Of a DNA stretch of 64,000 nt, positions 1 to 64,000 are shown in pieces. Source of the DNA: an uncultured delta proteobacterium (GTDB lineage: Bacteria; Desulfobacterota; Syntrophia; Syntrophales; Smithellaceae); contig CAVSCG010000027.1 of NCBI GenBank assembly GCA_963726395.1, positions 26,328-90,327 of the forward strand. The letters run 5' to 3'. The first letter of the stretch is position 1; every line of letters begins with the position of its first letter. A program made the translations under genes and the position numbers. The notes beneath the pieces were generated by a model. It saw only the letters and a list, made by a program, of their open reading frames with translations. It did not search any database and was not told the origin of the DNA.

Positions 1-639
1 CTGCCGGAAAAGATTCGCAAGATGGAAGAAGCTTTTCAGGTCTATAAGGAAAACATTGAACTCAATAAAAGAAAGTATGATGCACTCAAAGCAAAGCACG
101 GCGAATCCGAAGCCCAGGTCAAAAAACTCAATGACGGTATGATAAAAACTAAGGAAAGACTGCTGGAGGTAAAGAACAATAAAGAATATCAGGCGATGCT
201 CAAGGAAATTGAAACGGCCGAGAAGACGCGTGGCAACCTCGAATCCCAGATCATCGCACTCATGGAAGAAATGGATAAACTCTCCATACTCGTGAAAAAG
301 GATGAGGAAACTTTACTGCAGGCAACTGTCAAGCACGAAGAGGAAAAGAAAATTGTCGAGGATGATCTGAACGCTGTTGACGCGGATACGGTTAGTTGGA
401 CCGAGAAACGAGTTGGCCTGCAAAATGTTATTCCCTCAGACCTCATGGCCCGATACGAAAGAGTAAAAAAGCGCAATAAAGGTGTCGGTGTGATTCCCGT
501 CTGGAAAGCCGTTTGCAGCGGCTGCCATATGAATATTCCGCCGCAGCTGTACAACGAACTTCAGCGTTCCAATGATCTGCTGAGTTGTCCCAACTGTAAC
601 CGGATCATGTATTTTCAAAATCAGGAAAAGTCCGCATAG
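1..639 (+). CDS. Zinc-ribbon/coiled-coil protein of the COG1579 (DUF164) type, 5' partial
   Basis: The frame is open to the window edge upstream of the Met at 22. It has a long K/E-rich coiled-coil region and a C-terminal CSGC...CPNC zinc ribbon. Confidence 0.7.
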   Translation: MPEKIRKMEEAFQVYKENIELNKRKYDALKAKHGESEAQVKKLNDGMIKTKERLLEVKNNKEYQAMLKEIETAEKTRGNLESQIIALMEEMDKLSILVKKDEETLLQATVKHEEEKKIVEDDLNAVDADTVSWTEKRVGLQNVIPSDLMARYERVKKRNKGVGVIPVWKAVCSGCHMNIPPQLYNELQRSNDLLSCPNCNRIMYFQNQEKSA

Positions 640-645
640 TCTTTT

Positions 646-1065
646 ATGGAAAATAAAACAGTGAAGTTATTCAGTGACGGTGCCTGCCGAGGCAATCCCG
701 GTATGGGGGGCGCCGGCGCAGTGATAACCGATGAAGCTGATAATATTCTTTGGGAAGAGAAGGAATATTTAGGTCACTGTACAAATAATATCGCCGAATA
801 TAAGGCCCTGATTCTGGGATTAAAAGGCGCACTGGCGCAGGGATTCAATCAACTGGATGTTTATCTGGATTCGGAATTGCTGGCCAACCAGATTAATGGT
901 TCCTACAAAGTTAAAAATGAGAATCTGAAAATCTTAATGCAGGAAGTCCGCGGCCTGCTTTCTTCTTTTAAATCGGTTCAGGTAAAGCATGTATTGCGCT
1001 GTCAAAATACACAGGCGGATAAAATGGCCAATCTGGCCATCGATACGAATCAGAAGATTCCTTGA
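646..1065 (+). CDS. rnhA: Ribonuclease HI
   Basis: N-terminal FSDGACRGNPGMGGAG motif typical of type 1 RNase H. The 139-aa size fits. Confidence 0.85.
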   Translation: MENKTVKLFSDGACRGNPGMGGAGAVITDEADNILWEEKEYLGHCTNNIAEYKALILGLKGALAQGFNQLDVYLDSELLANQINGSYKVKNENLKILMQEVRGLLSSFKSVQVKHVLRCQNTQADKMANLAIDTNQKIP

Positions 1066-1102
1066 AAGAAATTCAAATCAATTGTAGACTACTTTCTAGG
1101 CC

Positions 1103-1475
1103 GGAGAAGGTCAGATGATCGCGGGCAGAGTTTCTCTGCCGGAGGAAAGTCCGAGCTCCGCAGGGCAGGATGGTCGCTAACGGCGACTGGGGGCGACCCT
1201 AAGGAAAGTGCCACAGAAAATATACCGCCCGGACGAAAGTTCAGGGTAAGGGTGAAAAGGCGAGGTAAGAGCTCACCGCTTTTCCGGCGACGGAAAAGGC
1301 ATGGTAAACCCCATCCGGAGCAAGACCAAATAGGAGAACGTTTAAGGGCGGCCCGTCTGATGTTCTCGGGTAGTGTCGCTAGAGGCGGCAGGCAACTGCC
1401 GTCCCAGATGAATGATCATCGCCGCGTTTTGGGCAACCGAAGCGTGGAACAGAACTCGGCTTATGACCTTCTCTT
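1103..1475 (+). ncRNA. rnpB: RNase P RNA, bacterial type A
   Basis: Hallmark GGAGGAAAGTCCGAGCTCC (P4 5' half) near 1141-1160 and ACAGAACTCGGCTTATGACC near 1450-1469. The 5' GAGAAGGTCA pairs with 3' TGACCTTCTC to form P1. ORFs 1252..1581 and 1342..1614 inside it are spurious. Confidence 0.9.
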
Positions 1476-1495
1476 GTGCCTGTTTAATATAATGT

Positions 1496-1753
1496 TTATA
1501 ACCCCAGTCCTCTTTTCTTTGCCTCCTTATAAAGCCTCCAGATACAGAGACCGATTGCCAGAAAGAAAGAACCCAGCATGAAATTCGGTGTTGTTCCGAG
1601 GATTTCATCCACAAGATAACCGAGATAGAGGAACAGAAATGAGGACGCGACTAATGCGAGCCCCCAGGCTGATAACATTAAAACTCCGCTCAGCTTGCTT
1701 AAACGATTTTTGTCTTCCTCTGGTTTTTTTACCCCTATCAGGTAACCCTTCAT
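1496..1753 (-). CDS. AtpZ/AtpI-like small membrane protein (putative F0F1-ATPase accessory subunit family)
   Basis: Two TM helices with the pattern LGYLVDEILGTTPNFMLGSFFLAIG...RLYKEAKKR, characteristic of the ATPase_gene1 family. Confidence 0.5.
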   Translation of the reverse strand: MKGYLIGVKKPEEDKNRLSKLSGVLMLSAWGLALVASSFLFLYLGYLVDEILGTTPNFMLGSFFLAIGLCIWRLYKEAKKRGLGL

Positions 1754-1837
1754 TTCACTTACTCTACATCAAAATATGAACATAGAAACGCGCTTAGAAA
1801 AATTTTTATGCCTGGCTAGCTGTTACACATGCGTCAT

Positions 1838-2050
1838 TTACTCTACTTGAATAAGACTTATTAATTTTTTTATCAAGTCTAGCCCCGGCTCTGTAAAGAT
1901 CGCTACCAATATGAAGAAGAGGATGAATACGATGATTAATTCAGAGTTTCGTACTTTCGGATATTTTCTTTTTACAATGAGGAGAACGATGGCGCCGGCA
2001 ATCAATGCAACCAAATGCATGAATGGGAAAAAATTAAGAAAAAGTTCCAT
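1838..2050 (-). CDS. Small two-TM membrane protein, unknown function
   Basis: 70-aa hydrophobic ORF with a strong AAGGAGA RBS just upstream of the ATG. Confidence 0.45.
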   Translation of the reverse strand: MELFLNFFPFMHLVALIAGAIVLLIVKRKYPKVRNSELIIVFILFFILVAIFTEPGLDLIKKLISLIQVE

Positions 2051-2140
2051 GGGGCTCTCCTTTTAAATAAGATTGTCATTTATAATTAAGAAAAAACTTA
2101 TAGTTGTCAAGGTAAATAAGAACAGGCAGGCAGGTCAATA

Positions 2141-2175
2141 AAAAAGGCCGAATCGAAATTCGGCCTTTTTTATTT
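2141..2175. terminator. Bidirectional rho-independent terminator
   Basis: AAAAA-GGCCGAAT-cgaa-ATTCGGCC-TTTTTT. An 8-bp perfect stem is flanked by an A-tract and a T-tract, just downstream of the stop of 2189..3505. Confidence 0.75.
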
Positions 2176-2188
2176 TAGTTAAGGTCAA

Positions 2189-3505
2189 TTATTTTTCGTC
2201 ATCATCGTCATCATTGAACACGGATAAATCACCCGCAGAACCTTCTGGAATCTTCGACCGCAAAGAACGGGTAATTCCACGAACCAATATTATCATAATG
2301 AAGAACAGAATAACCATGGCAGCGATAAGGACTAGGATGACCGTCGCAGTCCATGCTTTCGATTCCTTTTCAATATTTTGCGATACCTTCTGTGCCGCTT
2401 CGTTATATTTTTCAACTTCCAACCCTAGGCCTATCCAGCCAAAACCGGCAGGTTCGGGAAGGTTTGACGCATAAAACTTAATCGGCGCATAGGCGACGAA
2501 CTTGGTGTTCCCGGAAAATTTGTACATAAAAATCCCTGATTTTCCTGTTGCTGCCTCTTTCGCAATATTAAATATATTGGGATCCAGAAAGCCCAACTGG
2601 AACATGTTCAATGCTTCTGCGCCTTTCTTTGCTAGTTCTGTTGCGTTCTGAGCCGAAAGAGTTGGAACAGGTGTTCCGTCATGGTTGAGTCCAACAATAT
2701 GAAAATCACTAGGATGGGAAACGACAAAACCGCGATGGTCAACCATATAAGCGTAATTACCACTAGAAGCATTTGTCTCAAATACCTGTGTCGCCTGCGT
2801 AGGAACCAGTTGATCGGTGAACTGGGCTAGGTGACGATAGTCCAGAGACAGCACAACTATACCCGCGAAGCCATCTTGATTGAATACCGGTGTTGCAAAA
2901 CGGACAACTCCTGAAAATCTTTGTCCCTTTTCAAATGCCGCTTTGTCCACATACCAGCCGGTCACCGGAGATACGTATATTTCGCCTTTATTCAGTTTTT
3001 TTGTTTTAGCAAAATAATCTTCTGTTTTATAGGTTGTATTGGCCGGATCGCTGACATTAACCAGTCTTTTCGCCGGCACCGCCTGACCATCAACGACTTT
3101 AATTTGTTCTTTGCCGTTTTTGTCAAGCAGAACCATCTCTTTGTATAGCGGGACCAATACCTGCTTGATCTTACCATCACTGCTCACCCAGAGCGGTTTT
3201 TGATTTTCAGAAATAAACTGTTTGTAAACAGTTTCTGTTGAGGGAATGATTGTTGCGACTTGTAAATCCTTTTTGCATTCATTGAGCAAACCAGCAACTA
3301 CATTTGCTGTATTAACGGCTCTCGCTTTTATATCTTCCTGAGATTTACTATCGAGAACGTTAACAGTCCTCTCTTTTATAGTAACCCCCAATTTAAACAT
3401 GCCGTTAGCGATTAAAAACGCCATCAGTGATAAGGGGATTACAATAAGCAGGAAGAATACACCTGCAACAGGTAATGATTTCTTATCCTTTTTAGCTTCT
3501 GACAT
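2189..3505 (-). CDS. Membrane-anchored Cache-like extracytoplasmic sensor-domain protein without a recognisable output domain
   Basis: N-terminal TM, about 340-aa periplasmic region with a Cache-like pattern, second TM, and a short acidic tail (DDDDDEK). AGGGGGA RBS. Confidence 0.65.
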   Translation of the reverse strand: MSEAKKDKKSLPVAGVFFLLIVIPLSLMAFLIANGMFKLGVTIKERTVNVLDSKSQEDIKARAVNTANVVAGLLNECKKDLQVATIIPSTETVYKQFISENQKPLWVSSDGKIKQVLVPLYKEMVLLDKNGKEQIKVVDGQAVPAKRLVNVSDPANTTYKTEDYFAKTKKLNKGEIYVSPVTGWYVDKAAFEKGQRFSGVVRFATPVFNQDGFAGIVVLSLDYRHLAQFTDQLVPTQATQVFETNASSGNYAYMVDHRGFVVSHPSDFHIVGLNHDGTPVPTLSAQNATELAKKGAEALNMFQLGFLDPNIFNIAKEAATGKSGIFMYKFSGNTKFVAYAPIKFYASNLPEPAGFGWIGLGLEVEKYNEAAQKVSQNIEKESKAWTATVILVLIAAMVILFFIMIILVRGITRSLRSKIPEGSAGDLSVFNDDDDDEK

Positions 3506-3555
3506 TATGAGTTCCCCCTAATCTTTCTTAATTTTAAAGTTAATTTATTTAAGCA

Positions 3556-3933
3556 TTAACCCAAAAAGAAAGCCTTAAAGGGGTTGGCGTACAATAAGAT
3601 CAGAGCAATAACCAGAGCGTAAATGGCGATAGATTCAGCCATGGCCATACCAACGAGCATAACCATCATGATCTTGCCTTGAACGCCGGGGTTTCTTCCC
3701 ACTGCCTGACAAGCACCGTTTGCAGCATTACCAATGCCCGCGCCAGCGCCGATTGCACCTAGACCGATGGCAAGGCCGGCGCCTATCATTGCGCCTACAG
3801 CAAAAATGACTTTAATGTAGGACTCGCCGCCAACCGGGATAGCATCCGCCGCAAAAGCAAGGTGGCTCGACAACAGCAGGGCCGCTACTGATGTGAAAAC
3901 TGTTAAAAATGTTTTTCCAAAATTGTGTGACAT
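3556..3933 (-). CDS. atpE: F-type ATP synthase subunit c with a signal-peptide-like N-terminal extension
   Basis: GxGxGxG helix 1, GRNPG loop, and MAMAESIAIYALVIALILLYANPF helix 2 with the conserved carboxylate. AAGGAG RBS. The N-terminal 30 aa end in AFA-AD. Confidence 0.85.
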   Translation of the reverse strand: MSHNFGKTFLTVFTSVAALLLSSHLAFAADAIPVGGESYIKVIFAVGAMIGAGLAIGLGAIGAGAGIGNAANGACQAVGRNPGVQGKIMMVMLVGMAMAESIAIYALVIALILLYANPFKAFFLG

Positions 3934-4438
3934 TATTTGACTCCTTTCCTAACATGTTATTTATTATTATTCCTATTATTGCATAGCATATTTTTCTTGC
4001 CACGCAAAGAGGAATTAACATCAATGTCGATCGGCTCGACCTTAATGCACGAGATATGCCATGTCTTCAATCATTAAAGCTTATTTTTAAAAACTGGATT
4101 GAGGAAATCCAGAAATCAAAAAAAAAGCACCTAATTTGTTGAGATTCCTTTAATTCATTTTTCTGCGATGGCGTGAAAAAAAATAAAAAAGAAGAATGTT
4201 CTGCTTCAACAGAACAGGATTTAATTTAAAAATTAAAAAGTGATTTAATGTTTTGTTCAATCGCCTGATATAAAACATTCAACCAAACAGATGCCGACAG
4301 AAATAAATTTTCATTCTATTAAACCGGAACAAATCGTTTTTATATTTCTGTTGAAATTTTGCGGCAATGTCGTTACGATCAAAAATAAGTCGCAACGAAG
4401 TTACAAAATATTAAGAAGTCACTTTACAAGGGATCATC

Positions 4439-4618
4439 ATGCAAGAAATTTTAACCGTCATTGCTTATCCGATCGTCTGGATTATCTGTGCTTATCTTTT
4501 AAATATTGAAAGTGGTCTGGCAAAGCTGCTGATTTCACTGACAGCAGCAATCCTGGTTTATGTTTTAATCGGTATCAAACTCGCTCAAAACGAAAATGAT
4601 AAGGAAAATAAATATTAA
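4439..4618 (+). CDS. 59-aa hydrophobic small protein abutting the kinase gene
   Basis: An ATG ORF (MQEILTVIAYPIVWIICAYLL...) below the ORF-track length cutoff. Its TAA at 4616-4618 is immediately followed by the kinase GTG at 4619. Confidence 0.3.
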   Translation: MQEILTVIAYPIVWIICAYLLNIESGLAKLLISLTAAILVYVLIGIKLAQNENDKENKY

Positions 4619-7198
4619 GTGACTTTGCTCAGAAAGGCATACAAGCTTCTGTATCAAGCATTGAGAGTACGTATCTGGTTGGCCAGCATCGTTGTTATTC
4701 TCCTTATTCTCCTGCTGGCTTGGACGGTCAACAATGCACGTGAAAAAGAGATGGCTAATTTATTCAGCCGCCAACAACTGGCATCCGCTCAAAACGCGTC
4801 GGTGCGATTGACGGAGATTTTTTCACAGGTTGAAAGGAATATTGTTTTATTTTCCCACCTTGATCCCAACGGGAAAAAACTGACGCAGGACGATCATCGC
4901 GAACTTGAGGTGATTTATTCCGTTTGGGGAAAAACGATCGACGCGGTGATGGTCTTTGACGCCGATAATAAAATAAGGCACATTTTGCCCGAGGGCGCCC
5001 TTCCCGCTGTTAATCTAACCAGCCATTTTCAAGCATTGAAACTTCACGGGAGACAGTACCTAAACATAGTTCCATCAGACAACCTTCCAAAAGATTCTAT
5101 TGCTCAAACCAAAAACCGTTATTTAATCTGGGGCTATCCTATCTGGCGCGAGAATAATATTTTCAACGGTGCGTGGATGGTGTCTTTTTCACTGGCTGAA
5201 TTAGTTAATACGTGTGAAAAGCAAATCAAAGACAATCAACTGGGAGACTTGTGGTTGGTGAATGAACAGGGACGGATATTAATGCATCCCTATTCGCCTT
5301 TTATCGGTAAGAACACCAGTGATCTGGTGCAAGATGACCACGGAAACACGATCATATTCTCACCAGAGGGTGGCAGACTCCTGAGTGCAAAAGTTTTGCA
5401 GCGCGACAACAAGATACAAAAAAGCGTAATTGCGTACTACCCAATTCAGATTGCCGGAAACAGATGGTTTGTCATGGTGAAGGCACGTTACAGCAGCATC
5501 ATAGCTCCCGTGCGCACCACATTTGTTTATACCATGTTCAGTGCATTCGTGCTGATTTTAGGCTTGGTTATTGTCGGCATCTATTTTGCTTTCCGTGAAG
5601 GTAAAAGATTACGGATGCGAGAAGAGCAGGAAAGACTCAAAGAGCGAGGAGACTGGCGCGAAAAGCTGCTGAGAGAAAAGAAAACAATTGACGGCATAAT
5701 TGAGGGATCTCCCATCCCCAGTTTTGTCATTAATAGAGAACATCAAGTCATTTTATGGAACCGCGCCTGCATGGAACTTACCGGTTATTCAGCGGATGAT
5801 ATGGTTGGTACGGACCGACATTATTTTCCTTTTTATTCCGTCACCAGACCCATGATTGCCGATTTGATTGTTGATAATGATATAGAAGGCCTGAGTAAAT
5901 ACTATGGCAGCAAAAAGGTCAAAAAATCTGAGAAGGTGATTGGGGCCTATGAAGCAACGGATTATTTTGAAAACCTTGGTGGTCAAAGCCGTTACCTGTA
6001 TTTCCTGGCGGCACCTATTTATGATGAAGAGGGCAGTATTATTGCGGCCATTGAAACCCTGCAGGATGCATCAAGGGAAGAAGAGCTTACCCGCTCGCTG
6101 AGGGAGTATGCGGAAACGCTGCAAAACGAGTTAGCTGAAAATATCGAACTAAGACGGGAGATTGAAGATGTTTATAATTATTTACAATCGATTGTGAAGA
6201 GTCTGCCGGATAAAATTTATGAGTTGGATAAAGACGGTATTGTTAATTTCGTCAGCCGGAGCAAAAAAATAGAAGGCGGTCGATTACAGCGTGAACTCAA
6301 AGGCAGAAATTTTATGGAGTTTGTGGCACCTGAGGATGAAAGTTTTGTGATGTCCAAGTGGGAAGATGCCAAGAAGGGCATTTACACGCCTTATGAAATT
6401 GAAACCACATCGAAAGACGGCCGTAAAATAAATTTTCTGATTACCGCATCTCCAGTTATTGGTACAGATCATTATATTCTGGTACAGCGCGATATTACGG
6501 AATTTAAAAATCTGGAAAAGAAACTCTATAACAGCCAGAAACTGGCGGCATTGGGGCAACTTTCAGCCGGTATCGCCCATGAGGTACGCAATCCTCTGTC
6601 ATCTATTAAGATGAGTTTGCAGATCTTGGAAAAACGGATGAATCCGGAAGGCAATGATCTCAAAAGATTTAAAATCGCACAAAAAGAAGTTGAACACCTC
6701 GAAGAACTGGTTAATAATGTGTTGGTATTTGCCAAACCAGTGGATCCCAAAATGGTCGCTGTCGATCTCATAAAAGTGTTGGAACAGGCCATTGCTCTGT
6801 CGGAAAAAGTCATTCACGATAAACAGGTCAGCATTAAACTGGAAGCACAGGAGATTCCTCAGTGCAACGTGGATGTGGCGATGATTACGGATGCTTTTTT
6901 AAATATTATCCGAAACGCAGCCGAAGCTGCGGATGAAAAAGGTTTCATTCGCATTTTTGCCCGCAGTATTGGCAGTCAACCGCCTGCCGTGCTGGTTGTT
7001 GTAGAGGACAACGGTTGCGGGATTGATGAGGCAGACATGCCTCATCTGTTTAATCCGTTTTTTACCAAGAAAAAATACGGCACAGGCCTTGGACTTTCAC
7101 AGGTATCCAAAATTGTGGAATTGCATCAGGGGAAAATAGAAATTATCAGTGAAAAGGATAAAGGAACGAAGGTTTGTGTTACATTGCCCTGTGATTAA
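4619..7198 (+). CDS. Sensor histidine kinase (TM, periplasmic Cache-like, PAS x2, HisKA, HATPase_c)
   Basis: H-box AHEVRNPL, DNGCGI and GTGLGLS ATPase boxes, two TM segments flanking a roughly 270-aa extracytoplasmic domain, and PAS-like segments. Confidence 0.9.
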   Translation: MTLLRKAYKLLYQALRVRIWLASIVVILLILLLAWTVNNAREKEMANLFSRQQLASAQNASVRLTEIFSQVERNIVLFSHLDPNGKKLTQDDHRELEVIYSVWGKTIDAVMVFDADNKIRHILPEGALPAVNLTSHFQALKLHGRQYLNIVPSDNLPKDSIAQTKNRYLIWGYPIWRENNIFNGAWMVSFSLAELVNTCEKQIKDNQLGDLWLVNEQGRILMHPYSPFIGKNTSDLVQDDHGNTIIFSPEGGRLLSAKVLQRDNKIQKSVIAYYPIQIAGNRWFVMVKARYSSIIAPVRTTFVYTMFSAFVLILGLVIVGIYFAFREGKRLRMREEQERLKERGDWREKLLREKKTIDGIIEGSPIPSFVINREHQVILWNRACMELTGYSADDMVGTDRHYFPFYSVTRPMIADLIVDNDIEGLSKYYGSKKVKKSEKVIGAYEATDYFENLGGQSRYLYFLAAPIYDEEGSIIAAIETLQDASREEELTRSLREYAETLQNELAENIELRREIEDVYNYLQSIVKSLPDKIYELDKDGIVNFVSRSKKIEGGRLQRELKGRNFMEFVAPEDESFVMSKWEDAKKGIYTPYEIETTSKDGRKINFLITASPVIGTDHYILVQRDITEFKNLEKKLYNSQKLAALGQLSAGIAHEVRNPLSSIKMSLQILEKRMNPEGNDLKRFKIAQKEVEHLEELVNNVLVFAKPVDPKMVAVDLIKVLEQAIALSEKVIHDKQVSIKLEAQEIPQCNVDVAMITDAFLNIIRNAAEAADEKGFIRIFARSIGSQPPAVLVVVEDNGCGIDEADMPHLFNPFFTKKKYGTGLGLSQVSKIVELHQGKIEIISEKDKGTKVCVTLPCD

Positions 7199-7263
7199 AG
7201 GCATCGCGTCACAGAAGATAGAAAACTCTAAAAACGGATCATGAAGATTAGGAAATCCGTTGA

Positions 7264-8667
7264 ATGGCGAAGGTTACGATTATGGCGAGTATTCTGGTTA
7301 TTGATGATGATGAATCGATTGTGGAAACGCTGGATTTGTATTTAACGGAGGAGGGATACACCGTCAGGACAGCCCTGACTGGTACCGATGGCTTGAATCA
7401 ATACGTGCAGGAACCATCGGATGTGGTCATTCTGGATATCCGCCTGCCGGATGTGGATGGGTTTTCCGTTCTGGAAGATCTGAAGGAAGAAAATGAAAAT
7501 GTCAAAGTGATCATGATTACCGCCTTCCATGATATGGAAACAACTATCAATGCCATGAAGTGCGGCGCTTTCGATTATATCCATAAGCCGGTCAATGTTG
7601 ATGAGCTGGATCTGGCGATTAAGAAGGCATTGAAATCCCTTGAGATGGAGAAAAAGATTGACGGCCTTCTCATGGAGCCGTCACGCAATTTCCGGGTGGG
7701 TGATATCATTGGCACTGGCAATGAAATGCGGGAAATTTTCAAGACGATCGGCACGGTCTCCAAAAGCCGCACGACGGTACTCATTCAAGGTGAGAGCGGT
7801 ACAGGTAAAGAATTAATTGCCAAGGTTGTTCATAATAATACCTCTCCCGATGAACCGTTTATTGCTGTGAACTGTTCTGCCATTGTCGAGACGCTCTTAG
7901 AATCGGAATTATTCGGCCATGAAAAGGGTTCCTTTACCGGGGCTGTTGCCCGTAAACTGGGCAAATTTGAACTGGCGCGCTTCGGCACGGTATTTCTGGA
8001 TGAAATAAGTGAAATGTCCGTTAATTTACAAGCCAAACTCCTTCGTGTTTTGCAGGAAATGGAATTCGAACGCGTCGGGGGCAAGGACCATGTGAAGGTG
8101 CATGCACGCATCATGGCCGCGACCAATAAAGATTTAAAATTGATGGTCAAAGAGGGCAAATTCCGGGATGACTTGTATTACCGCTTAAATATTGTTGCCA
8201 TTAACCTGCCACCGTTGCGTACGCGTCGCCAGGATATCCCGCATCTGATTGACTATTTGTTGTCGAAGATTAACCTGGATCTGCATAAAAAAATTGTCGG
8301 TGTTTCCGGTGAAATGATGGAAAAGTTCATGACCTATTCCTGGCCGGGTAATATTCGCGAACTGGAGAATCTGCTGGTGAGGGCTTGTGTCGTTGCCAAA
8401 GGCCAGGTTTTGGGCGTCGGTGATTTTCCGGAGTTGGGCAAGGATGATCCATCCATTGTGGTGCGAAAGGATGAAACCACGGATGTATTTATGCCGGACC
8501 AGCTGGGTAAATTTTTAACCCTCGATCAGGTTGAAGAACGTTACATTCGTAAAATCATTAAAGAAACAGAAAAAAATAAAGGTGAAATTTGTGAAACACT
8601 CGGCATTTCCCGACCCACCTTCGAGCGAAAACTTGAAAAATACGGGATAACTTTTGAACGGGAATAA
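7264..8667 (+). CDS. Sigma-54-dependent response regulator (NtrC family)
   Basis: REC domain (VLVIDDD...D), AAA+ GESGTGKE Walker A, GSFTGA (GAFTGA variant), and a C-terminal Fis-type HTH (ETLGISRPTFERKL). Confidence 0.9.
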   Translation: MAKVTIMASILVIDDDESIVETLDLYLTEEGYTVRTALTGTDGLNQYVQEPSDVVILDIRLPDVDGFSVLEDLKEENENVKVIMITAFHDMETTINAMKCGAFDYIHKPVNVDELDLAIKKALKSLEMEKKIDGLLMEPSRNFRVGDIIGTGNEMREIFKTIGTVSKSRTTVLIQGESGTGKELIAKVVHNNTSPDEPFIAVNCSAIVETLLESELFGHEKGSFTGAVARKLGKFELARFGTVFLDEISEMSVNLQAKLLRVLQEMEFERVGGKDHVKVHARIMAATNKDLKLMVKEGKFRDDLYYRLNIVAINLPPLRTRRQDIPHLIDYLLSKINLDLHKKIVGVSGEMMEKFMTYSWPGNIRELENLLVRACVVAKGQVLGVGDFPELGKDDPSIVVRKDETTDVFMPDQLGKFLTLDQVEERYIRKIIKETEKNKGEICETLGISRPTFERKLEKYGITFERE

Positions 8668-8672
8668 ATAAA

Positions 8673-9272
8673 TTGAAAATTATTAGTGCAGAATTTGTAA
8701 AAAGCGCGGTCTGGCCGCCTCAGTATCCGCCGGCTACAATGCCGGAAATTGCCTTTGTGGGACGCTCCAATGTCGGGAAATCATCCTTGATGAATACACT
8801 GGTCGGCCGGAGAAAACTGGCCAAAACCAGCAACACGCCTGGGCGTACCCAGTTAATCAATTTTTTTACCGTCAATGATTCCATGTCATTTGTCGATCTG
8901 CCGGGTTATGGTTTTGCCAAAGTAGCCCGGTCCGTAAAAAAAGATTGGGGAGACATGATGGAAGCTTATCTGCGCGAACGGCAAAATCTTGCGATGGTCA
9001 TTTTTATTCTGGATATCCGCCGCGATCCCAGTGAGGATGATTTATCTCTGCGCGACTGGCTGGAACATTATCGTATTCCCTATATATCTATCTTAACCAA
9101 ATCCGATAAATTGTCTAATAATCAGGCTATTGGAAGAAGGAAACTCATCGAGAAATCGTTGGGTACACACGCTCAGAAAAAAACAATTCTTTTCTCCGCA
9201 AAAACACAAAAGGGAAAGGAAGAGCTTTGGCAATTTCTCGAAAATCATCTATCTTCCCTGGGAAACGGTTAG
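8673..9272 (+). CDS. engB: Ribosome-biogenesis GTPase YihA/YsxC
   Basis: GRSNVGKSSL G1, DLPGYG G3 and TKSDK G4 motifs. Size is 199 aa. Confidence 0.85.
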   Translation: MKIISAEFVKSAVWPPQYPPATMPEIAFVGRSNVGKSSLMNTLVGRRKLAKTSNTPGRTQLINFFTVNDSMSFVDLPGYGFAKVARSVKKDWGDMMEAYLRERQNLAMVIFILDIRRDPSEDDLSLRDWLEHYRIPYISILTKSDKLSNNQAIGRRKLIEKSLGTHAQKKTILFSAKTQKGKEELWQFLENHLSSLGNG

Positions 9273-9583
9273 CGCAAAAGTATTTTAATCACCAACGCTT
9301 TTTCGGATCGTCTTCGAGCAACTTAAGGTCTTAAAATTAAGAATAAAATGAGTTGGAATGTCAAGATTTTAAAATAATTTTCTTGGAAATAATGAATACA
9401 TTATGAACGTTGGTCAAATATTTACATGCATTATATTAGATACTTAAATGCTAAAATCCAAATGAATCAATCTTCTGAGCTTGACATGATAAATAAAGTA
9501 TGTTAGCCGACGGACGCTGATCGGACGATGTGTCAGACAGATTTTCACAGGGCTTCTTTATATAAATTACGAGGTGTAATCAC

Positions 9584-12500
9584 GTGGTAAAAGATAACGA
9601 AAAAGTTGGTGCAGTAATGGTGGTTGGCGCTGGAATCGCCGGCATTCAGGCCTCCCTTGATTTAGCCAATTCGGGAATGAAAGTCTATCTCGTCGAAAAC
9701 GGGATCAGCATCGGCGGCGTCATGGCCCAGTTGGATAAAACCTTTCCTACAAACGATTGTTCTGCCTGTATCCTTTCTCCGAAACTGGTTGAAGTTGGCC
9801 GTCATCCGAATGTTACGATCAAAACAAGACGCACTGTAGAATCCGTGGAAGGCGAGCCGGGGAAATTTAAAGTTAAGCTGACTTCCGCCCCGCGTTACGT
9901 AAATCTCGACAAATGCACGGGTGCGGAGACTGCGCCAATGTCTGCCCGATTACCGTCAAAGCCGCCTTCAATGGTGAGCTGAGCGAAAGAAAAGCCATCT
10001 ATCGACACTTCCCACAGGCCATTCCCAGCGGTTTTGCCATTGATAAACTGGGAACGTCGCCCTGCAAAGCCAATTGTCCAACCCACATCAGCGTTCAAGG
10101 TTATGTTGCGCTTATCGCTGAAGGAAAATTCAAGGAAGCCCTCAAGCTTATCAAGCAGGACAACCCGTTCCCCATTGTTTGCGGCCGCGTCTGTAACCAT
10201 CCATGCGAAACGGCCTGTATGCGCGGCAAAGTGGATGAACCGATCGACATTATGCATCTGAAGCGTTTTGTTGCGGATTTGGATCTGAACAGCGATACAC
10301 GCTATTTGCCCGAAAAGAAAGAAAGCAAAGGTAAGAAAGTCGCTGTGGTCGGCGCCGGACCTTCCGGACTTACCTGTGCCTACTATCTGGCGATTGAAGG
10401 CTATGATGTGGAGGTTTTTGAAGCCCTGCCGGTTGCGGGCGGCTGGATGGCCGTCGGCATTCCCGAATATCGTCTTCCCAAGAATGTCCTGAATGCGGAA
10501 ATTAAAGTCATTCAAGACCTGGGCGTCAAGATTCATCTCAACACAAGAATCGGCAAAGACATTTCCTTCGACAAACTTAAAAGCGATTATAGCGCAGTTT
10601 TCATCGGTTGCGGTACCATGAAGAGCAGCAAGCTCAATATTCCCGGTGAAGACATGCAGGGTGTCATCCATGGCGTGGATTACCTGATGCAGATTAATCT
10701 GGGTAAAAAAGTCTCCTTAGGCGACAGAGTCGCCGTTATCGGTGGCGGTAACGTTGCGATGGACGCGGTCCGCACAGCGGTTCGCACAGGATCCAAAAAT
10801 GTTTTCATCCTCTATCGCCGGACGCGCGCTGAAATGCCGGCTTCGCCCGAAGAAATCGAAGAAGCGATCGAAGAAGGAATTGAAATGAAATTCCTCGTTG
10901 CCCCGAAAAAAGTTGTGGGCAAGGATGGAAAAGTAACCGGTATAGAATGTACACGCATGGAACTGGGCGAGCCGGATGCCAGTGGTCGTCGCCGTCCCAT
11001 TGAAATTAAAGGTTCCGAATTTGTCGTCGAATGCGACGCCATTCTTCCTGCCATCGGCCAGGAAGCGGATTTGTCTTTCATTACCAAGGAGAGCGGCGTT
11101 TCCATCAACAAGTGGAACAATGTCGATTACGATAATGTGACTTACGCGACAAACCTTCCCGGCGTTTTCTCCGGCGGTGATGTTGTCACCGGTCCACAAA
11201 CCGTTGTGAAAGCTGTTTTTTCCGGTAAGGAAGCGGCCAAATCCATCGACCGCTATTTGCAAGGCGTTGATATGAAAGCCGGCCGTGAAAAAGACTGGAC
11301 CAAAGACCTGGCGGATAAAGCCGACGTTTCCAGCGTGCCCAAGGTTGCCCGGGAAAAATATCCAAACATGAAGCCGGAAGAACGCAAAACAAGCTTTCAG
11401 GAAGTAGGTATTGGCTTTGCCGAAGCCCGGGCGATTGCAGAAGCCAATCGCTGCTTGGCCTGCGGCATTTGTTCCGAATGTTATCAGTGCGTGGACGCCT
11501 GTATTGCCAAGGCCATTGATCACGATATGAAAATTGAAGAAGAAACGATTGAAGTCGGCGCCGTGATCGCGTCGCCCGGTTTTGAAATATTTGACGCCGG
11601 CAAGCGCGGTGAATATGGCTACGGCATTTATAAAAATGTTGTTACCGCGCTGCAATTTGAACGTATTCTGTCTGCGTCCGGTCCTTTCTTCGGCCATGTC
11701 CAGAGAATTTCCGACGGCAAGGAGCCCAAGAAGGTTGCTTTTATTCAATGTGTTGGTTCACGCGACGTTTCCTGCGGCAACAGCTGGTGTTCATCGGTTT
11801 GCTGCATGTATGCGACCAAAGAAGCCATCATTGGCAAGGAACACGCCAAGGGACTGGAACCCACCATTTTCTACATGGACATCCGCGCACATGGTAAGGA
11901 TTTCGACCGGTTTGTCAATCGTGCTAAGGATGAATATGGCATTCGTTACATCCGCTCCATGCCGTCCGTCATCAAGGAATTACAGCAGACCAACAATCTG
12001 CTCATCAAGTATGTAAACCAGGACGGCAGTTTTACGGAAGAAGAATTTGACATGGTCGTTCTGTCCGTCGGTCTCATGCCGCCCAAAGAAGCCAAAAAGC
12101 TTTCCGCAAGTCTCGGCATTGAGCTGGAGGGACACGGGTTCTGCAAGACTGATCTGGAAAATCCCGTTCAGACCTCGCGTCCCGGCGTCTTCGTTTGCGG
12201 AGCCTTCGGCGGACCCAAAGATATTCCTGAAACGGTTATGGAAGCCTCGGCTGCAGCAGCCTGTGCTGAAGGGCTCTTGGCCTCGAAGCGCGGCACGATG
12301 ATTACCCCGGCGGATAATCCGGAGGAAAAAGATCTGCGTGGCCAGGGTGTGCGCACCGGTGTATTCGTCTGCCATTGTGGTATCAACATCGGCGGTGTCG
12401 TCAATGTTCCCGAAGTCCGGGACTATGCCGCAACCCTGCCCACTGTTGTTTATACAGCCGATAACCTCTTCACCTGTTCGCAGGATACAGCGGTGAAGAT

Positions 12501-14010
12501 GGCGGAAGTCATTAAAGAAAAAAATCTCACCCGCGTGGTTGTGGCGTCCTGCTCCCCCCGCACGCACGAAGGGCTGTTCCAGGAAAACTGCGAGAAGGCG
12601 GGCCTGAACCGGTACCTGTTCGAGATGGCCAATATCCGCGACCAGAATTCCTGGGTGCATATGCATGAGCCGGAAGCAGCTACCCAGAAAGCAAAAGACT
12701 TGCTGCGCATGGCTGTGGCCAAGGCTCAGTATCTTAAACCGTTGAAACCAGGGCAGTTGTCCGTCAATCATCAGGCGTTGATTATCGGCGGCGGATTGGC
12801 CGGTATGTCCGCGGCGCTGTCGCTGGCCGATCAGGGATTTGCCTCCTTTATTGTTGAAAAAGAAGATCGCCTGGGTGGTAATTACAATCACCTGTATAAA
12901 ACACTCGAAGGATTGGATGCGCGCCTTCACCTGAAGGGCCTTCTGGAAAAGATTTACAAGAATCCTTTAATTACTGTTGTAACCAGCGCCCATATTGAAA
13001 AGATTGAAGGGTTTATCGGTAATTACAAAACCACCGTGAAGGCTAAAGACGGCGAGAAGGTATTCGAACATGGCGTGGTGCTGGTGGCTACCGGCGCTTA
13101 TGAGAATAAACCCAAAGAATACCTCTATGGCCAAAACGACAAAGTAAAAAGTCAAAGAGATCTGGAAACACTTATTTATGAAAAAGATTCGAAACTGGCC
13201 TCTGTGAAAAATGTCGTTATGATTCAGTGCGTGGGAAGCCGCGACAAGGAAAGACCTTATTGCAGCCGCTACTGTTGCTCCGAAGCGATCAAGAATGCCC
13301 TGGAACTGAAGGCAGCCGATCCGTCCCGCGATATTACCATCCTTTACCGTGATATCCGCACCTTCGCGTTCAAGGAAGACTATTACAAGAAAGCCCGGGA
13401 AGCGAATATCAAATTCATCTCGTTTGAAGAAAACCGCAAACCGGAAGTTGTGGCAGCAGGCGATAAGGTGGAAGTCAAAGTATTCGACCCGATTCTCAAT
13501 GAAGCGGTCAATCTGCCCGCGGATGTCGTGGCCCTGAGCATTGGCGTTGTGCCGAATCCGGAAAACGCAGCCATCGGCCAGATGTTGAAAGTGCCTACCA
13601 ATCAGGACGGTTTCTTCCTGGAAGCGCACGTTAAACTGCGCCCGGTAGATTTCGCAACCGACGGTGTGTTCATGTGCGGTATGTCGCATTCACCCAAGTT
13701 CAGCGATGAGACCATTACCCAGGCTAACGCCGCCGTCTCACGCGCCTGCCTGGTTCTAAGTCTTGATTTCATTGAGGCGGAAGGCAAGACGGCATACGTC
13801 AATAAAGATCGCTGTTCGGCTTGCGGTCTGTGCGAGATCAACTGCCCCTACAGCGCGATTCAGGTCAACGTTAATGAGGCCTGCGCCGAAGTCAACGCGG
13901 TTTTGTGCAAAGGCTGCGGCATCTGTACGGCGTCCTGCCGCATGAACGCGGTCGATTTGAACGGATTCAATAACGAAGAAGTGCTGGCACAGATATTTAA
14001 TTTAAACTAA
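9584..14010 (+). pseudogene. Large HdrA-like/NfnB(GltD)-like/HdrA-like fusion flavoprotein (HdrL type), reading frame broken once near 9921
   Basis: ORF 9584..9982 (GAGIAGIQASLDLA FAD fold, ...RYVNLDKCTG) continues in ORF 9913..14010 (GCGDCANVCP...) after a 1-nt shift. Internal GltD/NfnB-like module (NPFPIVCGRVCNHPCETAC, VVGAGPSGL, VIGGGNVAMD). Two HdrA signatures (QCVGSRD, CSSVCC/CSRYCC, FVCHCG). Confidence 0.85.
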
Positions 14011-14054
14011 GGTAACCGGCTGATAAAGCCGCATTGCCGCTGGAAGGAGAATAT

Positions 14055-14495
14055 ATGGCTGAAAGTTTAGTAAATAAGGAATGGGAACCGAAATTCGTTG
14101 CCATTGTCTGCAACTGGTGTACTTACGCGGGAGCCGATCTGGCGGGTATCAGCAGAATTCAGTATCCGACAAATGTCCGCATCATCCGCGTTCCCTGCAC
14201 GGGAAGAATAAATCCTTTTTATATCGTAAAAGCCCTGCAGACCGGAGCCGACGGCGTTCTGGTTTCGGGTTGACACCCGGGTGAATGCCACTATATCTCA
14301 GGAAATCTGGTGGCGCGGCGCAAGTTTGCGACGTTAAAAAGTTTCCTGAACTACATCGGTGTGGAAGGCGACAGAACCATATTTACGTGGGTTTCCGCAT
14401 CCGAAGGGGACAGATGGGCACAGGTCATCAAAGGCGCTACAGAGAAAATAAAGGCACTGGGGCCGGCCAAGAAGTTGATCAAACAGATTGGTTAA
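14055..14495 (+). CDS. mvhD: MvhD/FlxD-type [2Fe-2S] protein with in-frame TGA (putative selenocysteine) at 14271-14273
   Basis: ORFs 14034..14273 and 14310..14495 share one frame. ...[18 protein letters not shown] aligns with ...ADGVLVGG-C-HPGDCHY in the paralog 22365..22781. GGAAGGAGA RBS before the ATG at 14055. Confidence 0.8.
14286..14315 (+). promoter_or_regulatory. Candidate SECIS-like hairpin downstream of the UGA
   Basis: TGCCAC (14286-14291) can pair with GTGGCG (14310-14315, one G-U pair), starting 13 nt after the TGA. The apical structure is not resolved by eye. Confidence 0.3.
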
Positions 14496-14538
14496 TCTGA
14501 TTTTAAGATAAAAAAACATAAACGGGGAAATCATCACT

Positions 14539-15549
14539 GTGGAAAACATCGAAACAAAATTGCGGGAAGAAGCAAAAAGGCTGCTTTTGGAAAAGAAGGC
14601 TGATGTCATTATCGGCTATGAAAAAGGCACGCTTCCGTTAACGGCCACACCTTGTTTCATCACTAAGCCGGAAGAAGCCGACAAACTGGTTTGGGACAAC
14701 CTCTGCACTCAGAATCTGGCCAAGTTTGTACATGATTTGATCACGGCTCATAAGAATTCACAAAAGCGCGTGAAACCCGAAGACCGGAAGAAAAAGGTCG
14801 TAGGCGTTGTCGCCCGCGGCTGCACGACACGATCGCTCATTATTCACCTGCAGGAAAGACAGTATGAACGAGATGAAGTTTACGTTATCGGCGTTCCCTG
14901 CGACGGTTATGTGGACGGCAAAGGACTGAAAGTAAAGATTGGCGGCGCGGACATTGTGGAGGGATCGATTGAAGGCGGCCAGATCAAAATGAAGACATCC
15001 GACGGCGATAAAACAGTCACACTCAAAGATGTTTTAGCGGAATGCTGCCTGACCTGCCGTTTCAACAATCCCATTATTTCTGACGTTATGATCGGATCAC
15101 CGGCTCCGGCCATGAATCCCGATGCCGAGTACAACGACGTAAAAGAATTTGAAGCCAAATCCATGCAAGAACGATGGGCCTATTTTACCAAAGAGATGGA
15201 AAAGTGCATGCGTTGCAACGCCTGCCGTCAGGCTTGTCCGTCCTGCTACTGCCCGACTTGCTTTGTTGAACAGAGTCAGCCGCAATGGGTCGGCATCGGT
15301 GAAGACAAGACCGATACCCAGGTATTCCAGTTTATGCGTCTCTACCATATGGTTGGTCGTTGCGTGGATTGCGGATCCTGCGTTTCTGTTTGCCCGATGG
15401 GCGTTGATCTTCGAAAATTCCTCAAAAAGATTGACAAAGATGGCTGGGAAATGTTTGGTAACCGCGCGGGCTCCAGCATGGAAGATATGCCGCCTTTGGG
15501 CAGGTATGACGAACACCACGATAAACAGGATTTTATATACAACCCGTAA
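14539..15549 (+). CDS. Iron-sulfur protein, FlxC-like (2x[4Fe-4S] motifs)
   Basis: CMRCNACRQACPSCYC and CVDCGSCVSVCP motifs. It sits between mvhD and hdrC, and has a paralog at 22796..23702. Confidence 0.65.
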   Translation: MENIETKLREEAKRLLLEKKADVIIGYEKGTLPLTATPCFITKPEEADKLVWDNLCTQNLAKFVHDLITAHKNSQKRVKPEDRKKKVVGVVARGCTTRSLIIHLQERQYERDEVYVIGVPCDGYVDGKGLKVKIGGADIVEGSIEGGQIKMKTSDGDKTVTLKDVLAECCLTCRFNNPIISDVMIGSPAPAMNPDAEYNDVKEFEAKSMQERWAYFTKEMEKCMRCNACRQACPSCYCPTCFVEQSQPQWVGIGEDKTDTQVFQFMRLYHMVGRCVDCGSCVSVCPMGVDLRKFLKKIDKDGWEMFGNRAGSSMEDMPPLGRYDEHHDKQDFIYNP

Positions 15550-15572
15550 TTGTTTGAGATGATGGAGTTTAC

Positions 15573-16100
15573 ATGGAAACTTTTCTGGAAGAAGTAAACA
15601 AGAAGATACACGGCGTACCGCTGCAGGCCTGCTATCATTGCCGGAAGTGCACGGCCGGTTGTCCCACCGCGGCGCATATGGAATATAACCCCAACAAGGT
15701 TATTAAAATGATTCAAAACGGGCAGAAAGATAAAGTGCTCGCGAGCTCAACCATCTGGCTTTGCCTTTCTTGCGAAACCTGCATCACGCGCTGTCCCAAT
15801 CAGGTCGATATCGCTCGCATGATGGATGTGCTTCGCCAGATGGCTATAGAGTCCGGTATCGGTGCACGTGAGAAGAACATTTTGAAGTTCCATCAGGCGT
15901 TCCTTGCTGGAATTAAGCGTGGCGGTCGCATCAATGAACCCATGATGATGGCCCAGTATAAATTCACATCGGGAGATTTGTTCTCAGATGTTGCCATGGC
16001 TCCGGGTATGTTCCTGAAAGGAAAGCTGTCGCTTTTGTCTCCGCGGACAAAAGATATGAAATCGGTTAAAAATATTTTTGAGAAAACAAAAAGTATATAA
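15573..16100 (+). CDS. hdrC: Heterodisulfide reductase subunit C-like
   Basis: CYHCRKCTAGCP and CLSCETCITRCP ferredoxin motifs, 175 aa, directly upstream of hdrB. Confidence 0.8.
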   Translation: METFLEEVNKKIHGVPLQACYHCRKCTAGCPTAAHMEYNPNKVIKMIQNGQKDKVLASSTIWLCLSCETCITRCPNQVDIARMMDVLRQMAIESGIGAREKNILKFHQAFLAGIKRGGRINEPMMMAQYKFTSGDLFSDVAMAPGMFLKGKLSLLSPRTKDMKSVKNIFEKTKSI

Positions 16101-16174
16101 TGGGAAATTATTTCGTATCCGGCCGTCAGTGGCCTGATACGATGAAGTAACGAGGAAAAAAGGAGGCTACTCTC

Positions 16175-17023
16175 TTGAAAGTTTCATATTATCCGGGCTG
16201 TTCGCTACACGCGACGGGGAAAGAATATGATCAGTCCATGAAGGCCGTTAGTCGCGCCCTCAACATTGAACTCAAAGAAGTTGATGATTGGTCCTGCTGT
16301 GGTGCATCATCCGCGCACAGTACTAATTTTGATTTGTCCATCGCGCTGTCGGCGCGCAATCTCATCTCTGCCGAAAAAAATGCAATGGATGTCATGGTGC
16401 CTTGTGCTGCTTGCTTCAATCGTTTCAAAATGGCCGAACATCACTTAAAGGCTGACAAAGACCTTAAAGCAAAGATTGAAGGTGTCGTGGGTGCCAAGTA
16501 TCAAGGCGGCATTGCTATTCGCAATCCCATTGACATCATCTTCAATGAAATCGGCATTGACGCGCTGGCCGGAAAGGTCGTCAAGCCCTTAACCGGACTT
16601 AAGCCTGTCTCCTATTACGGCTGTCTCCTGCTTCGGCCGCCCGAGGTCTGCGAGTTTGAAAATTATGAAAATCCTTTCATGTTGGATAAGATGATGGGCG
16701 CCATCGGCGCCGACGTGAAAAACTGGTCTTACAAGACGGATTGTTGCGGCGGATCGCTGGCAATCAGCAAAACCAGTATCGTAGTCGATATGTGCGACAA
16801 GCTGATGAGCGCTGCGAAGGAAGCAGGGGCCAACTGTGTCGTGACCGCCTGTCCGCTGTGCATGGCCAACCTGGATATGCGACCCTCGAGCAGTTTGAAA
16901 CTGCCGGTATTTTATTTCACGGAATTGATTTCGCTGGCGATGGGACTGCCCGGATCGGCGGAAACTTTTAAATCGCACATGTTTGATCCTCAGCCGCTGA
17001 TGAGACAATTGAGGTTGATTTAA
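16175..17023 (+). CDS. hdrB: Heterodisulfide reductase subunit B-like (two CCG domains)
   Basis: The CCG motif occurs twice (DWSCCGAS..., KTDCCGGS...) with the flanking Cys pattern. Size is 282 aa. Confidence 0.85.
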   Translation: MKVSYYPGCSLHATGKEYDQSMKAVSRALNIELKEVDDWSCCGASSAHSTNFDLSIALSARNLISAEKNAMDVMVPCAACFNRFKMAEHHLKADKDLKAKIEGVVGAKYQGGIAIRNPIDIIFNEIGIDALAGKVVKPLTGLKPVSYYGCLLLRPPEVCEFENYENPFMLDKMMGAIGADVKNWSYKTDCCGGSLAISKTSIVVDMCDKLMSAAKEAGANCVVTACPLCMANLDMRPSSSLKLPVFYFTELISLAMGLPGSAETFKSHMFDPQPLMRQLRLI

Positions 17024-17097
17024 TTAATTGATAAGCTGATTATACCTGCCGCTTTTGAAGTTTAAAAGTTGGAGAAAATTCTAAATTAGGGACAATT

Positions 17098-18120
17098 ATG
17101 GAAAAACGTTTGATCAAAAAAGATGCACTAGCGGGCATTGCCAAGAAAATGGCCGGAGATTTCCTGGTTTGGGCGCCGGTAAAAAAGGAAGATAATGTTC
17201 TTTTTGAACCCTTACAGAAAGATGGCGAGCCATATTTTGCGTATTTGAATTCCAAGAACGCGCCGAAAAATGTTTTCTTTCCGCACACGGAAGCCATGAT
17301 GAAATTTACCCGCACGGAAAAAGGCATGGTATTTTCGTCAGAGGAAAGCAAGGCAGACCAGTCGGTTCTATTCGGTGTGCGCCCCTGTGATGCGCACAGC
17401 TTTGCGCTCCTGGATAAGCTCTTCGACCAGGAAAAATATCAAGATGCTTATTATGTCACTAAAAGGCAGAACACGACGGTTATCTCGATGGCCTGTGTGA
17501 AACCACCTTATGCGACTTGTTTTTGTACATCAGTTGACGGAGCACCCGTTGCTTCCGAGGGCGCGGATGTATTGCTGACGGATATCGACAGCGACTATCT
17601 GGTAGAACTGATCACTCCCAAGGGAGAAAAACTGGCCAAGTATTTTGGGGACGCCAAAGCCGATGCCGCCGCTGAAGCCAAGAAAAATGAAATCGCGGAA
17701 AAAGCCAAAGCGGCGATTAAATCCAAGATTCCCGCGCATGAAGTCAAACCAATTCTGGACAAGAATTTTGACAATCCTTTCTGGAACACGATTCACGGCA
17801 AGTGTCTCGCCTGCGGTACCTGCACCTATTTGTGCCCGACCTGTCATTGTTTCGACATCAGCGATGAAGTCAAAGGCGCAGACGGCGTGCGCATCCGGTC
17901 ATGGGACTCCTGCATGTTCCCGATGTTTACCAAGGAAACGTCGGGTCACAACCCGCGTTCTTCACAGAAGGAAAGATGGCGTCAGCGCACCATGCATAAG
18001 TTCAAATATTATGTGGACAATTTCAACGCGATTGCCTGTGTCGGTTGCGGCCGTTGTGTCATGAGTTGTCCTGTGAATATTGATATCCGTAAAGTTGTTG
18101 AAGATATTTCAAAATTATAA
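17098..18120 (+). CDS. Iron-sulfur protein, FlxB / AsrA / sulfhydrogenase-beta-like
   Basis: GVRPCD motif plus CLACGTCTYLCPTCHCFD and CVGCGRCVMSCP cluster motifs. Confidence 0.7.
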   Translation: MEKRLIKKDALAGIAKKMAGDFLVWAPVKKEDNVLFEPLQKDGEPYFAYLNSKNAPKNVFFPHTEAMMKFTRTEKGMVFSSEESKADQSVLFGVRPCDAHSFALLDKLFDQEKYQDAYYVTKRQNTTVISMACVKPPYATCFCTSVDGAPVASEGADVLLTDIDSDYLVELITPKGEKLAKYFGDAKADAAAEAKKNEIAEKAKAAIKSKIPAHEVKPILDKNFDNPFWNTIHGKCLACGTCTYLCPTCHCFDISDEVKGADGVRIRSWDSCMFPMFTKETSGHNPRSSQKERWRQRTMHKFKYYVDNFNAIACVGCGRCVMSCPVNIDIRKVVEDISKL

Positions 18121-18134
18121 ATAGGGAGTTAGTA

Positions 18135-18974
18135 ATGCAAAACCCGTATATTCCTTATCCCGTAGTGGTGGATAAAATCATTACTGAAGTTGATACCAAA
18201 GATATCAAGACTTTTCGTTTTAAGTTTGTTAATCCGGAGGACGAAGCAAAATACGCATACATTCCCGGACAATTTGGCGAGCTTTCCATTTACGGTAAAG
18301 GCGAATCGCCTATCGGTATCGCTTCTTCTCCGACGCAAAAAGGTTATGTCGAATTTACCGTCCAGAAAGCGGGTGTGGTCACCTCAGCGCTCCATGAAAT
18401 GGAAGAGGGAACCGTAATGGGGCTCCGCGGTCCGCTGGGTAACTCCTGGCCGCTGGAATTTCTGGAAGGAAAAAATATTGTTATTGTCGGCGGCGGATTT
18501 GCATTTACCACGCTTCGATCTCTGATCAACTACATGATTTTCGGTGACAACCGCAAACGCTTCGGTAACATCACCGTTATTTACGGTGCGCGAAATCCCG
18601 GTCTGTTGCTTTACAAAGATGAATTGATTGAATGGCAGAAACGAGACGATCTGAATATCAATGTAACCGTAGATAAAGGCGATGCGACCTGGAAGGGCAG
18701 GGAAGGTTTTGTTCCCGCAGTATGTAAGGAAGTTGCGCCCAGCAAAGAAAACGCGGTCGCGGTGATCTGCGGCCCCCCTGTCATGATCCGCTTTACGCTG
18801 CCGGTATTTTTTGATCTGGGCTTCTCCAAGGAGAACATCATTACCTCTCTGGAAATGCGAATGAAATGCGGCATCGGCAAATGCGGCCGCTGCAATGTCG
18901 GCAGCAAATACGTCTGCAAGGACGGTCCGGTATTTTCTCTGGCCGAGCTGGATAAACTGACACCTGAATACTAG
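18135..18974 (+). CDS. FAD/NAD(P)-binding oxidoreductase with C-terminal [2Fe-2S], FlxA / AsrB / sulfhydrogenase-gamma-like
   Basis: PGQFGELS FAD-binding motif, VGGGFAFTTLRS NAD fold, and C-terminal CGIGKCGRCNVG. Confidence 0.8.
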   Translation: MQNPYIPYPVVVDKIITEVDTKDIKTFRFKFVNPEDEAKYAYIPGQFGELSIYGKGESPIGIASSPTQKGYVEFTVQKAGVVTSALHEMEEGTVMGLRGPLGNSWPLEFLEGKNIVIVGGGFAFTTLRSLINYMIFGDNRKRFGNITVIYGARNPGLLLYKDELIEWQKRDDLNINVTVDKGDATWKGREGFVPAVCKEVAPSKENAVAVICGPPVMIRFTLPVFFDLGFSKENIITSLEMRMKCGIGKCGRCNVGSKYVCKDGPVFSLAELDKLTPEY

Positions 18975-19004
18975 AAAGTCCCGAATATTTTAAAAGTATT
19001 TTAA

Positions 19005-19030
19005 GGGAGCCTTTGGGTTCCCTTTTTTTT
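19005..19030 (+). terminator. Rho-independent terminator separating Flx/Hdr module 1 from module 2
   Basis: GGGAGCC-tttg-GGTTCCC stem (one G-U pair) followed by T8. Confidence 0.7.
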
Positions 19031-19155
19031 GAGGTGGCGAAGAATTATCCGCCGAACGTTTTCGTGAAGTTAAAAAAATTGATGTTTGGTTTTTTATATG
19101 CTAGCAAAAGCATGAAATCAGAGATCAATGATTCATCAATGACGGGAGATACGGA

Positions 19156-20331
19156 ATGTCACAAGCAGTTACACCTTATCTGGAGATGTCCCAGGCGATT
19201 ATGGAGGCGGGCGGTGAGGCGCTGAAAAAATGTTATCAGTGCGGCACCTGCACCGGCACATGTCCCTGGACGCCGATTACCCATTTCAATATCCGTAAGC
19301 TTATCCGATACGGCCAGCTGGGCTTGGACGGCATTGAGGACTTCATGTGGGGTTGCTCCACCTGCAAGTTCTGTGTGGATCGATGTCCCCGGGGCGTTGA
19401 AATCATCGACGTTGTCACAGCCATCCGCAATGTCTATAGCGGCGGAGGCATGCTGCCGCAGAGTCTGCGCGCCTTTGTCGGCTCCATGTCGGCGCGGGGC
19501 AATCCCTGGTCGGGCGATCAATCCAATCGCAATGACTGGGCCAAGAAAAAATATCCCCTATATTCCTCAGAAAAGGAATATCTGTTCTGGACATGCTGCA
19601 CGGTCTGCTATGATCCCCGCAATACCAGATTGGCAAAAGCTACAGCCGAATTATTGAATCAGTCAGGTTTGAGTTGGGGATTGCCGTCCGTGGATGTTAA
19701 CTGCTGCGGCGAGAGCTTGAAAAAAGTCGGCGATCTGGAACTGTTTGACAGGCTCAAAAACAACAATGTGGACTATTTTAAATCTAATGGCGTTTCCAAA
19801 ATTCTGACCGTGTCCCCTCATTGTCTGGTCACATTTAAAAAAGAATACGGCGAAGATTACGATGTGATGCACTTCAGTGAATTGCTGGCCGTTTTGATTA
19901 AGGAAGGGAAACTGAAGCCTAAGAAGGATTTCGGCGGCGTCAAGGTTACCTATCACGATCCCTGTTATTTGGGCCGGCACAGCGGCGTTTATGACGCGCC
20001 CCGCGACGTGCTCAAGTCCATACCGGGGCTTGATTTTGTTGAGATGGAACGCAGCCGCGAGCAAAGCATGTGCTGCGGCGGTGGTGGCGGCGGATTGTGG
20101 ATGGAAAAACTGAAAGGCGAACGCTTAAGCGATTTAAGAATTGAAGAGGCGCTGGCGACTGGCGCGTCTGTTCTGGCGACGGCCTGCCCCTATTGTATCA
20201 CCATGTTTGAAGATAGTGTCCGGACACTCAACGTTGATGATCGGCTTAAGATCAAAGACGTAACGGAGCTTTTCCTGGAAAGCCTCCAAATTAATATCGA
20301 CGAGCCGGTTGTGGCTGCGTGTAGCGTCTAG
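19156..20331 (+). CDS. HdrD-like Fe-S oxidoreductase (fused HdrC-like ferredoxin and HdrB-like CCG domains)
   Basis: CYQCGTCTGTCP and CSTCKFCVDRCP motifs, then CCGES and CCGGGGGG CCG motifs. Confidence 0.8.
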   Translation: MSQAVTPYLEMSQAIMEAGGEALKKCYQCGTCTGTCPWTPITHFNIRKLIRYGQLGLDGIEDFMWGCSTCKFCVDRCPRGVEIIDVVTAIRNVYSGGGMLPQSLRAFVGSMSARGNPWSGDQSNRNDWAKKKYPLYSSEKEYLFWTCCTVCYDPRNTRLAKATAELLNQSGLSWGLPSVDVNCCGESLKKVGDLELFDRLKNNNVDYFKSNGVSKILTVSPHCLVTFKKEYGEDYDVMHFSELLAVLIKEGKLKPKKDFGGVKVTYHDPCYLGRHSGVYDAPRDVLKSIPGLDFVEMERSREQSMCCGGGGGGLWMEKLKGERLSDLRIEEALATGASVLATACPYCITMFEDSVRTLNVDDRLKIKDVTELFLESLQINIDEPVVAACSV

Positions 20332-20391
20332 AATCTGAAATAGCAATATCCCGGTCGGACGTTAAAGAAGTCAATAAAGCTAGGAGAAAGT

Positions 20392-22342
20392 ATGAGCAGA
20401 ATTGGTGTTTTTGTTTGCCACTGCGGTTTGAATATAGCTAAAACGGTACGGGTCAGCGAACTGGCCCAGTTTGCAGCCACACTGCCGGACGTGGTCGTTG
20501 CAAAAGACTACAAGTTTATGTGTTCCACGCCCGGTCAGGAAATGATCGCCAATGATATCAAGCAGCATAGACTGGATCGCATCATTGTGACGGCCTGTTC
20601 GCCGCTGATGCACGAGCAGACGTTCCGCAAAGTCCTGGCAGCTTCCGGTCTTAATCAGTATCTTTTAACCATCGTTAACATCCGCGAACAGGTGTCCTGG
20701 GTTACACACGATATTGACGAAGGCACGGCCAAATCCAAGGCGCTGCTCAACGGCGCCGTGCATCGCGCCAGGCTTCTGGCGCCGCTCACCTCGCGCGTGA
20801 TTGATGTTCATCCCGATGTCCTGGTCGTCGGCGGCGGCATCGCCGGCATTCAGGCCGCTTTGGAGCTGGCCAATACCGGCAAGAAGGTTTACCTCGTTGA
20901 AAAGAATTCCACCATTGGCGGCCACATGGCGCAATTTGATAAAACCTTTCCGACGCTGGACTGCTCCGCCTGTATTCTGACGCCCAAGATGGATACCGTG
21001 CTGCAACACAAAAATATTACCATGATGACGTCTTGCGAAGTCAGCGAGGTCAAGGGTTTTGTCGGCAACTTTGATATTACGATCAAACAGAAAGCGCGTT
21101 ATGTGGATCACAGCAAGTGCAATGCTTGTCTCGCGTGTACGGAAAAATGTCCCGGCAAAGGCTTATCTGAATGGGATGAAGGCCTGGTGAAAAGAAAGGC
21201 CATTTACCTTCCGTTCCCGCAGGCCGTTCCGCAAAAACCGGTCATCGACAGGGAGTCCTGTACATTTTTCATCAAGGGCAAATGCCGCCTGTGCGAAAAG
21301 AGACTGTGAACAGAAGGCGATTGATTTCGAACAGCAGGATACCTTCACCACGGTGAAAGTCGGAGCGGTCATTGTGGCGACCGGCTATGATTTGATGGAT
21401 ACCAAACCGCTGGTTCAGTACGGTTACGGAAAATATCCCGGTGTGTATAACGCGCTGGAAGTCGAACGGCTCTTCAATTCCGCCGGCCCCACCGGAGGTA
21501 AGGTGACGCTTCGAGACGGCAAGGAGCCTCAGGCCATCGCCATTCTGCACTGCATCGGCAGCCGCGACAAAAATAACTATGAGCATTGCAGCCGGGTGTG
21601 CTGCATGTATTCACTGAAATTCGCGCATCTATTCAAGGAAAAGACCTCCGCGGATGTTTATCAGTTCTACATTGACATGCGGGCTGCCGGAAAAGGTTAC
21701 GAGGAATTTTACAACCGCATCATTGAAGAGGACGTGAAGTTCATCCGCGGCAAGGGTGCGCGCGTGGCCGAAAGCGCCGATGAACCGGGCCGTTTGATTG
21801 TCGAAGCGGAAGACACCATCACCGGAAAGTTTATCAAATTGCCGGTCGATATGGTGGTGCTCTCGCCCGCTATGAAACCACGAGCGGACTCCAAAGATAT
21901 CGCGCATCTGTTTAATTTGAGCACGGACAAATACGGCTTCTTCATGGAGCGTCATCCGAAGCTTGCGCCTCTGTCCACCATGTCCGAAGGCATTTTCATC
22001 GCCGGCGTGTGTCAGAGTCCGAAAGATATTCCTGATACCGTGGCGCAGGCCTACGGCGCGGCGGCGGAAGCGCTGACGATTGTCGTCAAGGATAAAATGG
22101 AACTGGAGGCGACCACCGCGATGGTCAATCCGGCATCCTGCTGCGCCTGTCAGAACTGCGTGCGCGTCTGTCCCTATGGCGCACCGTTCTTTGATGAACA
22201 AAAAGGAGTTTCGGAAATCAACGAGGCGTTGTGCAAGGGTTGTGGTCTTTGCGCATCGGTCTGTCCGTCCTCAGCGATTATCGCGCGGCACTTTACGAAT
22301 GACCAGGTCTTGGCAGAAATGGAAGGCCTCATGGAATTCTAA
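20392..22342 (+). pseudogene. hdrA: Heterodisulfide reductase subunit A, frame broken near 21296-21304
   Basis: ORF 20392..21309 (FVCHCG, VVGGGIAGIQAAL, ...GKCRLCEK) continues in frame +1 as ...DCEQKAIDFEQQDTFTTVKVGAVIVATGYD (ORF 21353..22342; HCIGSRD, CSRVCC, C-terminal 2x[4Fe-4S]). Confidence 0.85.
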
Positions 22343-22364
22343 GCACTACAGAAAGGAAATATTC

Positions 22365-22781
22365 ATGTCATTTGAACCGAAAATACTGGGCATTGCCTGC
22401 AACTGGTGCACCTATACCGGAGCGGATCTGGCCGGGACTACGAGATTGCTGTATCCGCAAAATCTTCGGGTGGTCCGGGTGATGTGCTCCAGCCGGATCA
22501 ATCCGTCGTTTATATTCCGGGCGTTTCAGCTGGGCGCGGACGGTGTGTTGGTTGGCGGTTGCCATCCCGGTGATTGCCATTACAACACGGGCAATCTCTT
22601 TGCGCGGAGGCGACTGGCCGTTACGAAGAAAATCCTGGAATTTTCCGGAATGGAACCGGACCGGTTCCGGGTGGAGTGGATTTCCGCGTCCGAAGGAAAC
22701 AAGTTCGCTGAAGTCGTCACTGAATTTACCGAACAGATTAAAAAACTGGGACCCCAGACCAAGTTCAAGATTTCACAATAG
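22365..22781 (+). CDS. mvhD: MvhD/FlxD-type [2Fe-2S] protein (Cys form)
   Basis: MSFEPKILGIACNWCTY...GGCHPGDCHY. The ATG at 22365 follows a GAAAGGAAA RBS. The upstream part of ORF 22080..22781 overlaps hdrA and is ignored. Confidence 0.85.
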   Translation: MSFEPKILGIACNWCTYTGADLAGTTRLLYPQNLRVVRVMCSSRINPSFIFRAFQLGADGVLVGGCHPGDCHYNTGNLFARRRLAVTKKILEFSGMEPDRFRVEWISASEGNKFAEVVTEFTEQIKKLGPQTKFKISQ

Positions 22782-22795
22782 AGTTGGGAGAGGAT

Positions 22796-23702
22796 ATGGC
22801 AAGCAGCTTTAAGCAAATTGAAGAAAAACTAAAGACAGAAGCCGATAGGCTTCTGGGATCCGGTCAGGTGAGTCTTGTCCTGGCCTACGGCAAAGGCTAT
22901 GATGAAAATCATCCCATGCCCTATGTCGCCAAGTGTCCATCCGATGTGAAAAATATCGTCTTTAACGAATACTGCACGGCCAATATGGCGCGCTATCTGG
23001 TTCGTTATCCGCGGGGAACAAAAATCGCTATTGCCGTTAAAGCGGCGGATTGTCACGCGGTCATTCAACTCATTCAGGAAGAGAAGGTCAAGCGTGAAGA
23101 TCTGGTCATCCTGGGCATTCCGGTTTATGGCATGAAGAATTTTAGAACCGGTGAAGATGATCGACAGCAAAACAACCTGCGGCCTGCATAATCCGGTGCT
23201 TTATGACATCCTGATGGGTGAGCAAGTGCATGGGAAACCCGTATTATCGCCCTATAGTGTGCTTGCTGAATATGAAGCAATGGACAAGGAAACGCGCTTC
23301 GCGTTCTGGAAAAAAGAATTTGATAAATGTATCCGTTGTTACGCCTGTCGCAAGGCCTGCCCGATGTGCTATTGCGATCCCTGCTTCATCGACCAGAACA
23401 AACCCAAATGGGGAGAGAAGTCACCCGAGTTCAACGGCAATCTGATGTATCACCTGACACGGTTTCATCATCTGGCTGGTCGGTGTATTGATTGCGGTGA
23501 ATGTTCACGCGCTTGCCCCGTAAATATTCCTTTATATCTGTTTCACAAGAAAGTGGCCAAGGAGTGTGAGGAAATGTTCGGCCAGGCCGCGGGTATGAGA
23601 ATCGACGATAAGCCCGTCCTGGTGAATTTCCGGGATAACGATTCCGACAAAATTTTGGAGAATAAGGAGTTCTGTAGTGTTGAAAAAAACAACAATCGAT
23701 AA
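22796..23702 (+). pseudogene. FlxC-like iron-sulfur protein, paralog of 14539..15549, frame broken near 23135-23155
   Basis: ORF 22784..23191 and ORF 23151..23702 together align end-to-end with the intact paralog (CIRCYACRKACPMCYC, CIDCGECSRACP). The shift lies around the AATTTTAG run. Confidence 0.7.
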
Positions 23703-24718
23703 ATTGCCCGAATTGGCAGCCGCGCTGATGGAGAAGGGGACGCTCATCGCGCCCGTCAAAGAAGACGCCGGCTTCAATTTCCGGGAAATCACCGATGCCA
23801 AACAAGTGGATTTAATTTTTCACAATACCATTATCAGTCCGAAGTCGGCTTTTTTCCCTCAAACGGAAGATTTTGTCCAGTATCAGACAGGAAAGTCCAT
23901 CCTGGAAGCCGCGCCCATCGAGCTGAATCTGAAACCGGTTTTCCTTTTAGGCGTCCGTCCCTGCGACGTGAAGAGCTTTCAGATTATGGATATTCACTTT
24001 TCCGGCACGGGAGCCATGGATCCTTACTGGCAGAAAAGAAGAGAAGCCACCACCATTTTCGGTTTTGCCTTTGATCTGAACGAAACGGCTGAAGCGGCGG
24101 AATTCTATCAGACATTCGGGATTGGCGCGGCCGATCCCGAAGGCAGTGACATCTTTATGATGCGCAAAGGCGATGACCTGCTGCTCAAAGGCATAACAGC
24201 TAAAGGAGAACAGCTGCTGGGCGGATTGATTTACTTGCGGATGCCCCGGTCGATGACGGAAAATATTTTAACGAGGACGTTACCGCTGGGCGCGAGATTA
24301 TAAAACGCGTTTTACCTGCGTGGACGACCAGAATATTGCCAAGAAACTAGAGGATATTTTCCACAACAGTGATTTCTGGACGAAGATTTCCAACGCCTGT
24401 CTGAGCTGCGGTGTGTGTACCTTTGTCTGCCCCACCTGTTATTGTTTTGATATTTGCGATGAGACGCTATTTGCTCAGGGAACCCGACGCCGGGTTTGGG
24501 ACGCCTGTATGTTTACGGATTTCACACTGGAAGCCAGTGGCCACAATCCCCGGACCAAAGTATATCAGCGATTAAGACAGAAAGTCTGTCATAAATATTC
24601 ATTTCATATTCGGAAATATGGCGTGATCTCCTGTGTCGGATGCGGCCGCTGTACGCAGTATTGTCCGGTCAATATTGACATATTATCCATCGTGGAAGAA
24701 GCAATGAAAGTGAAATGA
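23677..24718 (+). pseudogene. FlxB/AsrA-like iron-sulfur protein, paralog of 17098..18120, with about 2 frame breaks (near 24230 and 24305)
   Basis: ORF 23677..24303 (GVRPCD) and ORF 24320..24718 (CLSCGVCTFVCPTCYCFD, CVGCGRCTQYCP) are linked through a third-frame segment LLADAPVDDGKYFNEDVTAGREIIK. Confidence 0.7.
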
Positions 24719-24796
24719 CATAAACGGCTGTAGCCTTGTTCATATCAAGGAAACACGTTTTAAACCATTCATTAACAAAAAAGGATTTGAAGATAC

Positions 24797-25658
24797 ATGA
24801 CAGCAAAGAACCCCTACATTCCCATGCCGGTGGAGATATCCAAGGTTATTGATGAAGTGGATACTCACGATATCAAAACATTCCGTTTCACCTTCCTGAA
24901 TAAAGAAGACGAGGCAAACTTTAAATATCTGCCTGGTCAGTTTGCCGAACTTTCCATTTACGGTAAAGGGGAGTCCCCGATCGGCATTGCCTCGTCGCCG
25001 ACTCAACCTGGCTATGTGGAGTTTACGGTTCAGAGAGCCGGGAGCCATTCTGCCGGGTCTGGTTACAGCCGCACTGCATGATATGGAAGAAGGCGGCAAA
25101 ATCGGTCTGCGTGGTCCGTTGGGCAACTCTTGGCCGATTGAGTTTCTCGAGAAAAAAAATATCGTAGTCGTCGGTGGCGGATTCGCATTTACCACACTAA
25201 GATCGCTCATCAATTACATGCTACATCAAGACAACCGTTCGCGTTTTGGCGAAATTACAATAATTTACGGCGCGAGAACCCCCGGACTTCTTCTGTATAA
25301 AGACGAACTATCCCATTGGCAAAAAAGAGACGGGATCAATACCGTCATTACCGTGGATAAAGGCGACGCCACCTGGAAGGGCAGGGAAGGCTTTGTTCCG
25401 GCCGTTTGCAAAGCTGTCGCGCCGTCGCCCAAAAATGCCGTGGTCGTCATCTGCGGCCCACCCATCATGATCAAATTCACCCTGCCGGTGTTTTTTGAAC
25501 TGGGGTTCTCCAAGGAGAACATTCTGACGTCGATGGAAATGCGCATGAAATGCGGCATCGGCAAATGCGGCCGCTGCAATGTCGGTTATAAATATGTTTG
25601 TTCGGATGGCCCGGTATTTTCGCTGGCGGAGTTGGAAGAACTGCCCCGCGATTTCTAG
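24797..25658 (+). pseudogene. FlxA/AsrB-like FAD/NAD(P) oxidoreductase, paralog of 18135..18974, disrupted by a 16-nt insertion at 25043-25058
   Basis: ORF 24797..25081 and ORF 24942..25658. Removing AGCCATTCTGCCGGGT restores VQRAGLVTAALHDM, matching VQKAGVVTSALHEM in the paralog. Confidence 0.8.
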
Positions 25659-25724
25659 TCTCTGGGCCGTTTACCCGCTTCAAATTTTCATCTGACACTT
25701 TTATTAGGAATATTGCCGGAATGT

Positions 25725-25758
25725 AGAGACGCAGCATGCAGCGTCTCTATGATTTTTA
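25725..25758. terminator. Hairpin between convergent genes (putative terminator)
   Basis: AGAGACGC-agcatgca-GCGTCTCT, an 8-bp perfect stem, followed by ATGATTTTTATT on the + strand. Confidence 0.5.
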
Positions 25759-26394
25759 TTAATTTACGATTTGTCCGTATGCGCGGTATAGAAAATATAT
25801 CCCGAACCCGATTAGAAAAATTCCGGCAATTAGAGAAATGGCGCCGGTGATTCTTTCATTGATGAATTTTTTCCCCCAGTGGAGCGCGGCGGCTAGAGAA
25901 AACACCCACAGGGAGCAGCCCAGTAAAATAGAAAGGCAGGAGAAAAAAGCGGAAATGTTCGCTTGCGTATGAGCTTGAGACGCCAGCAGTGCACCGAAAA
26001 CGCCGGTCCACCAGACAATCGTCATTGGAGAGGAAATCGCCAGCGCGAACCCGGCGACAAAGGAATGCTTAAAAAGACGCCGTTGTTTGTCATCCGGAAT
26101 AACCGTTTTTCTGAAGAAATCTTTTGCACTCAAAGAGCCAAGATAAATCAGGATGAAGCTTCCAGCGACGCCTAAAACCAGTTTCATCGCAGCGTTATTT
26201 AAGAAAGCAGCCAATCCGAAGAAAATTAATGTCAGATAAGTGGCGTCCGCGCACATCGCGCCCGCGCCCGTGAGAAAAGCCTGCCGGAAGCCTGAATTCA
26301 GACCGCGCTTGATGATTTCCACGTTTACCGGTCCGATCGGCGCCGCCAGTGTTAAACCCAGCAGGATGTTTTGCAGCAGCGTGAATTTTTCCAA
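25759..26394 (-). CDS. LysE/RhtB-family amino-acid exporter
   Basis: N-terminal LLGLTLAAPIGPVNVEIIKRGL motif, about 6 TM segments, 211 aa. Confidence 0.8.
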   Translation of the reverse strand: MEKFTLLQNILLGLTLAAPIGPVNVEIIKRGLNSGFRQAFLTGAGAMCADATYLTLIFFGLAAFLNNAAMKLVLGVAGSFILIYLGSLSAKDFFRKTVIPDDKQRRLFKHSFVAGFALAISSPMTIVWWTGVFGALLASQAHTQANISAFFSCLSILLGCSLWVFSLAAALHWGKKFINERITGAISLIAGIFLIGFGIYFLYRAYGQIVN

Positions 26395-26486
26395 ATCGAG
26401 TCACTTTACTATTTAATATCTTTTTATTATTGATTTTTTATAACGATTGCTTTAACGTTCGTCAATTATTTTTTAAGGAATGGAAC

Positions 26487-28686
26487 ATGAAATATACTCA
26501 AACACCTCTCAAACATGGATATGCCGATCAGACTCTGGCCATAGATTTGACAAACGGTGAAATGGATGTTCGTCCACTTAACCCGCAAGTTCGTGATTTT
26601 TTCATCGGTGGCAGAGGATTGGGGCTTTATTTGTTGCATAAAAATAGTTAACGCCGGCAAAATCGGCATATGATCCGGGAAATCCACTGATTTTTTCATC
26701 AGGGCCGCTGGGAGGCATTCCGCAATTTCCGGGGACGAGCAAATGTATGGCGATTTCCCTATCCCCATTAACCCATATTCCAGGTGTTTCTAATTTTGGC
26801 GGCCATTTTGGCGCTTTTCTGAAATATGCCGGATTCGATGCGCTGACAATCACCGGCAGCGCCGGAGACGAAAGTGATGATTGTGATCGATGGTTTACGG
26901 CAGGAAGTGAGCATTGGCCGAAGCGTCCGCGGCTGATCAGGTCTTTGATCTGGAAAAAGCTATTGTCGATCAATTTTAAGGGAAGGTCGATGAAAAGAAG
27001 AATATTACTTTTTTGACCACCGGCATGGGTGCGGCTAATACCAATTTCGGCTGTATCAACAGCCACTATTATGACGCCACCAAGCCGGTTGGCGGAAAAA
27101 AAGGTCTTTTCCGGACAAAGCAGGCCGGGCGCACAGGACTGGGTTCCGTCATGAGTCAGAAGAAAATTGCCGCGATTGTCGTTCTGGCGGATTTTCCTCA
27201 CGGTGAATAATCCTTATGGCGCGGCGGATTGGGACAAAGTTAAAGAAGCGGGATTGAAGCTGCATAAGGATCGTCAAAGAAGTCGATCCGCACGCACTGC
27301 AAAATGTCACTTGAAAGGATCGGCCGGCTTGATTTCTTTTATGAATAAGGATGAGTATCAATCTCTGCCGGTGAATAATTACCAGTATGGCTCGCACCCG
27401 AAGGCGGGACAAATCTGCGGGAAAAGCTATGCGGAGCGGCTTTTTGATCACCGGGGTATGGATGGATGTTTCCCCGGCTGTAATTTGCGCTGTACAAAAG
27501 GCGGATGGGTCATGCTGACCACGGGTGAGCATTGCGGCCGTAAGGTCTGGGTGGACGGTCCGGAATATGAAACCGCCGCCGGTTTTGGTTCCAACCTTGG
27601 CATGTGGCATCCCGAATTCATCATGGAAGCCAACTGGCATTGCGATAATTACGGTATCGATACCATCACCACCGCCGTCATCATGTCCTTTATTGATGGA
27701 ATGCTATCAGCGCGGAATATCTGACCGGGGAGGAAACGGACGGCTTTGTGTTGACCTGGGGCGATGAACAAGCAGCGCTGCAGTTTATCCATGATCTGGC
27801 GCGGCGCAAAACAGAGTTGACCAGTGTTGCCGGCCTGGGAATGCTGGAACTCATGGCCTGGGTTGCCGAAAAATATGCAGCCAGAACCGGTAAGCCCGAT
27901 CTCGATAAGGGAACTCAGCAATTTGCCATGCAGACCAAAGGGTTGCCGTTTCTCTCTTTACCGGACGCACCGTTCTTTGTCCATGCAGGCTTCCTATGCG
28001 GCCGCCAGTGATATCGGCGCGCATCACGCCGCTGCTTGGCTGGTGAAAGTGGATTTGCTGGGCGCGTTTCCGACTTTTGAGGCCAAAGCCAATGCTTTGA
28101 TCACTTATCCGCGCGTTCGTTTGGGCAACGACAATATGGGATTTTGCAAGTTACCCTGGGTGGATGTTTTCAATCCGACTTCCATGAAACGCCACGAATA
28201 CGGATATCTATATCAATCCCGCATCACAGGAACTTTATGCTGATTTCTACAATGGCATGTTGGGTACAGATTTGACCTGGGAGAAGATTTTTGAGCAGAC
28301 AGACAGGGATATCAATTTGCAGCGTGTCATGAATGTACTGTCCTTTGGCGCGACAACCGGCGAGCGCGACTGGATTCCCGACCGGGCTATCGGCCCCACG
28401 GATGATGCTCTTTATGATAATGAAAAAGATTATAATGATAAACAACTAGTCGCTTTTCTCAATAAACCGCTGATCAGAAATTCAATGATGCAAACTGCTG
28501 AAAAGCGGGGAGCGCTCATGAAGCATCGCAAGGAAGAATTGCGAAAGTTGATTCATATTTATTACTGCGCAGCGCGGTTGGACGGATAAAGGCATTCCGA
28601 AAATTGCTACCCTCCAACAAATCGGCCTGTGGGATTTCTTGAGCGAAGAGGCCAGAACAAGAATCACCGCAATGAACGGGCGTTAG
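26487..28686 (+). pseudogene. Tungsten-type aldehyde:ferredoxin oxidoreductase (AOR family), reading frame broken at least 8 times
   Basis: AOR-like segments are spread over all three + frames: GGRGLGLYLL; SGPLGG...MAISLSPLTHIPGVSNFGGHFGAFLKYAGFDALTITG; GPEYETAAGFGSNLG; YYAQRGWTDKGIPK...*. ORFs 26430, 26747, 27013, 27167, 27525, 27748, 27824 and 28257 plus a frame-1 tail end at TAG 28684-28686. Confidence 0.85.
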
Positions 28687-28837
28687 TTTACAGGCGTCAT
28701 AACCGCAATCATACCATTTGCCATTGCGAGCAATGTTACCAGTTCATCGAACGGGTTGTTCATAATCTCCTCCTTTGCTAAAGGGGGATTAAGCGGGATA
28801 TTTTTCAGTTAATTGATTCCTCAGAGGTTAATAGAAT

Positions 28838-29539
28838 ATGACTGATAAAACTAAACCAACCGGAATCAAAAGCTGGCCGGAGGACGACCGGCCCAGGGAA
28901 AAGCTGCTCAAACGAGGTGCGAGGGTACTGAGCAATTCGGAACTTCTGGCAATTTTGCTGCGCACAGGTGTGCAGGGTAACAGCGCCATTGATCTGGCGC
29001 GCCAGATTATTGATAAGTTCGGAACCTTCCGCAACATGAACCACACGGACATGCGCGAGTGGAAAGAATTCAAAGGCCTGGGACCCGCCAAAATCGCGCA
29101 GCTTCAGGCCGCTCTGGAAATAGGACGGCGATTCCGCGAAGATGAAGTGTTGAGCGTCAAGCAAAAGATTGCTTCCGCCCGCGATGTTGTGACCATTATC
29201 ATGCCGCAGATGCGCGACCTCAAGACCGAAGTCTTTAAAGTTGTCTATCTCAACAGCAATAATCGAATCATTGATATCAGCGATGCCGCCACAGGCACGG
29301 TTAACCATGCCATGCCGATTGTGCGGGAGATCATTCATGCAGCATTGCAAAAATTTGCGGCAGCGATCATCTGCGTCCACAATCACCCCAGTGCCAATAT
29401 TGCGCCCAGTCCGGAAGATAAGAAGTTTACGCAGGAACTGACCGCCGCGGGCAAACTCATGGGAATTAAGGTTCTTGATCACGTCATTATCGGTGATGGT
29501 AGTTACTTTAGTTTTGCGGATGAAGGACTGATGGGGTAG
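28838..29539 (+). CDS. radC: RadC-family JAB/MPN domain protein
   Basis: SNSELLAILLRTG, GLGPAKIAQL (HhH) and VHNHPSANIAPSPEDKKFT (JAMM-like) motifs. Confidence 0.85.
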   Translation: MTDKTKPTGIKSWPEDDRPREKLLKRGARVLSNSELLAILLRTGVQGNSAIDLARQIIDKFGTFRNMNHTDMREWKEFKGLGPAKIAQLQAALEIGRRFREDEVLSVKQKIASARDVVTIIMPQMRDLKTEVFKVVYLNSNNRIIDISDAATGTVNHAMPIVREIIHAALQKFAAAIICVHNHPSANIAPSPEDKKFTQELTAAGKLMGIKVLDHVIIGDGSYFSFADEGLMG

Positions 29540-29825
29540 ATTGATCGAAGGGGCTGAAGCGGCCTGCTCTCGCCAATGCTAAAAATCTCACATCACCAAA
29601 CCGATATGTGGAAGATCAATTACTCGCCATTCACCTTAAAACAACAGGATGACGTGTATTTGTAACATATTATTCGATCATATTCTTCAAATTACTAAGC
29701 TACTTGTATGTTACTTATAAAAATACTTTCTGAAATGGAAGAGAGAAGAGAACTGCGCCAGCAATCAATCCGTGTAAGCAAATTCCAAGATACCTTGCCA
29801 TAAAGTAGGAACATCCTCGGAAGGT

Positions 29826-32306
29826 TTATTCCACCTTATGTGGAAGGAACGAATCATATGATCTAATAAACTTACCATCTTTGAATAGACCGGTGTATTT
29901 TCTTCCATATGAAAATGTCATCATTCCCCAGCCATGAGGGAGACCATATTCCAGTTCACCGATGTATTTTCTCCCGTCAGTCAAGGTGAGCTCCCCGTTT
30001 CCATGATACTTGTTATCTTTGAACTCACCATTATATCTGTCGCCATTAGGATACGTCAGAACACCTTTTCCATTTTGTAAGCCGTTTTTAAACTCTCCAA
30101 CATATTTTGTTTTATTAGCCAGGATCAAAGTACCATTCCCTTCATACTTCCCTTCCCTAAACTTGCCCTCATATTTTTTCCCATCAGGATGGCTCTCGAC
30201 CCCTTCTCCATGGTATAAGTTATTCTTCCAAGTACCCTTATAGTTTCCGCCACCATGCATAGTGAGGACTCCCTTACCTTCCATCACATCTTCCTTCCAT
30301 TGACCAACATAAACAGAACCGTCCGCGAAGGTGAAGATGCCCGGTCCATTCCTTTCCCCCGAATTCCACTCACCTTTATACTCTCCACCATCAGGGAAGG
30401 TCATAACACCCTGCCCGTGGGGAAGATTATCCTCCAGTTCACCCTCATAACTTCGACCATTACCATAAGTCACGGACTCTTGTCCGTCAGAAATATCCAT
30501 CTTTGTTTCGGTAGATAAAGATTCCTGTTCTACTAATAATTTATCCTTTGCTTTTCCGTCTCCTTTTTCCTTGACCTCTGCCATCAAATGCTCTATTTCT
30601 TCCGCCTTGGTTCTGACCTCCATTTCTGCCTTGAGTCTGCCTGCCTCTGCCTCCCTGATCTTGGCTTCCGCCTGCACTCTGGCCTTCACTTCCGCTTCTA
30701 CCCGTGCCTTCAATTCCGCTGTAAATCGGACGGCCTCTTCCTCTCTGATTTTGGTTTCTGCTTCAGCACTCTCTTTCGTCTTCAGCTCGGCCACCAGCCG
30801 ATCTACTTCTTCCGCCTTGGTTCTGACCTCCATTTCTGCCTTGAGCCTGGCTGCCTCTTCCTCCCTGACCTTGGCTTGCGCCTCCACTCTGGCGTTCACT
30901 TCCGCTTCTACCCGTGCCTTCAATTCCGCTGCAAATCGGGCTGCCTCTTCCTCTCTGATTTTGGTTTCTGCTTCAGCACTTTCTTTCGTCTTCAGCTCGG
31001 CCACCAGCCGATCTACTTCTTCCGCCTTGGTTCTGACCTCCATCTCTGCCTTGAGTCTGGCTGCCTCTGCCTCCCTTAGCGGTGTCTCTGCTCCCGCCCT
31101 GGCATTCGTTTCTGCTTCTACCCGTGCCTTCAATTCCGCTGCAAATCGGGCTGCCTCTTCCTCTCTGATTTTGGTTTCTGCTTCAGCACTCTCTTTCGTC
31201 TTCAGCTCGGCCACCAGCCGATCTACTTCTTCCGCCTTGGTTCTGACCTCCATTTCTGCCTTGAGTCTGGCTGCCTCTTCCTCCCTGACCTTGGCTTGCG
31301 CCTCCACTCTGGCGTTCACTTCCGCTTCTACCCGTGCCTTCAATTCCGCTGCAAATCGGGCTGCCTCTTCCTCTCTGATTTTGGTTTCTGCTTCAGCACT
31401 TTCTTTCGTCTTCAGCTCGGCCACCAGCCGATCTACTTCTTCCGCCTTGGTTCTGACCTCCATCTCTGCCTTGAGTCTGGCTGCCTCTGCCTCCCTTAGC
31501 GGTGTCTCTGCTCCCGCCCTGGCATTCGTTTCTGCTTCTACCCGTGCCTTCAATTCCGCTGCAAATCGGGCTGCCTCTTCCTCTCTGATTTTGGTTTCTG
31601 CTTCAGCACTCTCTTTCGTCCTCAGCTCGGCCACCAGCCGATCTACTTCTTCCGCCTTGGTTCTGACCTCCATTTCTGCCTTGAGTCTGGCTGCCTCTTC
31701 CTCCCTGACCTTGGCTTGCGCCTCCACTCTGGCGTTCACTTCCGCTTCTACCCGTGCCTTCAATTCCGCTGCAAATCGGGCTGCCTCTTCCTCTCTGATT
31801 TTGGTTTCTGCTTCAGCACTTTCTTTCGTCTTCAGCTCGGCCACCAGCCGATCTACTTCTTCCGCCTTGGTTCTGACCTCCATCTCTGCCTTGAGTCTGG
31901 CTGCCTCTGCCTCCCTTAGAAGTGTCTCTGCTCCTGCCTTGGCCTTCGCTTCTGCTTCTTCACGCACCTTCAATTCCGCTGCAAATCGGGCTGCCTCTTT
32001 CTCTCTGATCGTTACTTCTGTGTCTCCCTTCTTCTTGGCCGTTGCTTCATCTTTTGCCTTTCTTTCAACCTGCTCCTTTATTTTAGACTCTTCTACCAGA
32101 TGGGTATCTACTTCAACCCTGACCTTGGCTCCTATTTCTTCTTGTGCCTTCAATTCGGCGACCTGCCGGCCGATCTCAGACGCCTTATCTATGGCTTCCA
32201 TCTCTGCCCTGAGTCTTGCTGCCAATCGGGTCTTTTCTTCCTTTGTCGCCGGCTTGTCTGCGTCTCCGTAGTCTCCGTATTCTCTGTAATCATTAAACCA
32301 CTTCAT
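29826..32306 (-). CDS. Repeat protein: about 560 aa of E/A/K/R-rich helical 70-aa repeats plus C-terminal MORN repeats (about 9)
   Basis: No signal peptide. Repeats such as EAARLKAEMEVRTKAEEVDRLVAELKTKESAEAETKIREEEAARFAAELKARVEAE. The C-terminus has YxGxWxxGxxxGxG MORN units (YEGELEDNLPHGQG, YKGEWNSGERNGPG, ...). Confidence 0.85.
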   Translation of the reverse strand: MKWFNDYREYGDYGDADKPATKEEKTRLAARLRAEMEAIDKASEIGRQVAELKAQEEIGAKVRVEVDTHLVEESKIKEQVERKAKDEATAKKKGDTEVTIREKEAARFAAELKVREEAEAKAKAGAETLLREAEAARLKAEMEVRTKAEEVDRLVAELKTKESAEAETKIREEEAARFAAELKARVEAEVNARVEAQAKVREEEAARLKAEMEVRTKAEEVDRLVAELRTKESAEAETKIREEEAARFAAELKARVEAETNARAGAETPLREAEAARLKAEMEVRTKAEEVDRLVAELKTKESAEAETKIREEEAARFAAELKARVEAEVNARVEAQAKVREEEAARLKAEMEVRTKAEEVDRLVAELKTKESAEAETKIREEEAARFAAELKARVEAETNARAGAETPLREAEAARLKAEMEVRTKAEEVDRLVAELKTKESAEAETKIREEEAARFAAELKARVEAEVNARVEAQAKVREEEAARLKAEMEVRTKAEEVDRLVAELKTKESAEAETKIREEEAVRFTAELKARVEAEVKARVQAEAKIREAEAGRLKAEMEVRTKAEEIEHLMAEVKEKGDGKAKDKLLVEQESLSTETKMDISDGQESVTYGNGRSYEGELEDNLPHGQGVMTFPDGGEYKGEWNSGERNGPGIFTFADGSVYVGQWKEDVMEGKGVLTMHGGGNYKGTWKNNLYHGEGVESHPDGKKYEGKFREGKYEGNGTLILANKTKYVGEFKNGLQNGKGVLTYPNGDRYNGEFKDNKYHGNGELTLTDGRKYIGELEYGLPHGWGMMTFSYGRKYTGLFKDGKFIRSYDSFLPHKVE
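30601..32070. repeat. Tandem coding repeat, 210-bp unit alternating in two variants (420-bp super-unit), about 7 units
   Basis: TCCGCCTTGG recurs at 30601, 30811, 31021, 31231, 31441, 31651 and 31861. 30841-31260 versus 31261-31680 differ at 2 of 420 positions by eye. Confidence 0.95.
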
Positions 32307-32337
32307 AAAAGTCCTCTTCTGATCAGTCCAAACTTTC

Positions 32338-33849
32338 TTAATTTCCCTTATGATTTTGCCAGAAAATTAAATCTACCTGTGGATCACTTTTCGGGGTGCC
32401 GGTCATTTCTACGAAATAGTTTTCCCAGGCATCGGCAATCCCCTCGAAGGTCAGAGCCGGCGGTTGGCAATAGTATCTGGACTGATCGATAATATGATCG
32501 ATCAAATCACGCGGATGGTTGGCGCTGGGCCGGATGCCGAGTTTTCTGTAGTAGTTGTCTATCAGGAAACGAAAAACCTCCTGATTAAAAATGACGCCTC
32601 TTGTTTCGCACACCTTCCTGAAAATGGCCTCGAATTCAACTTCTGAAGGATAGTCTATTTTCATTTTGTATCTAATTCTTCTCAAAAAGGCCTCATCCAC
32701 CAGTTCTCTCGGTTCCAGGTTTGTGGCAAAGACAATGAGTTGGTCAAAGGGGATCTCAAACTTCACCCCCGTATGTAAGGTCATGAAGTCGACGTGTCTC
32801 TCCAGCGGAACGATCCACCGGTTTAGGAGCATTTTGGGTTCTATGAGCTGCCTGCCGAAATCATCGATAATAAAGATACCGTTGTTGGCCTTCATCTGCA
32901 GAGGCGCGTTATAAAATTTTGACATGGGATTAAAATCTAAATCAAGCGTTTTCAGGGTCAGTTCCCCCCCGACGGTGACAACCGGCCGCTTTACAGACAC
33001 CCATCTTTTGTCTGTCTCGCCTTTCGTGACAGCATTGTGGGGATGGTGCGTGACTGGATCGTAGATGCTGATTAATTCTCCCCCGACATATATGGTATAG
33101 GGTATATAGATTGCTTGAGGAAAGACTCTGCCTATAGTTTCGGCGATGGAGGTCTTCCCGTTCCCCGAAGGGCCGTAAAGAAAAATGGCACGGCCTGAAA
33201 TCAACGCCGGGCCGAGACGTCTCAGGAATTGCGGGTTGATCACCAGAAATGAAAATGCCTGCACCATATCTTCATGCCGGATCTCTGCATTTTTGATGGA
33301 TTGCGAAATAGTTATTTTTCGATAATCACCGAGAGACACCGGTGCCGGTCCAACATAGTGGCAAACTTCAAGAAGCTTCTCGGCCTTGTTTTGACCTATC
33401 CCTGAAATGGCATATCTGTAGGAAGATCGGTTATAATCGGCTGCCCCTTTAACCTCGATCATTTTCTCCCGTTTCAGCCCCTCTAGGAGGGAGTCGGCGA
33501 TGCTTGTGGGAAGTTTTAAATTTTCTGCAATATCGGCCAGCTTGAATTCACCCAATAAGGCAATATGTTTCAGGGTCAGGTCGGTAAGAAAGGATGGCTC
33601 AAGGCCGGTTTCTTCGATGTTTTTCGGTGCAGGTGGGGCTTTATACATAAAATTTTTGAGCTGCTGTGCTGTGACATATCCCATTGAGATGAGGTTGTCG
33701 CCAACCCTTCCTCCGCTGCTTTTCTGCTTGTCCAAGGCTTCTTCAAGCTGTTGCGCCGTGATGATATTCTCCTGCAGCAGCTTTTCGCCAATCTTTGATT
33801 CCGGGGGAAAATCTGTTTTTCTCTCTAAATCTGTTTTTTTAATCGTCAT
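32338..33849 (-). CDS. AAA+ ATPase (MoxR/McrB-like core) with an N-terminal MshEN/T2SSE_N-like domain and a winged-helix-like linker
   Basis: N-terminal KIGEKLLQENIITAQQLEEALDKQ...RVGDNLISMGYVTAQQL. Walker A GPSGNGKT, Walker B IFIIDDFG, and VFATN...DEAFLRRI sensor region. Confidence 0.85.
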   Translation of the reverse strand: MTIKKTDLERKTDFPPESKIGEKLLQENIITAQQLEEALDKQKSSGGRVGDNLISMGYVTAQQLKNFMYKAPPAPKNIEETGLEPSFLTDLTLKHIALLGEFKLADIAENLKLPTSIADSLLEGLKREKMIEVKGAADYNRSSYRYAISGIGQNKAEKLLEVCHYVGPAPVSLGDYRKITISQSIKNAEIRHEDMVQAFSFLVINPQFLRRLGPALISGRAIFLYGPSGNGKTSIAETIGRVFPQAIYIPYTIYVGGELISIYDPVTHHPHNAVTKGETDKRWVSVKRPVVTVGGELTLKTLDLDFNPMSKFYNAPLQMKANNGIFIIDDFGRQLIEPKMLLNRWIVPLERHVDFMTLHTGVKFEIPFDQLIVFATNLEPRELVDEAFLRRIRYKMKIDYPSEVEFEAIFRKVCETRGVIFNQEVFRFLIDNYYRKLGIRPSANHPRDLIDHIIDQSRYYCQPPALTFEGIADAWENYFVEMTGTPKSDPQVDLIFWQNHKGN

Positions 33850-33950
33850 TGTCTTTTCTTTCGTGAGTTCCTAAATGATAGAAAGTGGCAATGGTTAGAA
33901 GAAAATTCAGGCAGGTGTATCTGGATCGCAGCCTCTGAATGTCATGCGAG

Positions 33951-34544
33951 TCAACCATTGATGACAGAAAGGACTCCCTCATATTCTGCTCCATCGAAAG
34001 GCGATACCGGAGCAGGGAGTAGAGCGTCAATTGTGAGCCTGAGTCGCTTTTTTTCAACCTCATCGACACCTCGGGCGCTAATCGCTAGTTGACCTGAGTC
34101 CATGCGTTCCACCCAGCCCTTGGCCTTTAGATACCACAGATGGAACTCAACCAACTCAATCGGTTTGCAGAGGAGGCGTGCCACTTCGTATTCACCTATT
34201 CCCGGGTTATTCATACTGCGCCGGCGCTGAATGTACAGAAGTGAAAGCAGACTCTCGCGAGTTTCCAAGTCTTCGCCGATCGCAGTCCCATCGCTTGCCT
34301 CTGACGCAAGCCTCCACTTATGGTTCCAATACTCCTGATATTTGACATCGTAACCTGCGCGATTCTCAGGGTTAGTGAGAGTCTGGTAAGCATTGAGAAT
34401 CAATTGGAATCGGTCATTGTCTGCTGATTGTGTGTTATCGGGGTGAAACTTCTTAGCAAGATGCCGAAAGACTCGCTCAATGGTATCGATATCGGCGTTC
34501 GAGCTCAGTTGCAACGCTTCATAGTAATCAATGAAGCCCATCAA
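33951..34544 (-). CDS. J-domain protein with a C-terminal winged-helix-like domain
   Basis: DYYEALQLSSNADIDTIERVFRHLAKKFHPDN (HPD motif). The C-terminal part has no Gly/Phe or zinc-finger region. The likely start is the ATG at 34541. Confidence 0.85.
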   Translation of the reverse strand: MMGFIDYYEALQLSSNADIDTIERVFRHLAKKFHPDNTQSADNDRFQLILNAYQTLTNPENRAGYDVKYQEYWNHKWRLASEASDGTAIGEDLETRESLLSLLYIQRRRSMNNPGIGEYEVARLLCKPIELVEFHLWYLKAKGWVERMDSGQLAISARGVDEVEKKRLRLTIDALLPAPVSPFDGAEYEGVLSVING

Positions 34545-35295
34545 TAAACCCCTTTTTTGTCGAGTCGTCGAAAATAAAATTTTATATTTTAAAACGTTTT
34601 ATCGGTGAAGCATAGCTTCCCCTTTGCAGCAACATACAGCAATTAATATGCCCGACACGAATCCATGCTAGACTTCAGACCCAATTCGATCGCTTTCTCT
34701 TTAATTATTAAATATTTAGCCTTTTAAAGACGCAGATTATGTGATGCCTTCCCCTCTTCTAATCGTCCGTGATTTTCACCATCCATCAGTAAATTTAAGC
34801 ACATCTGTCGTACTGCATGAACTGGATGAACCTTCCCCCCTTTTATGACCTCAACTTCCCATAATGGTAATTAGGAAGAAGTGCTCAAATGCGATCCTTA
34901 TGCGAGCCTCCTCATTCTAAGCAAGCTACCCAATTCCTCTAAAACCCGGTCGGAAAGATAGATTGCTTCTTCGCTTTGACCATACGCTAATCACAAGTAC
35001 CCTGACCACCAAAACTCGGCCCGAGGTAATATGAGTGCGCCACAATCCAGCTTGGTACGGCAAGACCGCAATGACAGTGTTGGAGAAACTGAAAAACATC
35101 GTTATCGTCTGTTTTAAAAAGAAACTTATCTTTGCAGGCGTGATTGGGTCGGGTCTTCCTTTGATGGTTATGCAGTAATGGGTGACGTTCTGTTTTCCTG
35201 TTGTTTGCCAGATCCTGATTGTGATACAGAAAGCTTCTTGACAAGCCAAAACGGCCCCCATATACTTCGGCATCTCAAAAGCAATGACTTAATCA

Positions 35296-36798
35296 ATGAA
35301 AGCATCGAATGGGGTATCTCAGGACGCTATGAATATGGAAACAATGCTTCAGAAAACAACCGAGCGCTATCCGGATAACCCGGCCATTATTTATGAAGGC
35401 AAACAAATATCGTATAAAGATCTGAACCAGTTCGTAGAGGCTCTTGCCCATCATCTGCAGGGGCTCGGCATTCGGAAAGGCGATAAAGTCGCCATCATGC
35501 TTTCCAACTGTCCGGAGTTCGTCATTTCCTATTTTGCCGCTTTAAGGCTTGGAGCCGTCGCCGTAACCTTGAATGTCATGTCAACGTCCTACGAACTTCA
35601 ACATCTCATTGAGAATAGTGATGCCAAAATATTTATCTGTGCGGACAATCTGGCAAAGAGATTCCAGGCTATCCAAGCGACGCTTCCCCTCTGCCAACAC
35701 CTGATCACGACCAATGGCTTGAAATCCGACTCACTTTTTGATGAAATCGTCCATAGTGGATTGGTGACTGTGGATGTCCCCGTGCTTCAGGGGAGTGATC
35801 CGGCTGTCATGATCTATACAGCGGGTCTTACGGGGAAACCCCTTGGCGCTGTTTTAACGTATAATAACCTCGCCACGCAGGCGGACCTCCTGCGCACCAT
35901 CTGCAATGGTACAAAGGACGATCGATCCCTGGCTGTTATCCCTCTCTTTCATTCCTTTGGCGCCGCTGTCAACATGCTGTGTCCCCTCTGTATAGGGGGA
36001 GCAATCGTGCTGATGGATCGTTTTACAATGGAAGGCATCTTTGCAACAATCCAAAAGGAACAGGTAACGTATCTTTCAGCCGTTCCACGTCTCTTCATGG
36101 GAATGCTGTTTCACGATAAGCTTAAAGAATACAATCTCAGCAGTTTACGTTTTGGCATCGCCGGCGGGTCTCCCATGCCGCCGGAACTATTTGCCGAGTT
36201 TGAAAAACATCTTGGCATTCAGGTGCTGGAAGGGTACGGACTGACGGAAACGTCTCCCTGCTGTATATTCACGATGCCCGATAAAGTGCAGAAACCCGGG
36301 TCTATAGGAACAGTCCTGCCGGGAGTTGAGGCGAAAGTTCTCGACGATGCCGGTTGTGAAGTGGCGGCAGGAGTGATTGGAGAGTTAACCGTCCGCGGCA
36401 ATGTCGTCATGCAGGGTTACTACAAGGATGAAGCGGCGACATCTGAAGTCATACGCAACGGCTGGCTGCACACTGGCGATCTGGCCTATATGGATGAGGA
36501 GGGCTACGTTTTCCTGGTTGGTATAAAGAAACGCATGATTATTACCAGCGGTTTTAACGTCTATCCCAAAGAGGTGGAATTAATCCTGGATATGCATCCC
36601 GGAGTTATCGCATCAAAAGTCGTCGGTGAGAAAGACCTCATGCGGGGAGAGATTGTCAAAGCCATCATCGTGAAAAAGCCCGGCGACGAGACAGACGAAA
36701 AGGAAATTATGCAGTATTGCCGGCTTTACCTGTCCGTCTATAAGGTTCCCAGAGAGGTTGTATTTGTTGCAACGCTAGATGAAGGGGGAGAATTATAA
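35296..36798 (+). CDS. AMP-dependent acyl-CoA synthetase/ligase
   Basis: IYTAGLTGKPLGAVLT (AMP-binding motif variant), GYGLTETS and TGDLAYMDEEGY motifs. The real start may be an internal Met (35329-35344). Confidence 0.85.
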   Translation: MKASNGVSQDAMNMETMLQKTTERYPDNPAIIYEGKQISYKDLNQFVEALAHHLQGLGIRKGDKVAIMLSNCPEFVISYFAALRLGAVAVTLNVMSTSYELQHLIENSDAKIFICADNLAKRFQAIQATLPLCQHLITTNGLKSDSLFDEIVHSGLVTVDVPVLQGSDPAVMIYTAGLTGKPLGAVLTYNNLATQADLLRTICNGTKDDRSLAVIPLFHSFGAAVNMLCPLCIGGAIVLMDRFTMEGIFATIQKEQVTYLSAVPRLFMGMLFHDKLKEYNLSSLRFGIAGGSPMPPELFAEFEKHLGIQVLEGYGLTETSPCCIFTMPDKVQKPGSIGTVLPGVEAKVLDDAGCEVAAGVIGELTVRGNVVMQGYYKDEAATSEVIRNGWLHTGDLAYMDEEGYVFLVGIKKRMIITSGFNVYPKEVELILDMHPGVIASKVVGEKDLMRGEIVKAIIVKKPGDETDEKEIMQYCRLYLSVYKVPREVVFVATLDEGGEL

Positions 36799-37568
36799 TG
36801 AGCAAGTTCATTGACCTTTCAGTGGCAATTGAAAGCGGGCTGCCGAGCGACCCGCCGATGATGATACCCAAGATCACCTATATAGACCATGCACTTGGGG
36901 CGGAAAGCATGAAGGTCTTTTATCCGGGACTGACGGCCGGCGACCTGCCGGGCGGGCTCGGTTGGGCGGTCGAGATCATGGAGATCTCGACACATGCAGG
37001 CACGCATATGGATGCACCCTGGCACTTTCACCCCACACAGGATCAAGGGAAGCCGGCTCTGACCATCGATAAGTTCCCGCTTGAGTGGGGTGTGGGCAGT
37101 GGCGTCAAACTTGACTTTTCCGATTTTCCCGACGGCTACAATATCACGATTGAGGACATAAAAACAAAACTTGATAAAATTGGTCATACACTCAGTGAAG
37201 GAGATGTATTTCTGGCGCAAAGCGGAGCGGCGCCTTACTGGGGAACACCTGAATATCTTGTGAAAGGCTGCGGGTTCAGCCGGGAATCAACGCTCTGGAT
37301 TCTTGACCAAGGTGTGCATGTGGTCGGGACGGACGGCTGGAGCTGGGACAGGCCGCTTTCTTTCCAGGCTCAAGAATTTGTTCAGACAAAAAATGCTGCA
37401 ATTATCTGGGAAGGCCATTATGCAGGTATTGAAAAGGGTTATTTCCAGATTGAAAAGCTCACAAATTTAGACCTGCTGCCGTCATCGGGTTTCAAATTCT
37501 ACTGCTTCCCGGTTAAAATTAAGGGGGCAAGTGCAGGGTGGATAAGGGCAGTGGCCGAGATTGTGTAA
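36798..37568 (+). CDS. Cyclase-family protein (kynurenine formamidase-like fold)
   Basis: HAGTHMDAPWHF motif. The start overlaps the upstream stop (TAATG). Confidence 0.75.
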   Translation: MSKFIDLSVAIESGLPSDPPMMIPKITYIDHALGAESMKVFYPGLTAGDLPGGLGWAVEIMEISTHAGTHMDAPWHFHPTQDQGKPALTIDKFPLEWGVGSGVKLDFSDFPDGYNITIEDIKTKLDKIGHTLSEGDVFLAQSGAAPYWGTPEYLVKGCGFSRESTLWILDQGVHVVGTDGWSWDRPLSFQAQEFVQTKNAAIIWEGHYAGIEKGYFQIEKLTNLDLLPSSGFKFYCFPVKIKGASAGWIRAVAEIV

Positions 37569-37659
37569 GTAGTGACGGGTGTGTTTAATCTTTATAACGT
37601 TTTGGATAAATATTTTAATCGCAATAACATGCGGATTGAATTCCGCGAAGGAGGTTACT

Positions 37660-38326
37660 ATGGAGTTAGCTGCCGCAGTCAGAGGAAGAAGAAGTATTCG
37701 TAAATTTAAACCGCAGGATGTGCCCGAAAAGTATCATTACGGAGATTTTGGAGACGGCGCGCTGGTCGCCGTCCTGGGGAAATACGCAGCCCTGGACTTT
37801 ATATGTGTTAACCGGTGAACCGCTGGCGGAGTTCAAAAAAATGAATCTCCGGCAGACGCTGACCGGCGCGGCAATTGCCTCCGATGTTCCCATGCTGGAG
37901 AAATGGCCTGATGCCATGAAAGCGCGGTATGGCGAGTTGGGTAAAGTTGTTTTAAGTGTGCAGGACATCAAAAGAGATGATAAGGAAGGTCGCGAAAAAT
38001 ACTATAAGGATATGGTTTCCGTCTTTGACGCCCCGTGCCTCATTCTGGCCTGTATTTCCCGTGATAATCTCGTCGAATACCAGATGTTGGACGTCGGCCT
38101 TATCGCCCAGACAATCTGTCTGGCTGCTCACGACAAGGGCTTGGGTACCTGTCTGCTGGCGGCAGCCGCACGGTATCCCGCCGAGATTAGAAAGATAGCA
38201 GCCATTCCCGATGATAAAAAAATTGTTGTGGGGATCGCTCTGGGCTATCCTGATCCTTTGGTTCCTCTTAATAATTTTGAACGCAGCAGAGCGAAGCTCG
38301 ATGAGATTGTCTATTGGATAGAATAG
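37660..38326 (+). pseudogene. Nitroreductase-family protein, one frame break near 37722
   Basis: MELAAAVRGRRSIRKFKPQDVP (frame 1, GAAGGAGG RBS) continues as KSIITEILETARWSPSWGNTQPW (ORF 37718..38326). Confidence 0.75.
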
Positions 38327-38448
38327 ACGGTAGATTCATGGAATGCGAGGAATGGAAGAGGGTGGAGAAGATTTAATAAACATCCTCTCAATTCATACCG
38401 AAGGTAAAACCAAGATAGAAAAGTTATGGGAAAGCCGCATTCCAGCCT

Positions 38449-39330
38449 GTGGGATTGATGGCCAAGGGAAAACTGAAGGAAGAAGACATGCCCGCAATTC
38501 CTGCTGATGCCGCAACGGTGATGCTCCTGAGGCCTTGTCCGGACAGAGGTGTCAAAGACATCGAAGTGCTTCTGGTGCTGCGAAATCGCAAAAGCAGTTT
38601 TGTTCCCGGCTATCATGTATTCCCCGGCGGCGTTCTTGATCCTGAAGATTACGAACCCGGTATGGAACACTTTATCCGTTGCATCGACAGGAAACAGGCC
38701 GCCCGGATTCTTCCCGATATGTCGCATCCTGAAAAAGCTTTGGGCGCCTGGGTTGCCGCCATCCGCGAGACGTTTGAGGAGGTGGGGCTGCTGATCGCCC
38801 GGAAAAAAGACGGCACGTCCGTTACCATCGGAACAGACGAGGAACGTCAGAGGTTTGGCCTTTACAGGAAGGCGCTCGTTAAAGGAGAAATGAAATTTTC
38901 TCAGATGCTGGAAGCGGAGGATATTGTTCTTTCCGGGGATGACCTGCATTACTTTTCTCACTGGATTACGCCGGAATATTTGCCGCTGCGCTATGATGTG
39001 CGTTTCTTTATGGCCCAGGCTCCTGCTGGGCAGTTTGCTGTCTGCGATGGCGTGGAACTGACAAATCACAGCTGGCTTCGGCCGTCCATGGCGCTTGCGG
39101 ATTACGAGATGGGCAAGATCGGGATGGTCCTGCCACAGATCATTACGCTTGAGGAGCTCTCCCGTTTCAAAATGGTTGAGGAAGTCATCGTGTCTGCGCG
39201 GGAGCGCCACGTTCCCACCATACTGACCAAGATAGTTCAGCTCGACGGCAGGGATGTGGAAGTCATGCCCGACGGGAGTGTTTTTGAAAACCGTCCGCCG
39301 GTTTACCCTCAGCCTGACCATAAGAAGTAA
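38449..39330 (+). CDS. NUDIX-hydrolase-like protein
   Basis: GGVLDPED...AAIRETFEEVGLL resembles a NUDIX box. The long antisense ORF 38311..39321 is judged spurious. Confidence 0.55.
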   Translation: MGLMAKGKLKEEDMPAIPADAATVMLLRPCPDRGVKDIEVLLVLRNRKSSFVPGYHVFPGGVLDPEDYEPGMEHFIRCIDRKQAARILPDMSHPEKALGAWVAAIRETFEEVGLLIARKKDGTSVTIGTDEERQRFGLYRKALVKGEMKFSQMLEAEDIVLSGDDLHYFSHWITPEYLPLRYDVRFFMAQAPAGQFAVCDGVELTNHSWLRPSMALADYEMGKIGMVLPQIITLEELSRFKMVEEVIVSARERHVPTILTKIVQLDGRDVEVMPDGSVFENRPPVYPQPDHKK

Positions 39331-39581
39331 TTTGGGAAAGCGGAGGGTAAAAATCTTTCATTTTCTTTATGCCCGTCTTTCATGGATTGCCCCTATCTTG
39401 AAGTCGTTAATTGACGAACTCGGAGAAATATGCGATCTTGCACATCCATAATCGTTCCATCTTCTCGATGCACCATTCCTCCGCAAGCTGCGGTGAACAT
39501 GTCCACGGAGGTTCAATTCTGTCGAGGAGGATGGTCGAAGTAGCCTTCCTGGAGAGATTCTATGAAATTGACTTCTGAATT

Positions 39582-40444
39582 TTGTCGGCGCAACCCTCAA
39601 AGAATACATCTGCCATCATCAACGCCCGCCGAATTATGAATTATGCGGCGGCTATCGGCGATGCCAATCCTCTTTACTTCAATGATGAGCGGCCGGAAGG
39701 GATCATCGCGCCGCCCCTGTTTCCCGTTGCGCTTACCTGGCCCATAGTGGAAAACATTACCGATTATCTGGAAGCTCAGGGATTTCCCCAGGAGGTCCTC
39801 TTCACCCAAGTTCATTACAGTGAGCACCTCAGCATCCACAGGCCGATTACACCCGGCAGCGATCTGAAAATCAAAGGAGCCATTGCCGCCATTCTACCGC
39901 ACAGGGCAGGAACCTATGTCGTTATACGGTTTGATGCGCAAGATGCCGACGGGAATCATTATTTCACGGAACATACTCGGCGCCATGATGCGAGGGGTTG
40001 AGTGCGAGGACGCCGGAAAAGGAGGCGAATCCATTCCGTCCGTTCCTCATCAAACAAAGGAGTCTGCCGCCTTGTGGGAATCGGTGATCCCCATTGATCC
40101 GCTGGCGCCCTTCATCTACGACGGATGCACGAACATTCATTTCCCTATCCATACATCCGTAAAATTTGCGCACCAGGTGGGGCTGCCCGGCATTATCCAC
40201 CAGGGGACGGCTACCCTTGCCGTTGCCGTGCATAACATCCTGAACCAGAGAGGCGGGCGGCGATCCGCACCGTTTGGCAACTGTTTACTGCAGGTTTTCA
40301 GGAATGGTGCTTCCGGGCTCTGCAATTCGGGTCCGCCTCACCGGTAAACATCAGGTATCCGGAGAGACGGATCTCTTCTTCACCGTTCTCAATGCCGAAG
40401 AGAAGCTCGCGATCAGCGATGGCTATATCAGACTGAAAGACTAA
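39582..40444 (+). pseudogene. MaoC-like (double hot-dog) dehydratase, at least 2 frame breaks
   Basis: YAAAIGDANPLYFND (ORF 39582..40001), then IHFPIHTSVKFAHQVGLPGIIHQGTATLA (ORF 39883..40347), then a third-frame tail ...AISDGYIRLKD*. Confidence 0.65.
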
Positions 40445-40457
40445 AGGAGAAGATATC

Positions 40458-42053
40458 ATGACTTGGGAAAAGCTTAATCAAACGTGGCACTACGTGGAAA
40501 AATGGGCCAAAGCGAGACCGGATGCCGATGCCCTGGTTTTTGGCGAAGAGAAACTGACCTGGCGCGAATTCAAGGAGCAGATGGATGCGATCGCTCTGGC
40601 TTATCTGGAAATCGGGATAGAAAAAGGAGACCGTGTCGCCTGCTTTCCATGGCGCGCAACGAATTCCTCACGACATACATGGCCGCGGGCAAGGTCGGGG
40701 CTATCTGGCTGGGCCTGTCGCCGAAATACACCCTGGAAGAGCTTCGCTACCAGCTCAACGATTGCCGTCCGAAACTGCTCATCACCCTGCGGGAATATAT
40801 GGGCAGCGACCTGTCCGAAACCGTCAGAGCCCTCACGAAGGAATTTTCTTTTTTGAAAAAAGTTCTGGTGATCGGCGAGCCTTTTGAGGGGACCGAATAT
40901 TTTTCCGCTTATACCGGGAAGCCGCGGGATAACTTTGCCGCACGCCTTGAACAAAGAGCTTCCGAAAGTAACAGAAACGGATGACGCCCTTCTTTTGTAC
41001 ACGTCAGGATCAACCGGAAAGCCCAAGGGTGTCGTTCATACACACCGCAGCATCGTTGAGAACATCAAGGTGGAAATGTGAAAAATTCTATTTTGAAGAA
41101 AATTCGCGGGGACTTCTCCACTTTCCCATTAATCATGTTGCCGCGGATGTCGAGATCGGGTTCGGGGCAATCATGTCGGGCGGCTGCGTTGTCTGTATGG
41201 ATAAATTCGATCCGGCTGAGACGCTGAAGAGTCATCGAGAAGGAAAAGATAACCCATATCGGACAGGTGCCGGTCATGTTCCTGCTGGAATTCAAGCAGC
41301 CGGAATTCTGGAACTGCGATTTCAGCAACGTCAAAGCCTTTGTCTGGGCGGGGGCGGCTGCGCCGAAAATCATGATCGATCTTCTCACGCCGATCTGCCA
41401 GAAAACGGGGGCTAAACTCATCACCGGTTACGGCAGCACGGAAGTATGTGGTTTCGTCACTTACACCAGTAAAGAGGATAATACCGAAACACTTCTCAAG
41501 ACGGCGGGGAAAATTGCTCCACCCTTCGAATTGAAAATTGTCGATAAAGAGCGCCGGGAACTGCCCGCAGGGGAGATAGGTGAGATCGCCGTGCGGGGTT
41601 CTTTCCTGATGAAAGGATACTATAACAAACCGGAAGAAACGGCAAAAGTCATCGATTCGGATGGCTGGTATTACACGACGGACTTGGCTTTTAAGGACGG
41701 AAGAGGCTATATTCATATAACAGGAAGGCTATCCGAAATGTTCAAATCCGGTGGGGAGAATGTATATCCCCGAGAAGTGGAAGAGATCATCGAGACTCAT
41801 GCTGCGGTTCTTTTCGCTGCTGTTATCGGGGTTCCGGACGAAATTTATCAGGAAGTCGGCTGGGCCTTTGTCATGCCGACACCGGGGCAGAATGTAACGG
41901 AAGAGGAATTGCGCGATTTATGCAAATCCGCCCTGGCCAATTTCAAGGTGCCTAAAAAAATTCTTTATCCGGCCACTGCTTCCCCTGTTGGCCAGCGGCA
42001 AAGTGAATAAGATGGCGCTGAAAGATGAAATTAGGGAAATGATGAAAAAATAG
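40458..42053 (+). pseudogene. AMP-dependent acyl-CoA synthetase, at least 5 frame breaks
   Basis: Family segments appear in alternating frames: DRVA..., MARNEFLTTYMAAGKVGAIWLGLSPKY, LLYTSGSTGKPKGVVHTHRS, GYGSTEVCG, and the GYYNKPEETAKVIDSDGWYYTTDLA tail ...SGKVNKMALKDEIREMMKK*. Confidence 0.8.
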
Positions 42054-42101
42054 GGGAATAAGTGGCACGCTGACTTAGCTTAATTGGGGAGAGACGCTGG
42101 A

Positions 42102-42638
42102 ATGAATTCAAAACTGACGATAGGGAATACAGCCCCCGACTTTAGGTTTAAAACACCCTGGGATGATGGGATGAACTTTTATGATGCTGTCGGTAATCAT
42201 CCGGCTGTTTTGATTTTTCTGCGCTATTACGGATGCCCGGTCTGTCGGATGGAAATGGCAAAAATAAAACAGGAAATTGATCGGGATAAGAAAAAAGGAG
42301 GGCGCGTATTTGTAGCCCTGCAAAGTTCGCCGGAAACGCTTGCTTCTTTCATCAAAAGAGACGATTTCCCTTTCACGATCATCTGTGACCCTCAAGGAAA
42401 AGTTTTCCAACGGTATGGTGTAGAAGCAGGTGGCATTATAAAATATCTGCATCCCGCCGGTTTGATTGCGGCAATCAAAGCCATCAGTGGCGGTTTTCGC
42501 CATGGTAAATTTGAAGGAAAGGAAACACAGCTTCCTGCCGCATTTGCTCTGAACTCGGATAAGGTTATCAAATACGTTCATTATGGACAAAACATCGGCG
42601 ACGTACCCTGGCTGACAGCCATTACGACCATCATATAG
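42102..42638 (+). CDS. Peroxiredoxin-like / AhpC-TSA (redoxin) family protein
   Basis: Thioredoxin-fold pattern with FLRYYGCPVCRME (CxxC). The ATG at 42102 lies within ORF 42084..42638. Confidence 0.65.
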   Translation: MNSKLTIGNTAPDFRFKTPWDDGMNFYDAVGNHPAVLIFLRYYGCPVCRMEMAKIKQEIDRDKKKGGRVFVALQSSPETLASFIKRDDFPFTIICDPQGKVFQRYGVEAGGIIKYLHPAGLIAAIKAISGGFRHGKFEGKETQLPAAFALNSDKVIKYVHYGQNIGDVPWLTAITTII

Positions 42639-42757
42639 CAGATGTGCCAATAATCAGTTCAGAGACAAGGAAAAGCAATGAGGTAAAGGCAAGAGAAGGA
42701 TATATCTTCATAAACCCCTGTCCCCGTTTTACTTGAAAGTAAAGGAGGAGCAAGCCG

Positions 42758-43901
42758 ATGAATATTATTCCTTACACAGCGGAGCATAATATCTTCCGGG
42801 AGAGCCTCCGGAAATATCTCGACAAAGAAATAGTGCCCCATATTGAAGAATGGGAGGAAGCAGGCATTGTTCCCCGAAGCGCCTGGAAGAAGCTGGGGGA
42901 ACAGGGATTTCTGTGCACGGATGTTCCCGAGGAATACGGAGGCGTTGGCGGCGACTTTCTCTATTCCGTCATCGTCTGTGAAGAGCTTGTCAAAAGCAAC
43001 TTCTCGGGACTGGCCGCATCTCTGCACAGTGACATCTGCGTCCCTTATATTTCATCGTTTGCCTCAGAGGAACAAAAGCGCAAATATCTGCCCGGCTGTG
43101 TTTCCGGCGACATCATTACAGCGGTTGCCATGACGGAGCCGAATGCCGGCAGTGATTTGGCGAAAATGAAAACAACAGCTGCAGAAGATGGCGATCATAT
43201 TGTCCTCAATGGCCAGAAGACATTCATCAGTAACGGCATCAACTGCGATCTTGTCATCGTAGCCGCGCGTGATCCTGCTGTGCAGCAGGATCACCAAGCC
43301 GTTGATCTCTATCTTGTCGAGGCGGGTACTCCCGGTTTTGAAAAAGGAAAACAGATTAAAAAAATAGGCTGGCACAGTCAGGATACGGCAGAACTGTATT
43401 TCACAGACTGCCGGATTCCGAAGGATAACCGTCTGGGTGATAAAGGGAAGCGGATTTCTTAAGCTCATGATGAAACTCCAACAGGAACGTCTTGTCTGTG
43501 CCGTCGGCGCAGTGATAGCCGCAGAGTTCATCCTGAATTTTACCATCGCGTATTGTAAAGAGCGAAATGCTTTCGGACGTCCTATCTCCAAGTTTCAGCA
43601 TGTGCAGTTCGAAATCGTCGAAATGGCTACTGAAGCCAAATTGGGGCGTACTTTCATTGACAAACTCATCATGGATCATATCGAAGGTAAAAATATTATT
43701 GTCGAGGTCGCCATGGCGAAATACTGGACAACGGATATGGCCTTCCGTGTCGCCGACCGTTGTCTCCAGCTTCACGGTGGATACGGATATTGTGAGGAGT
43801 ACCCCATAGCCCGCGCCTGGCGGGACATCCGCGTGACGCGGATTTTCGCCGGAACAAATGAAATCATGAAGGGAATCGCGGCAAGGTTTATGGGGCTATA
43901 G
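42758..43901 (+). pseudogene. Acyl-CoA dehydrogenase, one frame break at the GGG run 43445-43447
   Basis: ORF 42758..43462 (AMTEPNAGSDL...) continues as GSGFLKLMMKLQQERL... (ORF 43437..43901; ends ...IFAGTNEIMKGIAARFMGL). Confidence 0.85.
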
Positions 43902-43960
43902 GCATAGTCATTATCATAACTTTAAGCGCCAATACTATTTAGTGCAAGGAGGTTGCAGCC

Positions 43961-45598
43961 ATGATGAATTATCCTTTGTTACTCACCAATTTCATGCAGT
44001 ACGCGGCCAGATATTATCCAACCAAGGAGATCGTGTCCGTTTACGCGACCGGCACTTTCCGTTATACATACGCCGACTGGTACAAGCGCACATGCCAGCT
44101 GGCGGGAGCTCTTCGCTCGCTTGGCATCAAAAAGGGTGACCGGGTCGCCTCTTTTTCTCTGAACAACCATCGCCATATGGAGCTATACTTTGGCGTTCCG
44201 TGCATGGGTGCTGTTTTGCACACGCTGAATATAAGGCTGTCCGCCGAACATCTGGTTTACATCATTAATCATGCCGAAGACCGCATTCTCTTCATTGACG
44301 AAGATGTTTACTTCCTCATTGAGCCGTATAAAGATCAACTCAAGACCATCGAAAAATATGTCATCATGTCCCAAACCGGGGTAATGCCGCCAACCACCCT
44401 TTCTCCCGTAGTTCTGTATGACGATCTGATTAAGGAATACCCGGAGAGCTATGACTTCCCGGTGGACCGCGATGAAAACGAACCCTGCCTCATTTGCTAC
44501 ACCTCGGCAACAACGGGTGATCCCAAAGGGGTTGTTTATAGCCATCGCGGTCTTGTGATGCACTCTTTTGCCACAGGCGTTACCATGGGCGTTCAGGAGA
44601 AAGATTGTGCCTTGCATATCGTTCCGATGTTTCATGCCAACGCCTGGGGTGCTCCCTTTGTCTGCACTTTGCGCGGCATGAAACAAGTGCTGCCGGGGCG
44701 TCAAATTCTGGACATGGCGTCGCTGTGCCGAATTATCGCAGAGGAGAAAGTAACCTTTTCCTGTGGTGTGCCGACGATTTGGATCATGCTGCACAGTTAC
44801 CTGGAACAAGGCGGTGCGCATGATTTTTCTTCTATCCGTTATTTATTTTCCGGTGGCTCGGCCATGCCCCGGCATCTCATCGAATCCTATGAACAGAAAT
44901 ACGGCGTCATGCTGGCACAGGGTTACGGCGCTACGGAAACATCTCCGGTTGTCACTCTGTCCATTCCCAAAAGCTATATGGAAACACAGAGTGTTGATGA
45001 AAATATCGATATTCGGGCTACAGCGGGAATGCCCATACCGGGACTTGATGTAAAACTGATCAATACGGAAACGGGTAACGAGGTCCGCATGGATGGCAAG
45101 GAAATGGGAGAAATTCTGGTGCGCGGGCCTTGGATCGCCTCAGAATATTATAAAAACCCAAAACAAAGCGCTATCACCTACCGGGACGGATGGTTTCATA
45201 CTGGCGACATCGGAACCATGAACAAAGAAGGTTATATCTCCCTCGTTGACCGGACAAAAGACCTCATCAAGAGCGCCGGGGAGTGGATCTCTTCCATTGA
45301 TCTGGAAAACGCCATTATGGGATTTCCCAAAGTGCTCGAGGCGGCGGTAATCAGCCTACCTGATGATAAATGGCAGGAACGGCCTCTGGCCTGTGTTGTG
45401 CCTCAGCCTGATGCGGCAAAGACAATTACAAAAGAAGAGATACAGGATTATCTAAAAGATAAGGTAGCAAAATGGTGGATTCCTGATGAGATCGTTTTCA
45501 TGCAGGAACTCCCCAAGACGAGTGTGGGCAAATTCAACAAGAAAAAACTCCGGGAAACGGTCATCCCGGATATTCTGAAGAAGAGAGGTAAGGCATGA
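43961..45598 (+). CDS. AMP-dependent acyl-CoA synthetase (medium/long-chain type)
   Basis: [38 protein letters not shown] and [10 protein letters not shown] motifs. Intact at 545 aa. Confidence 0.85.
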
Positions 45599-45610
45599 AT
45601 GCCTGCGGTC

Positions 45611-45725
45611 GGGATACTACAATAAACCGCGAGAGTCGGCCAAAGTCAGTGATTCGGATTGGCTGGTATTACACCACAAAACTGGCTTTTAATGATGAAA
45701 ACGGCTATACATACATTTGTAAATA
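45611..45725 (+). pseudogene. Relic fragment of an AMP-ligase gene
   Basis: Translates as GYYNKPRESAKVSDSD / (shift) / GWYYTTKLAFNDENGYTYI. By-eye nucleotide similarity (roughly three quarters) to 41615-41720 of the disrupted ligase, with one extra T. Confidence 0.6.
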
Positions 45726-45766
45726 TTTTTCATCGCCGCGGCCTCCTGAAATAACACAAGGAACCC

Positions 45767-47140
45767 ATGCAGGATTTTACGGAAGGCAATATTGCCAAAC
45801 AGGTCATTGACTTTACATTGCCGATCATGCTCGGCAATGTTCTGATGTCCGTCTATGGCATCATCAATATGATCTGGGTTGGCCGGCTCCTGGGTCATGA
45901 GGCTGTCGCTGCCGTATCCGCATCCCTGCCGATCATCATGCTGATGCCCGCGTTTCTCATCGGCCTGGGCATGGCTACCAATGTCCTGATTGCCCAGGCT
46001 TTCGGCCGCAAGGACACGGTGATGCTCAAGAAAATCCTGTCGAATTCCTTTTTTGCATCGATCCTCTTCTGTCTGTTGATTTCCATCATTGCCCTGTTGT
46101 TCCGCCGTCAGTTACTCGAATGGGTGCATGCGCCTCTCGAAATCCAGGATATGGCCCTGTCTTATCTGACCATCATGATGGCTTCGCTGGTATTTCAGTT
46201 CTTTATCATGTGGATGAATGGCATGCTGCGCGGCCTGGGCGACGCCACAACCGTTGTGAAAATTCTCATCATGCTTGCAGCGTTTAATATTGTATTCGTT
46301 CCGCTGTTCATTCGCGGTATCGGCCCTCTGCCGCCGCAGGGCGTGGCCGGTGCGGCATGGGGTACGGCGCTGGCGGCCGTGGCGACCAGTGTCATCGGTT
46401 ATATTTACCTGCTGCGGTTTAATCCTTACATTAACATGCGTAACTGGGACTACAGTCTGGACTGGCATATCATCCGGGAGGTTTTCGTCATCGGCGTTCC
46501 CGCATCGCTGCAGATGATCGTGGTCTCACTGGCCGGGGTAATCATTATAGCCCTGGTCAACCGTTACGGTACGGCCGTGACTGCGGCCTTCGGCATCGGC
46601 ATGCAGATAGACATGCTGGCCACTATTCCATTCATATCCATCGGGATGGCGGCGACCACAATTGCCGGCCAGAATCTGGGTGCGCAGAAAATGGAGCGCG
46701 TTTTCCAGACCCTGCGAGTATCGGTTTATTTCGGTCTGGCCGTTGCCCTTGTATGCACCGCCGTGCTGTTCATTTTCCCTCATTACATCGGCGGAATTTT
46801 TCTTAAGGAATCGGCGGAAAGTGCCCGGGTGTTGAATATCGTCCGTGATTATTATCATTGGATGGCGTTTATTTTTCCCTGCTTCGCCGTCATATTTGCC
46901 ATCCAGGGGGTGCTCCGCAGCGCAGGCGATACCATGGCCTTGCTGGCTCTCTCGTTTATCGCCATGTTCGTCATCCGCATTCCTCTGGCCTACGCACTGG
47001 CCGGTCCCGGCGGTTTTAAGCAGGACGGCATCTGGATGGCTATGCTGATGAGCAGCGCATTGGCCGTCGGTTTGAACTGGCTTTACTTCAAGAAGGGTCC
47101 TTGGAAGAAAAAACGGCTGTTAGGAAAGCAAAAATCCTGA
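45767..47140 (+). CDS. MATE-family efflux transporter
   Basis: 12-TM profile, N-terminal GNIAKQVIDFTLPIMLGNVLMSVYGIINMIWVGRLLG, 457 aa. Confidence 0.85.
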   Translation: MQDFTEGNIAKQVIDFTLPIMLGNVLMSVYGIINMIWVGRLLGHEAVAAVSASLPIIMLMPAFLIGLGMATNVLIAQAFGRKDTVMLKKILSNSFFASILFCLLISIIALLFRRQLLEWVHAPLEIQDMALSYLTIMMASLVFQFFIMWMNGMLRGLGDATTVVKILIMLAAFNIVFVPLFIRGIGPLPPQGVAGAAWGTALAAVATSVIGYIYLLRFNPYINMRNWDYSLDWHIIREVFVIGVPASLQMIVVSLAGVIIIALVNRYGTAVTAAFGIGMQIDMLATIPFISIGMAATTIAGQNLGAQKMERVFQTLRVSVYFGLAVALVCTAVLFIFPHYIGGIFLKESAESARVLNIVRDYYHWMAFIFPCFAVIFAIQGVLRSAGDTMALLALSFIAMFVIRIPLAYALAGPGGFKQDGIWMAMLMSSALAVGLNWLYFKKGPWKKKRLLGKQKS

Positions 47141-47194
47141 CAGCATAATGCTATGCTTCATTACAGCTATCCGCAGTCGAAGTGACGGCTGCCG

Positions 47195-48514
47195 TTATCG
47201 CTTTTTGCGGAAGATCAGTTTCAGCGGAACTTTATCGAAACCGAATTCGGTGCGGATGGAATTCATCAGGAAGCGCTCATACGAAAAGTGGACGCCTTTG
47301 GCGTGGGGGACAAAGAAAATAAAGGTAGGCGGTTTAATGCCGGTTTGTGTTGCGTAAGAGATGCTCATGGATCGGTTCTGAAAGCGCGCCATCGGGTTTC
47401 TCCGGACGGATCTTTCCACCAGATCATTTAAGGGTGAGGTGTCCACCCTTTTTGTATACTGGCTGTAAACATCGTTGATGAGTTCAAATATCTTCGGCGC
47501 GCGCTGTCCGGTCAGCGCTGAAATGAAAAGAATGGGTGCGAAATCCATGAACTTGATTTTATCCTTGATGTCCTCGACAAATTTGCCGACGGTGGCATTA
47601 TCCTTTTCAATTTTATCCCATTTATTCACCACAATGATGCAGGCTTTGCCGCGCTCATAGGCGAGGCCTACAATTTTGGCGTCCTGCTCGGTCATGCCTT
47701 CTTCCGCGTCAATCAGCACCAGAGCGATATCGCAGCGGTTGATTGTTTTGAGCGCCTGGATGACGCTGTATTTTTCCAGTGTCAGGCTGATCTTGTTTTT
47801 CCTTCGGATACCCGCCGTGTCAATCAGCAGATAATGTCTGCCGTGTACCTTGATGGTCGTGTCGATGGCGTCGCGTGTGGTGCCGGGCGTGGGATTGGCA
47901 ATGCTTCTTTGACTGCCGGAAATCAGATTGATGAGCGATGATTTGCCGACATTGGGCTTGCCGACAATCGCCACCGCAATCGGTTCATCTGCGTCGTCTT
48001 TACTTTCAGTTGCCGGGGGGAAACCGTCCGTCAGACGAGCCAGTAATTCATCCACGCCCAATCCGTGTTGAGCGGAGATCGGATAAAAGGTATCGATACC
48101 CAGCCGATAGAATTCAGTGAGCAGTTCTTCATGGCGCTCGCCGTCCACTTTGTTGGCGGTGTAAAATACATTTTTGCCCCTGCCGCGCAATTGACGGGCT
48201 ATTTCAAGGTCCGTCGGGGTGAGGCCATCTTTGCCGTCCATCAAAAGAATAATAACGTCCGCTTCTTCAATGGCCAGATTCGTTTGCTCGCGCATCTGGA
48301 TCAGAATACGTTCTTCCGTGATCGGTTCGAATCCACCGGTGTCAATCAGTGTGAAAGCTTTATCGTGCCAGACGCAATCCATGTAGTTGCGGTCGCGCGT
48401 CGCGCCCGGTTCGTCGATGACGATGGCCTTCTGCTTTCCCGCGATGCGGTTGAAGAGCGTTGATTTGCCCACATTGGGGCGGCCGACGATGGCGATAACG
48501 GGTTTTGCCTGCAT
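47195..48514 (-). CDS. der: Ribosome-associated GTPase Der/EngA (tandem GTPase domains)
   Basis: Two G-domains (GRPNVGKST and GKPNVGKSS) and a KH-like C-terminus. Confidence 0.9.
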   Translation of the reverse strand: MQAKPVIAIVGRPNVGKSTLFNRIAGKQKAIVIDEPGATRDRNYMDCVWHDKAFTLIDTGGFEPITEERILIQMREQTNLAIEEADVIILLMDGKDGLTPTDLEIARQLRGRGKNVFYTANKVDGERHEELLTEFYRLGIDTFYPISAQHGLGVDELLARLTDGFPPATESKDDADEPIAVAIVGKPNVGKSSLINLISGSQRSIANPTPGTTRDAIDTTIKVHGRHYLLIDTAGIRRKNKISLTLEKYSVIQALKTINRCDIALVLIDAEEGMTEQDAKIVGLAYERGKACIIVVNKWDKIEKDNATVGKFVEDIKDKIKFMDFAPILFISALTGQRAPKIFELINDVYSQYTKRVDTSPLNDLVERSVRRNPMARFQNRSMSISYATQTGIKPPTFIFFVPHAKGVHFSYERFLMNSIRTEFGFDKVPLKLIFRKKR

Positions 48515-48522
48515 GGAAACCT

Positions 48523-49410
48523 CTATTTGATAAGTCCGAACTCACGTAACATTCGGTCGGAACTGGTCCAGTCTTTCTTGACGCGCACAAACAATTCCAG
48601 AAAAACCTTTGCGCCGAAAAGATTTTCCATCGCCAGACGCGCCTGCGTCCCGATTTTTTTAAGCATGGCGCCTTTCTTGCCGATCATGATCGCTTTTTGC
48701 GATTCTTTTTCCACAGAAATCGTCGCGCTGATGCGAATCAGATTTTTTTTCTCGTCTTCCTTAAAAGCATCAATGGTTACTGCCGACGCATAGGGGACTT
48801 CCTGCTTTGTTAAATGTAGAATCTGTTCCCGGATAAACTCTCCCGCGATAAACCGTTCGGTGGCATCGGTCGCGATATCGTCGGGGAACAGTTGCGGACC
48901 CTCCGGCAGTAACTCTTTCAGGGAGGTCAGCAACTCTTCGAGTCCTTCTCTTTTTAACGCGCAGATCGGAAAAATGCCGGCGAAGTCATAAAGCTTGCGA
49001 TACTGATCGATCAGTGGCAGCAGAGAAGGTTTTTCAATCCGATCAATTTTGTTAATGGCCAGAAATACCGGCGCCTTGGCACCGGCCAGCGCTTCTATCA
49101 AAAAAAGATCGTGTGGGCCGATGAGGGTGTCGGCTTCAACCATCATCAGCAATACGTCGGCATCGCCGATGGTATCCCGGGCCGCTTGCACCATTGCGCG
49201 GTTGAGCGGCGTTTTCGGTTTGTGCATTCCCGGTGTGTCCAGAAAAATCAACTGCGCGTCGGGGGAGTTCTTAATGCCCGTGATACGGTTTCGCGTAGTT
49301 TGCGGTTTGTTGGCGACAATGGAAATTTTGTCGCCGATTATCGCGTTGAAAAAAGTTGATTTGCCCACATTCGGGCGGCCTAAGATGGCAATAAAACCAG
49401 ATTTAAACAC
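48523..49410 (-). CDS. era: GTPase Era
   Basis: GRPNVGKST, DTPG and NKID motifs plus a C-terminal KH domain. Confidence 0.9.
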   Translation of the reverse strand: MFKSGFIAILGRPNVGKSTFFNAIIGDKISIVANKPQTTRNRITGIKNSPDAQLIFLDTPGMHKPKTPLNRAMVQAARDTIGDADVLLMMVEADTLIGPHDLFLIEALAGAKAPVFLAINKIDRIEKPSLLPLIDQYRKLYDFAGIFPICALKREGLEELLTSLKELLPEGPQLFPDDIATDATERFIAGEFIREQILHLTKQEVPYASAVTIDAFKEDEKKNLIRISATISVEKESQKAIMIGKKGAMLKKIGTQARLAMENLFGAKVFLELFVRVKKDWTSSDRMLREFGLIK

Positions 49411-49427
49411 AAATATTCTCCAATGAT

Positions 49428-50516
49428 TTACGTGAGTCCTGGAATATCGAGAGAAAAAGATTCCCCTGATTCGGTGGTAATCAATAGGTGCCCAGTAAGG
49501 CCATCGCGACGAGAGTCTATAACGATCTGGGCATCTGGGTAAAGCTTTTTTATCGCTTCGATATTCTTATTGCTAAGGCCGCGAAAATTCGACAGGTCGC
49601 GTTTGGCAATCTGAAAGTGCAATTTCCGGACATGCTTCGGAATATCGCCGAGCAATTTCAAAGTGGCTGAATAAAAAATGGCCGAATAGACCAGGCTACC
49701 AAAAGACGGATGGAACGGCCCTGCCAGCACGGCGCCTTCTTGATTCATCTCCGGCGTCGTCTGCAGACCGAAACGGATGATGCGAATGCCTTCCGGCGCA
49801 AGTTTTTCCCAGGCCAGACGGCACCACTCCACCGACTCGTCAAGGCCGAGCGGTTGATAGCGCCCCTCGCGAAATTCATCGGCCAGCGGTGTGTCCTGAA
49901 AAACCAGCACGGGATGGATGCGTGCGGTATCCGGCCGAAGTTCAACGGTGCGGGCAAGTGTTTCCATAAAGATTTCCCGGGTGTCGCGCGGCAGGCCGGC
50001 CATCAGGTGCAGGCCGGTTTTGAAGCCGTGCGCCTTGAGCAATTTTATTGCTTTGACGGTGACTTGGGCATTATGACCACGCCCGGCGAAACGAAGGACT
50101 TCATCATTGAAGGATTGAGCACCGAGTTCAATAGTCCGAACGCCATACGTGTGTAAAAAAATAAGTTGGTCGTCGTCAATGTAATCCGGTCTTGTGGAAA
50201 TCCGGATCGAGTCCACCTGTCCTTTTTGAATATACGTATCGGCCCAGGATAAGAGCCGCTTTTGATAGTCAGGTGTAAGTCCGGTAAAACTGCCTCCATA
50301 AAAAGCGATCTCTACGCCACGCAGCTTGTCTTTGTTCCAGAGGAGATAGGAGGCGACTTCGCCATCAAAAATATCTTTTGTAATTTCGTGCGCGAAATTG
50401 CCGGCGGCAATCTTCTGATTGCAGAAGATGCAGTGTTGCGGGCATCCGCTGTTCATGATGAAAATCGGAATAATCAGCGGTTTTTCAGCCTTACGGGTTT
50501 CAGGTGCCGTTTGCAT
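49428..50516 (-). CDS. Radical SAM domain protein (ELP3/MiaB/NifB superfamily)
   Basis: CPQHCIFCNQ CxxxCxxC motif. An internal Met (MQTAPETRK) is preferred as the start because the longer ORF (to 50603) overlaps rnc extensively. Confidence 0.7.
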   Translation of the reverse strand: MQTAPETRKAEKPLIIPIFIMNSGCPQHCIFCNQKIAAGNFAHEITKDIFDGEVASYLLWNKDKLRGVEIAFYGGSFTGLTPDYQKRLLSWADTYIQKGQVDSIRISTRPDYIDDDQLIFLHTYGVRTIELGAQSFNDEVLRFAGRGHNAQVTVKAIKLLKAHGFKTGLHLMAGLPRDTREIFMETLARTVELRPDTARIHPVLVFQDTPLADEFREGRYQPLGLDESVEWCRLAWEKLAPEGIRIIRFGLQTTPEMNQEGAVLAGPFHPSFGSLVYSAIFYSATLKLLGDIPKHVRKLHFQIAKRDLSNFRGLSNKNIEAIKKLYPDAQIVIDSRRDGLTGHLLITTESGESFSLDIPGLT

Positions 50517-51216
50517 TTTGCAGACTTTCCCAGGCTTTTTGCGCCGCATGTTTTTGCGCGTCTTTTTTGCTTTTCCCCCGGCCGATTTGCCGGATGTCAA
50601 CACCGACGGCTATTTCGACTTCAAAGGTTTTGTCGTGATCAGGGCCGCTTGAGGTAATCAGGGTGTAAATCGGCGCGGATTTGTATTTTTTCTGACAATA
50701 TTCCTGCAAGGCTGTTTTATAGTCGAAGCATTGAGCGTTCAGCACCTCATCATTCATCACAGGCTTCATGAGCCGCTTGAGCAGCGTTCTGGTCTTGCTG
50801 AAGCTGGAATCGAGGTAAATGGCGGCAATGACCGCTTCGAGCGCGTTGGCCAGAAGCGATTCTTTAGCGCGTCCACCGGAGTGTTCTTCTCCCCGGCCCA
50901 AAAGCAGGCAATCCCCCAGGCCAAGTTTTGACGCCAGATCCGCCAGTGGTTTTTCATTGACCAGTAAAGAACGGATTTTGGAAAGTGTGCCTTCGTCGAA
51001 ATCGGCATGCTTTTTCATCAGCAGGTCGCTCACGCAAAGCCCCAAAACCGCGTCACCCAGAAATTCCAGTCGTTCATTATCGCTCGCGCCCAATTGCGGA
51101 TTCTCGTTGATATAGGACCGATGCGTCAGAGCGGTCGAAAGCAGATCCATATTCCGGAAAGTATAGTGCAGTTTTTCCTGAAGAGACTTGAATCGTTTTA
51201 ATCTGTCGTTATCCAT
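50500..51216 (-). CDS. rnc: Ribonuclease III
   Basis: NERLEFLGDAVL catalytic signature and a C-terminal dsRBD. Confidence 0.9.
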   Translation of the reverse strand: MDNDRLKRFKSLQEKLHYTFRNMDLLSTALTHRSYINENPQLGASDNERLEFLGDAVLGLCVSDLLMKKHADFDEGTLSKIRSLLVNEKPLADLASKLGLGDCLLLGRGEEHSGGRAKESLLANALEAVIAAIYLDSSFSKTRTLLKRLMKPVMNDEVLNAQCFDYKTALQEYCQKKYKSAPIYTLITSSGPDHDKTFEVEIAVGVDIRQIGRGKSKKDAQKHAAQKAWESLQNANGT

Positions 51217-52567
51217 GAATAACCCTGCCTGTCAGTTTGCCTTCCCGATAATCTTCGGTTCTGACCATAACAATTTTATTTACTAAAGATGCGGGGTGTT
51301 TGTCCAGTAATACCGGAAGATAATTATGCGAGAAGCCTTTAGGCAGTCCGGTTTTTTTGTCCTTGGCCTGTTCCACCAGTACCGGCAGTGTTTTCCCCAG
51401 AAACCTTAGAGAAAATGTTCCTCTTTTTTTTACACCAAGCTCCCGCAGGATCGCGGCGCGTTCTTTTTTTGTTTTTTCCGGAACCTTGGGCTGGATGGCG
51501 ATCGCGGCCGTTCCGGGTCTTTCCGAATACGGGAAGACGTGCAAATAGGCTACGGGTAAATCTGCAAGCAGCTTCCGCGTGTTGTCGAATTCCTTTTCGC
51601 CTTCTCCGGGGAATCCGACCATAACATCTATCCCGATTGCAATATCTTCTACCGTCTTTACCACTTTTTCAATGAGCGCGCGGTAGAATGCGTTATCGTA
51701 GCGGCGTTTCATCATTTTTAGAATGGAATCATCACCGCTTTGCAGCGGAATATGCAAATGCGGACAAAGGTTTTCGTGTCGGCCAAAAAGATGAAGTAAC
51801 TCGTCTGATATTTCGTTGGGTTCGATGGAACTGAGCCGGAACCTCGCCCGGGGATTTTTTGATAACAGGGTCTCGAGTGTCCGGGCCAGGTCAGTCTGAG
51901 GTTGCAGATCATGCCCATAATATCCAAGATGGATGCCGGTGAGAACAATTTCCTGATAGTCCTGCAAGATGAAGTCCCGCACGCCGGCAAGCACACCGGG
52001 GAAAGGCAGGCTGCGGCTTTTTCCTCGGGCGAAAGGCACGATACAGTAACTGCAAAACGCATCGCAACCGTCCTGAATCTTGAAAAAAGCGCGGGTGCGC
52101 CCCGCAAGCACTGACGCCGTGGTGGCAGGAAATTGCTTTTGCAGAAAAATATCAGCGGCATAGATCCGATGTGAATTCTGGACGGGATTGCTCAGCAGCT
52201 CGGGAATCCGATGTTTCTGATCATTGCCCACAACAAGGGTGACGCCGTCGATGCCGGCCAGTGTCTGGGACTGTGTTTGCGCGTAGCAGCCGGTCACGAT
52301 GATGCGGGCCCGGGGATTGGCGCGCAACGCCCTTCGAATGAGCTGGCGCGCCTGATAATCCGCAAAAGCGGTGACCGTGCAGGTGTTGATGATGTAGGCG
52401 TCGGCGAAAGCATTAAACGGCACCAGCGTAAAATTTGCAGATTGCAGGTCCCTGGCCAGCACCGCCGTGTCGCACTGATTGACCTTGCAGCCCAAGGTGG
52501 CGATGCCGACTTTCAATATTTTCCTTTCGCTGTTCAATGGCTTTTTATTCCCTTCCTCATCTTTCAT
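51209..52567 (-). CDS. mtaB: MiaB-like radical SAM methylthiotransferase (MtaB type) with a TRAM domain
   Basis: N-terminal TLGCKVNQCDT, radical SAM CDAFCSYCIVP, and a C-terminal TRAM-like region. Assignment within the MiaB/RimO/MtaB family is tentative. Confidence 0.7.
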   Translation of the reverse strand: MKDEEGNKKPLNSERKILKVGIATLGCKVNQCDTAVLARDLQSANFTLVPFNAFADAYIINTCTVTAFADYQARQLIRRALRANPRARIIVTGCYAQTQSQTLAGIDGVTLVVGNDQKHRIPELLSNPVQNSHRIYAADIFLQKQFPATTASVLAGRTRAFFKIQDGCDAFCSYCIVPFARGKSRSLPFPGVLAGVRDFILQDYQEIVLTGIHLGYYGHDLQPQTDLARTLETLLSKNPRARFRLSSIEPNEISDELLHLFGRHENLCPHLHIPLQSGDDSILKMMKRRYDNAFYRALIEKVVKTVEDIAIGIDVMVGFPGEGEKEFDNTRKLLADLPVAYLHVFPYSERPGTAAIAIQPKVPEKTKKERAAILRELGVKKRGTFSLRFLGKTLPVLVEQAKDKKTGLPKGFSHNYLPVLLDKHPASLVNKIVMVRTEDYREGKLTGRVIHG

Positions 52568-52675
52568 CCGGCGCTTTATCTATGAGGCAACTTGTCCTTT
52601 GTCAAGACAAACAAAAAATGGATTTTATGTTGAAAATGAGCTAAATTCTCACCTAACCAATACGGGAAGGGAGAT

Positions 52676-53044
52676 TTGATCATGGAATCTGTTTCAGCTT
52701 ATTTTGCGGCACACCCGGCAGCCTTTACGTTGCTGCTGATTTTTGTCGTCATTATGATTCTGTATTTCATCTTAAAGAAATTTATTAAATTAACTATTGT
52801 TCTTCTTTTTATCATTTTGCTGGTCGGCGGAATTAACCTTTTCAAAGACCCCGCAACCATGCCCGACAAAATTAAGAAATCCGTTGAGACATTGAAATCA
52901 GGCGGAGAACAGATCATGGATAAGGTCAGCAATTTATGGCGGGATACCAAGGATCTGGCCGGCAAAGCAAAAAAAGTTCCCGGTGATATCAACAAAATGC
53001 TGGATACAGCCGACAAAGATGTCCAAAAAAATTTCAAGAAATGA
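52676..53044 (+). CDS. Membrane-anchored hypothetical protein
   Basis: Two N-terminal TM helices and a K/D-rich soluble tail. Confidence 0.45.
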   Translation: MIMESVSAYFAAHPAAFTLLLIFVVIMILYFILKKFIKLTIVLLFIILLVGGINLFKDPATMPDKIKKSVETLKSGGEQIMDKVSNLWRDTKDLAGKAKKVPGDINKMLDTADKDVQKNFKK

Positions 53045-53050
53045 GCTTTT

Positions 53051-54571
53051 CTATGTAATAAAAAGATCATTCGTCGAAAAATTCGGGTCGGTGGTCAGAT
53101 TGACGCCCATGCGCCTGAGCCCCGCCTCATCGCCGGGTGTGGGAATATGGGTCATATGAACTTCACAGTTTTGCAATTCCTTTAATTTTTCCAGGGCCAG
53201 TTCCGCTGCCGGATTGGTGGTCGCGCTGATGGCGAGCGCAATGAGTGCCTCTTCCAGGTCGAGGCTGACATTTTTTTCATCCAGAATTTCAGTTTTTAGT
53301 TTGCGGATCGAGTCGGTGATGTTGGGCGGCAATAGTTTTATTTTATTAGGGATATCCGCCAGGTGTTTGATCGCATGGATCACTACACTGGATGCTGCGT
53401 GCATTAAGGGAGAGTTACTGCCGGTGATAATGGAGCCGTCGGCGAGTTCGATGGCCGCGCCGCAGAAGATGCCTTCATTCCCTCTATTGCGTTCCACCGC
53501 TTCCTGTGCCGCCTGACGCGCCGGCAGCACTACACGCCTGTCTTCCGGTTTTAGATTAAAATCATTAAGAAATAATTCTACGCGTTGTACCGTCTCTTTA
53601 TCGGAAAATCCCATGGCATATTCGCAGCGATAACGGAAATACCGGCGGATGATTTCCTGTTTGGATGCTTCTTTGGTGATGTCGTCATTGATAATGGCAA
53701 ATCCGGCGCGGTTGACGCCCATGTCGGTGGGCGACTTATAAAATGATGCCTCACCGGTGATCTTTTCCAGAATTCTCTTTAAAACCGGAAAGACTTCCAC
53801 ATCACGGTTGTAGTTAACCCAGGCTTCACCGTAGGCATCCAGATGAAACGGGTCGATCTGGTTGAAATCACGAATATCGGCGGTGGCCGCTTCATAGGCA
53901 ACATTGACCGGATGTTTGAGCGGTAGATTCCAGATCGGAAAAGTTTCAAACTTGGCATAGCCTGATTTGACGCCTCTTTTGTAATCGTGATAAAGCTGAG
54001 AAAGGCAGGTTGCCAGTTTTCCACTGCCCGGTCCCGGGCCCGTGACAATCACCAGCGGTTTGTCTGTGGGGATATGTTCATTGACGCCGTAGCCTTCATC
54101 ACTGACGATTAAATCCACATTGGTTGGATATCCCTTTGTAAAGCGGTGCGTAAAGACCCGGATCCCCCGGCGTTCCAGCTTGTTTTTGAACAAGACGGCC
54201 GAAGGCTGATTTTCAAAACGGGTAATGACGACGCCCATCACGTTAATATTCCAGCCGCGCAGATCATCAATGAGTTTCATCGCGTCCGCGTCATAAGTGA
54301 TGCCGAAATCCGCGCGGATTTTTTTTCGTTCAATGTCGCCTGCGTAAATGCAAAGCAAAATGTTCGCGCTGTCTTTCAGCTCTTTGATAAGACGCATCTT
54401 GACATTGGGATCATAGCCGGGCAGCACACGGGCTGCGTGATAATCAAAGAGCAGTTTGCCGCCGAATTCCAGGTAGAGTTTATTGTTGAATCTTTCAACG
54501 CGCTTTAATATTGATTCAGTCTGTTGTGTAATGTATTTTTCATTATCGAATCCGTTATTGCTTGTGCTCAT
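53051..54571 (-). CDS. DUF1846 (UPF0371) family protein
   Basis: N-terminal GFDNEKYITQQTESILKRVERFNNKLYLEFGGKL and overall length are typical of this family. AAGGAGG RBS. Confidence 0.75.
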   Translation of the reverse strand: MSTSNNGFDNEKYITQQTESILKRVERFNNKLYLEFGGKLLFDYHAARVLPGYDPNVKMRLIKELKDSANILLCIYAGDIERKKIRADFGITYDADAMKLIDDLRGWNINVMGVVITRFENQPSAVLFKNKLERRGIRVFTHRFTKGYPTNVDLIVSDEGYGVNEHIPTDKPLVIVTGPGPGSGKLATCLSQLYHDYKRGVKSGYAKFETFPIWNLPLKHPVNVAYEAATADIRDFNQIDPFHLDAYGEAWVNYNRDVEVFPVLKRILEKITGEASFYKSPTDMGVNRAGFAIINDDITKEASKQEIIRRYFRYRCEYAMGFSDKETVQRVELFLNDFNLKPEDRRVVLPARQAAQEAVERNRGNEGIFCGAAIELADGSIITGSNSPLMHAASSVVIHAIKHLADIPNKIKLLPPNITDSIRKLKTEILDEKNVSLDLEEALIALAISATTNPAAELALEKLKELQNCEVHMTHIPTPGDEAGLRRMGVNLTTDPNFSTNDLFIT

Positions 54572-54797
54572 GCGAATTTATTGCGCCTCCTTGGGGTTGT
54601 GCGATTGTTTTCATCTAGAGCGAAAATGTTCGTATAAAATACAATGATGTATTTTAATCAATACAGTTTTGTTCCATATATCAATTGGGATTTTTTATCC
54701 AAAAAAAAATGGTCCAATCATCTTAAACAGAGGAAAAATTTGCAGACAAACCCATGGAGAAATGGGAAAGCTCAACCGGTTGAAGAGGTTACCATTA

Positions 54798-55208
54798 TTA
54801 CATTAAATTAATTTCCATTGCGCGGACGGGGCAGGCGGAAACGCAAAGTTCGCAGCCGTTGCACTTTTCAGGATCAAACAAGACTTTTTGTGTCTGTTTT
54901 TCGAAACATAAGGCGCCGGTTGGGCAAAATCCTGTGCATGCGCCGCAGTGGACGCATTTATCGACATTCTGAAACACGCTTTTGGCAAGAGACTCAACTT
55001 TCAGTCCCATTTCTTTCAGAAAACGGATGCCGTGGTCGAAATCTTCTTTTTGACCGGAGAGTTCCAATACAATCACGCCTTCACGGCGCGGAAAGATTCT
55101 TGCTTTGAGAATATTAAAGACAAGGTTGTGTTTTTGGGCCAGCAGATAGATGATCGGCTGCTGGACGATTTCCGGTGTATAGCGAATAACTATTTTTTTC
55201 GAGTACAT
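54798..55208 (-). CDS. NIL-domain protein fused to a 2x[4Fe-4S] ferredoxin
   Basis: N-terminal NIL-like segment (QPIIYLLAQKHNLVFNILKARI), then CVHCGACTGFCP and CNGCELCVSACP. Confidence 0.75.
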   Translation of the reverse strand: MYSKKIVIRYTPEIVQQPIIYLLAQKHNLVFNILKARIFPRREGVIVLELSGQKEDFDHGIRFLKEMGLKVESLAKSVFQNVDKCVHCGACTGFCPTGALCFEKQTQKVLFDPEKCNGCELCVSACPVRAMEINLM

Positions 55209-55325
55209 AGCCTAAAAAGTGATAACCCTCCGATTTTGCGGCATGTTAAGAGATGCAACGCATAATGTCAAGGCAATAGTTGCGCTGCGCCCGTGATCTT
55301 GCGTATTTCAGTGATTGAGCCGGAA

Positions 55326-55796
55326 TTATGACTTGTCTTCCTGCTTTTTTTGGGTATCGGCGGGAAACAGATCAAATAGAGACTTGAAGGGCGCCAGGCC
55401 GGTCATTGCCTGGGGATTCATTTTGGGATAATTTTCGCCATACTCGAGCCACTTTTTGAACTGATCATCAGCCATATTACGGTACAAAAGATAATTGCGA
55501 ATGGTTTGCTCGAGATATTTCTCAAAAAAATCCGTGAGCACATTTTCGCCATACTGGATAATCAGGTAGAGTAGAGGAGTAGGTAACAGGAACTTCTTTT
55601 TGCGCGCCTCTTCCAAAACAATTTGCGTCAGAATTGCCGGGGTGACGTCTTCACCGGTTTTAGCGTCCGTCACCTGAATCTGACGGCCCTGACGGATGAT
55701 TTCGGTCACGTAATCGAGCGTAACATAAATACTTTTTTCAGTGTCATAAAGTCTGCGGTTGGTGTATTTTTTTAACAGCAGGATGTTTTTATCCAT
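55326..55796 (-). CDS. phaR: PHA synthesis repressor PhaR
   Basis: N-terminal LLKKYTNRRLYDTEKSIYVTLDYV... matches the PhaR DNA-binding domain signature. Confidence 0.8.
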   Translation of the reverse strand: MDKNILLLKKYTNRRLYDTEKSIYVTLDYVTEIIRQGRQIQVTDAKTGEDVTPAILTQIVLEEARKKKFLLPTPLLYLIIQYGENVLTDFFEKYLEQTIRNYLLYRNMADDQFKKWLEYGENYPKMNPQAMTGLAPFKSLFDLFPADTQKKQEDKS

Positions 55797-55972
55797 ATGA
55801 TCTTCCTTTTTCTTTTCTTATGCAATTATTTTAAATATTGCAACATAAAATTATTATCGTTATCCACGATAATGAGGGTTTATTATTGTAAGTACTTGTA
55901 AAAACTATAATAAATAAAATATAACGCTTGGGAAGTAATGGATAAAAAATATTGCAATGCAACAATTTCTCA

Positions 55973-56000
55973 TTGACAAAGGAAAAATGCTGGTTATATT
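55973..56000 (+). promoter_or_regulatory. Putative sigma-70 promoter for the phasin-like genes
   Basis: TTGACA (55973-55978), a 16-nt spacer, then TATATT (55995-56000), about 33 nt upstream of the ATG at 56033. Confidence 0.4.
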
Positions 56001-56032
56001 TACGGCAAGACAAAACAAAAAAAGGAGAATTT

Positions 56033-56332
56033 ATGATGTATAGCAAAGAAATGACAAAGCAAATGATTGATGGTCATAAGACCGCTTTTGAGACGGGCTT
56101 TACTTCGATAGTCATGTTGCAGGAGCAAACTTCGAAGGCGGTGGATCATTTTATAAAACAGTCTCCGTGGATTCCGGTTCAAGCCAAGTCAATGATCAAC
56201 GAATGGACCGGTATGTATAAAAAGGGCACGATGGATATTAAGGATGCTGTCAACCAGAACTTTGCAAAGCTGGAAGAATTTTTAACGTCAGGCCTTCAGC
56301 CGATGCAATCAAAAGCAAAATCAAAAAATTAG
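56033..56332 (+). CDS. Phasin-like protein 1
   Basis: AAAGGAGAA RBS. Paralogous to the next two ORFs (shared K..F(E/D)..F....V.QE.T.K pattern) and adjacent to phaR. Confidence 0.55.
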   Translation: MMYSKEMTKQMIDGHKTAFETGFTSIVMLQEQTSKAVDHFIKQSPWIPVQAKSMINEWTGMYKKGTMDIKDAVNQNFAKLEEFLTSGLQPMQSKAKSKN

Positions 56333-56348
56333 GTAAGGAAGGGCGGCC

Positions 56349-56744
56349 ATGAATTCCGCAACGATGATTGAACAAATTCTGGATTTCAATAAAAAGGCAT
56401 TTGACGATAGTTTTAACACTATGGTTGCCGTTCAGGAACATACCGAAAAGATAGTTCTCGATTGCTGGAGAAAGTCCGAATATTTTCCGGAACAGGGTAA
56501 AAAAGTTGTCGGCGATTGGCTTCAGAGTTATAAGGATGGGTTGGATGAGTTCAAGGCGAGTGTGGACAGCCGTTTTAAACTTGTTGAAGATTATCTCCAG
56601 AACGCTGCGATCAGATGGAATCGTCGTTCAATACTGTGGTCAAGCAAACACAGTCAGTTAGCCCTGCAGCTGATCGGACAACGAAAAAGTTTGCCGCTGA
56701 TGAAAAAAAAAGTAACTCCCCGCGAGTCGGTGGTAAAGGAATGA
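56349..56744 (+). CDS. Phasin-like protein 2 (C-terminus possibly frame-shifted near 56610)
   Basis: ILDFNKKAFDDSFNTMVAVQEHTEK parallels paralog 3. The alternative-frame tail ADQMESSFNTVVKQTQS... looks more protein-like than the annotated tail. Confidence 0.5.
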   Translation: MNSATMIEQILDFNKKAFDDSFNTMVAVQEHTEKIVLDCWRKSEYFPEQGKKVVGDWLQSYKDGLDEFKASVDSRFKLVEDYLQNAAIRWNRRSILWSSKHSQLALQLIGQRKSLPLMKKKVTPRESVVKE

Positions 56745-56815
56745 AAGCTGAACCGTAAGAGAACAGACAAACAATAACAAACAACAAACAACAAACAAAA
56801 AGAAGGAGGAAAAAA

Positions 56816-57076
56816 ATGGAACCCAAACAGATTGCAAAACAAATGGTGGATTTTAACAAGAAAGCATTTGATAATTCATTCGAAGCGATGGCTGTTATTC
56901 AGGAACAGACTGAGAAAATGGTGGCAACAATGATGCAGCAGACAGCTTTTTTCCCGGAAGAAGGCAAGAAGTTGATCAATGACTGGATGAAAACCTACAA
57001 GAAAGGCCGTGAAGAATTCAAGGCGGCTGCGGATGAGAATTTTAAAAAAGTTGAAACATATTTTGCTGCAAAGTAA
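56816..57076 (+). CDS. Phasin-like protein 3
   Basis: MVDFNKKAFDNSFEAMAVIQEQTEK, with a strong AAGGAGG RBS. Confidence 0.55.
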   Translation: MEPKQIAKQMVDFNKKAFDNSFEAMAVIQEQTEKMVATMMQQTAFFPEEGKKLINDWMKTYKKGREEFKAAADENFKKVETYFAAK

Positions 57077-57093
57077 AATAATAATTGAAAAAA

Positions 57094-57126
57094 GCCGCCG
57101 CGACAAACCGCGGCGGCTTTTTTTCG
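57094..57126. terminator. Bidirectional rho-independent terminator
   Basis: GCCGCCGCG-acaaac-CGCGGCGGC, a 9-bp GC stem with an A-tract before and T7 after, between convergent genes. Confidence 0.8.
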
Positions 57127-57144
57127 TTTCAGCAATAAAAGCAA

Positions 57145-57578
57145 TTACGATTTTGCTGCTTTGGGCGGGCTGACGAGTCCTTCGCCTGAAAGCACAATCA
57201 CGCCGTCCTGATTGCTGCAGGTGGTTTTTAACCGGACACGGTTTTTTTCCGGTATTCAATTCCAGAATTTCAACCCGTGCCGGTAATGGTGTCACCGATG
57301 CGCACCGGTGCGAGAAAACTCAAATCCTGTTTCAGGTAGATGGTTCCCGGGCCGGGCAATTGATTGGCGATAATGGCGGAAATAAATCCCGCCGTGAGCA
57401 TCCCGTGTGCGATGCGGGTTTTGAAAAAAGTGTTTTTCGCGTAGTCCTCATTAACATGTGCCGGATTAAAATCGCCGGTGATGCCCGCGTATAAATAAAT
57501 ATCTGTTTCCGTCACCGTTTTGGCGAATTCCGCCACATCTCCAACTTTAAGCTGATCAATACTTTTTCCTGTAATCAT
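57145..57578 (-). pseudogene. MaoC-like (R)-specific enoyl-CoA hydratase (PhaJ type), 2 frame breaks near 57230-57275
   Basis: ORF 57270..57578 (GDFNPAHVNEDYA..., IAHGML) continues through VEILELN and then PEKNRVRLKTTCSNQDGVIVLSGEGLVSPPKAAKS* in other frames. One break lies in an A7 run. Confidence 0.7.
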
Positions 57579-57650
57579 GAGAAACTACCTCCTTATAGGC
57601 TTAAGAACGCAAAAGCCACATCTTGTGAGATGTCAGGCTTAGAACCAGCT

Positions 57651-58700
57651 TTTATCTCCAGATATTATCCTTCAAATCCTTGATATCGTCCTGCATGACC
57701 ATATACTGCAGGCGTTGTTGATGGCCAGTCCGCCCTGATAGGCCAGAGCCGTCACCAGCAGGACTTCATCTTCCGTGAAATTCTTTGCCGGCTACTGTAA
57801 ATATTGAGCACGCCAATGACATTGTCCTTGGATTTAATCGGAACATACAGCATGGAAACAATGCCTTCTGCTTTTTTTTCTTTTTTATACTGAATTCCCG
57901 TATCCTTAAAAACATCTTGAATGGCGATGGTTTCTCCTTTCAGGGCTTCGGCAATGTTTTTATCCGCCGCGATCGGTCCTTTATTGAGATATTTTTCGCT
58001 TAAGACCGAAACTGGCAACCAGTTTCACGGTGCGTTTGTCTTCATCCAGCAGTCTTACCGAAGCAGCTTTGATATCCAGATCTTCAACCAGTATCCTGGG
58101 TCATGGCCTGCAAAATATTTTTGACATCAAGACTTGATGATATGCTCGCGGCCAGTTTCAGAAATATCTGTGATGTGATTGCGCAGTTTTCGGATCAGAT
58201 TGGCGTTTTCAATGGCGGAGCCTCCCTGCTCGGCCAGAATGGACAGAAAATCTATTTCATCTTTGGTGAATTTGCGGATATCTTTGGTATAAAGGCTCAA
58301 AATGCCCAGCATTCGGCCTTTATCCATGATCGGCACGGTAAAAATCGAACCGATGCCTTCCGCTTTTTTCGCTTTATGATTCATCAGCCGCTTATCCGTT
58401 GTGGCGTCCTGAAAATACATGTAACCGTCTTTCAGCAACTGCGGACTGATTTTAATGGCGTGAGCCGGTCCCTGCGTGGATGTATTTTTCGGAAAGTCCG
58501 ACCTGGGCCACCGCGGCATTCTGAATGGAATCTTCCGAATCTTCATCTCTTCAGAAAGATGACAGCCGCCTTGGCCTTCAGATGTTTCCACCGCCGCAGA
58601 AACAATCAAGTTGCAGCATTTTGTTCTGATCTTCCGTTGTAGCCCATTTCTCTGCTTAGTTTACTTAAAGCTCGAAAATAACCTTCTTATCAGTTGACAT
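57651..58700 (-). pseudogene. Tandem-GAF-domain protein, at least 8 frame breaks
   Basis: GGGAGAG RBS and ATG at 58700. GAF-like segments (ORF 58127..58609, ORF 57752..58018) are joined by SLDVKNILQAMTQDTG-LVEDLDIKAASVRLLDEDKRTVKLVASFGL, and the sequence ends ...QYMVMQDDIKDLKDNIWR*. Confidence 0.6.
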
Positions 58701-58843
58701 ATTCTTCTCTCCCTTTTTTATATAGCTTCAAAATTTTTTGATGAGTGATAATTTACTATTTTCTAGCGCGGTGCCTGATCGATGATTTTCGGCTTGCTGC
58801 CGCTTTTTACTTCATACTTTCTTTTTTTACCGCAGGCTTTTTC

Positions 58844-59991
58844 TTAACAGTCTGATCGCTTGCAATTGTCGTTCGCGTTCGACATGCGGTTCTTGACAAT
58901 ATCTTCCTGGTCGCGATCTTTGAGCCACTGGACGATTTTCGGCGCGAACATTTTCTGGAATTTGGAACTGACGTAAATGCCGATATGTCCGGTTTCCAGA
59001 CAGACATCCTCCACATCCTTGCTGCCCACGGCTTTGGTCAGCTGATTGCAGGCCTCCGGCGGCACCAGGTGGTCATACTCGCCGAAGAAATTCAAAAGTG
59101 GCATGGTCAGCTTTTTTAAATCAACGCGCTTGCCGCCCAGATACATTTTGCTTTGAATCAACAGATTTTTCTTGTAGCAGTCTTCGACAAACTGGCGGAA
59201 TGTTTCTCCGGGAACGTCGGGACTGTCAAAAATCCAGCGCTCCATCCGCACGAAATTTTCCACAAAATCCTTGTTGTCCATATTTTCCATGAATCCGACG
59301 TATTTGTCGATCATCAGACGCGCGGGATTGAGCAGGAGAAATCCCAAATTCATCAGATCGCCGGGAATATTGCCGAATGTCTGAATCATCCGGTCCACGT
59401 CGATATCTTTCATCCATATATGCAGAAGCCCCTTGTCCGTGTCAAAGCTTGACGGCGTAACGGTGGTGATTAGATTTTTTATTTTATCCGGATGCAGCGC
59501 CGAATACATGACGCAAAAAGATCCGCCCATGCATATGCCCATCAGATTGATTTTGGGAACATTATGTTTTTTGCGGATGAAATCGACGATGTTGTTCATG
59601 TAGCCGTTGACATGATCGTCAATGGTTAAAAAGTGATCTTTGCGCTTGGGGTAGCCCCAGTCCACCATGTAAAGATCAATGCCGCCTTCCAGAAACGTTT
59701 TAACAACGCTTCTGTCCGGCTGTAAATCCAGCATGGTTTCCCGGTTAATCAGCGCGTAAACAACCAACAGGGGAGCTTTTAATTTATTTTCCGCGTTTTC
59801 ATTGCGAGAAGTAATGTTTAACCTTTACCCGGTCTTCTTCATACACAATTTCATAAGGAGTCGAGCCGAGTTCATAGTTGAGCTGTCCCTGCAAAACTTC
59901 GGACGCCTTGGAAACGCGCTGTTGCGCTTTTTCCGCGTCTTCGGCCATTCTTCTCCAGAATCAGATCCAGAGGAATTTTTGTTGAATTCAT
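58844..59991 (-). pseudogene. phaC: Class III PHA synthase subunit PhaC, about 2 frame breaks (near 59797 and 59950)
   Basis: ORF 58844..59767 carries the lipase box GICMGG and IFDSPDVPGETFRQF. The N-terminus is MNSTKIPLDLILEK / MAEDAEKAQQRVSKASEVLQGQLNYELGSTPYEIVYEEDRVKVKHYFS in two other frames. Confidence 0.8.
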
Positions 59992-60064
59992 AAAAAAATT
60001 TCCCTTCCAAAAATCTTCGGCCATCTGCCCGCCGGATACAGAAAGAGCGGCTACTTCACGACAG

Positions 60065-60963
60065 TCAGGTGTTGGGAGAAATACCCAGCATTTTTTCCAG
60101 TTTATTCACTCTCTTTTTCAGCAAATGGAATTCTTTGTATAAATCGTCAATATCTTTATTGGTCACAACAGGCAGCATTTGGAGAAAATCATGCATGGCT
60201 TCATTTTTGACAATCATGAAATCCTCCAAATTGTTTGAGCGTCCGATGCAGCGCTTCCGTGTAATCTTTGGATTTGAAAAGATTCATATAGTGGCCTTCC
60301 AGAATCTTCAGCCACATCGCGTAATTTTCTTTTGTCGCCGTGGGGAGATTGCCTTCTTCCGCCATCTGCTGGAGTTTTTCCTGAAAAACTTTGAAAGACT
60401 TTTCCATCGGCAAATAAAGTATGGAAAGAAATTCGGCCAGCGTCGTTTCAAAGAGATTGTGCTTATCCAGCATTTCATTGAACCGTTCCTGATAAAAACG
60501 GGTCAGTCCCAGCGGCGGAATTTTAAAGTATTGCTGTATCTCTTTTTCATAAACATCGCTTAAGGCTTTAAAGACTTCCTGATCCAGATTGTCGAATTTA
60601 TAGGCTTCCGTGCGTTTGCCGATTTTGCCTGCTTTTTCCATCAAATGGTTTTGTATTTGCATCGCCGCGTCAAAGCCGGATTTGGCCATTTTCAGAAAAA
60701 TTTCCGGCAGAGCATTGATGGAATTGGCCGCCGCCGAGGCTGATTCCGGCTCGCTCATCATCCGGGAAAAAGATTTAAGCAGATTCAAATTTGTATCCAA
60801 CTGCTGCGTAAAGCGGTTTTGCACGGCGGTTTGTGTACCAGGGGCGGTATCTGAATTGGACGGTATTGTTTGGTCCATATTAAGCCACATATCCGAGGCC
60901 GTCTGCAGCCAGTCGAAAATCGAAGATTCATTGAAAGGGGATTGATTTGTCTTCGTCAGCCAT
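60065..60963 (-). pseudogene. phaE: Class III PHA synthase subunit PhaE, about 2 frame breaks (near 60935 and 60220)
   Basis: AAGAGGTGG RBS and ATG at 60963 (MADEDKSIPF), then IFDWLQTASDMWLNM... (ORF 60201..60890, PPLGLTRFYQERF). The C-terminal tail LEDFMIVKNEAMHDF...KLEKMLGISPNT* is in another frame. Confidence 0.65.
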
Positions 60964-61313
60964 AGCCCACCTCTTATTTGTCAACAACCGCCATATCGGC
61001 AAAAAGGGTTAAATAAGTTAAATTAAAGAATAGAACAAGTATTAACGATTTCTAAAACGCTGACGGATGACGGTCGGGGGTTGCATTTGCTGTATTGATC
61101 AACCATGATCCGGCCGATAGTAATACCCATAAATTTGATATTTTTGTAATATAGAAGACAATGTTTGTCAATATGTTTTGGTGCATGGACGACAAAGCTG
61201 TCCCAGGATGCCGACGGAGAAAAACGAAAGAATTAAAAGGTCTCCGATTGTGCCTGTTGATTAATCTGTGGCAGGTATGACATTTATTGGAATATTGACG
61301 AGGCCATCATTTC

Positions 61314-61808
61314 TCAGTTTTTTAATTTTATTGAAAAAAGTAATTTCGGCCAGTCCAGTTGTGGAAAGACGCTATTCAACGGGTGGTCATCATCTACCAA
61401 ATGATGCTCCAGATTCCCGAATGTTTTTTCGGCAATCTTTTTAACGGCATAAGGATTGACAACGTTGTCTCGTGTGCCGTGGTAGATGATCACCGGGAGT
61501 TGCAGTTTTTGATTTACTGCGTTTTCAAACCCTTCTAAAATAAGCGCGGGGGCAAGCAGAATCAGCTTTTTTACACGCGGTTCGTCGTCCAACGCAAAGC
61601 GGGCCGCCATCAGGCCGCCAAAGCTTGATCCCACGAGGATCAGATCATCCTTGCCATTCAGAACCCGTTTCAGTTTACGCATCCGGGTCTCGAAATCGCC
61701 CGTGTAATCTTCAATAATCATTTCTGGAAACAATTTTCGGAAATATTGCGCTTTGGTTCCCTGAGATGTGCTCTCCAGACCGTGAATAAAAACAAGCGTG
61801 TACTTCAT
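61314..61808 (-). CDS. Alpha/beta hydrolase (YqiA-like esterase)
   Basis: FIHGLESTSQG, nucleophile elbow GSSFGG, and C-terminal D...H. Confidence 0.7.
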   Translation of the reverse strand: MKYTLVFIHGLESTSQGTKAQYFRKLFPEMIIEDYTGDFETRMRKLKRVLNGKDDLILVGSSFGGLMAARFALDDEPRVKKLILLAPALILEGFENAVNQKLQLPVIIYHGTRDNVVNPYAVKKIAEKTFGNLEHHLVDDDHPLNSVFPQLDWPKLLFSIKLKN

Positions 61809-61915
61809 TTATTTACCTTCTGATGTTTTTCTGGACATTGTCAATTTGATATTGCCGGGATTATGCCATTGTGTTACACCTTGCGCAACAGTATTTTCAA
61901 AAAGGAGATAAAAAA

Positions 61916-63142
61916 ATGGCTTTGGTATTACCTTTTAAGGCGGTTCGTCCGGTGGCGAAATATGCGTCGCAGGTTGCAGCGTTGCCGTACGATGTGATGA
62001 CCCGGGAAGAAGGACAAAAGGCGGTGGCAGGCCGTCCTCTCAGTTTTATGCGCGTGGAAAAATCGGAAATTGACGTGCCGGATGGCACGCGCCCCGACGA
62101 TCTCCGAATTTATGAAACGGCCAAGCGCAATTTCGCCAAATTAAGAGAAGAGGGCATCCTGAAACAGGATGAATTTCCCTGTTATTATGTCTATCGTCAG
62201 CAGATGGGAGCTCAGGTACAGACCGGCATTGTCGGGGTCATGAGCGCCGCCGAGTACGACGAAGGAAAGATCAAGAAACATGAGCTGACGCGTCAAGACA
62301 AAGAAGAAGACCGCATTCGCCATGTTGATACGGTCAACGCGCAGACTGGCCCCGTGTTCATCAGCTACATGGCGCGTCCCCGCATTAACGCGATTGTGGA
62401 AAAGATTGTTGCAGGATTGCCGGAATATGATTTTACCGCCGAAGACGGTGTGATCCACACCGCTTGGGTGGTAGCCGATGCCGCCGAGATTGAAGAACTC
62501 AGGAACGAGTTCGCGCGGATTGACGCGCTGTATATCGCAGACGGGCATCACCGCGCCGCCGCCGGCGCCACAATTGCTCGCAACCGCAGAAAGGCCGGTC
62601 AGGTGCAGGAATCGGACAGGGTAATGGCCGTATTTTTCCCACATAATCAATTGAAGGTCATGGATTACAACCGGGCTGTAAAAGACCTGCGGGGTCTCAC
62701 AGCGGACCAGTTTCTAGAGAAGATCAGCGCTAAATTTACCGTTACGAAAAACTTTGCCGCAAAATCACCGCAGCATCTGCATGATTTCGGTATGTATTTG
62801 GGCGGTCACTGGTATTGCATCACCATCAAAGACGGCGCCTATGACGCCAAGGATCCGGTGGCCAGCTTGGACGCGGCCATTTTGCAGGATCATCTGCTAG
62901 CGCCTGTTTTGGGCATTGCCGATCCGCGCACTGACGACCGGATAAAATTTATCGGCGGTATTCGGGGCATGGCGGAACTCGAAAAGCTGGTGAATCAGGA
63001 TGGTTTTGCCGTGGCGTTTTCGCTCTATCCCACAACGATGGAGCAGATTATGAAGGTTGCCGATGCCGGTGCGATCATGCCGCCCAAGTCCACCTGGTTT
63101 GAGCCCAAGCTGCGCAGCGGTCTGTTTGTTCACGCCCTATAA
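61916..63142 (+). CDS. DUF1015 family protein
   Basis: MALVLPFKAVRP...LPYDV... and ADGHHR motifs. AAAGGAGA RBS before the ATG at 61916. Confidence 0.8.
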   Translation: MALVLPFKAVRPVAKYASQVAALPYDVMTREEGQKAVAGRPLSFMRVEKSEIDVPDGTRPDDLRIYETAKRNFAKLREEGILKQDEFPCYYVYRQQMGAQVQTGIVGVMSAAEYDEGKIKKHELTRQDKEEDRIRHVDTVNAQTGPVFISYMARPRINAIVEKIVAGLPEYDFTAEDGVIHTAWVVADAAEIEELRNEFARIDALYIADGHHRAAAGATIARNRRKAGQVQESDRVMAVFFPHNQLKVMDYNRAVKDLRGLTADQFLEKISAKFTVTKNFAAKSPQHLHDFGMYLGGHWYCITIKDGAYDAKDPVASLDAAILQDHLLAPVLGIADPRTDDRIKFIGGIRGMAELEKLVNQDGFAVAFSLYPTTMEQIMKVADAGAIMPPKSTWFEPKLRSGLFVHAL

Positions 63143-63152
63143 TAAGGAGGAT

Positions 63153-63842
63153 ATGATGAAAAAGATTCAATTGTATGGTCTGACATTGCTTGTTTTGATG
63201 ACGGCTTTCAGTATTTCAGGTTGTGCCACAACGGGGATTTATTCCGTCAATATAGCTTATGAAGCGGAAAATGCTGTTGTTCCATCCTACCTGAAACCGG
63301 ATCAAAAAACTTTGCAGTCGATTATCGGGGTGGCCGAATTTACCGATACGCGTAAGATAGACGACCCGCTGGTGATTGGGCGTGTCATTGAAAAAAACGG
63401 TACGAAAGTGCTGGTTCTACCGAAATATAGCCGGCCGACAAGCGCCGTTGCCCAGGGCATCAGGCAGTATTTGAGAAAAGCCGGATATAATGTATCCGGC
63501 ATTGGCGAAAAATGGAATTTGCGGGAAGAAAATATCCCGCAGGCCGTTAACAGTAAACTTCTGATCGGCGGCTCGATTGAAGAGATGGAAATCAACTGTC
63601 GCCGGGCGTTTCCCACCAATTCTTACACGACAAAAATAAAACTGACCATTTACCTGGCGGATGCGGTCAATAAAAAAATATTGCACCGCTCAACTGTGGA
63701 AGCCACAACATCGCTTGAGCATGTATCTTTCTCGGAGGACCGGATGGGAAATCAGGCCAGTATGGCGCTGGGCGACGGGATAGAAAAAATATTTGAAAAA
63801 CGGGAACTGGCTCAAGCCATTCAGGAAGCTCTCAAGCGTTAG
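63153..63842 (+). CDS. Lipoprotein, unknown function
   Basis: AAGGAGG RBS. Signal peptide with the lipobox ISGC (MMKKIQLYGLTLLVLMTAFSISGC). The upstream part of ORF 63057..63842 overlaps the preceding gene and is ignored. Confidence 0.7.
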   Translation: MMKKIQLYGLTLLVLMTAFSISGCATTGIYSVNIAYEAENAVVPSYLKPDQKTLQSIIGVAEFTDTRKIDDPLVIGRVIEKNGTKVLVLPKYSRPTSAVAQGIRQYLRKAGYNVSGIGEKWNLREENIPQAVNSKLLIGGSIEEMEINCRRAFPTNSYTTKIKLTIYLADAVNKKILHRSTVEATTSLEHVSFSEDRMGNQASMALGDGIEKIFEKRELAQAIQEALKR

Positions 63843-63958
63843 CAGGGGGTTAGGCAGAGGAAGGCTCAGACGCGCGGCGGCAACTATTACCTGTTATCCT
63901 GATGCGGAATTAACGCGGCAGGATAACCCGGTTAAAGATTACCCCTGGGGGGAGATAT

Positions 63959-64000
63959 ATGAAAATACTCAACACAGCGCCCCTGTCCGATGCCGTATTG
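63959..64000 (+). CDS. Start of an unidentified ORF, 3' partial
   Basis: GGGGGGAG RBS followed by ATG (MKILNTAPLSDAVL...), running off the window. Confidence 0.3.
   Translation, partial: MKILNTAPLSDAVL

Follow-up and report, generated by a model that had tools for sequence, protein, structure and literature searches.

The genes g1, g2 and g3, encoding a J-domain protein, a sensor-bearing AAA+ ATPase and a repeat rod ending in MORN repeats, probably form a co-transcribed trio whose products are functionally separable, with g2 as a putative c-di-GMP-gated ATPase, probably a hexameric remodeller or regulator, linked to Tad pili or surface behaviour. Most likely, three separable functions were brought adjacent in one Smithella-like lineage rather than built into a dedicated three-component machine.

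Results

Organization and conservation of the locus

An ORF scan of the window (the whole stretch of 64,000 nucleotides analysed) identified g1, g2 and g3 as three minus-strand ORFs of 197, 503 and 826 aa at positions 33951-34544, 32338-33849 and 29826-32306, respectively. All features described below are encoded on the minus strand, except for the upstream intergenic region, which has no strand assigned. The gaps are 101 nt between g1 and g2 and 31 nt between g2 and g3, and the trio is flanked by gaps at 29540-29825 and 34545-35295. This layout agrees with the first-pass annotation, to which the strand is added here. The three ORFs exceed chance by far and are real genes. No internal terminator was predicted between them and, because of their tight spacing, they are probably co-transcribed in the Smithella-like host. 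In the 750-nt upstream intergenic region (34545-35295), of which only 34545-34873 is conserved among relatives, an Rfam scan at E ≤ 1 gave 0 matches and no unusual fold was detected (z-score -0.29); a promoter scan gave promoter-like matches at no more than chance level.

By blastn, a 5.1-kb block at 29776-34873, comprising approximately 330 nt of 5' region, the three genes and approximately 50 nt of 3' sequence, is the sole segment of the window common to relatives of ~81-95% nucleotide identity. The flanks of these relatives matched nothing in the window by tblastx, and the genes flanking the block in them are ordinary metabolic genes. Since the block is shared and the flanks differ, at least one rearrangement or transfer has left the trio together. 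No terminal repeats were found around the block, and no integrase or transposase was seen there. A RadC gene is adjacent to the trio in the window.

The J-domain protein g1

The Pfam DnaJ family (PF00226) matches g1 residues 6-66 (34347-34529) with 61.4 bits against a cut-off of 27.8. The HPD motif (H34-P35-D36) is invariant in 33 homologues, and Foldseek matches this region to J-domains such as that of CbpA (3UCS, TMt 0.84-0.90). The AF2 model predicts a winged helix at residues 92-167 (34044-34271; block pLDDT 76-87), built of helices 92-109, 118-125, 129-141 and 157-167 and strands 145-147 and 153-155, with weak Foldseek matches to MarR/MepR and no match in Pfam. Thus, the J-domain and winged-helix-like C-terminus proposed in the first-pass annotation were both borne out. 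The winged helix presumably binds a client or DNA.

Like the class III/C J-proteins CbpA (its J-domain), DjlA and HscB, g1 joins a canonical J-domain with HPD to a specialised targeting domain, without a G/F region or zinc finger; unlike them, it ends in a winged-helix domain absent from Pfam. The best 120 matches are 64-97% identical to g1 across nearly the full length, and identity is still ~70% between Syntrophales and Acidobacteria. The family is thus a distinct, strongly conserved group of stand-alone J-proteins of ~200 aa, and its alignment places the probable true start of g1 at the ATG at 34541. The dN/dS ratios of g1 against close relatives are 0.19-0.26. All NCBIfam equivalog scores for g1 were far under their cut-offs, and PADLOC gave no match.

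Domains and fold of the ATPase g2

Three modules were distinguished in g2 using Pfam, NCBIfam, the AF2 model and Foldseek: an MshEN_N sensor, a winged helix-turn-helix (wHTH) domain and an AAA+ ATPase. The predicted c-di-GMP-binding motif pair lies at residues 19-68 (33646-33795), where the NCBIfam model NF053729 (MshE-related c-di-GMP motif) scores 62.8 bits against a cut-off of 38; the nearest solved sequence is the N-domain of Vibrio cholerae MshE (5HTL, E 7e-9). As read from the sequence, each of the two 24-residue motifs fits the relaxed MshEN pattern of Wang et al. 2016 (PMC5013675) except at one residue, namely N28 in place of the turn Gly in the first motif and A71 in place of the second Gln in the second. 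The AF2 model of residues 85-162 (33364-33597; pLDDT ~81-93) is a winged helix resembling, by Foldseek, the MarR-family wHTH proteins BpsR, YusO and ZitR; the winged helices of g1 and g2 show no profile similarity to each other.

The AAA+ module with its lid spans residues ~190-480 (32410-33282) and contains Walker A (GPSGNGKT, G226-T233), Walker B (IIDD, I327-D330), a family-specific beta insertion at ~252-314 and a match to the spastin SRH region at residues 353-429. In all 36 homologues examined Walker B carries DD and not DE, and the sensor-1 candidate N377, R390/R391 and R447 fall in invariant columns. The neighbours of the module in sequence and fold are spastin, NSF, VCP, Lon and an uncharacterised Pyrococcus furiosus hexamer; the latter, a cryo-EM structure (8P49), is the top Foldseek match (E 8e-10), followed by Lon. 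The core therefore looks classic/Lon-like, and the earlier MoxR/McrB-like assignment was dropped, as no such match was obtained by sequence or fold; the MshEN-like N-terminus, winged helix and AAA+ module named with it are upheld by NF053729 and the model. That MshEN implies c-di-GMP sensing had been left out of that annotation, to which the Tad-pilus setting of the family could not have been visible. Taken together, the dN/dS ratios of g2 and g1 against close relatives are 0.17-0.26. Neither Pfam nor NCBIfam revealed a sigma-54 interaction domain or a bEBP signature in g2. The anti-phage ATPase IetA was also considered as its identity (PADLOC E 4e-8; NCBIfam IteA 29.5 bits against a cut-off of 510) and was ruled out, since the similarity to IetAS is short and local, covering ~20-50 residues at the Walker A and sensor-2 regions, the score is far below the cut-off and no IetS protease is present.

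The traffic ATPases MshE, PilB and PilF serve type IV pili and type II secretion systems as receptors for c-di-GMP (Wang et al. 2016, PMC5013675). Like these MshEN-T2SSE proteins, g2 has an N-terminal MshEN_N tandem 24-residue motif fused to an ATPase and a link to a type IV filament, which for g2 is the Tad pilus and applies at the family level only. Unlike them, it consists of a wHTH and an AAA+ module with SRH-like arginines instead of a PilT/VirB11-type T2SSE ATPase, lacks the T2SSE_N1 subdomain and, in the window, adjoins no pilus gene; its architecture is missing from the 2016 catalogue of MshEN architectures (PMC5013675). The P. furiosus protein Q8U0N8 (8P49), the best structural match over ~390-410 columns, assembles as a hexameric ring, and it has a flexible N-terminal domain and no Pfam assignment; at 12-14% sequence identity to g2 and without MshEN, it guides architecture and not mechanism.

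The g2 family and its association with Tad/Flp pili

Clustered at 90% identity, the g2 family comprises more than 8000 clusters; at 50% identity with E ≤ 1e-30 there are 774. Its members align over residues ~71-481 and carry MshEN, FHA or HDOD domains at their N-termini; the wHTH-AAA+ core is fixed and the sensor variable. Identity across phyla is 55-70%. In Acidobacteriota, Nitrospirota, Thermodesulfobacteriota, Rhizobium and Burkholderia, genes of this family recur as members of Tad/Flp pilus operons. Among the 55 loci with at least 4 kb of upstream flank, 35 have TadA/CpaF and/or TadB/C genes upstream of the g2 homologue, and about one third of the well-flanked loci contain no tad genes. 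In 22 loci, a protein with a transmembrane segment and low complexity ('c23') is encoded directly upstream, and in two (L006 and L040) response regulator, histidine kinase and GAF-HD-GYP genes follow downstream. The Syntrophales homologue 68% identical to g2 adjoins a cluster of Flp, TadV, RcpC and secretin genes. The annotated order on Rhizobium etli pRetIE4771e is secretin, TadG, TadE, TadE, then CpaF, T2SSF, T2SSF and the ATPase, and in Burkholderia pyrrocinia it is three Flp genes, prepilin peptidase, the ATPase, CpaB and secretin.

Thus, the g2 homologues resemble Tad accessory ATPases in being encoded in tad operons with CpaF, TadB/C, CpaB and secretin. In contrast to TadZ/CpaE and TadA/CpaF, g2 is neither of the ParA/MinD type nor of the T2SSE type; the Burkholderia operon encodes a separate TadZ-like 'AAA family ATPase' beside the g2 homologue, and the canonical list of Tad components quoted in a 2026 preprint holds no protein like g2. 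The 64-kb window contains no tad genes, and the g2 copy there is therefore an orphan.

The rod and MORN protein g3

The product of g3 consists of a rod (residues 21-590; 24% E, 22% A, 11% K and 11% R) followed by MORN repeats, with no obvious signal peptide or transmembrane segment. This order, with about nine MORN repeats, had been described in the first-pass annotation; its long helical part proved to be the product of a near-perfect tandem DNA array of 91-96% identity at 30592-32009. The array unit is 210 nt, and alternating A and B forms produce a 420-nt period (TRF, 6.8 copies at 91% and 3.4 copies at 96%); the array encodes seven exact 70-aa E/A/K/R-rich helical repeats, with the 70-aa spacing recurring six times running. 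The MORN domain (residues ~620-815; 29862-30449) matches PF02493 with 141.9 bits (E 1e-42) and has eight complete units at 23-aa spacing (residues 620-803) and a partial ninth.

The dN/dS ratio is 0.13 for the MORN domain and 0.58-1.07 for the N-terminus of the rod, and no close full-length homologue from outside the lineage was among the matches listed; g3 is thus lineage-specific, with a fast-evolving rod. The closest other rod and MORN protein, P0241, has a MORN domain 62% identical to that of g3, and its gene lies near genes for an SNF2 helicase, AAA_15 and DUF4062/HATPase_c_4. Among the homologues listed, caspases, trypsin-like proteases, TIR domains and kinases are frequent fusion partners of bacterial MORN domains; a single MORN+J fusion (P0305) and a single MORN+AAA fusion (P0311) were also found. 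PADLOC gave for g3 just a weak match to a Type I specificity subunit (E 8e-4), with no passing stretch.

Co-occurrence of the three genes and natural deletion alleles

The sequences of g1, g2 and g3 were compared by phmmer with the ORFs of 113 fetched loci, covering ±5-7 kb around most homologues. The J-domain, ATPase and rod genes occur together only in L010, L051 and L052, with L110 representing a deletion allele, and all triad-bearing relatives have at least 90% identity. A J or MORN neighbour was never found next to g2 homologues of 35-70% identity (~95 loci), and the partner genes are absent from the outgroup loci L042 (68% identity, Syntrophales), L043, L045 (Syntrophus aciditrophicus) and L116. 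Likewise, the five loci with g1 homologues of 72-78% identity (L047-L050 and L115) have unrelated neighbours and no partners, and neither the ATPase nor the J-domain gene lies near the P0241 gene. Three independent assemblies (L037, L097 and L098) share identical deletion breakpoints and lack the equivalents of window positions 34528-34025 (J gene) and 33341-32404 (the ATPase from residue 171 on). Despite these deletions, g3 is retained in L097 at 792 aa together with the MORN domain, for which the dN/dS against L097 is 0.13. In L110 the missing part is 33699-32441, most of the ATPase, with the J gene and the first part of g3 present; the J-domain protein of L051 is without its winged helix.

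The trio is therefore adjacent in only one Smithella-like lineage, which by appearance speaks against a dedicated three-part machine. The first-pass annotation had regarded the genes as one system whose triad might recur in other genomes; the one-system idea was not supported, and the triad recurred only in relatives of at least 90% identity. Its statement that the combination matches no described system still stands, as full-text literature searches returned no system combining a J-domain protein, an MshEN-AAA+ ATPase and a rod/MORN protein. A suggested analogy with ARC6 (J-like) and ARC3 (MORN) was given up: the sole likeness is the co-occurrence of the two domain types, sequence relationship does not extend past these generic domains, and the locus has neither an FtsZ context nor a conserved J-MORN pairing.

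Discussion

One alternative is that the orphan g2, together with g1 and g3, was assembled into a new operon in the Smithella clade with cooperating products; for example, c-di-GMP could activate g2, which with DnaK recruited by the J-domain protein would assemble or disassemble a MORN-anchored rod scaffold. The same strand, the 31-nt and 101-nt gaps and the lack of a predicted terminator fit co-transcription, and co-transcribed genes frequently cooperate in function. The block has remained intact amid differing flanks, purifying selection acts on all three genes where the copies are intact, and the P0305 and P0311 fusions give a weak hint of functional affinity. These observations count against separable functions, and a lineage-specific or in-trans partnership may be compatible with the missing conserved adjacency. 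However, the triad is missing beyond relatives of at least 90% identity, and in the other lineages examined the J-domain gene is a singleton and the ATPase is either part of a tad operon or solitary. In three different natural alleles the J-domain gene and/or the ATPase is deleted, with g3 intact and constrained, and the two winged helices are dissimilar in profile. A cooperating module is accordingly judged quite unlikely. A defence or conflict cassette, with an IetA-like ATPase cooperating with a repeat-bearing MORN sensor in a mobile, fast-turnover anti-phage or conflict island, would fit the weak IetA matches, the presence/absence and deletion polymorphism with differing flanks, the fast-evolving rod, the MORN fusions to caspases, proteases, TIR domains and kinases, the neighbours of P0241 and the adjoining RadC gene. 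We consider it highly improbable, since the IetA matches are short and far under the cut-off, no IetS-like protease or effector domain is present, g1 and g3 have no meaningful PADLOC match, no mobility genes or terminal repeats were seen, the g1 and g2 families are conserved across phyla at a housekeeping-like level (~70% and 55-70%), and the conserved context of the g2 family is Tad pili.

It is also conceivable that g2 acts mainly as a c-di-GMP-responsive DNA-binding regulator of tad or surface genes, perhaps including g3 here. The sensor and the AAA+ module of g2 are separated by a MarR-like wHTH that is modelled well, and the family-wide DD in Walker B would fit a slow, switch-like ATPase. 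A precedent for a c-di-GMP-binding AAA+ regulator is FleQ (cited in PMC5013675), which shares with g2 an AAA+ domain and a DNA-binding-type helix-turn-helix and governs surface behaviour as set by c-di-GMP. However, the AAA+ domain itself binds c-di-GMP in FleQ, which also possesses a sigma-54 interaction module and carries its HTH at the C-terminus; in g2 the sensor is a separate MshEN domain, the wHTH is N-terminal and MarR-like, and no bEBP signature was seen. The strongest sequence similarity of g2 is to the SRH-bearing substrate remodellers spastin, NSF and VCP, with Lon as a further neighbour in fold. The family genes lie inside structural tad operons, beside the platform and ATPase genes and not upstream of them, and winged helices serve protein-protein contacts as well. 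A primarily regulatory role thus seems unlikely.

[quoted passage not shown] The g2 winged helix may hold the target, protein or DNA. Independently, the HPD motif of g1 would trigger ATP hydrolysis by DnaK on whatever its winged helix binds, and the MORN end of g3 probably docks to a membrane lipid or a protein partner; the rod varies in length through gain and loss of repeats. For the g2 family as a whole, the position as a Tad accessory gene, often with c23-type genes before it and two-component and HD-GYP genes after it, points to a most likely role in controlling or remodelling the Tad pilus machinery or surface behaviour in response to a signal, a connection suggested through guilt by association. 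The useful lead from this locus is that g2 belongs to a large uncharacterised ATPase family which elsewhere is sited in Tad/Flp operons.

Gene organization of the locus

Three adjacent open reading frames on the minus strand of the window, g1 (33951-34544, 197 aa), g2 (32338-33849, 503 aa) and g3 (29826-32306, 826 aa), were recovered by ORF calling in exact agreement with the first-pass annotation, which had proposed that a J-domain protein, an MshEN-AAA+ ATPase and a rod protein with MORN repeats together form one uncharacterised system. The genes are spaced by 101 nt (g1-g2) and 31 nt (g2-g3), and the non-coding borders of the trio measure 286 nt and 750 nt. Because a consensus scan predicted no intrinsic terminator between the genes on the minus strand, co-transcription of g1-g2-g3 is plausible from the nucleotide sequence; promoter-like matches in the scan were at chance level. 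The 750-nt leader was also screened for riboswitches, those for c-di-GMP among them, and for other RNAs, which were ruled out: Rfam yields no match, whether at the gathering score or with E<=1, and the folding is not unusual (z-score -0.29).

The window has a G+C content of ~48%, and its GC/AT skew is strongly negative at 30-32 kb because the coding strand of g3 is purine-rich. Its nearest public relatives are Smithella-like Syntrophales MAGs, including the fetched locus L010 ('uncultured Smithella sp.'), whose g2 protein is 93% identical to that of the window. The sole Rfam match in the window is a full-length bacterial class A RNase P RNA (1103-1478, plus strand, 328.6 bits). An aldehyde:ferredoxin oxidoreductase gene (26430-28589, plus strand) is broken into at least seven collinear fragments in three reading frames, covering AFOR_N positions 2-40, 74-112 and 163-196 and AFOR_C positions 16-139, 158-208, 205-281 and 299-365. 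Either the gene has become a pseudogene through several frameshifts or the assembly is locally wrong; the genes adjoining it are intact.

Phylogenetic distribution and population variants of the trio

Around g2 homologues, 41 genome loci and 63 metagenome loci were fetched, together with targeted contigs, and all their ORFs were searched with g1, g2 and both halves of g3. The J, ATPase and rod genes are combined in just three loci, L010, L051 and L052, with a partial set in L110, and the proteins of all four are 90% or more identical to those of the window. J and MORN neighbours are absent from every locus with a g2 homologue at 35-70% identity (~95 ATPase loci), including the Syntrophales relatives at 61-68% (L042, L045/L046 from Syntrophus aciditrophicus, and L116). 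The J homologues have neighbours unrelated to g2 or g3 in all five long contigs, and the single locus of the closest other rod-MORN protein, P0241, contains neither an ATPase nor a J gene. The earlier notion of a conserved three-gene system was not borne out by this distribution, and the triad is probably not a system. A hidden ATPase homologue upstream of P0241 was ruled out (BLASTP E 0.12), as was homology of the g1 and g2 winged helices (hhalign probability 0.2%), a possible sign of a common partner. No relevant description of a J+MORN+AAA+ triad was found in the literature searched.

Close relatives of the trio fall into four structural alleles, three of which are natural deletions relative to window positions 32341-34528. 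Three independent assemblies (L037, L097 and L098) share identical breakpoints and lack window positions 34528-34025, in the J gene, and 33341-32404, comprising the ATPase from residue 171. In L110, positions 33699-32441 with most of the ATPase are missing, the J gene is intact and the g3 start is kept; in L051, positions 34312-33979, which encode the J winged helix, are deleted and some of the leader is missing as well; in L010 and L052, the g2-g3 spacer is longer by ~250 nt. Wherever the contig of a deletion allele reaches g3, this gene is intact, and L097, with both the J and ATPase deletions, still codes for an intact 792-aa g3 with a MORN domain. The variants demonstrate that g1, g2 and g3 are separable, and this deletion polymorphism suggests that at least some populations of the organism can do without the orphan copies of the ATPase and J genes. 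The intact copies are under purifying selection, with dN/dS of 0.19-0.26 for the J gene, 0.17-0.22 for the ATPase and 0.13 for the g3 MORN domain compared with L097; the corresponding values for the N-terminus of the g3 rod are 0.58-1.07.

A 5.1-kb block (29776-34873) is the sole segment of the window common to relatives of ~81-95% nucleotide identity (L010, L052, L037, L097 and L098). The flanks in these relatives are metabolic (a FakA-like kinase, thioesterase, B12-radical SAM enzyme, enoyl-CoA hydratase, aromatic amino acid lyase and ketoacyl synthase) and, by tblastx, match no part of the 64-kb window. Mobile-element boundaries for the block are unsupported, as its ends have no terminal direct or inverted repeats and the relatives' flanks contain no integrase or transposase.

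Domain structure of the ATPase

The MshEN-like N-terminus attributed to g2 was confirmed by a match of residues 19-68 to the curated NCBIfam model of the MshE-related c-di-GMP motif (NF053729, 62.8 bits vs the cut-off of 38) and by a match to the N-domain of Vibrio cholerae MshE (5HTL, E 7e-9). The sequence was read against the relaxed MshEN motif of Wang et al. 2016 (PMC5013675), and both 24-residue motifs are recognisable. The key contact residues looked for in each are an R/K-h-G start, a turn Gly and LxxxLxxQ. The first motif reads K19-I-G21 ... Q42, with N28 where the turn Gly is expected; the second reads R48-V-G50 ... G57 ... L64 ... M68, with A71 where Gln61, the second glutamine, is expected. 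The g2 family shows no variation at G21, Q42 and G50 and very little at R48. Since both motifs are recognisable but N28 and A71 deviate, binding of c-di-GMP by the g2 MshEN_N domain is likely but not certain.

The AF2 model of g2 (pTM 0.70) contains a well-defined winged helix at residues 85-162, as anticipated by the first reading, followed by an AAA+ α/β domain with a family-specific β insertion (~252-314) and a helical lid. The Walker A motif GPSGNGKT (226-233) is invariant in 36 homologues, as are D329-D330 of the Walker B motif IIDD (327-330), which has Asp instead of the usual catalytic Glu, the sensor-1 candidate N377, and the arginine finger/SRH candidates R390/R391 and R447. The Pfam AAA model scores below its cut-off on g2 (15.8 vs 21.2), and the SRH region of spastin matches residues 353-429 (E 3e-5); spastin (in its SRH region), NSF/Sec18 and VCP are the sequence neighbours with solved structures. 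In Foldseek searches, the best fold match was 8P49, an uncharacterised hexameric ATPase from Pyrococcus furiosus (E 8e-10), with Lon AAA+ modules and winged helices of the MarR type ranking next. From its Walker A/B, sensor-1 and arginine/SRH residues, g2 is predicted to be a classic/Lon-like AAA+ ATPase, and, 8P49 being a cryo-EM hexamer, by analogy it may assemble into a hexameric ring. The MoxR/McrB-like core proposed initially was rejected for lack of profile or fold support: no match to AAA_3, AAA_5 or McrB was obtained with Pfam and NCBIfam, and none occurs among the listed Foldseek matches.

A sensor-wHTH-AAA+ family associated with Tad/Flp pili

We define here an unnamed Tad/Flp-operon-associated wHTH-AAA+ family, whose core corresponds to g2 residues ~71-481. 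Homologues in Acidobacteriota, Nitrospirota, Rhizobium and Burkholderia are 35-60% identical to g2 over residues 70-480, and an exhaustive search of 1.84 billion representatives returned 774 clusters at 50% identity (E<=1e-30). Many of these clusters align to g2 over ~71-481 alone, that is, the wHTH-AAA+ core, and longer members carry FHA (P0401 and P0419) or HDOD (P0445) where g2 has MshEN. The sensor module of the family thus varies between members and appears, as judged from domain composition, to be interchangeable.

The neighbour genes were clustered over all loci, and Pfam was run on the cluster representatives. The recurrent upstream genes of g2 homologues encode TadA/CpaF (T2SSE), two TadB/C proteins (T2SSF) and a TPR protein; among the 55 loci whose upstream flank is 4 kb or longer, TadA and/or TadB/C are present in 35. 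The downstream genes in Acidobacteriota code for an SLT transglycosylase and a VWA protein. In Nitrospirota and Thermodesulfobacteriota, the gene directly upstream of the ATPase homologue is one that we call c23; this -1 position is held by c23 in 22 loci (L002:5315-6889, L006:4844-6958, L040:4444-6966, L102:2447-4942 and 18 others), where it usually comes after tadA, tadB, tadC and the TPR gene. The c23 protein has a TM helix at its N-terminus, then a low-complexity stretch of 300-600 aa rich in P/E/K/A, and ends in a conserved ~130-aa domain with the consensus ...IFWDDED.F[ST]G...S.TKFN..TG..W[KR]E, and has no Pfam match. Two of these loci, L006 and L040, also have genes for a response regulator, a histidine kinase and a GAF-HD-GYP phosphodiesterase downstream of the ATPase homologue.

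A Syntrophales homologue 68% identical to g2 adjoins genes for Flp pilins, prepilin peptidase, RcpC, secretin and a TadZ-like protein. Two further homologues belong to annotated megaplasmid tad operons, where they are named merely 'ATPase AAA' or 'ATP-binding protein'. On the Rhizobium etli plasmid pRetIE4771e (L117, 8947-10251, IE4771_RS31245), the homologue labelled 'ATPase AAA' is the last gene of an operon encoding a secretin, TadG and two TadE upstream, and CpaF and two T2SSF proteins directly before it; in Burkholderia pyrrocinia (L118, 7899-9299, WN985_RS33280), it is flanked by the genes for the prepilin peptidase and CpaB, in an operon starting with three Flp genes. In total, 76 plasmid records, mostly from Rhizobium, contain a g2 homologue. 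Because the tad context recurs and the N-terminal sensor varies on a constant core, the family is one of Tad-pilus-associated AAA+ ATPases whose signal input can be swapped.

The g2 of the window is an orphan copy, as are those of L043, L045 (S. aciditrophicus) and L116. Tad genes hidden in the 64-kb window were ruled out by phmmer searches of six-frame segments, in which TadA, TadB/C, c23, TPR, SLT and VWA queries had no match. The MshEN_N-wHTH-AAA+ architecture is absent from the 2016 catalogue of MshEN architectures (PMC5013675), and the canonical list of Tad components in a 2026 preprint includes no such wHTH-AAA+ protein. FrgA of Myxococcus xanthus was considered as a characterised homologue of g2 and set aside, since its architecture, listed by Wang et al. 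as MshEN-UNK-HEAT, is different (PMC5013675). Literature searches for a Tad-associated MshEN or AAA+ protein returned nothing relevant within the searchable library. In g2, an MshEN-type c-di-GMP receptor domain is fused to a different class of ATPase, within an uncharacterised Tad-linked family.

The J-domain and rod-MORN proteins

Residues 6-66 of g1 form a canonical J-domain, in line with the original description: Pfam PF00226 scores 61.4 bits (cut-off 27.8), Foldseek matches are to J-domains with rmsd of 1.3-2.7 Å, and the HPD tripeptide (H34-P35-D36), located between helices II and III, is invariant in 33 homologues. The NCBIfam equivalogs DnaJ and CbpA match in the J-domain alone (44-59 bits vs cut-offs of 338-403), as does the HscB model, also far under its cut-off; a class I/II DnaJ or CbpA equivalog was ruled out by these full-length scores. 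In the AF2 model (mean pLDDT 72), a linker helix follows the J-domain and leads to the winged helix also recognised at first reading (residues 92-167), which has weak MarR/MepR-like matches. The best 120 matches to g1, including proteins from Acidobacteria, show identities of 64-97% across almost the entire protein. The g1-type proteins constitute a distinct conserved family, with ~70% identity between Syntrophales and Acidobacteria, and g1 is an uncharacterised, conserved class III J-protein of J-wHTH type. This level of identity implies a conserved specific DnaK client; g1 may independently recruit DnaK to a client bound by its own winged helix. Genes for HD-GYP (HD_5) phosphodiesterases are found 2-4 kb from the J-wHTH homologue in three of five loci (L047 2746-4062, L048 2108-3523 and L115 1854-3164), two of which are mutually syntenic, and their proximity may be a coincidence in HD-GYP-rich organisms.

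The g3 protein has no obvious signal peptide or TM segment. Residues 21-590, of which 24% are E, 22% A, 11% K and 11% R, consist of seven exact 70-residue repeats; at the DNA level these correspond to a near-perfect tandem array with a 210/420-nt period (30592-32009, minus strand); a 566-aa S/A/L-rich ORF antisense to the array (30571-32271, plus strand) was dismissed as an artefact of repeat composition. The MORN repeats were confirmed by Pfam (PF02493, 141.9 bits), and the 'about 9' units counted previously resolve into eight regular YxGxW...GxG units with 23-aa spacing and a partial ninth at the C-terminus. The search output contained no full-length close homologue of g3; the best match was P0241, another rod-MORN protein, of 976 aa, which carries MORN repeats at either end and shares 62% identity with g3 in the MORN domain. 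In the P0241 neighbourhood (L114, contig CAZWCC010000043.1, 1152-11082), which resembles a defence island, the P0241 gene is followed by DUF4062/HATPase_c_4, SNF2-helicase and AAA_15 genes. Two other MORN proteins, P0305 (517 aa), with a C-terminal J-domain fused across TM segments, and P0311 (925 aa), with two CbxX/SpoVK-type AAA modules, give weak 'Rosetta-stone' hints tying MORN to J or AAA.

Functional interpretation

With the domain architecture, the conservation of catalytic residues, the tad linkage at the family level, the non-conservation of the triad and the natural deletion alleles established directly, we favor as rather probable the interpretation that the three genes are separable and the ATPase is a c-di-GMP-responsive AAA+ protein of the Tad family. 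In such a scheme, c-di-GMP would bind the MshEN_N bundle of g2 and set its ring assembly or ATP turnover, with the invariant Walker B 'DD' suggesting slow, switch-like hydrolysis, and the winged helix would engage a target, for which we favor the Tad platform or a c23-type partner. DNA is the less likely target, and it is judged rather unlikely that g2 is a DNA-binding regulator and not a remodeller. The g3 protein would act as a length-variable rod, its MORN end docking to a membrane or a protein.

The competing view that g1, g2 and g3 constitute a lineage-specific functional module is retained because the trio was kept together through at least one rearrangement, the 5.1-kb block being shared while its flanks differ; however, the restriction of the triad to relatives of at least 90% identity and the deletion alleles that keep g3 intact make it unlikely. 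Still less likely is its more elaborate form, in which a Smithella-like clade has re-wired an orphaned Tad-type c-di-GMP-sensing ATPase with a J-protein and a rod-MORN protein into a translocating 5.1-kb module; c-di-GMP would then control whether a cytoskeletal ruler docked at the membrane is assembled or taken apart with the help of the AAA+ protein and DnaK, and the module, if real, would be a bacterial chaperone-scaffold system controlled by a second messenger, without a described counterpart. A defence cassette is highly improbable: the IteA model of NCBIfam reaches 29.5 bits vs its cut-off of 510, the PADLOC IetA-like matches in g2 span just 20-50 residues, with none for the J protein, and g3 yields a weak match to a Type I specificity subunit (E 8e-4) with no passing stretch. 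Membership in IetAS was ruled out on these short fragments far below threshold; such a system is expected to show an IetA-type equivalog score and an adjacent IetS protease, whereas the g2 locus has neither, containing no protease gene.

Dropping the triad as a system removes an attractive but misleading lead, and its follow-up exposed two conserved uncharacterised families, the sensor-wHTH-AAA+ ATPases and the J-winged-helix co-chaperones. To our knowledge, the route by which Tad pili receive signals, c-di-GMP included, is still poorly understood. The sensor-wHTH-AAA+ family is a concrete candidate for this signal input, and its role in Tad pili is open to genetic testing in culturable rhizobia or Burkholderia.
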